Shown piece by piece: positions 1-64,000 of a stretch of DNA of 64,000 nucleotides (positions within the stretch are counted from its first letter, which is position 1; every line of letters starts with the position of its first letter). The notes under the pieces are model-generated. The model was not told the origin of the DNA. It saw only the letters and a list, made by a program, of their open reading frames with translations, and made no database searches. Where the stretch lies: contig JBNRSN020000009.1 of assembly GCA_051313645.2 (NCBI GenBank), forward strand, positions 152,582,001 to 152,646,000, in the 5' to 3' direction. Position numbers and translations under genes: made by a program. This DNA comes from Centroscyllium fabricii (taxonomy: Eukaryota).

Positions 1-312
1 ACCGACTTTTGAATGAGACGTTAAGCCAAAGCCCCGTCTGACCTCTCGGATGGATGTAAAAGATCCCATGGCGCTGTGAAAATAAGAGCAGGGGAGTTAT
101 CCCCGGTGCCCTGGCCAATATCTATCACTCAACCAACATTACTAAAATAGTTTATCACTTTGCTGTCTGTGGGAGCTTGCTGAGTGCAAATTGGCTGCCT
201 CAAATTCGTTTTTCTACATTACAACAGTGACTACACTTCAAAAGTACTTCATTGACTGTGAAGCGCTGTGAGATGGCTTGAGGTCGTGAAAGATGCTATA
301 TAAATGCAAGAG
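1..312 (+). mobile_element. Deu-domain SINE (SacSINE1-like), truncated by window start
   Basis: Deu-domain-like core gtaaaagatcccatggc...gagcaggggagtt...ctggccaatat and L2-like tail gctatataaatgcaag; same family as 5278 and 16078. Confidence 0.8.
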
Positions 313-1704
313 TATCTTTCTATGGTTCCCAAAGCGCTCCATAACTGCTTTTCCTCGCGTCGAGATTGATTGCTGTGAATGGTCAACAAGTCCACGCGAC
401 TCCTGGGATGGCAGAAGGCGTACTAGATGGATTTTGGTCTTTTTTTGTTTAGCAGTTCTTATGATCCTATATATCCTTATTGAGCGTTGCATGGTCTTGA
501 TTTATTGTAAGCTTGACCAGGGGCTTGCAACTCATTCCTACTGTTAAAATGCTGTGTGGAAAATCAAGGATATAAAATATAGTAGGCCACAGACTCGGAG
601 TGAGGGCACAGATGCCATGGTCTGATCTTGGTGAGGAAACAGAATGGACATGCTCTTTTCTCTTCCAGGCATAATGAGGTACGGTTCATTTGCCCTTCTA
701 GCACAATTCTTTTCTGTTTGCTTGCAGAGTGTGGGGTGGGCAGAGAATGGGGTGCCAGTCAGCTGCCCGCTATTTCTTTCAGGGTAATGTACAGTATGGG
801 GTAAAAAAGTAACGATGTATGGTATTGCACCTGTGGTGGTTAAGGTTGTCAATTCTGGCTGGACCTATTCTGGGAGGTTTTATCGTACGACCGCCAACTG
901 CCCTGCTGCCACGCTCCAGCCATTGGCTACCCTAACTCTTTGTTACCTGACTGGATGATTCTTGATTGTTGGTCAAACAGCCTTTTTCCCGTCTCCAATA
1001 TTTTTATAACTAATATGCAAAAGTCTTTGAAGATAATGGGGAAAGAAACCACAATTGTTATTAATGCCCCTATGATTTTTCTCCTGGGCTGCTTGCAGTC
1101 GTGTGTGTGTGTGAGATTAATCTTTACTTCCTGGAGATTCTTGGACTAACCCAGAGGGATTGCAGCCCTATTGGTGGTGGAATGCAAGAGCTATCTATTT
1201 CAGCAGTGTGCGCACTTCAGCATTGGGCGCTCGATGTAGTGTTTCATATGTATCCGCGTAATGTGAACCCATGTGCACTGGTATTTGGAGCGAAAAACAT
1301 GTTTACGGATGGTACATGTGCTGAGCTAGATTTCAGAAGAGCTGATGCTAACTCCACTCATGGTTTAGTAGATGTATACATTGCCCCAGTGCGTTACTGG
1401 TTACTGAATCATGCAGACCAGGCATATTGCAGATTCAATCCCCGCATCTGTGCTCAGTTTACTGGTCTTGGCTGGGCCGGTAATCGGGTCGCTGCACTTT
1501 GACCTCGGTGACCCTGCACAGCGCTGATTGGTGAGCAGGACTTGGCCGGGTTAAGATACGGGCAGCAGAGTTTTGGATGGGCTGAGGGTGGGGTATGGCA
1601 GTCCAGACAAGAGAGCATTGGAATAGTTATGTTTGAAACTTCCATAGGCATGGACGAGGGTTTCGGCAGTGGATGAGCTGAGATTTCGGTCACACACTTG
1701 TGAC

Positions 1705-1867
1705 CAATGTTCCCCTGTAAGCTGCGCTTTGTTCTGTGTGGTCTGTTTCTTTTAATGCACGGTCCCTTTAAATTTCTGCGCATGCGCAGTATTTGCAATG
1801 TAAAAGCCGGTGAGCGGCCTACGCAGGACCTTCCGGATTGCGGTGTGGCCGTGCGTGCGGAACATTG
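1705..1867. mobile_element. hAT-like MITE
   Basis: TIR caatgttcc...ggaacattg with a perfect 8-bp TSD cttgtgac. Related copies at ~49503-49651 and 53658-53794. Confidence 0.8.
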
Positions 1868-2335
1868 CTTGTGACCCATTCCTGCATGATTCATTTATCA
1901 CCGATGGGTAATTTATTTGTTACAGTTTTTTTTTGTTCAGTAATGAGCTTCAAGGTGTACATATTTTGGTAAGTGTACCATGTCAGTGATGTTTTAGCAA
2001 TCACTGGCGTAGTTAAAAATCATAATTTCCCATTTTCTTTTCCGAGTTGGTTGATCCCATCTTGGGCAACAGTGTGGGCACTACAATTGGCATCAATTCT
2101 CCAGGGCTAGGGAGGAGAAATATCCGTGGGGGTACCTGCTCTCATCATTAACCAGCTCTGTTGAAAGTGTGCTTGTGTGCATGGGCTGAGGCCAAGATCA
2201 GGTTGTCTGTGATACCCCTATGGTTCAATAGTCTGACTCTGTCAGTGCTCTGACTTGAATAATGACTTTCCTTTGTCCGCATTAGGTCTGACATGTGGAA
2301 ACCTAGCGCTCTGTTTCAGTGTCCAATTTAAACTA

Positions 2336-2658
2336 CAGGTTGAGCACCGGTAATCCGGCACCCTCGGGGCCAGGCCGGTGGAAAATTCCGAACCACTGAA
2401 GGTTTGGGGTAAAATACTCCCCGGAGCGCGCGGGTAGAACATTCCCCGGGGCCCGGAGCGCGCAGCTGGAACACTCCCCGGGAGGGAGCCCGGGGATAGA
2501 TCACTAAAAAGCAGAAACCCAAACGCCCGACAACTTTGGCGCTTGCCCACCCTTCGCGGGAAATGGTGGCACCGCCGAGCAGCTGCTCCGCAAACTGGAG
2601 ACGGCCGGTTTCGATTCGTGCCGGACCATTGGGTGCCGGATTACCGGTGCTCAACCTG
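2336..2658. mobile_element. Tc1/mariner (pogo/Tigger-like) MITE
   Basis: TIR caggttgagcaccggtaatccggcaccc, TA TSD; sister copy at 17735-18058. Confidence 0.85.
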
Positions 2659-3462
2659 TACTGAAACATTACCATCCACTAGTACTGTTTCTATGTGTCC
2701 AATATGGATTGAAGACTTTCTTCCCATAGAGATTTATCTCACTTACTTAAGTTGTAAGTTGATCGAGCAAAGATCCAGGGAGTATCACCACCATTCTCTT
2801 GCCCACAGCACTAGCATACACCACAGCCAGTATAGTGGTGTTCTAGTCTTGGTCTATATTCCCCTCCCCCCCCCCCTCCCTACCCACCCTGCAGTTTCTA
2901 GATATTACAGGAATTTCTGGCATGTAAGACCTGTTTTTGATGAGATAACCTTTGAATCATCCTCTGTATCTGTTTGTGCAAATGTAAATTCCACTAAACC
3001 AGAGTTTACTGATGTGAAGAAGGGATAGAATCATCTCTCTGCAATCTACGCTGGAAGTCTGCAACACCACCAGAGGCAGCCAGTAAGCTTGAATCTTAGC
3101 CCGTAATACTCTGGCTCATAATACAGTGGCTTGCAAGATGGCAAATTCATCTGAATATTGGTCACCAGATTTATATTCTGCGTTTTGTTATTGGATATTA
3201 CTTTAACTTTGTTCACTTGCGATTCATTCCTTGGTATTTGCTATTATATAGACAGTACAGATCGCTAGAACCTTTTGAAAGGTGGCCTTCCCACATCTTC
3301 GAAAGGCCTTCCCTTCAACCATGCTTTCCTTTCCCACTTGATGCCGACAATTTTCTTCCGCCTTGTAGCGTGCTCGGAGATATTTGTCTTTGTGAGCTGG
3401 CACTGCAGAAATGCAGCTTGTTGAGGGACCAGAATCTCGGGCCTACTTGTGGCTTCTTCACA

Positions 3463-4190
3463 AATTCAAGATTCAAGATAATTTTCTTGCCATGTGTAAC
3501 TCGTACAATGGAATGCTTACTCCCCTCCCCATTCACTCCCACAATTATAAATGTAGAAAAGCAAAAAGTAAAAAGTGAAAAAAAAAACAAGTATAAATAT
3601 AGAAAAAATAACAATCAAATAAACAAGTAAGTAACGAGTGCAGTTAGCAGTTCAGTAGGCGCACTGCCTGTGGGTAGAAACTGTTTCTGAACCTGCTGGT
3701 CCTGGTTCGGATGCTGCAGTACCGACGGCCGGACTGCAGGAGGGAGAACAGATCGTGCCCAGGGTGATTGGGGTCCTTGATGATGGAGCGGGCCTTGTTC
3801 CGACACCTGGTCTGGAAGATCTCCTCGATGGACGGAAGTGCACACCCGATAATTTTTTCTGCCGTCTTCACGACCCTCTGAATGGCTTTCCTGTCCTGAG
3901 CAGTGGTGTTGCCATACCACGCAGTGACGCCACCCGACAAGACGCTCTCTATGGTGCCGCGGTAAAAGTTCACAAGCCATTGTGTGCTTATGCCGCATTT
4001 CCTCAGGCACCGTAGAGGGTAGAGGCGCTGGTGTGCCTTCTTCAGCATTGCCTCGGTGTTATAGTTCCAAGTCAGATCGTCAGAGATCTGCAGACCTAGG
4101 AATCAGAAGCAGCTGACTATTTCTACCGGTGTCCCACCTATGATAATTGGTCGGTGGTTCTCTTGATGGCATCTGAAGTCCAATAGACAG
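3463..4190 (-). mobile_element. Rex1/Babar LINE, 5'-truncated
   Basis: ORF 3644-4048 KKAHQRLY..LR...FYRGTIESVL..GVTAWYG...HPGHDLFSLLQSGRRY...RFRNSFYPQAVRLLN is a typical Rex1 RT C-terminus; (ATCTTGA)n tail at ~3463-3480. Confidence 0.85.
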
Positions 4191-5277
4191 AAGTAAATAT
4201 TTTTAAATGGTTTTATGCCTCCTGGAGCCTCTGAGCATCGGGTGAGGTGTCGAGGTTCGACCATGTTTGACATAGGGTTTCGAATGACTGGAAGATATTG
4301 CTTGCTATGCTTGTGGTATGCAGTGTCGCAGTTGCTGCCTTGCATTTTCACACCCAAGTTATTCTGAGTTCATGCGGCAGCATGGTCCCTTGTTCCGGAA
4401 GCTGCATCGTTTTGCAATGCAGTAATGCAGCTTGGTCAGAAGCACTAACAAGTTGTACAGCCACTCCAGGTGATTATTTACTCTGGTCACACTCCAGATA
4501 TGTAAAGAAGCAAATTTTGGAAAGGATGTGCTTCTATTGCAGTCAGCGGAACTGAATAACAGGAGCTGTGTGTAACAGGCTGCTGATCCGATACTGCCTG
4601 TTTTGATCCATCGCCTGAGACAAATTTCCAGGCCTAAGTCTGCGTGTCACTCTTTTAAAAAAGAAAAAAATAACCTGAAGTGATGAAGGATTAATTTACT
4701 TGGTTAGTACGTACATTGGCTACTGTGTCACTGAGCCATATACTGACCAGTCAGGTGTCTGGTTTAGTCGCAGGCCTGAGCTGTGTTGGCTAACCTCGGC
4801 TATGATAGCAGTTGACGCGTTACAGTTGATCTCATTCCCTTGGCTTAGAAAGGGGAAAATCAGCCAGAGTTCATGCTCGTGATCCACTACGCAGTGACAC
4901 CTGCTAATAAAGCGTTCAAGCTATCAGAGAGCTGCAGGTGCACTTGTAAACATAACCCAGTGTGTGTTCGCACCCTCGGGGAGGGGGGGGTGGAAAAGAG
5001 AGAAAGTTGGATTTTTTAAAAATCTAGCTAATCATTCTTTGAGATTCAAACTGTCCTTTCTTTTTTTTGGTATGTCTTTGTTCTTCTGGCCTTCTAGAAA
5101 GTCATTTTTAACATTTACAAGCTTTTCGCAAAGTTTGAGGAAACGACGTTTTCACAGACAGTAGAAATTTATTTGGGGGTAAATTGACCTATGGGCATAC
5201 TTTAAAGGAGGTTCTTGGTGACAAATGACAGTGCTTGCTACGGTATTTAGATAATGGTGTTCCAGATTTTTTAATGT

Positions 5278-5742
5278 AAAGCAAGACTTGTATTTATATC
5301 GTGACTTTCATGACCTCCGGACATCCCAAAGTGCTTTATAGCTAATTAAGCAGTTTTGAAGTGTCGTCACTGTTGTAATGTAGAAAACGCGGCAGCCAAT
5401 CTGCAGAGCAATGTCCCATATGTAGAAATGTGATAATGACCAGATCATCTGTTTTAGTGATAATGGTTGAGGGATAAATATTGGCCCCAGGACACCGGGG
5501 AGAACTCCCCTGCTCGTCTTTGAACTAGTGCCATGGGATCTTTTACGTCTACCTGAGAGAGCAGACGGGGGCCTCGGTTTAATGCCTCATCTGAAAAGAT
5601 GGCACCTCTGACAGTGCAGCACTCCCTCAGTACTGCACTGAAGTGTCAGCCTAGATTATGGGCTGGAGTCTCTGGAGTGGGACTTGAACCCACAATCTTC
5701 TGACTCAGGCAAGAGTGCTACCCACTAAGCCACGGCTAACAC
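5278..5742 (-). mobile_element. Deu-domain SINE, near full length
   Basis: tRNA-like head (gtggcttagtggg...gggttcaagtccc), Deu core and L2-like tail. Confidence 0.85.
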
Positions 5743-6788
5743 CTGTATTAATGTTGAAGATTTAGGTACTAGTCATTGAATGGATTTTGTAATGTACTGT
5801 AGAGGCTTGTTATAGATGGAGTCAACACTGAGGCACTGTAAAACAAAAAGCAACTTGCATTTATCTAATGCCTTTAATGTAAAACAGGGTCCCAAAGTGA
5901 TTCACTTTGGAGAAGGAAATAGAAAGGCTTAGGGAAGCAATGTTGGTGTGGGGGCCTAGGTAGCTGAAGACACTGCCGCCAATCGTGGGGGCGAAAACGG
6001 GTGGGTGGGTGGGGCGGAGCGAGTGCATAAGAGGCTGAGGCCAAGGAATGGAGAGTTCGGGGCGGTTGTACAGCTAGAGGCGGTTACAGAGATAAGCTGT
6101 GGAGGGATTTGAACCCCAGTATGAGAATTTTAAATTTAAGGCAATGGGGAACTGGGTGTCAGTATCGGTCAGTGAGGACAGTCGTGATAGGCAAGCAGGA
6201 CTTTGTGTGGGATTGGATACAGGTAGCAGAGCTTTGGATGAACTGAAGTTTACAGAATGCGGCATGAATCTGGTGGGTCAGAACATCGAACTGGATCTAG
6301 TGTTGTGCTTTATTATTGTCTTGTTAAATCGTTTATGCAGCAGTGGAGGGCTGAGGTGATTACAGGTGCTTGTGTGCACCAATGTCCTGAGTTTCTTGAG
6401 CAGCATGTCAGGGTGAGCAGCAAGGTTTGTAACTTAATGCTGGACAGCAATGAATATGTGATTGATTCTAGGATCCTCCGAACTGCAGAAATCCCTCTGT
6501 ACTCTGCAGTTCAGTACAATTGGCTGGTTCTACAGGGGTCTGTGAGTTGGCATGTTGCAAGGGTATGTTAAGTGGATAGGTTATTAAGTTTTGCAAATGT
6601 ATAGTTTGGCAAGGTATTGACTGCAAGAAGTCATGCATTCATGTAGCACCTTACCTCAGAAAGCGCTTTACATGCAGTGAATTGCTTTGAAGTACAGTGA
6701 CGTGTTATATAGGTAAATGCATGACTTAAAAAGATCAATGCAAGAAGTCACAAAACACCAGGTTATAGTCCAACAGTTTTATTTTAAA

Positions 6789-6826
6789 TCACAAGCTTTC
6801 GGAGCGTCTGCCCCTTCGTCAGGTGA
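6789..6826 (-). ncRNA. Minimal type I hammerhead ribozyme motif in Penelope pLTR
   Basis: Reverse complement UCAC-CUGACGA-aGGGGC agac GCUCC-GAAA-GC-UU-GUGA: stem I, core, stem II and palindromic stem III. Confidence 0.7.
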
Positions 6827-7661
6827 AAGAGAGGTTGATTTAAAGAACGCACATATGGAAGGGAGAGAGAAATCTGATCCCCCCACATCTCACCTTAGCA
6901 GAGACAGACAGAGCACACAAAGGCGTATTAACATATTTTAACACATCAGTCTGAGATCAATGAGGCACAGTCACAAGGGGTCAAATGCTGCAAAACACAC
7001 AATGATTTAAAAAAAAAGGAATTTCCTTACAAGACAAAGATGTCTCTGGTCTGGATTACTCTACGTCAGGCAGGGTCACATGTAGCGTGACATGAAGCCG
7101 ATATCACGGTTGAGGCCGTCCTCATGGGTGCGGAATTTGGCTATCGGCCTCTGCTCGACGATTTTGCGTTGTCGTGTGTCTCGAAGGCCGCCTTGGAGAA
7201 TGCTTACCCGAAGATCGGAGGCTGAATGTCCTTCACTGCTGAAATGTTCCCCGACTGGGAGGGAACACTCCTGCCTGGCAATTGTTGTGCGGTGTCCGTT
7301 CCTGAGGACCCATGAGGACGGCCTCAACCATGATATCGCCTTCATGTCACGCTACATGTGACCCTGCCTGACGTAGAGTCATCCAGACTAGAGACATCTT
7401 TGTCTTGTAAGGAAATTCCTGTTTTTAAAAATCATTGTGTGTTTTGCAGCATTTGACCCCTTGTGACTATGCCTCATTGATCTCAGACTGATGTGTTAAA
7501 ATATGTTAATACGCCTTTGTGTGCTCTGTCTATCTCTGCTAAGGTGAGATGTGGGGGATCAGATTTCTCTCTCCCTTCCCTATGTGCGTTCTTTAAGTCA
7601 GTCTCTCTTTCACCTGATGAAGGGGCAGCCGCTCCAAAAGCTTGTGATTTAAAATAAAACT

Positions 7662-7908
7662 TGATGTGACAAAAGAGACCTACACGTCAATAACTCTTAA
7701 GCAAAGCTTTAATCAACTATTTACAGAGTTAGAGTTTCACATGCTTACAGGGGAAGCATCATCCCAGACTGGATAGCAGCAGAACTTATACCACTAGACA
7801 GGAAGTGATGTATATACAGGAAGTGACATGTAAAAAGGAAATGATGTCACAGGAAATACATATGCAGAGTTCATTAGACTTTCTGCGGGAAGTTTCAATA
7901 TCACTACA
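7662..7908 (-). mobile_element. Solo LTR inserted in the Penelope pLTR
   Basis: TG...CA ends (tgtagtga...tcacatca on -), 5-bp TSD aaact (7657-7661 and 7909-7913), ATTAAA on -; it interrupts an otherwise contiguous pLTR. Confidence 0.8.
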
Positions 7909-8025
7909 AAACTGTTGGACTATAACCTGGTGTTGTGTGACTTCTTACAATTGTCCACCCCAGTCCAACACCAGCACCTCCACATCTTAAAAAGATCAGC
8001 CATAGAAATCACAAAACGCGTTGCA

Positions 8026-9316
8026 TTTTTTTTTCCTCTTTGGGACTGGCCTGATGTCAATTTCCATCTTCAGTGTCAAGAAGGGCAGGACTTTCTGCTC
8101 GGTTGCGCTGGTTTTTTCAGCACAATTTGCGTGAAATCGACTGAACCAACACAAAAGATTGAGTAATTTCAAGTGCAAATTAAGTTCGGCGCAACTTGAG
8201 TTTCCATGATCTCTTGCACTAGTTTAAAGAACGTCGCGTTAAAAGCTGGTCCCGCCGACAAAACTGGCCACCCCTCCAGATTGAATTAATCACCGCGGCT
8301 AATTGCGCTCATTTGCGGGCCTTCGAGGAGGCTGTAAAAAATGAAACTCTTTATTTTTTTAAGCGCAAGGGCACTAATTTTAAATGTACTAAGAAACTGA
8401 CTGCTGTGCACCAATACACAGAAACACAGAAGATAGGAGCAGGAGTCGGCCCTTCCAGCCTGCTCCGCCATTTTGACGAGATCATGGCTGATCATCCAAA
8501 CCCAGCACCCCCCTCCTACCCTCTCCCCATATCCCCCGACACCCCCAACTCTAAGAACTATATCTCACACACATACTCATGGGCAATTTTTTTTTAGTAT
8601 TTCCAATTCACTTAACCTGAATGTAACTAGTAAATGGTTCTGTAATGCTTTTAAGTCATTTTCTAAAGTCGGGTTATTCACAGGCGATGGCCTAGACACC
8701 CTGATTGCAAAATACTTATTTTTTATGATAAACCCATTTTCAGCTCTATTACTCCGACTGCCAATTAATTTGCACTTGAAATTACTCAATATTTTATGCT
8801 GGTTCAGCCGATTTCAGGCAAATTGTGCTTGAAAAATACCAGCGCAACCGAGCAGAAACCCCTGGCCTCCTTGACACTGAAGATGGAAATTGACACGGTG
8901 GCATAGTGGTTAGCACTGTTGCCTCACAGCTCTGGAGACCCGGGTTCAAATCCAGCCTCGGGTGACTATCTGTGTGGAGTTTGCACATTCTCCCCGTGTC
9001 TGCGTGGGTTTCCTCCGGGTGCTCCGGTTTCCTCCCACAGTCCAAAGATGTGCGGGTTAGGTTGATTGGCCAGGATAAATTGACCCTTAGTGTTAGGGGG
9101 TTTGAATGTGTGGGGTTACGGGGATAGGGTGGGATATGTGTCGGTTCAGGCTCGAGAGGGATATGGGGACAAGGCAGGGACAGGGTGCTGGGTTTGGATG
9201 ATCAGCCATGATCTCATTGAATGGCGGAGCAGGCTCGAAGGGCCGAATGGCCGACTCCTGCTCCTATCTTCTGTGTTTCTGTGACACCAGGCCAGTCCCA
9301 AAGAGGAAAAAAAAAA
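8026..9316. mobile_element. Foldback/MITE with ~160-bp inverted repeats, interrupted by an HE1 SINE and a CR1 tail
   Basis: 8026-8183 is an imperfect reverse complement of 8765-8895 plus 9282-9316. Confidence 0.7.
8893..9282 (+). mobile_element. HE1-like V-SINE
   Basis: tRNA head, V-domain (tgtgtggagtttgcacattctccccgtgtctgcgtgggtttcctccggg), CR1/HER1-like tail; flanked by tgacac repeats. Confidence 0.9.
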
Positions 9317-9780
9317 GTTACCACTCTTGCATACACCAAGGAATATTTTTAATGCAAATTAAAAAAAAAAAAAAAATTACATTCTGAAACGCTGCCCGAT
9401 TGCGCCGGTTCATGGCAGATGTTACCTTTGGTGATATGCAAATGAGTTTGAGCAGCAACTTGAGGGGGAAAAGAACACATCTCCAAACTAGCGCCATTTG
9501 CGCTGGGATCGCCGATTGTGCTCAAAGCTGAACCTCTTGGCTCCCTGCAGTCTGTAGCCAGAGACGGACGTGGATTAGCTGGAGGCTGGTCACTTTACTG
9601 AAAGCTTTTGTTTATTGGGGCAATTTCGGGTTTGACTGTACAGTTGTGTAGACATATTGTGACATGCCAGAATAGTTTCAAGTGTCAGCGTGCCTGGCAG
9701 CAGTGGGTGATTCATCTGCACTTTGTGTTGTCTTCCTCACAGCCTGCTTTGGAGCTGGATGGAGCGGGCTTGGAAGAGAA

Positions 9781-9904
9781 ATGACTGACCAGGAGAACAA
9801 CAATAACATATCCAGGAACCCCTTTGCAGCTCTCTTCAGTTCTGTGGCCGATGCCAAGCAATTTGCCTCCGTCCAGAAACAGCAGTCCCTGACCGGGCCA
9901 CAAG
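9781..9904 (+). CDS. UBE4A: UBE4A coding exon 1 (start codon)
   Basis: [35 protein letters not shown] matches the vertebrate UBE4A N-terminus. Acceptor cacag ends at 9742 (short 5'UTR part); donor CAAG|gtaagc, phase 1. Confidence 0.96.
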
Positions 9905-10156
9905 GTAAGCATATGTCCGAGCTTCCTCGGCTGTCTGCTTTCCAGTTACTAGCAGGTTTTGCAAAGACTAGTGTATTTCCTCTTGCTAGTGAGCCTCCCC
10001 TTTTTTACCATTCTGGGGTATGTTAAGAATGTAGGAATAGAACACCAGCCTTGAGAAATGCAGCAAGCGAGTTGGCTGCACAGCAGTTTGCCTTTCAGGT
10101 GTTTGCTGTGAAGGTGTTTCATGTGCATGCCTGCACCAGGTGAGGTTCCATCATGT

Positions 10157-10241
10157 TTTGAGGAAGGGGCAGCGCTCCAAAAGCTTGTGATTTCAAATAA
10201 AACTGTTCGACTATAACCTGGTGTTGTGTGACTTCTTACAA
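10157..10241 (+). mobile_element. Penelope pLTR 3' fragment starting within the hammerhead core
   Basis: tgaggaaggggcagcgctccaaaagcttgtgatttcaaataaaactgttcgactataacctgg; flanked by tgttttg repeats. Confidence 0.75.
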
Positions 10242-10248
10242 TTGTTTT

Positions 10249-10646
10249 GGGGTGGCATAGTGGTTAGCACTGTTGCCTCACAGCTCTAGAGACCCGGGTT
10301 CAAATCCGGCCTCGGGTGACTATCTGTGTGGAGTTTGCACATTCTCCCCGTGTCTGCGTGGGTTTCCTCCGGGTGCTCCGGTTTCCTCCCACAGTCCAAA
10401 GATGTGCGGGTTAGTTTGATTGGCCATGATAAATTGACCCTTAGTGTTAGGGGGATTGAATATGTGGGGTTACGGGGATCGGGTGACGATGTGTGTGGGT
10501 GCAGGTTCGATAGGGATCGAGGGATATGGGGACAAGGCAGGGACAGGGTACTGGGTTTGGATGATCAGCCATGATCTCATCGAATGGCGGAGCAGGCTCG
10601 AAGGGCCGAATGGTCTACTCCTGCTCCTATCGTCTATGTTTCTATG
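10249..10646 (+). mobile_element. HE1-like V-SINE
   Basis: Same head, V-domain and tail as 8893. Confidence 0.9.
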
Positions 10647-11431
10647 TAAATAGGACTTCGTTGAGATTTAAATTTTGCTAATCTGTCTTTAGTCTAAAAT
10701 CTAAACATTGATTGGCAGCGTTTTTTACTTCTCTAACAAAGGTGCTTTCCATAGAACCCTGCAATTTTTTTCTCCCCAAGTATTTATCCAATTCCCTTTT
10801 GAAGGCCACTATTGGGGCACCGTCCTATCAGGCAGCGCATTCCAAATCCTCACCACTCGGTGCGTAAGAAAAGTTTGTTTCAGGGATCTGGGCAACTGTG
10901 GCAAGGCAGCATATATTGCCCATTCCTTGAAGCATCAATTACACCGTGTTGGAGTTGAATGTAGACCAGGCTGGGTAGTGAACCAGTTGCATTTTTATAA
11001 CAATCTGGTAGCTTTCCCGGCTACTTTCACTGGTACCAGCCCAAAATTACTAGATTTAAATAAAAAAATTCACAACTAGAATTTGAACTCCTGACCTCTG
11101 GTACCATACCCTCTACACTACTGTACCTGTGGTGTAATTCGTTATCCTTTATCAGAACTGACAGGCTGGGGATGCTCCATTTACAACTCTTGAAAATGCA
11201 ATCTTTATATTCGAGGGCACTGTCAACAGCGGGAAGAGCATGCGTCAGCTTTGGCGCTCTCCTAATGTAAAGTGGATAATAAGAGACACTAAATATAGCT
11301 GCCCCCATCCCCACGTTAAGTGACTTGTCATTTTCAATTGTTTTAATTTAACTTCCTCATGTTGCCAAATTCTTGTTCACACACCCTCCTATTGTCCGCA
11401 TCATTCAGTGTTCAAAAACATTGCTGTAACA

Positions 11432-11975
11432 CAGTGGTCTCCAACCTTTTTGGCTCCGCGGCCCATTTTGAGGTTCGCAATTTTTTCGCGGCCGTGGAGG
11501 GGTTGCTGGCGGAGGCGGGGGGGTCGGACGGGGCGCGGCCCCAGCTCCAGCCTGCCGTCTGTCCCTCGAACGCCCTCCCCCTCACCGCCTACGTCACGCG
11601 CAAGCGGTGAAAAAAAGGCGCTGGAGACGCAGACGCAAGTCTTCCGTCTGTCCCTCGAACGCCCTCCCCCTCACCGCCTACGTCACGCGCAAGCGGTGAA
11701 AAAAAGGCGCTCGAGACGCAGACGCAAGCCTTCCGTCTGTCCCGCGAACGCCCTCCCCCTCACCGCCTACGTCACGCGCAAGCGGTGAAAAAAAGGCGCT
11801 CGAGACGCAGACGCAGATCGCAGTCTGTGCCTCGTTAAACGTTAAATGAGGCACAGACGGAAACAAGCGGTCCAGCCAAAATAAAGCGTTATTTTAAGGA
11901 GGAAGTGCAAATCGTCCCGCAGCCCGGTAAAATTGTCCCGGTGCCGGTCCGCGGCCCGGCGGTTGGGGACTGCTG
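11432..11975. mobile_element. hAT (Charlie-like) MITE with three internal ~89-bp tandem units
   Basis: TIR cagtggtctccaacc/ggttggggactgctg; 8-bp TSD ctgtaaca/ttgtaaca; repeats at 11552-11818. Confidence 0.8.
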
Positions 11976-12686
11976 TTGTAACACATCGTTTAAGAGATTC
12001 CAAAGATGCATACTCTTTAATCTAACGAAACATCACGTGTTTCGCAGTACAATGGTTATTCTTTCTGATTTGCAATTGTAGTGATGAGGAAGCTGTGCTT
12101 CAGATGGACCAAAGCGAACTTCTACCCTAGTCTCTGGGTTACAACAGTTTAGCTCAGTGCTTTTGATTGTTGAAGAAATCCAAACAGTTCTCCTAGCCTA
12201 TCGATAGGTACGGGTACATGCCAGTCGAGTAAACTTCAAAGTTTGCATGGTTATGGCATGTGGAATTTTAAATATAATTTGTGGAGTCGGGGAACTTGTA
12301 ATGAGGTGTTTGACTAGAGTGCGACGTCTTTACACAACTGAGAAAGGGAGAGGAGCCCTGTTACCTCTGATGAACACTGGAAGATTGTTTGAGTGCCCTT
12401 ATCAGCAAGGAATATTTTACTGAGGAACGTGGTGCAAGAATGCAAGAGCGGCTGTACCTGTCCTTCAGAAAGGGGTGATCGCAGAAGAATATTTCACTGA
12501 GGAACGTGGTGCAAGAGCGGCTCTACCTGTCCTTCAGAAAGGGGTGATCGCAGAAGACTTCCAGCTGCTGCAGAGCAGCGGTTGAATGTTTGAGACGGTG
12601 ATTTTCCACAGGACAGACCATCATTGTGGAAGAGAAATCCTGTAAGAAGCAGAAAGAGATCTGTAAATCGAAGGATCTGATCTACT

Positions 12687-13347
12687 CCCAGAAACTGAAC
12701 TGGATCAGCCATATAAATACTGTGGCTACAAGAGCAGGCCAGAGGCTGGGAATTCTGCGGCGAGTGTCTCACCTCCTGACTCCCCAAAGCCTTTCCACCA
12801 TCTACAAGGCACCAGTCAGGAGTGTGATGGAATACTCTCCACTTGCCTGGATGAGTGCAGCTCCAACAACACTCAAGAAGCTCGACACCATTCAGGATAA
12901 AGCAGCCCGCTTAATTGGCACTCCATCCACCACCTTCAACATTCACTCCCTCCACCACCGGCGCACTGTGGCTGCAGTGTGTACCATCTACAAGATGCAC
13001 TGCAGCAACTCGCCAAAGCTCCTTCAACAGCACCTTCCAAACCCACGACCTCTACCACTTAGAAGGACAAGGGCAGCAGACGCATGGGAACATCACCACC
13101 TACAAGTTCCCCTCCAAGCCACACACCATCCTGACTTGGACCTGTATCGCCGCTCCTTCACTGTCGCTGGGCCAAAATCCTGGAACTCCCTTCCTAACAA
13201 CATTGTGGGTGTACCTACACCATATGGACTGCAGCAGTTCAAGAAGGCAGCTCACCGCCATCTTCTCAAGGGCAATTAGGGATGGGCACTAAATGCAGGC
13301 CTATCCAGCCAGCGACGCCCACATCCCATCAATGAATTAAAAAAAAG
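12687..13347 (+). mobile_element. RTE-X-like LINE 3' fragment
   Basis: KLNWISHINTVATRAGQRLGILRR...VRSVMEYSPLAWMSAAPTTLKKLDTIQDKAARLIG; tail gggcaattagggatgggc...gacgcccacatccc followed by an A-run. Confidence 0.8.
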
Positions 13348-13401
13348 TTCAGCTTTTGTTAGGAGTTTGGTCTTGTTCCTTGTCTGTTGTACTTGTTGAT
13401 G

Positions 13402-13545
13402 ATTGTAAGAAGTCACACAACACCAGGTTATAGTCCAACAGTTTTATTTGAAATCACAAGCTTTCGGAGCGCTGCTCCTTCCTTAGGTGAAGTGACGAGA
13501 TTCATTTAAACATAGCATATATATATATATATATAGAGAGAGAGA
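13402..13545 (-). mobile_element. Penelope pLTR fragment with hammerhead-like motif
   Basis: Same pLTR as 6744-6860; 11-bp TSD acttgttgatg; core reads CUAAGGA (mutated). Confidence 0.75.
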
Positions 13546-13593
13546 ACTTGTTGATGGTATAATGCTGAAGATCAAGCAGAAGATTAGTAGCTA

Positions 13594-13934
13594 CAGGTAC
13601 AGAGTCCCTTATCCGAAACCTGTGGGACTGGACGGGTCTCGGTTTTGGGGATTTTTCGGATGGTGCCCAGTGCGCATGCGCAGATCACATGCGCATGTGC
13701 ATTGCCGTGTTGGCGGCCCAGTGCGCAGGCTGAAACGGTGGAAGATTGTGGGCTCGGGGAGGAATTGGACGCGTAAGTCCATTTTTTTACCTTGGTAAGC
13801 TCGACTTTCTTGTTAATTTTACTTTTATCGCTGGATTATATTGAATTGGCTTTCAAAACGGGTCAGTTTTGGCGCAACTCGGGTTTTCGGAGGTTTTGGG
13901 TTTTGGGATGTGCGGTTAAGGGATTGTGTACCTG
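13594..13934. mobile_element. Tigger-like MITE
   Basis: TIR caggtacagagtccctta/taagggattgtgtacctg, TA TSD. Confidence 0.75.
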
Positions 13935-13977
13935 TATTTGAGGAAATAGCTTGGGATGCCTAGAAGTTTGACTAATA

Positions 13978-14507
13978 CAGGTTGTGCACCATTAATCCGC
14001 CACGGGCGGAACCAGGCACGTGCCGGGAAACAGAAAAAACCGGGAGAACGAGGTTGGACACTGCGCATGCGCACCATTCAAAATGGCCACGCGCATGCGC
14101 ACAACATTGGGATTGGCTGGCGCGCGCATGCGCAGATCGGGCACAGGTCCGCGTTCCCTCTCGATCGCCTTTCAGGTTGCTGCTGCCGCCGAGCCGGACT
14201 CAACTGACAGCTGTTGCCTAGTGACTGTCCGCCTCAGTCACGGGGCTCAGCTGTCGGGAAAATAACCGGCGGCCGTATTGAATTATCTGCGCATGCGCTA
14301 ACCGTCCGGCGACGCATGCGCAGATCATTCAAAACACCCGCAGCTGTCTTGAATGATCTGCGCATGCGCTCGGCGCATGCGCAGATCATTCGCCGAAGCC
14401 ACGATGGCGGCGGCCATCTTGCACATGCGCAGTGCAGTCGGGGCAATTTGTGCCGGCAGACTGAAGCTGCCGGCTATTCGGGACACGGATTTTCGGTGCA
14501 CAACCTG
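13978..14507. mobile_element. Tigger-like MITE rich in GCGCATGCGC palindromes
   Basis: TIR caggttgtgcacc/ggtgcacaacctg, TA TSD; termini homologous to 25662-26354 in opposite orientation. Confidence 0.85.
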
Positions 14508-15454
14508 TATTACTATATACGGCACAGAGATAAAGCTGCAGTTATTTGCTTCATTATTGGACGCGCTCCGGGTTGGTACGGTGCCGTTGGGATTGATGCC
14601 CAAGAAATCCCAAGACCCTGTGACCTGTAATGAAGTGCCTGTATTATGATCTGGTAGGAAGTAGGATATATGGGTAGCTATAGAAAGAGCAGTCAAGTGC
14701 AATACATGGGGTGATTGTGGGCGCAGAAGTTGTTGATACAGGAGATATGCAAACAATTTGAGAAAGTAGAAGTAAATGGGGGGGGGGGAAGAGAGGAAAG
14801 GGGCAAGGTGGATGAGAGGGGCTCGGATGATTTAGCAAAACACAGGTTGGGATGGAATAGAGGATGTGAAGCTTTCATAGCCAGCCATATGAATGTCTGA
14901 GGCAAGTCAGGATTTGCTTAAAACGTACTAGCCATATCTCTGAACCTATCCATGTAGGGTTGAGTAATCTTGGATGAGACTTCTATGACTGTAGGGGACC
15001 ACTCAGCCAGATCTTTTGAGGCCTTGCCCTAATCCTCTACGATGTTCCCATAAACCTGAGGCACGACTAAAGTTTGAATGTCATGATTGGTAGCTACGGG
15101 GTGTAAAAGTTCCTGTAAAGGGAAACAAATTTGTATCTGCAGGAGGGAAGAGGAAGTAAGCCCTCTGGGGTGAGGCTACAACTATGTCTGACCTTGTGCT
15201 CACCGGACATCCGCACGCACAGTTTCTAGAAGGGGTCACTGAGCTGGAATTGAGAGCCGGAATCTGACTGATTTTTCCTCTCCATGAGTGCCGCGGCCAG
15301 TTGTAGCGCCTGACCCTCTGCCCAGGCGGTGATCAGCCAGCCCAGCGCAGCAACAAGCTTGGGAAAGGTTTAAACTGTCATTTCAACCTCGTCTGCTGTG
15401 AGCTCCCAGTCTTTGTGTGATTGCGTATGTTGTTCTTTGTATGTTACACTCCAG

Positions 15455-15637
15455 AGTGTCCAGGATCTACAGAAGAAGGTTATGACAGTGAAGATTCGGA
15501 CATCAGCAGTATTGAGAGCATCGACAATGACTCGATTACAGACGGCAATCGTGCATTCCGCTCTCAAAAGGAAATATGTCAACAGCTCAACATCAATCAC
15601 ATGCTTCAGCGCATCTTTCTTATTACACTCGATAACA
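15455..15637 (+). CDS. UBE4A: UBE4A coding exon 2
   Basis: ccag|AG...A|gtgagt; encodes [16 protein letters not shown]...[27 protein letters not shown]; phases 1/1. Confidence 0.95.
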
Positions 15638-16077
15638 GTGAGTATCCAGCATGTTTATATTTTTTTGTTATAAATATTACGCTCCTCGAGGTGAGGGATG
15701 TTAATGCTGACGAATGGAACAATTTGAATTTCACGCACCAGTGGCAGTACCAAACATTATTAGGCTAGGTATATTGTGGGTTAGATGCAGAGTAAAGCTC
15801 CTCCACTCTGTCCCAGCAACATGCTTCAGCTCCAATCCTCAGACGCGCATCCACTACTGCACCGGTGTTATATTTTCCATTTCTGACACCAGCCATTATG
15901 AGCGCTCGCTGACTGAGGCTGCTGGTTTAGTGGCGAGTTAGGGGCACTTTTGTGCTGTGGACCCGTGACCACTAGGACCAGCATGTTTTGAAGGTTGAGA
16001 AGTTCACGATCCTGAAGCCCTAAATAAATTCCTTGCTGTGCAGAAATTCTCCCGCTAGGTTTTGACTTTGAAGTGTT

Positions 16078-16510
16078 GGTCGTGGCTCAGTGGGTAGCAC
16101 CCTTGCCTCTGGGTCAGCAGGTTGTGGGTTCGTGCCTCACTCCAGAGACTGGGGCACAAAAATCTAGCCTGACACTCCAGTGCAGTACTGAGGGAGGTGC
16201 TGTCTTTTGGATGAGACACTAAACCAACCATCTGCCCCCTCAGGTAGTTTTAAAGATCCCATGGCATTATTTTGAAGAAGAGCAGGGGAGTTCTCCCTGG
16301 TGTCCTGGCCAATATTTATCCCTCGGTCAGCATCACTAACCGATTATCTGGTCATTATCACATTGTGGGAGTTTGCTGTGCACAAATTGGCTGCCACATT
16401 TCCTACATTACAACAGTGACTACACTTCAAAAACTACTTCATTGGCTGTAAAGTGCTTTGAGGCGTCCGGTGGTCGTGAAAGGTGCTACATAAATGTAAG
16501 TCTTTTCTTT
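16078..16510 (+). mobile_element. Deu-domain SINE, near full length
   Basis: gtggctcagtgggtagc head, Deu core, tail gctacataaatgtaagtc. Confidence 0.85.
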
Positions 16511-16779
16511 CTTACTGTCTTGGCTCTCCAGCCTGTGAACTGGGTTTTGGTTTAATGGCTTATTTAGTTATTTTCTTCATTAATCCGAAAGGATATATGT
16601 CTGCTTGTCACCTTGTTCCTCGGCAGTGGGGTGACTATTGCTGTCAATACCTAGTTCAGGTCCAATGCCTCGCAGCATATCTATAATGATACCGGATATC
16701 GAGATCACTCATTCAGAGAGAGCACCTTATGCCGCAGGAATGCTAAACAGAAACGGGAAAACTGTGTATAAATCAGTCT

Positions 16780-16880
16780 AAAATAAAAACGAAGTGCTGG
16801 AAATATTCAGCAGGTCAGGCAGCATCTGTGGAGAGAGGAACAGAGTTGACGTTTCAGGTCGTTGACCTTTCAGTAGAACA
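16780..16880 (-). mobile_element. Penelope family-2 pLTR fragment with hammerhead-like motif
   Basis: Reverse complement GUU-CUACUGA-aAGGUC aac GACCU-GAAA-CG-UC-AAC...cacagatgctgcctgacctgctg; homologous to 39370-39460. Confidence 0.7.
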
Positions 16881-17490
16881 GTAAATGAGTCTGTCTGGCT
16901 TTGTCTAATCTCAGTTTAAAAAAAATAAAAAATTGAGACATGCCATATGGTAAGTATAGCATGCTTGGCTTGGACCCAAGCTCTCCTCCACTGGGTTTTC
17001 CTCATGTCACGCTGGCTCTGTTGTAGACTAATTGATAGAGATTGAGTGCTATGATTAGTCAAAGTTCCATTATCTGTGCATCACGTGACTACCAGGATGG
17101 TAGATGGCGAACTAGATGGACCGTGGTCATTTTTCATCTAGCAATTCCCATCTTCCTTAGAAGATTGGGGAAATGCAGCACTGCAACTTTTAAAAGTATA
17201 TACTTTTAAAATATATATTTAATAAAAATTCATCCAGATGAGCAAAAGAGATTCTTTCCAAAGTCTGAAACAGTTTGTTACTTTTTAGTGTTGCGCTTGA
17301 CCTGCCTATTCCATCCTGCGAATGCTCTTTATTATTACTGTAATTTTTTACTACTTCCTCCTTCTCCCCAGTGCACTTAAACTGTAGCAATTATGTTTGC
17401 CTAAGTCGACTATACAAGGTTTGTAGCTCAGCTCCGACTTCTGATGAATGACATTCATATATTGAGGTATTCTGGATGGTGTGTTTGTAG

Positions 17491-17603
17491 GTGACCCCAG
17501 TCTGAAAGGAGGGAATGGGATTCCACCGCGCTGTGTTTTCTTGGAGGATATGGCCACAGACCTGGATGGACAGGACTGGCTTGACATGAACAACGTGGAA
17601 CAG
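17491..17603 (+). CDS. UBE4A: UBE4A coding exon 3
   Basis: tgtag|GT...CAG|gtatta; encodes [38 protein letters not shown]. Not in the ORF track; translated by hand. Confidence 0.95.
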
Positions 17604-17734
17604 GTATTAATGCTTTCAAATGGCTGAAATCCTTTTTATTGCCTGGGAGATATGTTTTTAATTTGTGTTAAAGTTCTTCTGTGGGTACCCTGGTGCCCTA
17701 ATGGATCACGTCTCTGTAGCTCTGTAATGTAGAA

Positions 17735-18058
17735 CAGGTTGAGCACCGGTAATCCGGCACCCTCGGAACCAGGCCGGTGCCGGATCATTGAAAATTCTGA
17801 ACTACTCGAGGTTCGGGAGGAACGCACGGGTAGAACACTCCCCGGAGCCCGCAGGTAGAACACTCCCCGGGAGGGCGCCCGGGGATAAAACACTTAAAGA
17901 ATCTAAAAAAGCAGCAACCCAAACGCCCGACGCTTTCCGCGCTCATCCACCCTTCGTGGGAAACGGTGGTGCTGCCGAGCGGCTGCTCTGCAAAATGAAG
18001 AGCGCCGGTTTCGATTCGTGCTGGACCATTGGGTGCCGGATTACCGGTGCTGAACCTG
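17735..18058. mobile_element. Tigger-like MITE (same family as 2336)
   Basis: Shared TIRs and interior. Confidence 0.85.
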
Positions 18059-18101
18059 TATTAAGCTGTATTAAGCCATATAGCCCAGAAGGACGCAGGC
18101 T

Positions 18102-18665
18102 TGTAGCACCTGATGTCGAAGTTCGAGCAAGACTCAGACGCACGGGAACTGGCAAACAATACTTTTTTACTTGTCGCAAGGGGAGAGGAGTACAAGCAAT
18201 GGTTGATACTACCAACTCCGCCGATCGCTTACAAAAGGCTCATATTTATACATAGGAGTAAACAAGTTCCAGATAAATACATGGATATTATATCATTGGG
18301 TTAGCAACACTAATTTCAAGAAAACAACTTGCATTAAACAAAGTCTATTCTCTTAATTCCGCTTCTTATCTCTACTAGTCTAACCATCTGGGTCCCACGT
18401 TCCGGTCTTGTCTTACTGCAGCATTTGCCTTTCTGAAGTGCTGAATTATAATTGCATAGCTAGTTAACCATATCCTGCAATGATTCAATCTTCTTGTCTA
18501 ACAGTCAAGCCCTCGTGACCTTTATTCTTCTTTAATACTAAACCACAGGTCAAAGAGCAGGTGTCCTTCTTACTGAGTTTGCAAACTGCCAATTTCTGCT
18601 ATGCTTGCACGTTGCGAAGCCATTTTGTTAGCCAGTTCGTTGGCCATTTTATTTACACTTCCACA
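18102..18665 (-). mobile_element. Retroviral 3' LTR
   Basis: On -: PPT AAAAGGGGGGGAGAA (18666-18680), then TGTGG...; TATAAA near 18250; AGTAAA near 18168; ends ...GCTACA at 18102. Confidence 0.75.
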
Positions 18666-18706
18666 TTCTCCCCCCCTTTTGTCCTTCTCAAGGACAATCT
18701 TTAAAT

Positions 18707-19230
18707 TTAAACCTCAATTTTGTTCAATCGTTCTATCTCCTCTTCTGGACTTTTAATTTCCATCTGGACCATCAGCTTCGCAGGCCCTAGCTTGGTTAAC
18801 ATTTGACCCATGTTATTACAACAGCATTTAAGCACAGCCAGAGTTAGGAAGATACTAATTATTATTACCACTAGCCAAATTAGTCCATTAACTAGCCAAT
18901 CCCACCAACTCCCCATGGCCCAATTGCCAAAATAGTCTCCCCATCCCTGATTCTCACGTGCTTTCTTTCCACTTTCTCTTATCTTGTCTATAAGACTGTA
19001 TATCTCTTCTGAGTTAGCAGGGATATAAGTTTAACATGCAGGTCCTATTATAGTGCATGTCCCTCCTTGTTCTGTTAGTAAGTAGTCAAGTGCCATTCTG
19101 TTCTGCAGGGCAACTGCCCTGATGGCCACCATTTTGTCGGTTAGCAACTGGTTGGCTCTAGCATTATCATTGGCTACCTTCTCTAGTAGTTGGTTCATTA
19201 CCTAAGTTTCCCTTATTGTTCAGTGTATTC
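18707..19230 (-). pseudogene. env: Endogenous retrovirus env TM subunit remnant (gamma-type env)
   Basis: One frame: heptad repeat, ISD LQNRMALDYLL (19076-19108), CTIIGPAC* (CX6CC with the last C replaced by a stop), Trp-rich region, TM helix LIWLVVIIISIFLTLAVL, CCC and cytoplasmic tail; two in-frame stops. Confidence 0.88.
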
Positions 19231-19235
19231 CATGG

Positions 19236-20624
19236 TGGATAAAGGGGAACCAGTGGATGTAGTGTATTTAGACTTCCAAAAGGCATGTGACAAGGTGCCA
19301 CACAAAAGATTATTACTCAAGATAAAGAAATCACGGGGTCGGGGGTAATATTCTGGCATGGGTGGAGGATTGGCTTTCTAACAGAAAACAGAGTTGGGAT
19401 AAATGGTTCGTTCTCAGACTGGCAGTCAGTCACTAGTGGTGTTCCGCAAGGGTCGGTGCTGGGACCCCAACTCTTTACAATCTATATTAATGATTTGGAG
19501 GAAGGGACCAAGTGCAACATATCAAAGTTTGCGGATGACACAAAGATGGGAGGGAGGGTGATGAGTGAGGAGGACATTAAAAACTTGCAAAAGGACCTAG
19601 ATAGGCTAAGTGAGTGGGCAGAGATTTGGCAGATGGAGTATAATACTGGAAAGTGTGAAGTTATGCACTTTGGCAGGAAAAATAATAGAGCGAGTTATTA
19701 TCTAAATGGAAAGAAACTGGAAAGTACTTCAGTGCAAAGGGATCTGGGGGTCCTGGTGCAGGAAATACAAAATGTTAATATGCAGGTGCAGCAGGTGGTC
19801 AGGAAGGCCAATGGAATGTTGGCTTTTATTGCTAAGGGGATTGAGTATAAAAGCAGGGAGGTCTTGCTGCAGTTGTACAGGGTATTGGTGAGACCACACC
19901 TGGAATACTGCGTGCAGTTCTGGTATCCATATTTAAGAAAGGACATACTTGCTCTCGAGGCAGTGCAAAGAAGGTTCACGAGGTTAATTCCGGGGATGAG
20001 GGGGCTGACATATGACGAGAGGTTGAGTAGATTGGGCCTCTACTCATTGGAGTTCAGAAGAATGAGAGGCGATCTTATTGAAACATATAAGATTGTGAGA
20101 GGGCTTGATCGGGTGGATGATGTTCCCAATGGTGCGTGAAACTAGGTCTAGGGGGCATGATCTTAAAATAAGGGGCTGCCATTTCAAAACTGAGATGAGG
20201 AGAAACTTCTTCACTCAGAGGGTGGTGGGGCTGTGGCATTTTCTGCCCCAGAGAGCTGTGGAAGCTACTACGTTGAATAAATTTAAAACCGAGATAGACA
20301 GCTTCCTGGAAGTAAAGGGAATTAGGAGTTCTAGTGAGCGGGCAGGTAAGTGGCCATGAGGCTAGGTTCAGATTGGCCATGTGTTCTCCTGGACCAGTTT
20401 TCGATCGCCTAGATGGGTTGGAGAGGAAGTTCCCAGATTTTTTCTCCCAAATTGGCCACTGGGTTTTTTATCTGGTTTTTCGCCTCTCCCGGGTGATCAC
20501 ATGGGTTTGGGCGGGATGGAGGGTAAAAATAAAATTGAGGTTAGGATCAGATCAGCCATGATCTTGTTGAATGGTGGAGCGGGGCCGATTGGCCGACTCC
20601 TGCTCCTATTTCTTATGTTCTTAT
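19236..20624 (+). mobile_element. CR1 (HER1-like) LINE, 5'-truncated, with long 3' UTR
   Basis: RT motifs [34 protein letters not shown]; tail ending ttcttatgttcttat. Confidence 0.92.
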
Positions 20625-21254
20625 AACCTACTCTCAGTCAAGATACAGAACTTATTGTAATGTGGATTTGCAGTTGCCACTTAAAGTTTGTGTGTTCCAT
20701 GACTCTGTTCTGTTAATTAATGTTTCCACATCTGTAATTTAACAATTGGCAGCCATCCAAAGTCTGCAAGTACTGTGCCACCTCTCAGAATTGGATTCCT
20801 TTTGGAAAAAACTGCTCGATAAAACTGCTCGATAAGCATTTGCTGCTTAAATTGATGGACAGTTAAATCACAAAAACACATCTAGATCTTGAATCTGGAA
20901 ATTCACAAATTGCAGGTCACAAATAGAACAATTCGGTACTCCATCAGGACCTGATGCATTTATCGGAAGTCAGTGACGGAATTCATTGCAGCACAGAAGG
21001 CAGACATTCGGCCCATCGTGCCTGTGCTGGCTCTTTGAAAGAGCAGTCGTGCTCAGTCCCACTTCCCCGCCTTCTGTCCGTAACCCTGGAAGTTCCTCAT
21101 CCTCGAGTACTTCTCCAATTCTGTTTTTAAAATTATTTATGGAATCCGCTTCCACCACCTTTTCAGGTGGAGCGATCCAGATCCTGGGAACTGAGTGAAA
21201 GAATTTCTCCTCCTCTCCCCTCTAGATCTTTCTCCAATGATCTGCAGAAATCTT

Positions 21255-22014
21255 GGCCCAGAAATTCGGGGCCCAACGCGCGAGTACGGACGGTGTACTC
21301 ACGCGTGGGCCCCTCGGAATTGCCGGTTTCCGGCATGCACCGCGCATGCGCGCGAAACCGGCAATTCCGATCCCCTGACAGAAGGGGTCAGGAGCCAGAG
21401 CGCGTTCGTTGGCCTGCGCAGCAGGAGGTACACAGTGCACTTCCGATTTTTCACAGGTTTGTATCAGGGTAAGTATTTCAAATATTTACAGCTGATATTT
21501 TCAAGCGCAAGGTGTGGATTTCATCAGGTAAGTCTTTATTTTATTCAATTTAAGCATTTTTTTCCACAAGTTTTTCATTTTTTTAAACTTTAAGGAAAGG
21601 TAAGTTGATTTGTAGCCCCGTTAAATACTTTAAATATTTTTTTCAACATTTTAAAATTTTGTTTAAAATAGCTAATTTAGGTCATTGATACAGGTAGTCA
21701 TTTTTTTAAATGTGAGTTTAAAAAAAAATGTATTTGAAGATTTAGTGTGGTTTTGGGGTTGTAGTATTCATAAGTTTGACTGGTCTTCCTGTCAAACTTA
21801 TGAATGGAGCATTCTTTGCTCTGATTGGCTCCCCGCGTGATCCCGCGGGAAGCTTCCCACTAACGTTCAGTTGCATCAGTGCAGCGCGCCAGCCTTGCAG
21901 CAGGCCTCTGGATCGGGATTTCAAGTGGGTGAAATCAAGAACGGCAGGCGCAGTCCATAAGTGCACTTTGGAGGCTTGCACACGCGGCAAGCCTCCGACC
22001 CTAATTTCTGGCCC
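21255..22014. mobile_element. PIF/Harbinger-like MITE
   Basis: TIR ggcccagaaatt/aatttctggccc, shared with 36832, 38467 and 48327. Confidence 0.65.
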
Positions 22015-22109
22015 AAAAAAGTTTCCTCGTTAGCAATTAGTACAGTTCAGTTGCCTGATAATGAACGTTAAATTCTGATTTATTTTTTATTATCAGGCAA
22101 CTGAAAGGG

Positions 22110-22494
22110 TAGAAACTAGGAGCAGGAGTAGGCCATTCGGCCCTTCGAGCCTGCTCCGCCATTCAATGAGATCATGGCTGATCATCCAAACCCAGCACCC
22201 TGTCCCTACCTTGTCCCCATATCCCTCAATCCCTATTGAGATTTCATCGACACATATCCCACCCTATCCCCGCAACCCCACCTATTCAATCCCCCTAACA
22301 CTAAGGGTCAATTTATCCTGGCCAATCAACCTAACCCGCACATCTTTGGACTGTGGGAGGAAACCGGAGCACCCGGAGGAAACCCACGCAGACTCGGGGA
22401 GAATGTACAAACTCCACACAGATAGTACCCGAGGCTGGATTTGAACCCGGGTCTCCAGTGCTGTGAGACAACAATGCTTGCCACCGTGCCGCCC
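22110..22494 (-). mobile_element. HE1-like V-SINE
   Basis: Reverse complement of the 8893-type element. Confidence 0.9.
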
Positions 22495-22921
22495 ACGAGG
22501 TTCCTGAAGCAGCTTACAGTTGAACAAAACCTATTAAAAATAATCAGAACTTAAAAGTACATAAATAGGTTTTGTTCACTGGTGCAGAGACTTGCAAGTT
22601 TTTTGGGTTTTTTTACGCTGAGACTTTAGAAATCCTGATTAAAGTATAAAATGTTTCCTAGTTAGCATTTAGTACAGTTCAGTTACCTGTCTACTGGCAG
22701 TATGCTATCTAGAGACAGCATCTTTTCAAGCTATATTTAGCACGTTGACTATTGAGCAACATTGTGAGCTTTTTGCCTTTTACTTGTGGATGGGTAATTC
22801 GAAACAGTGGGAGCAAATGAGCAATGATTTTGGACTTGGAATCATGTATTCGATTGGGGCTTGAATGCATCTATCTGAAGTCGATGATGATGAAGTTCTG
22901 ATTGTGGTTTACTTTTAATAG

Positions 22922-23074
22922 GCTTTGTTCAATCGGATGCTGATTCAGGAACCAGGGGCTCGCTTGATCTGCATGACAACAGGGAACATTATTAATATGA
23001 CAGCCGATCGAGATGCTGGAGAGAAGGACATCATTAGATACCTGTTTGCTTGTTTTCAAAGAGTAAAAGGAGAG
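22922..23074 (+). CDS. UBE4A: UBE4A coding exon 4
   Basis: aatag|GCT...GAG|gtatgt; encodes ALFNRMLIQEPG...ADRDAGEKDIIRYLFACFQRVKGE; phase 0/0. Confidence 0.95.
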
Positions 23075-23554
23075 GTATGTACGTCTGAGGGCCCTGCCAT
23101 TGTCTAGATAATGCTTATGGGTTGATTATTTTTTAGTCAGGTTTTTCTCCTTTCATCTTCTGCTAGCGTATGAACCCATGGGCGCAGGAACCTTCCTTTC
23201 CGTCGTTCAACTAACCATTCTTCATGTGTGTGCCTAGACAGTGAGTATTGGCAGAATTTTCAATGAGAGGGGTGTCACATTCCAACCCTGGCCTCACTGA
23301 CTGCCTCAGCTTACACATGAAGGCAGCCACGGTACTTGAGGCCACCTTTCGCCTATGGAACTGTAGCCCAGTAAGGAGACTGCATCTTTAAAGAGGTGAG
23401 AAAATTGATGATGGGGGGAAAAATTAAAGTTGTAAGTTCTCTCAATCTGTGAGCTAAGATATGCGCTAGTGCTATCATTTAGTGTGTTGAAAAATGTTGG
23501 ACGATCAAAGTCCTTTCTCTATCCCACAATTTATGAAATATATTTCTTCAACAG

Positions 23555-23714
23555 ATTACGAAGGTCCCAGAAAACCTGCTGACTTATGCAGTTCGATGCA
23601 AGGTCCTGACTATATCTAATGCGCATACGGTCCTCCTCACACCCGAGATCTACATCAATCAGAATGTCTATGAACAAGTAGTTGATTTGCTTCTTGAAGG
23701 AGTAAGTGGACCAC
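23555..23714 (+). CDS. UBE4A: UBE4A coding exon 5
   Basis: aacag|ATT...C|gtaagt; encodes [53 protein letters not shown]. Confidence 0.95.
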
Positions 23715-23948
23715 GTAAGTAAATAATTCCAGCAGCAGTACTTCTCTGTATGCAAGATGCTGAATTGGTCTGAATTATATCGCGCTTATCGGGGGGCATT
23801 TATACAGTGCCTTTCACAACCTCAGGATGTTCCAAAGTGCTTCACAGCCAATGAAGTGCTTTTGAAGTGATCGGCGCCCAGTGGTTGAATAATGCAATCA
23901 AAGATTAGTATTTTTATTACTTAAGTCATTATCTTTAGCAAGTAAGTA

Positions 23949-24200
23949 CAGGTCCGGCTCCGTTAATCCGGACACCGGTAATCGGCTAACTTCAGTCGTC
24001 CGGAACTGATCTGGCTGACTGGTCTGCGCATGCGCGAAAATGGCCACGATTGATGCTTCGGCAAGCGCATGCGCAGACCGTTCAAAATGGCCGCCGGCCT
24101 TTGCATACACATGCGCTCGCCGAAGCTTCAATCGTTCGGAGTTTTCACTTGTCCGGCACCGGCCTGGTCCCGAGGGTGCCGGATTAACGGTGCTCAACCA
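23949..24200. mobile_element. Tigger-like MITE (inverted sister of 46958)
   Basis: Degenerate caggt...ccgttaatccgg TIRs; GCGCATGCGC motifs. Confidence 0.75.
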
Positions 24201-24989
24201 GGACTGCGTTTCTTTATGCAGTGGGTTGTTTGAACATGGCATGCTTTGCTGCAGCCAGTGGGTTGAGGCCACGAGCATTGCATCTTTTAAGGGAACAGTA
24301 CATAAATATTTAAAGCTAAGGTAGATACAGGGCTCTGGGAAGTGGGCAGGGCAGCGCAGCGGTTTATTTTTGGCAGAGCTCTTAGAGTCTGCGTAGACCA
24401 GAGGGAACGCATCACCTCCTACTCTGCTGTAAGCTCTGTGTTTCTAGTGAGAATATCTGGGCGACCCAGACTTTACAGGGAGTCTAACAATTTTAGATGA
24501 AGTTCGTCGCGGATGGAATTCTGAGTAGAGCCCTCTTTAACATCGTTGTTAGTATCGGGCTTTAAAAAAAAAAAAAAAAAGTACTGGCCTTTACATTGGC
24601 AATGTGTTCCCATTCAAACATGGCCAAGTAACATTTAACGGTCGTCGGATAGATACGGATGAGGAAGGCCATTCTGTCCATCTTGGCTGATCCATCCAAA
24701 ATGAACCAAAGGTTCCCTCTTTCCTTTCCCCCCCCCCCCCCGATAAGAATTTCCAATGATTTCTTAAATAATTCCAGAGCTTTTGCCTCCACTACCCTAC
24801 CCCGAAGCTGTTCCATGCATTAGTCACGCTTTGTGTGAAGAAAAGTTTTTATATCCGTGCTGAGAAAACCTTTTGCCAGTACAAACCTGGGGTTCTTGTC
24901 CTACTCTCCTGGATTGAACTTTTCTTTATCATTTGCCGTCTTTTATATCGTCTGAGATACACGGTGTAATCTCTGTGTTACTTACGCAG

Positions 24990-25192
24990 ACTTTGAAGAC
25001 GTTACTGAGTTTATGGAGGAAGTGATCGCTATCTTAAAGGCAGATGAAGAGGTTCGGACATTCAATGAAGTCATGTTTCCAGTGTTGGACATTTTATTGC
25101 GCCGCATCAATGAGTTGGACCTTTGCCACATAATGCTGTATGGCTACCTGGACATTCTTCTTTATGTCACCCGACAGCCTGATCTGGCAGAA
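24990..25192 (+). CDS. UBE4A: UBE4A coding exon 6
   Basis: cgcag|AC...GAA|gtaaga; encodes [32 protein letters not shown]...TRQPDLAE. Confidence 0.95.
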
Positions 25193-25661
25193 GTAAGACA
25201 TTTCTGAACATTTCTCCCTTTGTCCTGTTGTATATGCGCAGCTGTTGGGGGTTTTCTATTTGGTTTGGTATCTGACGCATGTGGAAACCCATCCAAACTG
25301 AGCTACGGAGAAACTCACAGGTAGAGTTTCTGTGAGCTTGATATGGAATGTACAGTGTGTGCGCGTCCTACTTGGCAAGGCCCATAAAACTTACCAAGTT
25401 TGGGGACCATCAAGTGTGCTTTACTTCAACTAGCTCAAATTCTGCAGTTTATTAGTGCAGAGCTTTTTTGTTAGTCGTTGCTGGGATGTCGTTGGCAAGG
25501 CCAGCATTTATTGCCCGTCCCTCAATGCCCTTGAGAAGGTGGTGAGCCACCTTCATGACAATTGAGTGGCTTGCTAGGCCATTTCGGAGGGCTGTTCAGA
25601 GTCAACCACATTGCTATTGGTCTGGAGTCATATGGTAGTTACATGGTCACCATTACTGATA

Positions 25662-26354
25662 CAGGTTGAGCACCGTTAATCGGGTAACCGAAAATCCCAG
25701 CAACTTCAGTCGTCCGGCACAAATCGCCCCGACTGCCCTGCGCATGCGCAAAATGGCCGCCACGATCGAGGCTTTGGCGAATGATTTGCGCATGCCGAAC
25801 GGCGAGCGCATGCGCATGCGCAGATCATTCACCGAAGCCTCGATCGCGGCGGCCATTTTGCGCATGCGCAGGGCAGTCGGAGCGAGCAGACGGACAGGCG
25901 AGAGAGAGCAGCAGAGCCCACTCCAGCCTTTGATCCCGGCACATTCACACTCGCCGTCCCGATGGCTTCAGGAGACGCCGACCCCATGGAAGGCAGCAGC
26001 GGCTTCAACAGCGACTCGGACTCGGGAGGCCGAGAGCTCTGGCGCCTCGGAGTCGCTGGGAGACGAGGAGGAGAAGGAGGAGGCCTTCTCCGACCTGTCG
26101 GATGAGGAGCAGATGCCCGACATTGAGGGAACAACTTCGGGGCGGCCATTTCGCATGATCTGCGCCTGCGCTCGCCGTTCGGCGCATGCGCAGATCATTC
26201 AAAACATCGGCGGCTATTTTCGATGTTATGCGCATGTGCGCGGCCATTTTGAATAGTGCGCGCATGCGCACTGGCTGGCTTCATTCTCCCGGTTTTTTCG
26301 TTATACCGCCGCAGGCCTAGTCCCGCCCGTGCCGAATTAACGATGCACAACCTG
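25662..26354. mobile_element. Tigger-like MITE with GC-rich central insert, inserted in a SINE with RTE-X-like tail
   Basis: TIRs caggttgagcaccgttaat/attaacgatgcacaacctg, TA TSD; host SINE halves at ~25470-25660 and 26357-26485. Confidence 0.85.
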
Positions 26355-27104
26355 TACTGGCTTTTTCTAATTCTAGATTTATTTAACTGAATTTAAATTC
26401 TCCAGCTGCCAAGTTGGGATTTGAACGCTTATATCCAGATCATTAGTCCAGGCTCTGGATTACTAGTCCAGTAATGGAACTACCGTTCCTCTCTAGAACA
26501 CTGGTAAGCTTTCTGGTACATGCCCTTCCCATTTAGGCATTCACTTGAAGAGTTATCTGGCGCTGAATGGGACTGGTCCTCTGTCAGATCTACCCCCTGA
26601 AGTCCCGTCAATGATCTAGTTTGCTCGCCAGTCATCAGCAATGTCCTTGTGTACTGAAGACCAGCTTGGATCAGGTATCGGATCAACTTGAGTCTGCCAC
26701 TGGAGAGCAACTTGGTTTCAATCTCCCATCACCAAGCGTATCACCTGGAGCCAGCTGGACTCCAAAGGGACTCCGCTCCTCAGTTCCCACATCTCTTCAC
26801 CACCTCCCCCCTCCTTGCCTAGGAGGGTTAGTCATGAGGCAATGGGAGCCATGCGTTGTGATGTGATAGGTCTCCATCACTAAAGAAAAATTCTTAGCCT
26901 ATTCTGCCAACGCAGTATGCTGCTTGTAGTGCCGTGGGACGCTCCCACCAGGTGGTGCAGGTAAAACCTTCTGAAAGAGGCTGTTTGAAGATAGCCAGAT
27001 CACAAGAGTTTCCAACTCGGGCTCACTGAAAATCAGAGCACAACCAACAGAGTGGTTGGTCTTACGTTTTTAAATTGTGTTTAATCCTGATATACTGAGA
27101 TTTT

Positions 27105-30100
27105 GGACCTGATGGCTTACATCCTAGGGTCTTGAGGGAAGTGGCGGTAGGGATTGTGGATGCATTGGTAATAATTTTCCAAAACTCTCTGGACTCGGCA
27201 AAGGTTCCAGCAGATTGGAAAACTGCGAATGTAACGCCTTTATTTAAAAAGGGTAATAGACAGAAGGCTGGAAATTATAGACCAGTTAGCCTAACATCTG
27301 TGGTTGGCAAAATGTTAGAATCCATTATTAAGGAAACAGTAACAGGGCATTTGGATAAACATCATTTAATAGGACAAAGTCAGCATGGTTTTACAAAGGG
27401 GAAGTCATGTTTGAAAAATTTGCTAGAGTTCTTTGAGGACATAACATATAGGGTGAATAAAGGGGAACCAGTGGATGTAGTGTATTTAGACTTCCAAAAG
27501 GCATTTGACAAGGTGCCCCACAAAAGATTATTACACAAGATAAAAAATCACGGGGTTGGGGGTAATATTCTGGCATGGGTGGAGGATTGGCTTTCTAACA
27601 GAAAACAGAGAGTTGGGATAGAATCATAGAAGATAGGAGCAGGAGTAGGCCCTTCAGCCCTTCGAGCCTGCTCCGCCATTCAATGAGATCATGGCTGATC
27701 TTTAGCAAGCTAGTACCCCGTCCCCGCCTTTTCTCCGTAACCTTTAATCCCTTTAGCTTGAAGAAATATATCCAATTCCCTCTTGAATATGTTTAATGAA
27801 CTGGCCTCCACCGCCCTCTGTGGCAAGGAATTCCACAGGCCCACCACTCTCTGAGTGAAGAAATTCTTCCTCATGTCTGTCCTAAATGGCTTACCCCTTA
27901 TTCTTAGACCGTGGCCCCTGGTTCTGGACTCCCCCGCCATTGGAAACATTCTCTCTGAATCTAACCTGTCCAGACCTTTCAGAATTTTATACGTCTCAAT
28001 GAGATCGCCTCTCAATCTTCTAAACTCCAACGAGTACAAGCCCAGACTACATAATCTCTCCTCGTAGGTCATTCCTGCCATTCCAGGAATCAGCCTGGTG
28101 AAACGCCGCTGCACTCCTTCCATGGCAAGAACATCCTTCCTCAGGCGAGGCGACCAGAACTGTACACAATACTCGAGGTGTGGTCTCACCAGTGCCTTGT
28201 ACAGCTGTAGTAAGGTATCCTTATTCCTATACTCGAACCCTCTTGATATGAAGGCCAACACACCATTTGCCTTCCTAACAGCCTGCTGCACCTGCGTGCT
28301 CGCCTTCAGCGACTGGTGCACAAGAACACCCAGGTCTCTTTGCACCTCCCCATCTCCCAATCTATTGCCATTTAAGTAATAATCTACCCTCCTGTTTTTG
28401 CCCCCAAAGTGGATAACCTCACATTTATCCACATTATAGTGCATCTGCCATCTATCTGCCCAGTCCCCCAACTTATCCAAATCGCCCTGTAACTTCCTGA
28501 CACCCTCTTCAGAGCCCGCCCCCCCCTCCTAGTTTGGTGTCATCCGCGAATTTGGAGATATTACATTCAATTCCCTGATCCAGATCATTAATATATATTG
28601 TAAACAGCTGGGGTCCCAGGACAGATCCCTGCGGTACCCCACTAGTCACCGGCTGCCACTCAGAAAACGAGCCGTTAATTCCAACTCTCTGTTTTCTATC
28701 TGCCAACCAGTTCTCTATCCACATCAAAACTTTGCCCCCAATCCCATGAGCCTTAATTTTACATGCTAATCTTTTATGTGGAACCTTATCGAAGGCTTTC
28801 TGGAAGTCAAGGTACACCACATCTACTGGCTCTCCCCCATCTATTTTCCGAGTTACTTCCTCAAAGAATTCCAATAGATTAGTTAAACACGATTTACCTT
28901 TTGTAAATCCATGTTGACTCTGTCCGATCTCATCCCTAATTGTCAAATGCTCCGAGATTACATCCTTGATAATGGACTCGAGCATTTTGCCCACTACTGA
29001 TGTAAGGCTTACTGGTCTATAATTCCCTGCTTTCTCTCTGCCCCCCTTTTTAATTGAAGTTTCAATTGAAGTTTCTTAATCACGTAATCCACTTACGCTT
29101 GTTTAAAAGTTAGCAATTCTGATAATTTGTAAGGAAGCAGCAGATGTAGCATGACAACTATCATTAATATATAACCTGATATAAATATAGCCAATACATC
29201 TTTCTTTGCATTTATTTTAAGCAATAATGCAGAATACGGTATTTTACCTGCGATGATAGTTCAATTTATAGGAGCATTCTGGGCACATTCTCAGTTTCAC
29301 AAGGGCTAAATGGTTCGTTCTCAGACTGGCAGTCAGTCACTAGTGGTGTTCCGCAAGGGTCGGTGCTGGGACCCCAACTCTTTACAATCTATATGAACGA
29401 TTTGGAGGAAGGGACCAAGTGCAACGTATCAAAGTTTGCAGATGGCACAAAGATGGGAGGGAGGGTGATGAGTGAGGAGGACATTAAAAACCTGCAAAAG
29501 GACATAGATAGGCTAAGTGAGTGGGCAGAGATTTGGCAGATGGAGTATAATACTGGAAAGTGTGAAGTTATGCACTTTGGCAGGAAAAATAATAGAGCGA
29601 GTTATTATCTAAATGGAAAGAAACTGGAAAGTACTTCAGTGCAAAGGGATCTGGGGGTCCTGGTGCAGGAAACACAAAATGTTAATATGCAGGTGCAGCA
29701 GGTGGTCAGGAAGGCCAACGGAATGTTGGCTTTTACTGCTAAGGGGATGGAGTATAAAAGCAGGGAGGTCTTGCTGCAGTTGTACAGGGTATTGGTGAGA
29801 CCACACCTGGAATAGTGCGTGCAGTTCTGGTATCCATATTTAAGAAAGGACATACTTGCTCTCGAGGCAGTGCAAAGAAGGTTCACGAGTTTAATTCCGG
29901 GGATGAGTGGGCTGACATATGACGAGAGGCTGAGTAGATTGGGCCTCTACTCATTGGAGTTCAGAAGAATGAGAGGCGATCTTATTGAAACATATAAGAT
30001 TGTGAGAGGGCTTGATCGGGTGGCTGCGGTGAGGATGTTCCCAATGGTGGGTGAAACTAGGACTAGGGGGCATAATCTTAAAATAAGGGGCTGCCATTTC

Positions 30101-30548
30101 AAAACTGAGATGAGGAGAAACTTCATCACTCAGAGGTTGGTGGGGCTGTGGAATTTGCTGCCCCAGAGAGCTGTGGAAGCTACTACATTGAATAAATTTA
30201 AAACAGAGATAGACAGTTTCCTGGAAGTAAAGGGAATTAGGGGTTATGGTGAGCGGGCAGGTATGTGGACGTGAGGCTAGGTTCAGATCGGCCATGTGAT
30301 CTCCTGGACCAGTTTTCGATCGCCTAGATGGGTCGGAGAGGAATTTCCCAGATTTTTTCTCCCAAATTGGCCACTTTTTTAAATCTGGTTTTTCGCCTCT
30401 CCCGGGTGATCACATGGGTTTGGGCGGGATGGAGAGTAAAAGTAAAATTGAGGTTTGGATCAGATCAGCCATGATCTTGTTGAATGGCAGAGCAGGCTCG
30501 AGGGGCCGATTGGCCGACTCCTGCTCCTATTTCTTATGTTCTTATGTT
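27105..30548 (+). mobile_element. CR1 LINE (same subfamily as 19236) split by an insertion at 27620-29302
   Basis: The RT reads ...KQRVGI at 27619 and resumes [18 protein letters not shown] at 29308, exactly as contiguous in the 19236 copy. Confidence 0.9.
27620..29052 (-). mobile_element. CR1 LINE of a second subfamily, nested antisense
   Basis: ORFs 28509-28994 and 27710-28480 (RT); HE1-type tail ending ttctatgattct. Confidence 0.92.
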
Positions 30549-31247
30549 CATCTTGCAGCGAGTAGAGAAAATGTTCCCTGAGTACAACTATCATTAGTCA
30601 GTAAACTGTCCCAGACTGCTAACTTAAGGCATAACTTTATGATATCGGTGGGGAGCCTGGCCTACTGGGAGTGCAGATCAGAAAGTTGAACATAAGCTGT
30701 TTTCTGATGATTAGCTTTAATGAATGGAAAACTGTGCTCAGCGTGCGCGCATGCCTGAATTTCTGACCTGCTGTACTGCAGGTTCCCGTGCCTGCAGCGT
30801 AAGGTTTGAAAATGACCCCTTAGTGTGTTAAACATTAACGCCTCAATGCTTCACAATTAAACATAAAGACTAACCTGTGTGACGGCAGCTGCCCTGGAAA
30901 TGTAACTGAGTCAGCTTTCCAATATTGGTTTTTTTCCCCTCCTCCAGTTCACTTCTCGACTCTCCTCAGGTTCGTGATTTGTATTGGGGAATGGTTCCCT
31001 GGCTGCCAATTGCCCTCTGGTTCTTTGCTTGGCTGGCTGTTTTCCATGTATGAAGCTGAATACTAGGGGTGCCTCACAACTGCTCGTGACCTTGCCCCCC
31101 TCAAGATTTTACATATGCACTTTCCAGCAGGGTCACTGAATGGTAGTCGAGCAGAAACCTGATTAATTTACTCTCTGAACCTAGTCTGAGGTAGAAATGA
31201 AGACCATTTATCTGTACTGGGCATTTAGGAATTCCTACTCTTAATGG

Positions 31248-31503
31248 GTGGGTTTCCTCCAGGTGCTCCGGTTTCCTCCCACAGTCCAAAGATGTGCGGG
31301 TTAGGTTGATTGGCCAGGATAAATTGACCCAGGATATATGGGGATAGGGTGGGATATGTGTCGATGCAGGCTCGATAGGGATTTGGGGAAAGGGCAGGGG
31401 TGGGGTACTGGGTTTGGATGATCAGCCATGATCTCATTGAATGGTGGAGCAGGCTCGAAGGGCCGAATGGCCGACTCCTGCTCCTATCTTCTATGTTTCT
31501 ATG
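31248..31503 (+). mobile_element. HE1-like SINE, 5'-truncated
   Basis: 3' half of the V-domain and CR1 tail. Confidence 0.85.
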
Positions 31504-31651
31504 TACGTGTGTTTTTGTGCAACTGCTAATTACTTTTAATGTGTAAAATTTTTATTAACACCGCAAGATTGAATATTTAAATTCTATATTTGAATTTTTT
31601 TGTTGAAACCTTCAGTTTCAATGAAAATGATTGCTGTTTATCTCCCAACAG

Positions 31652-31843
31652 GTTTTCTTGGAGCATATTAAACCAAAGGATCCAAATAATGGGAACCTGT
31701 ACCAGCAGACCCTGCTGGGAACTGTCCTGAACATTTCCTGTCTGCTGAAAACCCCGGGGCTCGTAGAGAGTCACTTGTATTTTTTGAATCCCTCGCGGTC
31801 CAGTCCACAGGAGATCAAAGTCCAAGAATCAAACATTCACCAG
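31652..31843 (+). CDS. UBE4A: UBE4A coding exon 7 (Ufd2 core region)
   Basis: aacag|GTT...CAG|gtgggt; encodes [23 protein letters not shown]...[14 protein letters not shown]; 192 nt, phase 0/0. Confidence 0.96.
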
Positions 31844-32027
31844 GTGGGTCTTGGGCAGGTTGGATTCACTGAGGGGCTGTGGTGTGGTGTCACTTTCCTC
31901 CCCGTCTATTTTGTCTGGTCATACACTGCCTCGGGCTCAATGGGTGGGCTGACCCCGGACCCCTGCCAGGATCAATCTTGTTCCAGCTGGCAGGAGGCTC
32001 AAAAGAGCTAAAATACAGAATATTCAT

Positions 32028-33120
32028 AAAAACATAGAAGATAGGAGTAGGCCATTCGGCCCCTCGAGCCTGCTCCGCCATTTATTGAGATCATGGCTGA
32101 TCAAAACCCAGTACCCCGTACCTGCCTTCTCCCCATATCCCTTGATACCTTTACCGCTAAGAAATATCTCTAACTCCTTCTTGAATATATTCAATGATTT
32201 GGCCTCAACTACATTCTGTGGTAGAGAATTCCACAGGTTCACCACTTACTGGGTGAAGAAATTCCTCCTCAGCTCTGTCCTAAATGGCCTACCCCTTATC
32301 CTTAGACTATGACCCCTGGTTCTGGACTCTCCGGCCATCGGGAACATCCTTCCTGCATCTAGTTTGTCCAGACCTGTCAGAATTTTATAAGTTTCGATGA
32401 GATCCCCTCTCATTCTTCTAAACTCCAGCGAGTATAAGCCCAATCAACCCAATCTCTCCTCATACGTCATTCCTGCCATCCCAGGTATCAGCCTTGTGAA
32501 TCTTCGCTGAACTCCTTCCATGGCAAGAACATCCTTCCTTAGATAAGGCGACCAAAACTGCACACACTACTCGAGGTGCGGTCTCACCAAGGCCCTGTAC
32601 AACTGCAGCAGGACATCCTTGCTCCTGTACATCACGGGCGGCACGGTGGCATAGTGGTTAGCACTGTTGTCATACAGCACTGGAGACTCGGGTTCAAATC
32701 CAGCCTCGGGTACTATCTGTGTGGAGTTTGCACATTCTCCCCGTGTCTGCGTGGGTTTCCTCCGGGTGTTCCGGTTTCCTCCCACAGTCCAAAGATGTGC
32801 GGGTTAGGTTGATTGGCCAGGATAAATTGACCCTTAGTGTTAGCGGGGTTGAATGTGTGGGATTAGGGTGGGATATGTGTCGGTGCAGGCTGGAGAGGGG
32901 TATGGGGGGAGGGCAGGGGCGGGGTGCTGGGTTTGGATGATCAGCCATGATCTCATTGAATGGCAGAGCAGGCTCGAAGGGCCGAATGGCCTACTCCTGC
33001 TCCTATCTTCTATGTTTCTATGTACTCAAACCCTCTCGCTACGAAGGCCAACATACCATTTGCCGCCTTCACCGTCTGCTGCACCTGCATGCTTACCTTC
33101 AGCGACTGGTGCACAAGGAC
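32028..33120 (-). mobile_element. CR1 3' fragment with nested HE1 SINE (32636-33022, +)
   Basis: RT C-terminus interrupted at ...EY|RSKDVLLQLY; tgtac repeated at both junctions. Confidence 0.9.
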
Positions 33121-33412
33121 GCCCATTCAGAGGCCATCCATCAGTAATGGAGTACTGCCTCCAGTTTTTCTCCTCTTGCTTGCTTCCCCACCAACCCCAA
33201 TCTAGCAGGAGTTGCTGTCCAGCAGTCCGGCACCAGAACCCTAAGGGAATTTCATGTTTCTTTCCACTGTTGACCAACTCTTGGGTTCTGAGGTCAATTG
33301 TAATGTAGCTGCCACTGCTGAGATTAGATAAGACTCACAAAAGACTGCATTGAACATGGGGGCCTTTCTGCTCTGTGTAATTGTTGGGTTCCATACTGGA
33401 TAGTACACAGTT

Positions 33413-33835
33413 TTTTAAATTATTCCTTCACGGTATGTGGGCATTGCCAGCAAGGCCAGCATTTATTGTCTGTCCCCAATTGTCCTCGAAAGTGGTGTTG
33501 AGCCACCTTCCTGAATAAGTGGCTTGCTGGGCCATTTCCGAGGGCAGTTCAGAGTCAACCACATTGCTGTGGGTCTGGAGTCACATATCGGCCAGACCAG
33601 GTAAGGACGGCAGATTTCCTTCCCTAAAGGACATTAGTGAACCAGGTAGGTTTTTACGACAGTCTGGCAGTTTCATGGTCACCATTACTGATAATCTTTT
33701 ATTCCAGATTTATTTAATTAATTAAATTTAAGTTCCCCAGCTGCCGTGGTGGGATTTGAACTCCTGCCTCCGGATCATTAGTCCAGGCCTCTGGATTACT
33801 AGCCCAGTGACATATCCACGAAGATACCCTATCCC
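33413..33835 (-). mobile_element. tRNA-derived SINE with RTE-X-like 3' tail
   Basis: On -: gagttcaaatccc B-box, core tcctttagggaaggaaatctgccgtccttacctggtctggc, tail homologous to 13270-13347. Confidence 0.7.
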
Positions 33836-33919
33836 ATCAGTGGAACCATTAGCATTGCTTGAGTGTTTCTTTAACTTGCTACAATTCTGCGGTTAGTTTT
33901 TTTGGATTCAATAATACTT

Positions 33920-34690
33920 CCTCATTGAAACTTATAAAATTCTCACAGGACTAGATAGACTAGATGCAGGAAGGATGTTCGCAATGGCAGGGGAGTCCAG
34001 AACCAGGGGTCACAGTCTAAGGATAAGGGGTAAGCCATTTAGGACAGAGATGAGGAGGAATTTCTTCACCCAGAGAGTGGTGAACCTGTGGAATTCTCTA
34101 CCACAGAAGGCCGCAGAGGCCAATTCATCAAATATATTCAAGAACGAGTTACATATATTTCTTGTGGCTAAAGGGATATGGGGAGAAGGCAGGGACAGGG
34201 TACTGGGTTTGAATGATCAGCCATGATCTCATTGAATGGGCGGCACGGTGGCACAGTGGTTAGCATTGTTGTCTCACAGCACTGGAGACCCGGGTTCAAA
34301 TCCAGCCTCGGGTACTATCTGTGTGGAGTTTGCACATTCTCCCCGTGTCTGCGTGGGTTTCCTCCGGGTGCTCTGGTTTCCTCCCACAGTCCAAAGATGT
34401 GCGGGTTAGGTTGATTGGCCATGATAAATTGACCCTTAGTGTTAGGGGGTTTGAATATGTGGGGTTACGGGGATAGGGTGGGATATGTGTCGGTATAGGC
34501 TCGATAGGGATATAGGGAGAGGGCAGGGGCGGGGTGCTGGGTTTGGATGATCAGCCATGATCTCATTGAATGGCGGAGCAGGCTCGAAGGGCCGAATGGC
34601 CTACTCCTGCTCCTAGTTTCTATGTTTCTAATGGCGGAGCAGGCTCAAGGGGCCGAATGGCCGACTCCTGCTCCTATCTTCTATGTTTCC
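33920..34690 (+). mobile_element. CR1 3' end with HE1 SINE (34238-34630) inserted in its tail
   Basis: aatgg duplicated at the insertion junctions. Confidence 0.88.
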
Positions 34691-34874
34691 TCTTGGTCCT
34701 ACCCCTGTACTGACGGATGGCCTCTGATTATTCTGTATCATTTCACTACATCTAAATTTCTTGGTTGTCCCGCCCGCCGAGAATTTCTGCAGCTGGTTTG
34801 GGTGCTTTGGGTCTGCTTAATGGCTATCTGCGGTGGCTCAGTGGGTAGCACTGTTGCCTATGACTCAGAAGGTT

Positions 34875-35267
34875 AACATAGAAACATGAAGATAGGAGCA
34901 GGAGTAGGCCATTCGGCCCTTCAAGGCTGCTCCGCCATTCAATGAGATCATGGCTGATCATCCAAACCCAGTACCCTGTCCCTCCATTGTCCCCATATCC
35001 CTCGATCCCGCACCGACACACATCCCACCCTATCCCCGTGACCCCACATATTCAATCCCCCTAACACCAAGGGTCAATTTATCCTGGCCAATCAACCTAA
35101 CCCGCACATCTTTGGACTGTGGGAGGAAACCGGAGCACCCGGAGGAAACCCACACAGACACGGGGAGAATGCAAACTCCACACAGATTGTCACCCGAGGC
35201 CGGATTTGAACCCGGGCCTCCAGTGCCGTGAGGCAACAGTGCTAACCACTATGCCACCGTGCCGCCC
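34875..35267 (-). mobile_element. HE1-like SINE inserted in an older Deu-SINE (34830-35600)
   Basis: TSD aggtt; the host tRNA head is split between the A-box and B-box. Confidence 0.88.
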
Positions 35268-35680
35268 AGGTTGTAGGTTCAAATCCCACTGCATCCTCAA
35301 GCCCTAATCTGGGCTGACCCTTCAGTACGGAGGGTCTGAAGGTTAAATTGATCCCCCCCGTCCACTTGCTCAGGTGGATGTATGGCACAATTTGAAGAAA
35401 AGCAGGAGCTCTTCCAGTTTCCTGGCCACCATCACTCCCTCAAGCAATACTGCTTTTTACTCACTTGCTGTTTGTGGGGCCTTGCTCCTGCCACAGGTTG
35501 GCTGCCTCATTTGTTTATATAACAGCAAAATGTAATCCACTGGTTGTAAAGTCTTTGGGACTTTCACGGGTAAGAGAAGGCTCTATATAAATGAACATTC
35601 TTCTTTATTACGGTACCTTTATCAAATATCTGGAGTAGGTGACGGCTCAATACATGTCGTTACATATATGTAATCCACGT

Positions 35681-35985
35681 TTTTTTTAATTTGTTCATGG
35701 ACGTCGCTGGCAAGGCTAGCATTTATTGCCCATCCCTAATTGCCCTCGAAGGTGGTGGTGAGCCGCCACCTTGAACTGCTGCAGGTGTTCCCATGCGTCT
35801 GCTGTTCATGTCCTTCTTGCTGGTAGATGTCGCTGGTTTGCGAGGTTCTGTCAAAGAAGCCTTGGCGAGTTGCTGCAGTGCACTTGCAGATGGTCCACAC
35901 TGCAGCCTCGCCGCGTTGGTGGTGGAGGCAGTGAATGTTCAAGGTGGTGGATGGGGTGCCAATCATGTGTGCTGCTTTCTCCTGT
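35681..35985 (-). mobile_element. RTE-X-like LINE 3' fragment (degraded)
   Basis: EKAAHMIGTPSTTLNIHCLHH, homologous to the 12687 element. Confidence 0.75.
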
Positions 35986-36831
35986 TCTCTACATGACATA
36001 TATGTAAGATCTTGATGATCTCTGAATTCTTGGACAAGACCCCAATATACAGTAACCAGTATGGTTGAGCTATAGATCAAGACTTCTTAAGCTTACAGCA
36101 TAAGTAATACTTATTAGGTGATGGTTTTAACGAGTAGCTCGCAACCCTTGTTCTCTGGAACCTCTTGGACACAGATGATGTCGTCTTAACTCTGTTCCTT
36201 TGTTCTCGCAGTACGTCTGTGTAAAGTTGTTCGAGGTTTTAACCCTTTTAGCAGAAGTTGGTTTGGCCAGTGTCTATCTATGGTCTTTAACAATTACCTT
36301 TTAAAATTGGTTCTAATGATCAAAATCCCATTGTCACTCCGGTTAATGCTAGTAACCTGGTCACTCCTTTTCCAGTACATTTCCACTAACTCTGCCCCGC
36401 TGTCATGTTATCTTGTTTATAGCTTTTCACACCATTGGAATTTACCATATCTCTTTCATTTCATAGCCTCCCTGGTACAAAGCATTTCTCTACCAAGGGC
36501 CCAGATCATTTCAGCACTGTTTCACTAGTTTTGAGGTATCCAGACTATCTCGCTTTAATCTACCGGATAAATACCTTAACTTCCATGATCGCTCTCATGT
36601 TCTGTTCTTATACCAATTATCCTTTAAATATTGTTGCAATTAGTTTTGTTGAGCGAATTCTAAGTTCTATTCAGCATTATAATATTTTTTTTTAGCAATT
36701 CAACCTTCACTCACAGCCTGTGGTTGTTTGTTATCAGAACTTAGTCAAAACTGCTTTTGACCATCCTTTGCAGCTGCATTTTGAACAAGTCTTAGCTTTT
36801 TAGTTACCCAGGAGTAATTATCGGTAATAAT

Positions 36832-37594
36832 GGCCCAGAAATTGCAGTGGAGCCTTCGTGCGGGCGCAGTACCCGCTTAACGCACTTGAACTGCCCATAA
36901 TCAGTTTTGCTTTTTTGCACTCAGAAATTGCAGTTAGCCCAGCCTGTCAGAGCTCCGTGCGAGCTTCATGGGCATCTGAAGGGCGTAATTAGTGCGAGAT
37001 GGCTTTTGAGACCACCTGATTGGCAGGGAGCCAATCAGTGGAACCAATTCTCCGTTCAAAACTTCCAGTGAGAAATCTGTGCAAGTTCTGAAAGGAGAGA
37101 TTGCCCAAAAGACATCTAAACACAAAAATAAAATTTTACAAACACCACATTTTTTTAACATTACCCCAACTAACACAAATAAGCTATTTTAAAGAAAAAG
37201 AAAAATTTACAGAAATTTTTTTCTACTTCCAACAGGTCTAAAAAAAATTACCTGTCTTTAAAGTTATCAACAATTAAAATCCTGAAAAAACAACAATTAA
37301 AATCAATAAAATACATACTTACCAGATAAAAACGGATACTTACGACTGCTTTTTCCCAGCGTAGAATATCCTGGTCTTGGTCCGTAGAAAAAGTTTTTTT
37401 TTAAATCGGAATGACTGGACGCAACCCCTAGTTCGCTGCTTCCTGCGCTGGACCTCGCAGGAACTCCAACCCCCCCTGCTGGCCGGCATAGGAAAACCCG
37501 CAGCAGCGCAACCGGCTGCTTCCTGTGGGTTTAAGCTCTGGTGCATTCGCACCAGAGCTTAAACCCGATATGGGCAGACTGCAATTTCTGGCCC
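36832..37594. mobile_element. PIF/Harbinger-like MITE
   Basis: TIR ggcccagaaattgcagt/actgcaatttctggccc with AAT/ATT flanks; close copy at 48327. Confidence 0.75.
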
Positions 37595-37901
37595 ATTATT
37601 TGGTCAGTGGCTACACTTGAAGTTATACATATATGATTCTCGTCGACTGAATATCTCTGTTTCGTACATGTATGTCTATGTATTTTTAGTTCTAAATCTG
37701 TCTCGCAATATTTCTGTTGTACCCCTTTCTCGTTCTGTCTACGCAAGAATTTGCAGCTAATGAGGATATTAAAGTGAGCAAAGATCGCTACCAATTGTGT
37801 GTTGGCTTTCTTGCTGGTTATTTCAGCAGTATTGTATTTTTTTATGACACAATCTCATCTTGGGGAAGGATGATCAGAATGTTGTTGTTTTCGTTTTGCA
37901 G

Positions 37902-38235
37902 TTCATGGTGCAATTTCACGACAAAATCTATCAGATTCTACGGAACCTCATCCAGCTTTCCCCGGATACCAAACATTGTATCCTTTCCTGGCTGGGAAAC
38001 TGCCTCCATGCCAACTCGGGACGGACGAAAATCTGGGCCAACCAGATGCCCGAGCTCTTCTTCCAAATGTACGCGTCGGACGCCTTCTTCCTGAACCTTG
38101 CTGCTGCTCTGCTTAAACTGTGTCAACCCTTCTGCAAACCAAAGTCTCCCAAGCTGTTGACCTTTAACCCTACTTATTGTACCTTGAAAGAGCTGAATGA
38201 AGAGGAACACAAAAGCAGAAACGTGCATATAAAAG
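37902..38235 (+). CDS. UBE4A: UBE4A coding exon 8
   Basis: tgcag|TTC...AAAG|gtacgg; encodes [16 protein letters not shown]...[22 protein letters not shown]...ASDAFFLNL...NVHIK. Confidence 0.96.
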
Positions 38236-38466
38236 GTACGGGCTGAGTGGTAGATGGGTGGCTTTTAGAATCGCTCAACCATTGGCGGCCGTGCCTTCTG
38301 CTGCCGAGGCCCCAAGCTCTGGAATTCCCTCCCTAAACCTCTCCGCCTCTCTACCTCTTTCCTCCTTTAAGACGCTCCTTAAAACCTGCCTCATTGACCA
38401 AGCTTTTGGTCGCCTGCCCTAATTTCTCTTTGTGGATCGGTGTCAAACATTTTGTCGTATAATAAT

Positions 38467-39269
38467 GGGCCAGAATTTCGGGTTTGCCGGTTGGTGGGGA
38501 ACTAGGACCCTGCGGATCCCTAACGAACCGCACCAACATCGCACTTTTTTTACTCCCAGCATTTCGGCTCGGCTCCGCCCCCTTCCTGCGCAACGTGGCA
38601 GTCCAGCCACGCTAGGAGCGCAGTGTATGCCCCGCCCACAGATCCCCAATTTAAATTTAAAAACGCCCACAGATCCCGAGTCGGACCTTTGAGAGCAAGG
38701 ACGTGAGGCACTGCACTCTCAGACTCGGCAGTGAGCAGCGCGGCCAGACCAGCTTTTGACTGAAGGTAAGTCAGCGATTTTTTCTTCGTTTTTTAACTTC
38801 ACTAAATTAGTTAAAAATTTCAGAACTCTAAATTTAAAAATTAGCGATTTGGAATAGGTATAGCAATTCAAAATCGGATTTGTAATTTTTTTTTAACAAC
38901 TTTAACATCCAAATTTATTGATACCGATCTGGCCACATTACTCCCCAAAACTATTAAAACTTAAAATTAAAGGTCAAAAAATAACTTACCTTGTTTAAAA
39001 ACGCATTTTACTCCATCACGCACGAGGTACAACTGGTTTTCTCCCGTGCAGCTTGTGGGCCCGTTGCCCACAGAATCACTGACCAAAAATCACCCTTTTG
39101 GAGCCCAAATTCTGGGTGCAACTCACTCCTGCGTTTGATGCTGAGGGCCCTTCTCCCTCAGCATCGGAAATCTCGGATCCATGGGCATCTCCCGTGCGTT
39201 CATCGCACGGGGCATTTTGGACCCGTTCGTGCGTGGGCATCTGGTTTGAGGCACCCGAAATTCTGGCCC
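38467..39269. mobile_element. PIF/Harbinger-like MITE inserted in an L2 3' tail
   Basis: TIR gggccagaatttcgggt/acccgaaattctggccc, 3-bp TSD AAT; L2 tail halves at ~38255-38460 and 39270-39330. Confidence 0.75.
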
Positions 39270-39349
39270 AATACTCCTGTGAAGCACCTTGGGATGTTTT
39301 ACTATGTTAAAGGCGCTATATAAATTTAGGTGGTTGTCGTTTTTGCTTA

Positions 39350-39970
39350 TAAAAACACACACTGCTGGACACACACTGCTGGAAATATTCAGCCAGTCAG
39401 GCAGCATCTGTGGAGGGAGAAAGAGTTAATGTTTCAGCTCGATGACCTTTCATCAGAACTGGAAAAGGCTGGAGATGTGACCGGTTTTGAGTAAGGGCAG
39501 GGGAAGGAGGGATGGGCGGAAAGAGCAAAAGGGGAGGTCTGCGATGGTGGAAGGCAGGAGAGATTGAATGACCAAAGGGATGATGGTATGGTGCGAGGCG
39601 AAAGGGGGAGGTGATGGGACAGGTACAGAAACAAAAGAGGTGTAAATGGGAATGGCAGAAGCATCAACAGCTGTTGTCCGAAAAAATGGGGCCGAGGTTC
39701 TGATCTGAAATTATTGAACTCCGTGTTGAGTCCGGAAGGCTGTAAAGTGCCTGATCGAAAGCTGAGATGCTGTTCCTCGAGCTTACGCTGAGCTTCACTG
39801 GAACAATGTTGGAGGCAGGGGACAGAGAGGTCAGAGTGGGAGTGGCATGAAGAATTAAAGTAGCAGGCGACCGGAAGCTCAGGGTTTCCACAGATGCTGT
39901 CTGACCTGAGTATTTCAGCATTTTCTACTTTTTATTTCAGATTTCCAGCATCCGCAATATTTTGCTTTTA
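39350..39970 (-). mobile_element. Penelope-like element family 2, 3' end with short inverted piece
   Basis: On -: degenerate GIY-YIG end PVACYFNS..HSHSDL...RKLEEQHL.FR.GTLQPSGLNTEFNNF; pLTR; inverted cacagatgctg...ccagcatccgca at 39888-39970. Confidence 0.8.
39424..39460 (-). ncRNA. Minimal hammerhead ribozyme motif (Penelope family 2)
   Basis: Reverse complement AGUU-CUGAUGA-aAGGUC auc GAGCU-GAAA-CA-UU-AACU. Confidence 0.65.
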
Positions 39971-39996
39971 GTTGTCTAGTGGTATTTCATAAGCCA

Positions 39997-42396
39997 TAGA
40001 AACATAGAAGATAGGAGCAGGAGTCGGCCATTCGGCCCCTCGAGCCTGCTCCGCCATTCAATGAGATCATGGCTGATCATCCAAACTCAGTACCCTGTCC
40101 CTGCCTTCTCCCCATATCCCTTGATCCCTCTAACCTTAAGAAATACATCCAGCTCCTTCTTGAATATATTTAATGAACTGGCCTCCACTGCCCTCTGTGG
40201 CAGAGAATTCCACAGGTTCACCACTCTGGGTGAAGAAATTCCTCCTCATCTCTGTCCTAAATGAGTTACCCCTTATCCTTAGACTATGACACCTGGTTCT
40301 GGACTCTCCGATCATCGGGAACATTCTTCCTGCATCAAGTTTGACCAGACCAGAAGACGTAGGAGGTCTTTCGGTCCCTCGAGCCTGCTCCGCCACTCAA
40401 ATAAGATCATGGCTGATCTGATCTTGGCCTCAACTCCACTTTCCTGCCCGCTCCCCATAACCCTCGACTCTCTTATTGTTCAAAAATCTGTCTATCTCCC
40501 CTTAAATATATTCAATGACTGAGCCTCCACAGCTCTCTGGGGCAGAGAATTCCAAAGATTCACGACCCTCTGAGAGAAGAAATTCATCCTCATCTCTGAT
40601 TAAGGGGTACCCCCTTAATTATGCCCCCTAGTTCTAGATTCCCCCACAAGGGGAAACATCCTCTCTGCATCTACCCTGTCGAGCCCCTTCACAACCTTCT
40701 ATGTTTCAATAAGATCCCCTCTCATTCTTCTAAACTCCAATGAGTAGAGGCCCAACCTGCTCAACCATTCTTCATAAGACAATCCCTTCATCCCAGGAAC
40801 CAACCTCGTGAACCTTCTCTGAACTGCCTCCAATGCAAGTATCTTAAACAAGGAGACCAAAACTGTACGCAATACTCCAGGTGTGGTCTCCCCAATGCCC
40901 TGTACAGTTGTAACAGGACTTCACTTTTATACTCCATTCCCTTTGCAATAAAGGCCAACACTCCATTTGCCTTCCTAAGTACTTACTGTACCTGCACGCT
41001 AGCTTTTTGTGATTCATGTACAAGAACCCCCAGATCCCTCTGTACCTCAGCATTTTGTAATCTCTCCCCATTTAAATAATTTGTTTTTCCTACCAAAGTG
41101 AATAACCTTGCATTTTCCCATGTTAAACTCCATCTGCCAGATTTTTGCTCAATCACTTTGCCTATCTATATCCTTTTGGAGATTCTTTGTGTCCTCCACA
41201 CAATTTGCTTTCCCACCTATCTTTGTATCATCAGCAAATTTGAGTACAGTACACTCAGTTCCTTTTTCCAAGTCATTAATATAGATTGTAAATAGTTGAG
41301 GCCCCAGCACTGACCCCACTAGTTACAGTTTGCTAACCTGAAAATGACCCATTTATCCCGACTCACTCTTTTCTGTTAGTTAGCCAATCTTCTATTCATG
41401 CTAATAGATTACCCCCAACCCCGTGAGCACTTACCTTGTGCAGTAACCTTTTATGTGGTACCTTATCGAATGTCTTCTGGTAATTCAAATACACGACGTC
41501 TACTGGTTCCCCTTTATCCACCCTTCAATTCAATTCAATTTATTGTCATTGTAAAGTGAACATACACAGTACAACGAAATGCAAACATGCAATCTCCCAA
41601 GAAACAATACAGATATTAAAAAGTGTCCTCTCCTGTATGTCCCAGTCTGGTCCATAACGGCCCCCGCGCTCCGGCCACGCCGGCCCTGATGCCCAGGCTA
41701 TGCAGGCCCCGATGCCCCCGGCCCCGACGCTCAGGTCACAACGGCCCCGATGCTCCCAGCCCTGTTGCTCCGGCCACGACGGTCCCGACATGCAGGCACC
41801 GATGCTCCTGGTGCCCGGCCCCGACGCTCAGCCCATGCAGGCCCCGATGGTCCCGGCGCCCGGCCCCGACGCTCCAGCCCCGATGCTCCGGCCACGACGG
41901 CCTCGATGTTACCGGCACCCGGCCATGCTGAGGCACCGATGCTTTGTGCACAATGTCTACGGTGCGTCAACCCCGGTGCTCCGATCAAAAGATCACAAAG
42001 ATCCCGGTGCTCTACCCTGCTGTCCACTTCAGAACCAGTACGGGGACCAGCGGACATCATCATCTTGGGAGACGCAAAGCCGCTGCGTCTATGCGCGCCG
42101 CTATCTTGCATCTTACCCTGCTCGTTACATCCCCCAAGACCTCCAGCAAATTTGTCAAACATGATTTTCCTTTCATAAAACCATGCTGACTCTGCTTGAC
42201 GATATTATGACTTTCTAAATGTCCTGCTACCACTTCCTTAATGATGCACTCCAGTATTTTCCCAATGACCTGTTCGGCTAACTGGTCGATAGTTTCCTGC
42301 TTTCTGTCTCCCTCCTTTCTTAAATGGGGGCGTTACATTTGCGGTTTTCCAGTCTGCTGGGACCTCTCCAGAATCCAGGCAATTTTGTTAGATTAC
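39997..42396 (-). mobile_element. Two adjacent CR1 fragments (39997-40349 and 40350-42396)
   Basis: Two CR1 tails and degraded RT motifs. Confidence 0.85.
41525..42114 (-). mobile_element. Non-autonomous Rex/Babar-like retroelement nested in CR1
   Basis: On -: 5' caagatagcggcgcg..., GC-rich imperfect repeats, 3' AATAAA followed by (AATTG)n; accc duplicated at the junctions. Confidence 0.65.
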
Positions 42397-42771
42397 TTAG
42401 CCTAAGATTCGGGGCTGGGGGTTACACTTGATGCCACACGCCATTTCTTTTGTTGTTAAAATATCTCTGGCTGTCTCTGTTGAAATCAACAGGACTGTGT
42501 ACTTGCAACACAGAGAGCATGGAACAGAAAGCTAGACCCAGCACTGGTTCAGGAGTTCCCTGGTGGGACTGTTCTGCCCCACCTGTCACTCCTAGATCGC
42601 AGCGTGCTCTTCTCCAGTGGCATGAGTGAATGTTGAGTAAAAATGAAGCCCTATATTTTAGTGGCTTTCAGATTTTCCCATTTTTGCGGAAGTCTCTTCA
42701 AATGTTGGCAAACTCCCACGGACTCCCTGCCAAAATTGGCACAGTCCTGAGACCCTCCAGTGTTCACATCT

Positions 42772-43156
42772 GGGCGGCACGGTGGCACAGTGGTTAGCAC
42801 TGTTGTCTCACAGCACTGGAGACCCGGGTTCAAATCCAGCCTCGGGTACTATCTGTGTGGAGTTTGCACATTCTCCCCGTGTCTGCGTGGGTTTCCTCCG
42901 GGTGCTCCGGTTTCCTCCCACAGTCCAAAGATGTGCGGGTTAGGTTGATTGGCCAGGATAAATTGACCCTTAGTGTTAGGGGGTTTGAATATGTGGGTTG
43001 CGGGGATAGGGTGTCGATGCAGGCTCGATAGGGATCGAGGGATATGGGGGGAGGGCAGGGGCGGGGTCCTGGGTTTGGATGATCAGCCATGATCTCATTA
43101 AATGGCGGAGCGGGCTCGAATGGCCGAATGGCCTACTCCTGCTCCTAGTTTCTATG
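42772..43156 (+). mobile_element. HE1-like V-SINE
   Basis: Full head, V-domain and tail. Confidence 0.9.
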
Positions 43157-43741
43157 TGCCGGCGACGCAAAGGAAAGCGGTGCCATCATTGCAGGAAACT
43201 TTTTAGAATATTTGTGTAGAGCAACAAAAATGAGGTGGGTTGTAGTTAAACACATATTTTAAAAAAAATACAGGATTCTGATCATAAATGGACAGTAATC
43301 TAGATGACCTTGTAGACTCCTGAGCATCCTGGCACCTGATTGGACAACGCGCTGCAAAGTATCACTGCTATTGCCATGTCTTATTTATTATTTAGGTGCC
43401 TCAGTAAGCTTTAACTGAAGCTACAATAAACACTGATGTGCACATTACGGTTGAATTTCAAGCTGTAAAAAGTGAGCTGTTCGGCACTTCCCATGAGAAT
43501 CAAGGTCTGAGCATCTGCTTGATCTTTGGTTGTGGTTGTTGTCTTTGGGTGTAATGATCGTTAATGCTGTGAAATTCTGTGACAAATATTTCCGGTGTTT
43601 CTCCTTTACTGCGGGTATTTTTGCGTGACTGCGCACTATGACTGTAGCATTGGTGATGGGCATGCCTGGATCAGCTTTACACCCATGTTGCAGTTACTGT
43701 GTTAGATCAGCCATGATCTCATTGAATGGTGGAACAGGCTC

Positions 43742-44238
43742 GAGGGGCTGAATGGCCTCCTCCTGCTCCTATGAGGGGCTGAATGGCCTACTCCTGCTCC
43801 TATGAGGGGCTGAATGGCCGCCTCCTCCTGTGAGGGGCTGAATGGTCTACTCCTGCTCCTGTGAGGGGCTGAATGGCCTACTCCTGCTCCTGTGAGGGGC
43901 TGAATGGCCTACTCCTGCTCCTGTGAGGGGCTGAATGGCCTACTCCTGCTCCTGTGAGGGGCTGAATGGCCTACTCCTCCTGTGAGGGGCTGAATGGCCT
44001 ACTCCTACTCCTGTGAGGGGCTGAATGGCCTTTTCCTCCTATGAGGGGCTGAATGGTCTACTCCTGTGAGGGGCTTAATGGCCTTCTCCTCCTATGAGGG
44101 GCTGAATGGCCTACTCCTGCTCCTGTGAGGGGCTGAGTGGCCGACTCCTGCTCCTGTGAGGGGCTGAATGGTGGTCTCCTGCTCCTGCGAGGGGCTGAAT
44201 GGCCTACTCCTCCTATGAGGGGCTGAATGGCCTACTTA
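43742..44238 (+). repeat. Minisatellite derived from the CR1/HE1 3' tail (~17 units of 25-31 bp)
   Basis: Unit gaggggctgaatggcctactcctgctcctgt, directly continuing a CR1 tail that starts at ~43702. Confidence 0.92.
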
Positions 44239-44824
44239 TGTTCCTAAATGCAACCTAAATCTGTCATAACGGTTTGCACCTACACCAGAACCAAGCTGAA
44301 TGAGACTCTCTTGCGGAGATCATCTTGCTTTGTTTCACTTGAAAGTCGATTTGGACACCCGATTCACACGCTAGTTTAGCAAAGGTGCAAAGCCATTTTA
44401 GCTTCTCGCAGGAACTAAAATCGTGGAGTGCAAATTCACCCATTGACGTAGAGTTTGATTAAACTTGCAATAAGGGTAGTCCCAGATTCTTACTGGCTCC
44501 TGACCATTATTTCACACTCTGCTGGGGGTAACCAATGCGCGACAGGTTAGTAGAGGGTCTCAGCTGTAGGTAGTTCCAACATGGAGATCTAATTGTGTCC
44601 TTCACTAGTTCCTGTTAAAGAATGTCCTGAGCAAGCTGGGCCCATGCCTGAGTATTTATACTCTCCCTGGACAGCGTCACCAGCAGGCTGCCCAGTATTA
44701 TTTCATGTCAATCAGCTTGGTCCAGTCACTCGCTTCTGAGTCTGAAGATTGTGGGTTCAAGCGTCACTCCAGCTCTGTGTCCTGGCCAGTATTCTTCCCT
44801 CAACCAAGATCACCAAAACACATT

Positions 44825-45458
44825 ATAGAAACATAGAAGATAGGAGCAGGAGTAGGCCATTCGGCCCCTCGAGCCTGCTCTGCCATTCAATGAGATCATG
44901 GCTGATCATCCAAATTCAGTACCCTGTCCCTGCCTTCCCCCTTGATCCCTTTAGCCTTAAGAAATATATCTAACTTCTTCTTGAATATATTTAATGAATT
45001 GGCCTCTACTGCCTTCTGTGGTAGAGAATTCCACAGGTTCACCACTCTGGGTGAAGAAATTCCTCCTCCTCTCTGTCCTAAATGGCTTACTCCTTATCTT
45101 TAAATGTAAGAAGTCACACAACACCAGGTTATAGTCCAACAGTTTTATTTGAAATCACAAGCTTTCGGCGCGTTGCTCCTTCATCACCAGAAAGCTTGTG
45201 ATTTCAAATAAAACTGTTGGACTATAACCTGGTGTTGTGTGATTTCTTACATTTGTCCACCCCAGTCCAACACCGGCACCTCCACATCATGGCCCTTATC
45301 TTTAGACTGACCCCTGGTTCTGGACTCCCCTGCCATCGGGAACATCCTTCCTGCATCTCGTCTGCCTCGTCCTGTTAGAATTTTATAAGTTTCAATGAGA
45401 TCCCCTCTCATTCTTCTAAACTCCAGTGAGTACAAGCCCAATCAACCCAATCTCTCCT
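44825..45458 (-). mobile_element. CR1 3' fragment
   Basis: [21 protein letters not shown] and tail; interrupted by the 45103 element. Confidence 0.88.
45103..45293. mobile_element. Mini Penelope hairpin element
   Basis: Two inverted pLTR ends plus an extension; 11-bp TSD ccttatcttta. Confidence 0.85.
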
Positions 45459-45973
45459 CGAGGCAGCGATCGAGTGGGGGGAGCAGTGGTAGGTAGCGGC
45501 CTGTGGTTTTAACGTGATGCCTGCTATTCTGGCTCTACATTCAGATAAGTAACAGGATCTGTTCAGGCCCAACCCAGTTAGGTAAAGTGCGAATCAAAGA
45601 GGCGTTAGGCCCCCTATTTGCACATGTATAGGGCCTAACAACTTTGTTTCAGGCGTGGGCCCTGGACACCTCTGTTGATGCCTATACCAATATGGCAGGC
45701 AGCACGTTACTGGCTCAGAACGTGCGCACGCGCATCGCCTGTCATATTGGCTTCGGCGCCCATTTTAATGCTTGTAAAACGGGCGCAGCCTCATTCAATT
45801 TCTAGGCCATGATAACCAGCAGAGCCATTGGGTAAATTCTTAATGCTTCAATTTTGGATGGCCGTTCTGTACCTCCAAAAGGTTACATTTAATATCTTAC
45901 AATTTTTTAAAAGAGGAAAATCTCTTTTTTTTGCGTTTCTTTTTCTGAAGGTTCTTTTGTTTCTTTGCCTTAG

Positions 45974-46100
45974 GTTTGGACAAGGAGACCTGCTTGATCC
46001 CAATGCCACAGGGATTGGAGCCAACGTTTGCTGAAACGTACAACCTGGTCACGGAGAATTTGATCCTGACTCAGTTCGCCTTGCACTTGGGTTTTCACAG
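45974..46100 (+). CDS. UBE4A: UBE4A coding exon 9
   Basis: cttag|GT...CACAG|gtactg; encodes [43 protein letters not shown]. Confidence 0.95.
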
Positions 46101-46197
46101 GTACTGAGAGCGCGCGTAGGACTGTACAGCAAGAAATTGCAGAGCAGAAAGCGCATTGTAAATGAAACTGGGTCGTGTCGTCGACTCTTTTCTCCCC

Positions 46198-46229
<32 letters not shown>

Positions 46230-46957
46230 TCCACCGAAAGGGAAGTTTGGCCACTCTCTGAAAAGGTAATGAAACATAGTCCTCGGGGTGAAGAGGGTGG
46301 CAAACTGTTGGACACGGACATTCGACTGGCTAAGCTAACGGAGCAGGGGTCAACAAAACTTTGTAGTTTGTTTTTTTAGTCCGGAACATGCGAGCTAATG
46401 CGGCCACAAAGGACGGCGGCAGTGTTGTATATTCGGGGATACGGCACTTTCAGATGTGCAGTAAGCAACTCTCCGTCATGTTCAGAGTGATGGTATACAG
46501 TATGGTAGATCTGGATACTCGCTCTGTAGAGTGGGGACATGTGCCTTGCCGTGACTGAAGCCTGGGACATGGGAGACTGCTCTCCCAGCGATCCATTGGT
46601 TATCTCCCAAGGGAAGCCTCTTTGGGAGAAGGAGATAAGTGGAAGAGATTTTTTTTTAAGGTGTAGAATGGTGAGAGACCATGAACCCTCATTGGCTGAG
46701 GGCTGATAATTGTCAAAGTGGAGAGCTTCCTCAGTCATTCCCCTGATTCAGTTTTTTATCTTCATTTTTCTTCCCTTCCCGATGTTTTAAAATTGTGGAA
46801 AATCTCTTTCCACATCTTTTAAATGGACATTGATGTTTGAATGAACTTCCATATTTGGGAAGTTTGAATAACCCGCTGATGCAAGTTCCCCTTGCAAAAC
46901 TGTTCAATTTCAAGCATTGGAAAAATAGCCTTGCCTTCTCAAGCTGGCCTGCCAATA

Positions 46958-47237
46958 CAGGTTGAGCACCGTTAATCTGGCACGGTCGGGACCAGGCCCG
47001 TGCCGGAAAAGTGAAAACTCCGAACGATTGAAGCTTCGGCGAGCGCATGAGCAGACCATTCAAAATGGCCACCGTGAAAGGCCGGCGGCCATTTTGAATG
47101 GTCTGCGCATGCGCTCATTGTTCGGGAAGGCCCGGGCATGTGCAGCCAAGCGCGGCAGCCATTTTGCGCATGCGCAGATCAGTCGGCCGGATTCGTTCCG
47201 GACGACTGAAGTTGCCGGATTAACGGTGCTCAGCCTG
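46958..47237. mobile_element. Tigger-like MITE
   Basis: TIR caggttgagcaccgttaatc/gattaacggtgctcagcctg, TA TSD. Confidence 0.85.
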
Positions 47238-47385
47238 TACAGGGTCTTTCTCAACAGCCTACTTTTGCGGAGCGCCTTGGTGGGGGGGGTCTCTCTGTCG
47301 ATGCTTTATCTCTCTGGGGTCTCTTTATCGTCTCCCCATCGCTGCAGGGTCAGTCTCGATGCTACAGCTGTGTTTACTTTTACAG

Positions 47386-47693
47386 GTTACACGATCAAAT
47401 GATAAAGATGAACCAGAGTTTGCACCGGCTGCAGGTTGCCTGGAGGGAGGCGCAGCAGTCCGCCAGCCCAGCTGCAGACAACCTGCGTGAGCAATTCGAG
47501 CGCCTGATGACGGTTTATTTATCGACCAAAGCAGCTGCCACAGAGCCGCAGATGCTCCAGAACTGTATGAACTTGCAGATCTCCACCACAACAATACTAG
47601 TGCAGTTTGCTCTAGGCAATCGAGGAACAGACTACATGGAGTTGACCTTCCCTCTTCAGGACGTGGAGTACTGCATGCTTTCTCATGTCCCAG
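47386..47693 (+). CDS. UBE4A: UBE4A coding exon 10
   Basis: tacag|G...CCAG|gtatat; encodes [25 protein letters not shown]...LSHVP. Confidence 0.96.
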
Positions 47694-48326
47694 GTATATG
47701 GCATGCCTCAATGGAGGTTTGGGCACCTTGCAGATGGTGGCTGTGGGTGCTGGGTCAGTTGAAATTTTCAAGACTGATTGCTAGATAGAGGGATATGGAA
47801 CCAGAGTGAGTAAATGGAGTTGAGGTAGCAATCAGCCATGATCTAGTTGAATGGTGGAAGAGGCTCAATGGGCTGCTCCTGTTCCTATGATGTACAGGGT
47901 GTGTGCGTCTTTGGACACTACAATACAGTGCAAATAATTGTGGTTTTGTTAACTACAGTATCTAGATAGTGTGGACAGGAAGGACCTATTTACCTTGGAG
48001 ATCAATAACTGGTGGGGGGGGGGGGGGGGTATAGGGGGCATAGATTTAAAGTAATTGGTAGAAGGATTAGAGAAGAGTTGAGAACTTTTTTAACCTAGAG
48101 GGCAGTAGGGGGTCTGGAACTCACTGCTTGAAAGGGTGGTAGAGGCAGAAACCCTCATTGCATTTTAAAAAGTACTTGGATATGCAGTTGGTCCATAGCC
48201 CTGCAGGTTACGGCACTTCCAAGAGCAGGAAAGTGGGATTAGGCTGGATAGCTCTTTTTCGGCCGGTGCAGACACGATGGGCCGAATGGCCTCCTGTGCT
48301 GAAAATTTCTCTGACCGTGAATTAAT

Positions 48327-49084
48327 GGCCCAGAAATTGCAGTGGAGCCTTCGTGCGGGTGCAGAACCTGCTTAACGCACTTGAACTGCCCATATTCAGT
48401 TTTGCTTTTTTGCACTGAGAAATTCCCGTTAGCCCAGCCCGTCAGAGCTCCGTGCGAGATCTGAAGGGCGTAATTCGTGCGAAGTGGCTTTTGAGACCAC
48501 CTGATTAGCAGGGAGCCAATCAGTGGAAGCAATTCTCCGTTCAAAACTTCCACAGAGAAATGTGTGCGAGTTTTGAATGGAGAGATTCTCAAAAGACATC
48601 TAAACACAAAAATAAAATTTTACAAACACCACATTTTTTAAACATTACCCCAACTAACACAAATAACTTATTTTAAAGAAAAAATTAAAATTTGCAGAAT
48701 TTTTTTTTCACTTCCAACAGGTCTAAAAAAAATACTTACCTGTCTTTAAAGTTATCAACAATTTAAAAACCTGAAAAAACAACAATTAAAATCAATAAAA
48801 TACACACTTAACCAGATGAAAACGGGTGTTAACGACTGCTTTTTTCCAGCGTTGAATTCTCTTCTCTTGGTCTGTTGAAAAAGTTAAAAAAAACATCGGC
48901 AAGTCTGGGCGCTCCCGTAGTTCGCTGCTTCCTCCGCTGGACCTCGCAGGAAGCAGGGACCCCCCCCCCTGCTGGGCGGCACAGGAAGTCCCGAAGCGTG
49001 CGCTCTGGCTGCTTCCTGCGGGTTTAAGCTCTGGTGCGCTCGCAGAGCTTAAACCCGATATGCGCTGACTGGAATTTCTGGGCC
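48327..49084. mobile_element. PIF/Harbinger-like MITE (sister of 36832)
   Basis: TIRs with AAT TSD. Confidence 0.75.
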
Positions 49085-50282
49085 AATAATACAAACCGAG
49101 AGTGCATAGAATCAATGTGTGTCGTACCAAAGTGAGACTGGTGTTGCTCACCTGTCTGTACTAACCATGTGACACCTTGGGCCAATGAGACCAGCACAAG
49201 AACATAAGTGCTTTTTTGTTATATTCACCACTTCGATTTTTGACTTTGTTTTTTCCTTTTTCCCCCCCCCCCCCCCTCTAAAATGTTGTTCTCATTTCTC
49301 CGCTGCTTCCAGCCCCCCCCCCCAGCTACATCTGAGCACTGCCGCAGACTTCAGCTAAAAGTGTTTTATTTAGAAGCAAACGCTGGCCTGTTTTATTTTT
49401 GCTGCAAGTGGATTGTTCACCTGGTATTAGCAGCAGTTACCAGTTGTTTTTCCAGATAGCTCGTACCGCCAGCGTCTTGCTGGCTATGCGACAGAGTTAT
49501 GCTAATGTTTTCTTAAATTTTTTTTTTGAGTGCATGGCCCCTTTTAAAGGGCTGAGCGGCCCATTCAAAATATCACACGTGTGGTTTTTCCCATTTAAAA
49601 GGCGGTGAAGCTCCAGAGCGCCACGCAGCCGCTCGGCTTAGAGTGAACATTGGTTAATGCCCTGTGCTCATCTTCCAACCAATCTTGCCGTCCTGCCAAC
49701 CAGCTCAGGTTGCCTACTCCTTCTTTCTTCCATAGTTCCTGTCATGTTCTTTTGAGGTACCGGCTCAGTGTGGACGTCTGCCCCCTCACTCCCTGGCCAC
49801 TGCTTATCCAGCACTGAAGTGTGGCTTTCCTAAGTGGTAGCGGATTCATAGGCTTTGGGCTGGTTAATGCTTGCTTTTCAAAGTATATAGGTTCAGTGTC
49901 GGCGTGCCGTTTCACTAAACAGTGCGCCGGTGGGGGAGCGGGGGGGAGAATGGCGTGACCGTTCACGGTCAGTTGCAGTGATGTTTTTTGGCAAATAGTT
50001 GGTTTTAGTAGAGTGCCTCTTTCTGCATTGCAAATGGACAAGACTCTCTCGTCCTCTGGATGAGAATTTTGCACTGAGATTCGCATCCACCTGAGAGGGA
50101 GGGCATTAAAGATGGTAATGGAAGAACGATGGAGTTGGTATACTGGAAGGATGAGGTCTAATGGGCAAAAGGACCTTCTTCATCTCGACCTAATTTAATG
50201 AGTGAGATTGTAATCCATGTTCTAGCTCGTGGTGTGCACTGGTCCCTTTTGATGCAGTGACTATTTTATTTCCTTGTCACAG

Positions 50283-50415
50283 AGTTCTTTGCCGACAATC
50301 TGGGAGATTTTTTCATCTTCCTGCGAAGGTTTGCAGACGACATTCTGGAAACTGCGGGCGATTCCCTGGAACAGCCTCTGCACTTTGTCACTGTGTTCAT
50401 GGGTAACATAGAGAG
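50283..50415 (+). CDS. UBE4A: UBE4A coding exon 11
   Basis: cacag|AG...AG|gtaaaa; encodes [45 protein letters not shown]. Confidence 0.95.
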
Positions 50416-51353
50416 GTAAAAGCTAGGAACTCTCCTGCAGAATTCACTGGCGAGCCTTGCACCACCCAGCGGCATGCTGCTGCTGCACCGTTTACATTGG
50501 GAGTTTATATTTATCGAAGTTAAGGATGTTGGTGCTGGGGAGTGGCAAGCATTCCCATTTAGGGGTGTCGGTGACGAGCAGTCCTGGGGGAGTTAAAGCG
50601 TGGATAGATGCTGAGTCAAGCTCCCTCGACTCTGCCCCAAAAATGTACCTCACCTCCATCCTCGGAAGAGCATCCCTACTCCACCAGTGCGGCATGTTTA
50701 CCTTTCCCTCACCGGTCATCCTTTAGCCTCTCGCAATGAGTGCCGTTTAGTTCTGAATTAGGGTCCCTGCGGCCAATTGGATTGGATCTTTCCAAATAGC
50801 TTTCAGCTAAAACTGTTAGACGGAGCAGACCTTTATTCAATCGATCTGGACCGGATTCAGACCCCGGTCTCTGGTGAAAGGCTGGTGTCTTAGCTCACTG
50901 CCTCCTCCTCCTGAACAAGGTTAATTATTGAAATATTTTCTGTAGGTGTCTCGGCAGCTACAATGCTAGAGACCCAAGATCAGTTCTCAATCTAGATTCT
51001 TGCTTGGGCTTCCCCTAAGTTGCCTGATGCAGAAATATTGTCCCGAGAATGAAGTGCAGAGGGAATATATTGCTCAATTGCACCTCCTTGAGTATCAGTT
51101 CAGGAGTACTGTTGGTGCAATTGTGTGTGGGATGTGTTGACTCCTTTTTCTGGAAAATTTACAGGGCTGTGGGGAACGGGCGGGGGAATAGGACTAATTG
51201 GACAGCTCTAGGCCCGATGGGCCAAACGGCCTCCTCCTGTGCTGTATCTTTCTATGATTCTATGAAATGAGACTTGGCGCGCAGTGAATTAAGCTGCAGT
51301 GTCTGTCTCCTTCCACTAGAGGAAGCCGCAGTTTGCAGCTCACTTGAAGCACA

Positions 51354-51561
51354 AATGTAAGAAGTCACACAACACCAGGCTGTAGTCCAACAGTTTTATT
51401 TGAAATCACAAGCTTTCGGAGTGCTGCTCCTTCCTCAGGTGAAGGAGCGTTGCTCCGAAAGCTTGTGATTTCAAATAAAGCTGTTGGACTATAACCTGGT
51501 GTTGTGTGACTGCTTACATTTGTCCACCCCAGTTCAACACCGGCACCTCCACATCATGGCT
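51354..51561. mobile_element. Mini Penelope hairpin element with intact hammerhead motif (51406-51442, -)
   Basis: 12-bp TSD acttgaagcaca; reverse complement UCAC-CUGAGGA-aGGAG cagca CUCC-GAAA-GC-UU-GUGA. Confidence 0.85.
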
Positions 51562-51648
51562 ACTTGAAGCACAGCAGCGAGAGAAGCCCCTGTTCTGCAG
51601 CATTCAGTAAAAGACACTCTCATGACATTGCCAACGACACGACACGCA

Positions 51649-52609
51649 TGTTGACGTGCTCCGTCCCTGGCCCGTTGACGTGCTCCGTCCCTGGCCCGTT
51701 GACGTGCTCCGTCCCTGGCCCGTTGACCTGCTCCGTCCCTGGCCCGTTGACCTGCTCCGTCCCTGGCCCGTTGACCTGCTCCGTCCCTGGCCCGTTGACC
51801 TGCTCCGTCCCTGGCCCGTTGACCTGCTCCGTCCCTGGCCCGTTGACCTGCTCCGTCCCTGGCCCGTTGACCTGCTCCGTCCCTGGCCCGTTGACCTGCT
51901 CCGTCCCTGGCCCGTTGACCTGCTCCGTCCCTGGCCCGTTGACCTGCTCCGTCCCTGGCCCGTTGACCTGCTCCGTCCCTGGCCCGTTGACCTGCTCCGT
52001 CCCTGGCCCGTTGACCTGCTCCGTCCCTGGCCCGTTGACCTGCTCCGTCCCTGGCCCGTTGACCTGCTCCGTCCCTGGCCCGTTGACCTGCTCCGTCCCT
52101 GGCCCGTTGACCTGCTCCGTCCCTGGCCCGTTGACCTGCTCCGTCCCTGGCCCGTTGACCTGCTCCGTCCCTGGCCCGTTGACCTGCTCCGTCCCTGGCC
52201 CGTTGACCTGCTCCGTCCCTGGCCCGTTGACCTGCTCCGTCCCTGGCCCGTTGACCTGCTCCGTCCCTGGCCCGTTGACCTGCTCCGTCCCTGGCCCGTT
52301 GACCTGCTCCGTCCCTGGCCCGTTGACCTGCTCCGTCCCTGGCCCGTTGACCTGCTCCGTCCCTGGCCCGTTGACCTGCTCCGTCCCTGGCCCGTTGACC
52401 TGCTCCGTCCCTGGCCCGTTGACCTGCTCCGTCCCTGGCCCGTTGACCTGCTCGGTCCCTGGCCCGTTGACCTGCTCGGTCCCTGGCCCGTTGACCTGCT
52501 CGGTCCCTGGCCCGTTGACCTGCTCGGTCCCTGGCCCGTTGACCTGCTCGGTCCCTGGCCCGTTGACCTGCTCGGTCCCTGGCCCGTTGACATGCTCCGT
52601 CCCTGGCCC
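51649..52609. repeat. 24-bp GC-rich minisatellite, ~40 copies
   Basis: Unit tgctccgtccctggcccgttgacc. Confidence 0.97.
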
Positions 52610-54184
52610 AGTGAGTGCACCACCTTCCCCAAACCTCTGGGACAGGCCTAGTAAAGGCAGTGGGAGAGGAAGCAATGCACTGAAGTTGAGAACAGCGAGC
52701 TCCTAGACATTTGTCAATTTACATTTCTCCTAAATATTCCCTGTAGAGTTCACTTATGTTTTTGCATTTCTTGCTGACCATTATGGGGAAATTCAACCTT
52801 TGTTTCTCCTTATACCCGTGGATTTCTTTTTCTGAAGGGTGGGGTGGCAGGGTGATAGTTTGCATTTCTATGTTCTCTAGTTATGCGATGATTAGTCTAA
52901 AACTGTCGGTTTTCCCCTCTCTCATCCAGTCCCTCTGGCTCCGCGTACACCACAGTCAGAAGACATTCCTGTGAATATGTATCTACAGATATAGGTCGCG
53001 CTACTGTAGGGCAATTGATTATGTACAAAAACAGACAACACCTCCCCCCCCCCCCCCCCCCCCCCCCCCCCAAGATGGCTCTTCACTGCAGGTAATCTGC
53101 TGGGATCAGTGTTGCTCCTCTCATTGAGGATCCAGAGACGGCGGGCATTATAGATCAGGTCTCCCGCTGGAGCCCCATGCACAGACACTGGGCCTACCGG
53201 GCCACACAATCATCATTTCCAAACGATTGGAAAATGTCCCGCTGCACTCGGGAAGCTGACTGACAGACTTCAATGTAAATAATTACAACTGTACAAATAA
53301 CGTTGGCAGATAGTGACTGCTTTAAGTGAGGATTGTGGCCAAAGGAATGGGCATTAACGCCCTGTTTAGGTCTGCGTTCCTGGAACACTTGGGAGCAACA
53401 ACAGCAGACACGTAAATAATATTCCAAGCCGTAAAGTTTGGAACATCGAGAGTTACAAATGTTTCTTCTATCTGTAATATTGGTCAGTGTTGTCACTAGG
53501 TTTTCAGTAAAGTGTAAGGGTTTGTCTTTTGAAATCTTTGTGCTGTGTCCACTTGAACTGTGGAAAAACAGCCAACACTGCAGTTGTAAATTCTGTGCTT
53601 CCAAACTTGGGATGCGTCTGGAAGGAACATTGGTTAGCACCCTTGTACTGCATAGCTCAATGTTCCCTTTAACCTCGCACGCAGGCCGCTTGCCGGCTTT
53701 ATAATAGGAAAAACCACGCATGTGCAGGAATTTGAATGGGCCACGCAGCCCGTTAAAGGGGCAGTGCATCCAAAAAAAATTCAAGGGAACATTGATGCTA
53801 ACCTCAATTGATCAGTGGGTAGTTGAGCCACACAGTTGAGTATGGTCCCAGGTCTGATCCCCAGTCTGTGCTTAATTAGCAGATCTTGAACAGGGTGATA
53901 GGAGGAACTACAGTTGGCCACAGCAATTAGGGAGGGGCGAACTGGGCATGGTTCCCATTTCCAATTTCCATCCAGTGACCCCTAGAAAGTGCAGGCGGAG
54001 TGAGGATGGGATTTGGCTCACCAGTGACCTGCTCTGGTAAAATAACCTGCCCACACTCGCTGTGAAGGGCTACACGTGAAGAATGGCCAGATGGGTGAGG
54101 AATTGCAACCCACCCCATGTGACCATTCCCCTGCTCGGGGTCAATATCTTCAGGGTGGAGGAAAGTTGGAGCAAGTTGCAAAAC

Positions 54185-54770
54185 AACAGCAACAACTTGT
54201 ATTTATATAGCGCCTTTACCGTAGTAAAACATCCCAAGGTGCTTCACAGGAGTGTCAGGAAACAAAATTTCACACCGAGCCATATAAAGAGAAATTGTGG
54301 CAAATGAAAAAGGTCGGTTTTAAGGAGTGTCTTAAAAGAGGAGAGAGAGGTTTAGGAAGGGAATTCCAGAGCTTAAGGCCTTGGCAGCTGAAGGCATGGC
54401 TACCAACAGTTGAGCGATTTAAAATCAGGGATGCTCAAGAGGCCAGAATTAGAGGAGCGCAGATATCTCGTGGCGGGGGGACGGGAGGCAGGCGGGCTGG
54501 AGGAGATTCGAGATAAGGAGGGACTTGAAAACAAGGATGAGGATTTTACAATAAGGCATTGCTGAAGCGGGAGCCAATGTCGGTCAGCAAGCACAGGGGT
54601 GATGGGTTAACGGGACTTGGTGCGAGTTAGGACACGGGCAGCAGAGATTTGGATGACCTCAAATTTACGTCTGGTAGATTGTGAGAGGCCAGCCAGGAGT
54701 GTGTTGGAATAGGTAAGTCTAGAGGTAACAAAGGCATGAATGAGGGTTTCAGCAGCAGATGAGCTGTGGT
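54185..54770 (-). mobile_element. L2 LINE 3' fragment
   Basis: SAAETLIHAFVTSRLTYSNTLLAGL...IQISAARVLTRTK; tail aaggcgctatataaatacaagttgttgc. Confidence 0.85.
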
Positions 54771-55035
54771 ATAGTAACAGCAGCTTGAAGTGATGAATTA
54801 CGAGTGTCACGCAAAACAAATTGGCTGAAGTAAGATATTTTTCAGTAGTGTATTGATGGCACTATACCAAAAAAAAACAGTGACAACTCTGATCAATTGA
54901 TTATGTTGTGGGGTTTTTCTTTTTATTTATATCGTTGTTCAATTTCACGTGAGTCCTAATAGCTGGATTATGCTGAAAGATGTGTTGACTGACTGACTAG
55001 CAAGCCTCTTTCTTCCCCTCCCCGTGATGCCTCAG

Positions 55036-55223
55036 GATGAAGAACCCTCACCTTCGAGCGAAGCTGGCTGAGGTCCTTGAGGCTGTGATGCCTCACATGG
55101 AGCAGGTGCAGAACCCATTGATTAGCAGCATGTTCCACCGGCAGCGAGTCTTCTGCTCCTATCGGCATGCCCACTATCTCGCCGAAGCACTTATCAAAGT
55201 GTTTGTGGACATTGAATTCACAG
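55036..55223 (+). CDS. UBE4A: UBE4A coding exon 12 (last in window; gene continues beyond 64000)
   Basis: ctcag|G...ACAG|gtatgt; encodes [19 protein letters not shown]...[15 protein letters not shown]. The next expected exon (GDPHQFEQKFNYR) was not found in the window. Confidence 0.96.
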
Positions 55224-55646
55224 GTATGTTCGAAAGGTAGCTGCAGTGACAGGTAAAGACCACATCCATTACAACAGTGACAACACTTCTAAAGTACTTC
55301 ACTGTCTGTAAAGCTTTGGGGGCATCCCGAGGTCTTTCATTTTATAAGATGGCACATGTGTGAAATTACACCCCTATTTTCCAGCCAAGCCACCATTAAA
55401 AAAAAAGTTACGCTCCTATCAATCGGTATGATTCCCCAGAGAATGAAAATTGATTTTGATGCACGCTGACTATTCCATGCGCTGTCACTGCTGCACAGAA
55501 ACCGGGAGCAACGGGCCAGGTGAGGGAGAGCATAAGACAGGAGCCTGATGGAGACAAGTGGGAGACCAGAAGTCAGGCGGGAGCAGTGCTGAAGTGTTCA
55601 CCATATAGACGATCGCGTGGGGCTGGGTGTAGGCCATGAAGAGATA

Positions 55647-56225
55647 TGATGTGGAGGTGCCGGTGTTGGACTGGGGTGGACAAATGCAAGAAGTCACACA
55701 ACACCAGGTTATAGTCCAACAGTTTTATTTGAAATCACAAGCTTTCAGAGCGTTGCTCCTTCCTCAGGTGTAAAAGAGAAGTTAATTAGAAGACAGCATA
55801 TATAGAAGGGAGAGAGCAATCTAATCTCTCCAACATCACACTTCAGCAGAGAGACATACAGAGCAGACAAAGGTGTTTTAACATATTAATCAGGCACCAG
55901 TCTGAGATCAATGAGGTATAGTCACAAAGGGTCAAATGTTGTAGTCTTGTGTCTGTGTGAAAACACACAGAATGATTTAAAAAAAGAAGGATTTTCCTTA
56001 CTGGAAATCGCCGCAGCAAACAAGACAAAGCCGACTTGAGTCTGGATGACTCTACGTCAGGCAGGGTCACATGTAGCGTGACATGAAGCCAATATCACGG
56101 TTGAGGCCATCCTCATGGGTGTGGAATTTGGCTATCAGCCTCTGCTCGACGATTTTGCGTTGTCGTGTGTCTCGAAGGCCGCCTTGGAGAATGCTTACCC
56201 GACGATCGGAGGCTGAAGATCGGAG
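55647..56225 (-). mobile_element. Penelope-like element 3' end (family 1)
   Basis: GIY-YIG end VSILQGGLRDTRQRKIVEQRLIAKFHTHEDGLNRD, pLTR with hammerhead motif (~55735-55771) and extension; TSD gaagagata. Confidence 0.88.
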
Positions 56226-56865
56226 GAAGAGATAAGTGTGCCTTGTAGAGTGAGCTAGAGTATTGTAGGTTGCAGAATAAGGCACTTCTAGGATTCTTCA
56301 TGGTCATAAATGTTTTTCTCTCTCCCGCGCACTCCTTCCTCCCCCCCCCCCCCCCCCCCGCCCGACCCAAAGAAGGAAAAAGAACACCTTGGCTCAACTT
56401 CTAAACCCCCCCCCCCCCCCCCTTGTCGAGTTAAATCTAGTATTGTAGGAAATACTTGGAAGGCGTCGAAGAAAAGAGCTGATCGTTAACTATTTAGATC
56501 CTATGGCACTGGTGTTGCCGAGCAGATGTGCTCCATGCGACTCCTATTTGCACTTTCAGATTTTTGCTAGAGGAGGATATGGCACTGCATGGTGATGCCC
56601 TGTAAATGCAGATTTCACAAAGGCAGTAACTGTAGAATCGCCTGTTGTGCTAAAGTTAACGCTTCTGCTTCTTCGTAGCATCGTCTTTTTGTAACGGAGG
56701 ATCCCAGCTTCAAACCCTGGTCTCTGCTGATCGAGTTGAGCTCAGCTGAGACTGCAGCAAGGGAATTATAATTAGCTCAGCAACTTGCAGGGGCGGGGTG
56801 AAATCGGCCAGAATTGCTACTAGAAAGTGTACGCGTGGACCTTGGATGAGAACAGGGTTGGGCTT

Positions 56866-57365
56866 CATAGAATCATAGACATTTATGGCACAGAAGGAGG
56901 CCATTCGGCCCATCATGTCTTTGCTGGCTGAACTAAAGCTATCCGGCCTAATCCCACTTTCCAGCTCTTGGTCCGTAGCCCTGTAGGTTCCGGCACTTCA
57001 AGCGCGTATCCAAGTGCTTTTTAAATGTGATGAGGGTTTCTGCCTCTACCACCCTTTCAGGCAGTGAGTTCCAGACCCCCACCACCCTCTGGGTGAAAGC
57101 AATTCTCCTCAACTCCCCTATAATCCTTCTACCAATTACTTTAATTCTAAACCCCCCAGGTTATTGACCTCTCTGCTGAGGAAAATAGGTCCTTCCGATC
57201 CACTCTATCTATACCCCTCATAATTTCAAGTCTTCCCTCAGCCTCCGCTGTTCCAAAGAAAACAACCCCAGCCTCTCCAATCTTTCCTCCTAGCTAAAAT
57301 TCCCCAGTCCTGCCAACATCCTCGTAAATCTCCTCTGTACCCTCGTTGGTGCGATCACATCTTTC
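56866..57365 (-). mobile_element. Older CR1 3' fragment
   Basis: Degraded RT C-terminus and tail tctatgattctatg on -; related to ~47960-48310. Confidence 0.75.
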
Positions 57366-58302
57366 CTGTAACTCAGCTGCTGTCTGTTGTTGCGTAGCCC
57401 TGCAGCACACTCTGTCTAGGCGACACTGGAGCCTGTGGAACTGTACCCCAGCAAGAGTTGGCGCCTTCAGAAGGAGGAGGGTGGGGTGGGGTGCAGAAAT
57501 GTTTAATTTTAAGTCACTGCTGTTCAGATAAATAGAGCTAATTCTGCTACTGCTGTAATAAGCAGCATAAAACGGTAGTGATTTTTAATCCAAAAATGCA
57601 GCTGGCTCCTTCAAAAGGTTGAATGTTTTGGGTCAGAAAATGATTTTCTTGGCTGTTGCTTCCTTTCTTGGCAGGCTCTTATTTTTGGTTCTGTAAAATC
57701 ACATGTTTTTTATGTATCTTGGAGCTGAATAAGTAATTTTAGGCCAACTATTGAGTCGTGTTCAGAAAGACCTGAACAAGAATTCCTATTGAAGGTTTGT
57801 TTCTTTTCTGATGTTCAATTCTTTTGCTGGTTTGTCAAATGATGAAACTATCCAGTTTTAGCAAAACTGAAGCGCACAAAGGGCTGTTTGCTGTGAAGTT
57901 CTTGTCTTCCCAGGTTGGATGAAACTTCGCCCGGTGGCGATAGAGATGTGCAAGATGGGAATTCTCTACCCCAGAGGGCTGTGGATGCTCAGTCGTTGAG
58001 TATATTCCAGACAGAGATCGATAGATTTTTGGATATTAAGGGACATGGGGATCGGGTGGGAAGGTGGTGTTGAGGTTGAAGATCAGCCATCATCTCTCGA
58101 ATAGCGGAGCAGGCTCGATGGGCTGGATTGCCGACTCCTGCTCCTATTTCTTATGTTCTTGTAAGTAAACGGCGCAAAGAGTAAATAGTTTCTTCAGATT
58201 AAACAGTTGAAAGTATTACAAGGTGACTCGGCTCCAAATTTAGAGCTGATGTTCACCATTTATACTTGTGACAACACTTGGAATGGGTGTCTGGGCAGGA
58301 TA

Positions 58303-59056
58303 GAAACAAAGAAGATAGGAGCAGGAGTAGGCCATTCGTCCCCTCGAGCCTTCTCCACCATTCAATGAGATTATGGCTGATCACCCAATCTCAGTACCCC
58401 GTACCTGCCTTCTCCCCATATCGCTTGATACCTTTAGCTCTAAGAAATATATCCAACTCCTTCTTGAATATATTTAATGAATTGGCCTCAACTGTCTTCT
58501 GTGGTAGAGAATTCCACAGGTTCACCACTCTCTGGGTGAAGAAATTCCTCCTCATCTCTGTCCTAAATGGCCTACCCCTTATCCTTAGACTGTGACCCCT
58601 GGTTCTGGACTCTCTGACCATCGGGAACATCCTTCCTGCATCTAGTCTGTCTAGTCCTGTTAGAATTTTATAAGTTTCAATGAGATCCCCTCTCATTCTT
58701 CTAAACTCCAGCGAGTATAAGCCCAATCAACCCAATCTCTCCTCATACGTCATTCCTGCCATCCCAGGTATCAGCCTTGTGAATCTTCGCTGAACTCCTT
58801 CCATGGCAAGAACATCCTTCCTCAGATAAGACGACCAAAACTGCACACAATACTCAAGGTGTGGTCTCACCAAGGCCCTGTACAACTGCAGCCGGACATC
58901 CTTGATCCTGTACTCAAACCCTTTCGCTATGAAGGCCAACGTACCATTTGCCGCCTTCACTGCCTGCTGCACCTGCATGCTTACCTTCAGCGACTGGTGC
59001 ACAAGGACACTCGGGTCTCGTTGTACTTCCCCTTCTCCCAATCTATTGCCGTTCAG
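58303..59056 (-). mobile_element. CR1 3' fragment
   Basis: ORFs 58727-59065 and 58391-58726. Confidence 0.9.
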
Positions 59057-60501
59057 CAGTGACAAACCCTAGAATAATTTAAGAGCCAGTTGAACAGTGT
59101 AACAGGTATGTTATTTCTGGATAGGTGAGCTAAGATGACACAAATGACCATCCACATCTGTAACTATCTTGTGATCATTGACAAATCTGTAGAGAACATG
59201 GTATTGGAATAAATTGCATAAGTCAGGATCTAACTTTATTTTCTCAACTGCAGTGGATAGTGCCTGAGGGGCCAATAAGGTATAAAACATGGGTACAGAC
59301 CCACTTTACAGTAGGGGGATCTTGGATTTTGAATGTCACTCTGTCAGCCTGTAAGATGCCAAATGAATGATGGTGTTTATTTTCTTCACCCTTTTTCCAT
59401 TCTCGCTGTCCCCATCTTGATATTTGGATCGGCTGCCATGCTTTGTTTTGTCACCGATTTTAATGTTCCTGGTGGTGCTTACTGTTGCGTGAGTTGGGCT
59501 GTCATTTGAACTGGAATGCGTGTTTAAGGAATGAAACATTGAGAGTTTGAAAAATACTCTTTGCAGTTGCCCGTGAATCCATTGGTGTGAGCTATTCATT
59601 ATCCCTCCTCTTCTGAAATCATTTATTCCTTGCTTGGGGTACTGTTCCATAGACATCAGGTGCCCTCGGTACAAGTGGCCATTCTTCAATTACATGCCTA
59701 GGCAGAGTGTCAGTCGGCTAATTGACCCCAGGGCATCATAGCGTAGCCCGAGCCTTTCCTCACTCAACGTCTGTACCCATGCACATTCAGGAAGGGCTGC
59801 TGGATAGCTACCAGGAGTAGGAGTGCAAGCCATTTTCTAACCTGTGGCTCAGAGGCTAATTATACCACCTCCACCTCGGCTCGCTTTGAGTTGAGTGACC
59901 TCAAACACCGAAGATCAAACGTGGGACTTTTCTGATCTGTATGGCTCAGCTACTGAATGGAAAAACTCATTGAGATGGGGAGGGGTTCGTGGTGGTGGGG
60001 GACAGGGAGGAGTTCTGGGACAAATTGTTCAGATGTAACTGGCAGTCCAAAAATGCCCAATCTCAGAAAATTACTGGTAAAAATCTCAGGCAGTTTCTGA
60101 AAATGAGTATAAATGATGGGGATGAAGCGCATTGAGGTAGAGCGTAGGGTATGGGTTTATGCCTGAGTTTCTCCATGTACTGAATTTGTGACTGGGAAAT
60201 TGCTGAACATCAGTCGAATGTTGCCGGACAGGTTAATGGAAGGGGAAAGTCCTCATTCAGATACGCTCGAGCCTCTCAAAGCAGCAGCATTGGCTGAGGC
60301 CTGGGCTGGGAGTGAGTGCCCTTTTTGGCTTCAGTTGATGTGGTAATGGGGACACTAGAGAAACAGGGCAAAAATAACCTGGCAGGCAGATTGCATTAAA
60401 AGTAGTATTGGGATTAGCGATAACTGTGTTCAGTTCCGGTCCCCAAGGCCAAGAGGCAGAGCAGTGTAGAGCCACAAGACTGATCTGAGGATTGAGCAAC
60501 A

Positions 60502-63500
60502 AACATAGAAACATACAGAATTCCACAGGCTCACCACTCTCTGGGTGAAGAAATTCCTCCTCATCTCTGTCCTAAATGGCTACCCCTTATCCTTAGACTG
60601 TGACCCCTGGTTCTGGACTCCCCAGCCATCAGGAACATCCTTCCTGCATCTAGTCTGTCTAGTTCTTTTTAGAATTTTATAAGTTTCAATGAGATCCCCT
60701 CTCATTCTTCTAAACTCCAGCGAGTACACGCCCAATCGACCCAATCTCTCCTCATACGTCATTCCTGCCATCCCAGGTATCCGTCTGGTGAATCTTCGCT
60801 GCACTCCCTCCATGGCAAGAACATCCTTCCTCAGATAAGGCTACCAAAACTGCACACAGTACTCAAGATGTGGCCTCACCAAGGCCCTGTACAACTGCAG
60901 CAAGACATCCTTGTTCCTGTACTCAAACCCTCTCGCTACGAAGGCCAACATACCATTTGCCTTCTTAACTGCCTGCTGCACCTGCATGCTTACGTTCAGC
61001 GACTGGTGCACAAGGACATCCATGTCTCGTTGCACTTCTCCTTCTCCCAATCTATTGCCGTTCAGATAATAATCTGCCTTGCCTTCCTGTTTTTGCCACC
61101 AAAGTGGATAACCTCACATTTATCCACATTATACTGCATCTGCCATGCATCTGCCCAATCACCCAACCTGTCCAAATCATACTGGAGTTTCTCTGCATCC
61201 TCCTCACAGCACACACACACACCCAGCTTTGTGTCATCTGCAAACTTGGAGATATTACATCTAGTTCCCTTGTCTAGATCATTAATGTATATTGTGAATA
61301 GCTGGGGTCCTAGGACCGATCCCTGCAGTAGCCCACTAGTCACTGCCTGTCACTTGGAAAAAGACCCGTTTATTCCAACTCTTTGCTTCCTGTCTGCCAA
61401 CCAGTTCTCTATCCAAGTCAGTACCTTGCCCCCAATCCCATGTGCCTTAGCGTTACACGCTAATCTCTTATGCGGGACCTTATCGAAAGCCTTCTGAAAG
61501 TCCAAATACACCACATCCCCTGGTTCTCCCTTATCTATTCTACCAGTTACATCCTCATAAAATTCCAGTAGATTAGTCAAGCACGATTTACCCTTTGTAA
61601 ATCCATGTTGACTTTGTCTGACCCTGTCACTGTTTTCCTAGTGTTCTGCTATTACATCTATTATAATGGACTCCAGCATTTTCCCCACTACCGATGTCAG
61701 GCTTACCGGTCTATAATTCCCCGATTTCTTTCTACCACCTTTTTTGAATAGTGGGTTTACCTTAGCTAACCTCCAATCCATGGGAAGTGTTCCAGAGTCT
61801 ATAGCATTTTGGAAGATAACCAGCAATGCACCTGCTATTTCATGGGCCACTTCCTTAAGTACCCTAGGATGTAGATTATCAGGCCCTGGGGACTTATCGG
61901 CCTTCAATCCCGTCAATTTCCCTAACACCATTTCCCTACAAATACTGATTTCATTCAATTCCTCCCTCTCATTAGATCCTATGTTCCCTGACACCTCTGG
62001 GGGGTTATTTGTGTCCTCCTTTGTGAAGACAGAATCAAAGTATGTATTTAATTGGTCAGCCATTTCTTTGTTCCCCATTATAAATTCCCCTGATTCTGAC
62101 TGCAAGGGACCGATGCTTGACGTCACCAATCTTCTTCTCTTCATATATCTATAGAAGCTTTTACAGTCAGTTTTTATGTTCCTTGTAAGATTACTCTCCT
62201 ACTCTATTTCCCCCCTCTTAATTTATCCCTTTGTCCTCCTTTGCTGAATCCTAAACTGCTCCCAATCCTCAGGTTTGCTGCTTTTTCTGGCCAATTTATA
62301 TGTCCTCTCCTTGGATCTTATGCTATCCCTAATTTCCCTTGGTAGCCACGGTTGAGTCACCTTTTTTGTTTTTTATTTATGCCAAACTGGGATGAACAAA
62401 TTCTGTAGTTCATCCATGTGATCTTTAAATGTTTGCTATTGCCTATCCATTGTCAACCCTTTGATTAACATTCCCCAATCCATCCAACCCAACTTGCGCC
62501 TCATACCATCGTAGTTTCCTTTATTTAAATTCAGGACCCTGGTCTCTGAGTCAATTACTTCTCTCTCCATCTTAATGAAGAATTCTATCACATTATGATC
62601 ACTCCGCCCCTAGGGGCCTCACACAACAAGATTGCTAATTATTGCTTTCTCATTACATAATACCCAGTCTAAGATGGCCTGATCTCTAGTTGGTTCCTTG
62701 ACATATTGGTCCAGGAAACCATCCCGTATACACTCCAGAAATTCCTCCACAGTATTGTTACTAATTTGGTTAGACCAATCTACATGTAGATTAAAGTCAC
62801 CCATGATAACTGCTGTGCCCTTCTTGCATGCTTCTCTAATTTCCCGTTTAATGCCATCCCCAACCTCCGCATTACTGTTTGGGGGTCTGTATACCACTCC
62901 CACTAACGTTTTCTGCCCCATGGTATTTCTCCGCTCTACCCATACAGATTCCACATCATCAAGAGCTAATATCCTTCCTTACAATTCTGTTCATCTCTTT
63001 AACCAGCAATGCTACCCCACCTCCTTTTCCTTTTTGCCTGTCTTTCCTGAATATTGAATACCCCTGGATGTTGAGTTCCCAGCCTTGGTCACCCTGGAGC
63101 CATGTTTCCGTAATCCCTATCATATCCGTTTACCTCTATTTGCGCAGCTAACTCATCCACCTTATTACGAATGCTCCTCGCATTAAGACACAAAACCTTC
63201 AGGCTTGTTTTTTAACACACTTAGACCTTTTAGAATTATTATTTACTGTGGCCATGTTTGATTTAAATCCTTGATTTCTCTGACTGCCACTTTTGCTTTT
63301 CTCCTTCCTGTCTTTTGATTCTATCCTTGTTTCCCTTTCCTCCTCCTCCCTGCACAGGTTCCCAACCCCCTGCCATTTTAGTTTAAAACCCTCCCCCACA
63401 GCACTAGCAAACACTCCCCCCCCCCCCCCCCCCCCCCCCCTGTCCGGTTTGTACTGGTCCCACCTCCCCCAGAACTGGTTCCAATGTCCCAGGAATTTTA

Positions 63501-64000
63501 ATCCCTCCCCCTTGCACCATTCCTCTAGCCACGTATTCATCTGGAATATCCTTCTCTTTCTACTCTGACTAGCACGTGGCACTGGTAACAATCCTGAGTT
63601 TACTACTTTTTGAGGTCATTTTTTAATTTACCTTCTAACTCCCTATATTCAGCTTTTAGGGCCTCCTCCCGGTTTTTACCTATATCGTTGGTACCTATAT
63701 GCACCACGACAACTGGCTTTTCACCTTCCCCTTCCAAAATGCTCTGCAGCCGCTCCGAGACATCCTTGACCCTTGCACCAGGGAGGCAACATACCATCCT
63801 GGAGTCTCGTTTGCGGCCGCAGAAACGCCTATCTATTCCCCTTACAATAGAATGCCCTATCTCTATAGCTCTCCCACTCTTTTTCCTCCCGTCCTGTGCA
63901 GCAGAACCACCCATAGTGCCAGGAAGTTGGCTGCTGCTTTATTCCCCGATAAGCCATCCCCCTCAACAATATCCAAAGCGGTATATCTCTGAGGGAGGGA
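60502..64000 (-). mobile_element. Near-full-length degraded CR1 LINE (ORF1 SGNH esterase, ORF2 APE-RT)
   Basis: ORF1 IGHSIVRG...CLPGARV...VVVHIGTND; APE GVVYRPP...IMGDFN...ILDWVL; [30 protein letters not shown]. Multiple frameshifts; runs off the window end. Confidence 0.92.

Follow-up and report, generated by a model that had tools for sequence, protein, structure and literature searches.

Does the hammerhead-like motif on the minus strand at positions 6789-6826 of this 64,000-nucleotide stretch of the Centroscyllium fabricii genome (hereafter the window) encode a ribozyme, and does it cut the RNA of the element that carries it? A preliminary description of the same DNA had proposed a minimal type I hammerhead ribozyme (min-HHR) with a palindromic stem III in the pLTR of a Penelope-like element (PLE), a proposal that is supported by the anatomy of the motif, by a reverse transcriptase match and by copies with a pLTR-ORF-pLTR structure. 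The reading that we consider likely from sequence comparison is that the pLTR of a very abundant PLE contains a minimal type I hammerhead, that this motif has been conserved in the copying lineages, and that it would cleave the RNA of the element slowly and only when two motifs pair via AGCU. Earlier publications already cover the class of motif, its location within the pLTR, the dimer model and CUU as a triplet.

Anatomy of the Motif and of Its Element

On the minus strand, stem I is formed by UCAC (6826-6823) and GUGA (6792-6789), C3 at 6822 starts the CUGACGA box, which is followed by one extra A, and stem II (GGGGC/GCUCC) is closed by the 4-nt loop AGAC. Downstream of stem II comes GAAA-GC-UU, with G12 at 6800, and the predicted cut falls after CUU, between 6793 and 6792. 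The coordinates and anatomy first proposed proved exact when the sequence was read again, with the CUGANGA core, the GAAA box and stems I and II in type I order. The traits of PLE min-HHRs are present as well: positions 15.2-16.2 form the palindrome AGCU, the triplet obeys the NUH rule and, in an even sample of 150 evenly spaced 10-kb genome stretches (1.5 Mb), the extra A after A9 is invariant in 34 of 34 arms and the G10.1-C11.1 pair is G-C in 29 of them. The search with hammerhead models that had been suggested gave a divided answer, since a Rfam scan of the window at E up to 10 returned no hammerhead family and seven weak unrelated matches, whereas a full min-HHR descriptor matched 27 times in the 1.5 Mb and 0, 0 and 0 times in three shuffles. 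The loose core pattern alone occurs 10 times in the window against 4.6 expected, a number reached in 3 of 100 shuffles, and this bare pattern is weak evidence for the motifs of the window. Eight of the 27 descriptor matches belong to a second hammerhead family of the same design, with an AACGUU palindrome, a GUU triplet and other stems. A core of this second PLE-type family also lies at 39432-39456 (-) of the window, in a copy that fails the descriptor; its intact copies elsewhere have GUU.

The insertion that carries the motif spans 6738-7985 and is flanked by two 13-bp direct repeats (6725-6737 and 7986-7998), likely a target-site duplication, whose 13-mer is found in the window at 6725 and 7986 only. 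Its left arm (6738-7301, -) comprises the 3′ end of the PLE ORF, encoding the C-terminus of the putative endonuclease, and then the pLTR, as judged by comparison with the 3′ end of the full-length copy at locus L241 (94.9% identity over 569 nt), and its translation matches the end of the ORF. The right arm (7308-7985, +) aligns to the same copy as an inverted, 5′-truncated pLTR plus a tail that stops just short of the position of the element's ATG, and matches the left arm in inverted orientation at 95.2% over 355 nt. This arm is interrupted just downstream of its motif by a 246-bp repeat with TG...CA ends (7662-7907), which has 78% matches in L181 (twice), L032 and L091 and is likely a solo LTR.

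Full-length copies were sought by retrieving the 10 loci with the longest frames out of 150 scored. L248 carries intact motifs at 2294 and 5372, 3,078 nt apart on the coding strand and flanking a 789-aa open frame, while L241 carries a 919-aa frame flanked by two coding-strand motifs, each with a change in stem II. Both frames match the Pfam reverse transcriptase domain RVT_1 (E 6e-10 and 8e-10; 7.5e-10 for the 919-aa frame), and the predicted cut lies 91 nt upstream of the element's ATG. A single ORF with a reverse transcriptase, pLTRs, an inverted 5′-truncated partner and a one-sided tail are features of EN+ PLEs that are present here. A GIY-YIG-like motif (VVYLI...WYIG) can be read by eye in the translations, whereas Pfam gave none on the longer frames and no domain on a 416-aa partial frame. 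Also read by eye, the linker CHSNLCKTC (CX4CxxC) between RT and EN is the trait by which the element is likened to the EN+ Neptune/Nematis PLEs, which are marked by a CX2-5CxxC linker at this position in the account of Craig et al. (2021, PMC8557442). Among neighbouring arm pairs of the even sample, 17 of 20 are inverted (- then +) and 2 of 20 lie on the same strand, an inverted layout already described for PLEs (PMC4209133, PMC8557442).

Abundance and Constraint on the Core

The exact motif occurs 99,468 times in the 7.2-Gb genome against 0 for a reversed control, an abundance that allows each base to be followed separately. From the 52 arms found in the even sample, 8 were dropped (4 hypermutated and 4 chimeric or misaligned) and 44 were kept for column counts. 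Non-majority cells amount to 1.0% in the nine non-CpG core columns, as opposed to 45.5% at N7 and 31.6% in loop 2, which bears out the early remark that the core N and the stem II loop vary; the 26 columns upstream reach 26.1% and the 47 downstream 4.5%. A second allele shared by at least three loci occurs in 1 of 11 columns in the core versus 20 of 26 upstream (p 0.0002), 4 of 5 in N7 plus loop 2 (p 0.013) and 4 of 47 downstream (p 1.0), all p values being rough because the arms share ancestry. The expectation that the core would be conserved above the rest of the pLTR is therefore borne out with respect to the upstream columns and to N7 and loop 2, but fails for the downstream 47 nt. In short, the conservation pattern follows hammerhead rules and the downstream segment is equally constrained, so that promoter, tail or protein-binding roles could partly explain the conservation.

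The decay of CpG dinucleotides offers an internal control, since after insertion the two transitions of a CpG are expected at the same rate. At the CpG formed by C7 and G8, the tolerated U7 is found genome-wide in 17,252 copies versus 2,359 for the core-breaking G8A, indicating that active lineages carry U7 but not G8A. The products of the C11.1-G12 CpG are near-symmetric genome-wide (C11.1U 7,210 versus G12A 6,374). Within stem II, pair 10.3-11.3 shows a one-sided switch in the even sample (G-U 17 versus A-U 17), and no two-sided compensatory change in the stems was seen within the family among the arms of that sample. Separately, the first 100 pattern matches include six copies whose core contains one additional U (CUUGACGA). 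Stem II is shared by five of these six, suggesting that a subfamily in which the core is altered or stem I is shifted has been amplified.

The CUU Triplet and Predicted Folds

The triplet had been described initially as non-canonical and less favourable, and the two halves of this statement fared differently. CUU fits NUH, and Fig. S3 of Cervera and De la Pena (2014, PMC4209133) shows G-C-U-U after GAAA in its Chrysemys and Philodina rows, which makes the triplet canonical and already published. In that figure, U17 is present in 24 of 56 motifs and CUU in 3 of 56 (Philodina, Oikopleura and the turtle Chrysemys), tallies that were counted by hand from PDF text in which the GAAA column is printed apart. 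On the other hand, CUU is indeed among the weakest NUH triplets and ranks last together with UUU in the data given in PMC8879150. U17 is nonetheless fixed in the shark family, with CUU in 99,468 of 100,043 counted copies, and the 575 exceptions (0.6%) are at the level expected from private mutation.

A consequence of U17 is that the palindrome is lengthened to six bases, AAGCUU. Nearest-neighbour energies, which leave out the tertiary contacts of the hammerhead core, are predicted to be -19.5 kcal/mol for a one-core dimer, -21.7 for a 6-bp AAGCUU duplex in which the cut site is hidden and -24.2 for a strand-swapped fold, the best of the three. With the cut buried in that duplex and the dimer scoring worse, slow cleavage at CUU is plausible.

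In the mechanism that we favour, two motifs of a pLTR-ORF-pLTR transcript would share a 4-bp stem III through the AGCU palindrome, and the paired motifs would then cut after CUU, releasing or trimming the unit. This step is modelled on Cervera and De la Pena (PMC4209133) and on the review PMC6765202; in the former, related PLE motifs are reported to cleave weakly as dimers and not as monomers, which makes the dimer dependence invoked from the start likely here. Were the cut slow, the bulk of the copies would derive from uncut RNA. Reports on other PLEs count against this reading: for PAc, a Poseidon element of Anolis, catalytic mutants are reported to leave in vitro insertion unaffected and RNA-seq reads ending at the cut to be absent from the data described (Frangieh et al. 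2024, PMC11167929), and Naiad PLEs are said to spread without the motif (PMC8557442).

Copy Starts at the Predicted Cut

If the RNA were cut in the germ line, some copies should begin at the cut site. An exact start at the predicted cut (G1.1) was found for 4 of the 52 arms of the even sample, at 3 of its 29 loci. One of these loci, L088 (8832-8969), contributes two of the arms, which lie head-to-head with a 23-nt AT-rich spacer between them. Genome-wide, 1,047 copies start at the cut versus 669 at +1 and 517 at -3, these two being the only control positions; a start is scored when neither of the two bases before it matches, and the counts come from patterns that do not cover the subfamily of L042 and L088. 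The control counts are too high. Inspection by eye of the first 100 starts at each control position showed 19 at +1 that resemble deletions of a dinucleotide and 31 at -3 with an initial CA, as expected of fold-backs, and 2 of 12 control loci viewed had no truncation; this check covered the control counts alone. The excess at the cut thus becomes about 1.6- to 3-fold, involves 1-2% of the family, and is confounded by fold-back at the palindrome. Such an excess is a possible footprint of cleavage in vivo. More specifically, one to two thousand copies may have been reverse-transcribed in the germ line from the 3′ cleavage product, starting at G1.1 and some of them with both arms head-to-head, a tentative proposal towards which we lean slightly less than against.

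Most anchored arms, 30 of 36, extend past the cut site, which agrees with the report that the Anolis element is copied mainly from uncut RNA (PMC11167929). Moreover, 3′ ends at the cut were found in 0 of 25 arms of the even sample and 1 of 115 in other loci, a near-absence indicating that 5′ cleavage products are not a common template. Among 140 arms, the sole such 3′ end (L187:6930-6983) lies at the cut or one base past it, in an inverted arm that is fused to the RT region. Positions 1-8900 of the window were also compared, at 88% likeness, with two raw RNA runs and two contig sets. Read depth at 6807 was 90 and 148, and among 10 of the 12 piles of read starts or ends none lay at the cut, which carries no information for fragmented libraries of another species; reads mostly 90-95% alike point to an origin from relatives or from other copies. 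A search by title and abstract, in which subscription journals are thinly covered, found no paper on shark PLE hammerheads or on copy starts at the cut.

A different kind of RNA record was met at L094:8670-8848 and L145:2771-2949, where a near-identical head-to-head pLTR pair sits inside a larger repeat. Compared with an ordinary copy, 30 of its 34 differences are of two kinds, 22 being A>G and 8 T>C when read on one strand, so that it looks like an ADAR-edited hairpin that was copied back into DNA and then multiplied, with a 5′-neighbour bias that is weak on these numbers.

The strongest rival of slow cleavage in dimers holds that the motif is kept for a non-catalytic role, such as RNA pairing at the palindrome, binding of a protein of the element or an overlapping promoter or tail signal, and that it hardly ever cleaves, U17 serving the 6-nt palindrome. 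The downstream flank as conserved as the core, the better predicted score of the AAGCUU duplex relative to the active dimer, the fact that the faster triplets CUC and CUA were never amplified among the 575 non-U copies, and the dispensability of cleavage in vitro reported for the Anolis element (PMC11167929) would all suit it. Yet conservation obeys hammerhead rules base by base, with N7 free and G8 fixed, copy starts are in excess at the cut, and the Anolis motif is reported to cleave, an activity abolished by C3 and G8 mutants (PMC11167929). We regard this alternative as unlikely, and slow, dimer-dependent cleavage remains our preferred reading.

Copies in the Window and the UBE4A Gene

The motif-bearing insertion lies close to a gene. 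The first coding exon of UBE4A was placed at 9743-9900 (+), its right end being approximate, by tblastn with three cartilaginous-fish UBE4A proteins, and the best named UBE4A matches come from cartilaginous fishes. A splice-acceptor-like sequence ends at 9742, with the ATG (9781) 38 nt further on. UBE4A being on the plus strand, the mutated-core copy at 7610-7647 (+, G12A) lies on its sense strand and upstream of the first coding exon, as had been stated. Some 2.2-2.4 kb before the window start, L181 contains a unique GC-rich stretch with a strong splice donor (CAG/GTAAG), which is a candidate for the non-coding exon 1 of UBE4A and would place the insertion, and most likely this copy, in intron 1. 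No non-coding UBE4A exon stood out within positions 1-8900 of the window in the RNA reads and contigs, mostly 90-95% alike. The 50 kb further upstream of the candidate exon is largely LTR-retrotransposon sequence, and the signal of a CpG-island scan over 60 kb upstream was swamped by LTR elements.

The four homologues named alongside the main motif are all present, namely the 7610-7647 copy and those with G1.1 at 13457, 51409 and 55738 (all -), but the 13457 copy does not merely differ at N7: it reads CUAAGGA, and this G5A change breaks the core. It belongs to a pLTR stub of a subfamily with a 3-nt loop (13398-13522, -). At 51354-51520 there is a head-to-head stub pair in whose minus arm (51406-51442) the core is intact by the descriptor and stem II has a single mismatch, and 55683-56217 (-) is a pLTR copy of an older subfamily that keeps the core with C11.1U. 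Four more stubs were found beyond this list, with G1.1 at 10187 (+), 45158 (-), 45198 (+) and 51465 (+); the first lies in a short pLTR stub that lost the 5′ part of the motif and carries G12A (10159-10240, +), as seen by comparison within the window, and the next two form a head-to-head pair in which neither arm has a complete motif (45103-45253). The full descriptor is passed by 3 of the 5 listed copies and by 3 of the 9 in the window overall. All these pLTR copies are dispersed and form no tandem array. Adjoining the pair at 51354-51520, a long and very homogeneous tandem array of a 24-nt unit, open in several frames, extends over 51506-52700.

The position of the mutated copy could suggest selection by the host, in which sense-strand motifs harm the pre-mRNA and the UBE4A-sense copy was inactivated or tuned. 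The full motif is indeed kept in 0 of 4 sense versus 3 of 5 antisense copies of the window, but nine copies are too few for this difference to be read as selection, and 3 of the 4 sense copies are truncated stubs. Nor does G12A carry a special meaning, for it is common CpG decay, occurring 6,374 times and about as often as the opposite change. Moreover, the sense copy sits in a predicted 355-bp inverted-arm hairpin, and in the predicted fold of the read-through RNA 36 of its 38 nt pair with the antisense arm, so that it would be sequestered even if intact. Host selection on this copy was rejected on the symmetry of the CpG decay and is, in our opinion, very improbable. The copies of the window are dead stubs in UBE4A introns, mere passengers, and the sense copy would be inactive twice over, by G12A and by predicted pairing with its antisense twin, with probably no ribozyme effect on UBE4A.

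Least probable of all is a fortuitous resemblance to a hammerhead, spread by a young repeat, an idea which the lack of a Rfam hammerhead match and a loose core pattern barely above chance in the window might suggest, and which is largely refuted by CpG counts, descriptor matches (none in shuffles) and column conservation, as well as by the second family of the same design and by the pLTR position, the extra base after A9, G10.1-C11.1 and the palindromic 15.2-16.2, which match the consensus published in PMC4209133.

Comparison with Known Systems

The closest relatives of the slow, dimer-dependent hammerhead proposed here are the min-HHRs of metazoan PLEs as described by Cervera and De la Pena (PMC4209133), which are alike in the type I topology, the lack of loop 3, the extra base after A9, the G10.1-C11.1 pair, the palindromic 15.2-16.2, the 4-bp stem I, the two motifs about 3 kb apart and the close opposite-strand pairs. 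The Petromyzon row even shares the UCAC/GUGA stem I, while cartilaginous fish are absent from the 56 min-HHR rows of that publication. Unlike those families, the one described here is young and homogeneous, and its 99,468 exact copies far exceed the approximately 4,000 of the coelacanth and 9,000 of Xenopus given there. PAc of Anolis is alike in having a pLTR hammerhead near the ORF start with the tail downstream, and in copies made mostly from uncut RNA, but its ORF is reported to start inside the motif, with the cut 26 nt after the start codon, and not downstream of the cut as in the shark element (PMC11167929). Non-LTR retrozymes, as presented by Li, Clavereau and Pollet (2026, bioRxiv 10.64898/2026.07.22.740005), also carry type I hammerheads derived from pLTRs and are present in the one chondrichthyan sampled. 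They are, however, arranged as head-to-tail tandem arrays, and a retrozyme identity was rejected for the present copies, whose neighbouring arms are mostly inverted in the even sample and which are scattered in the window.

The value of this family lies in its scale. With about 100,000 near-identical copies, base-by-base tests show that hammerhead rules are respected in the copying lineages, and the same copies open a route to asking whether PLE ribozymes cut in vivo. Should the copy starts prove to be traces of germ-line cutting, the activity of minimal hammerheads in vivo could be read directly from histograms of copy starts in huge PLE families.
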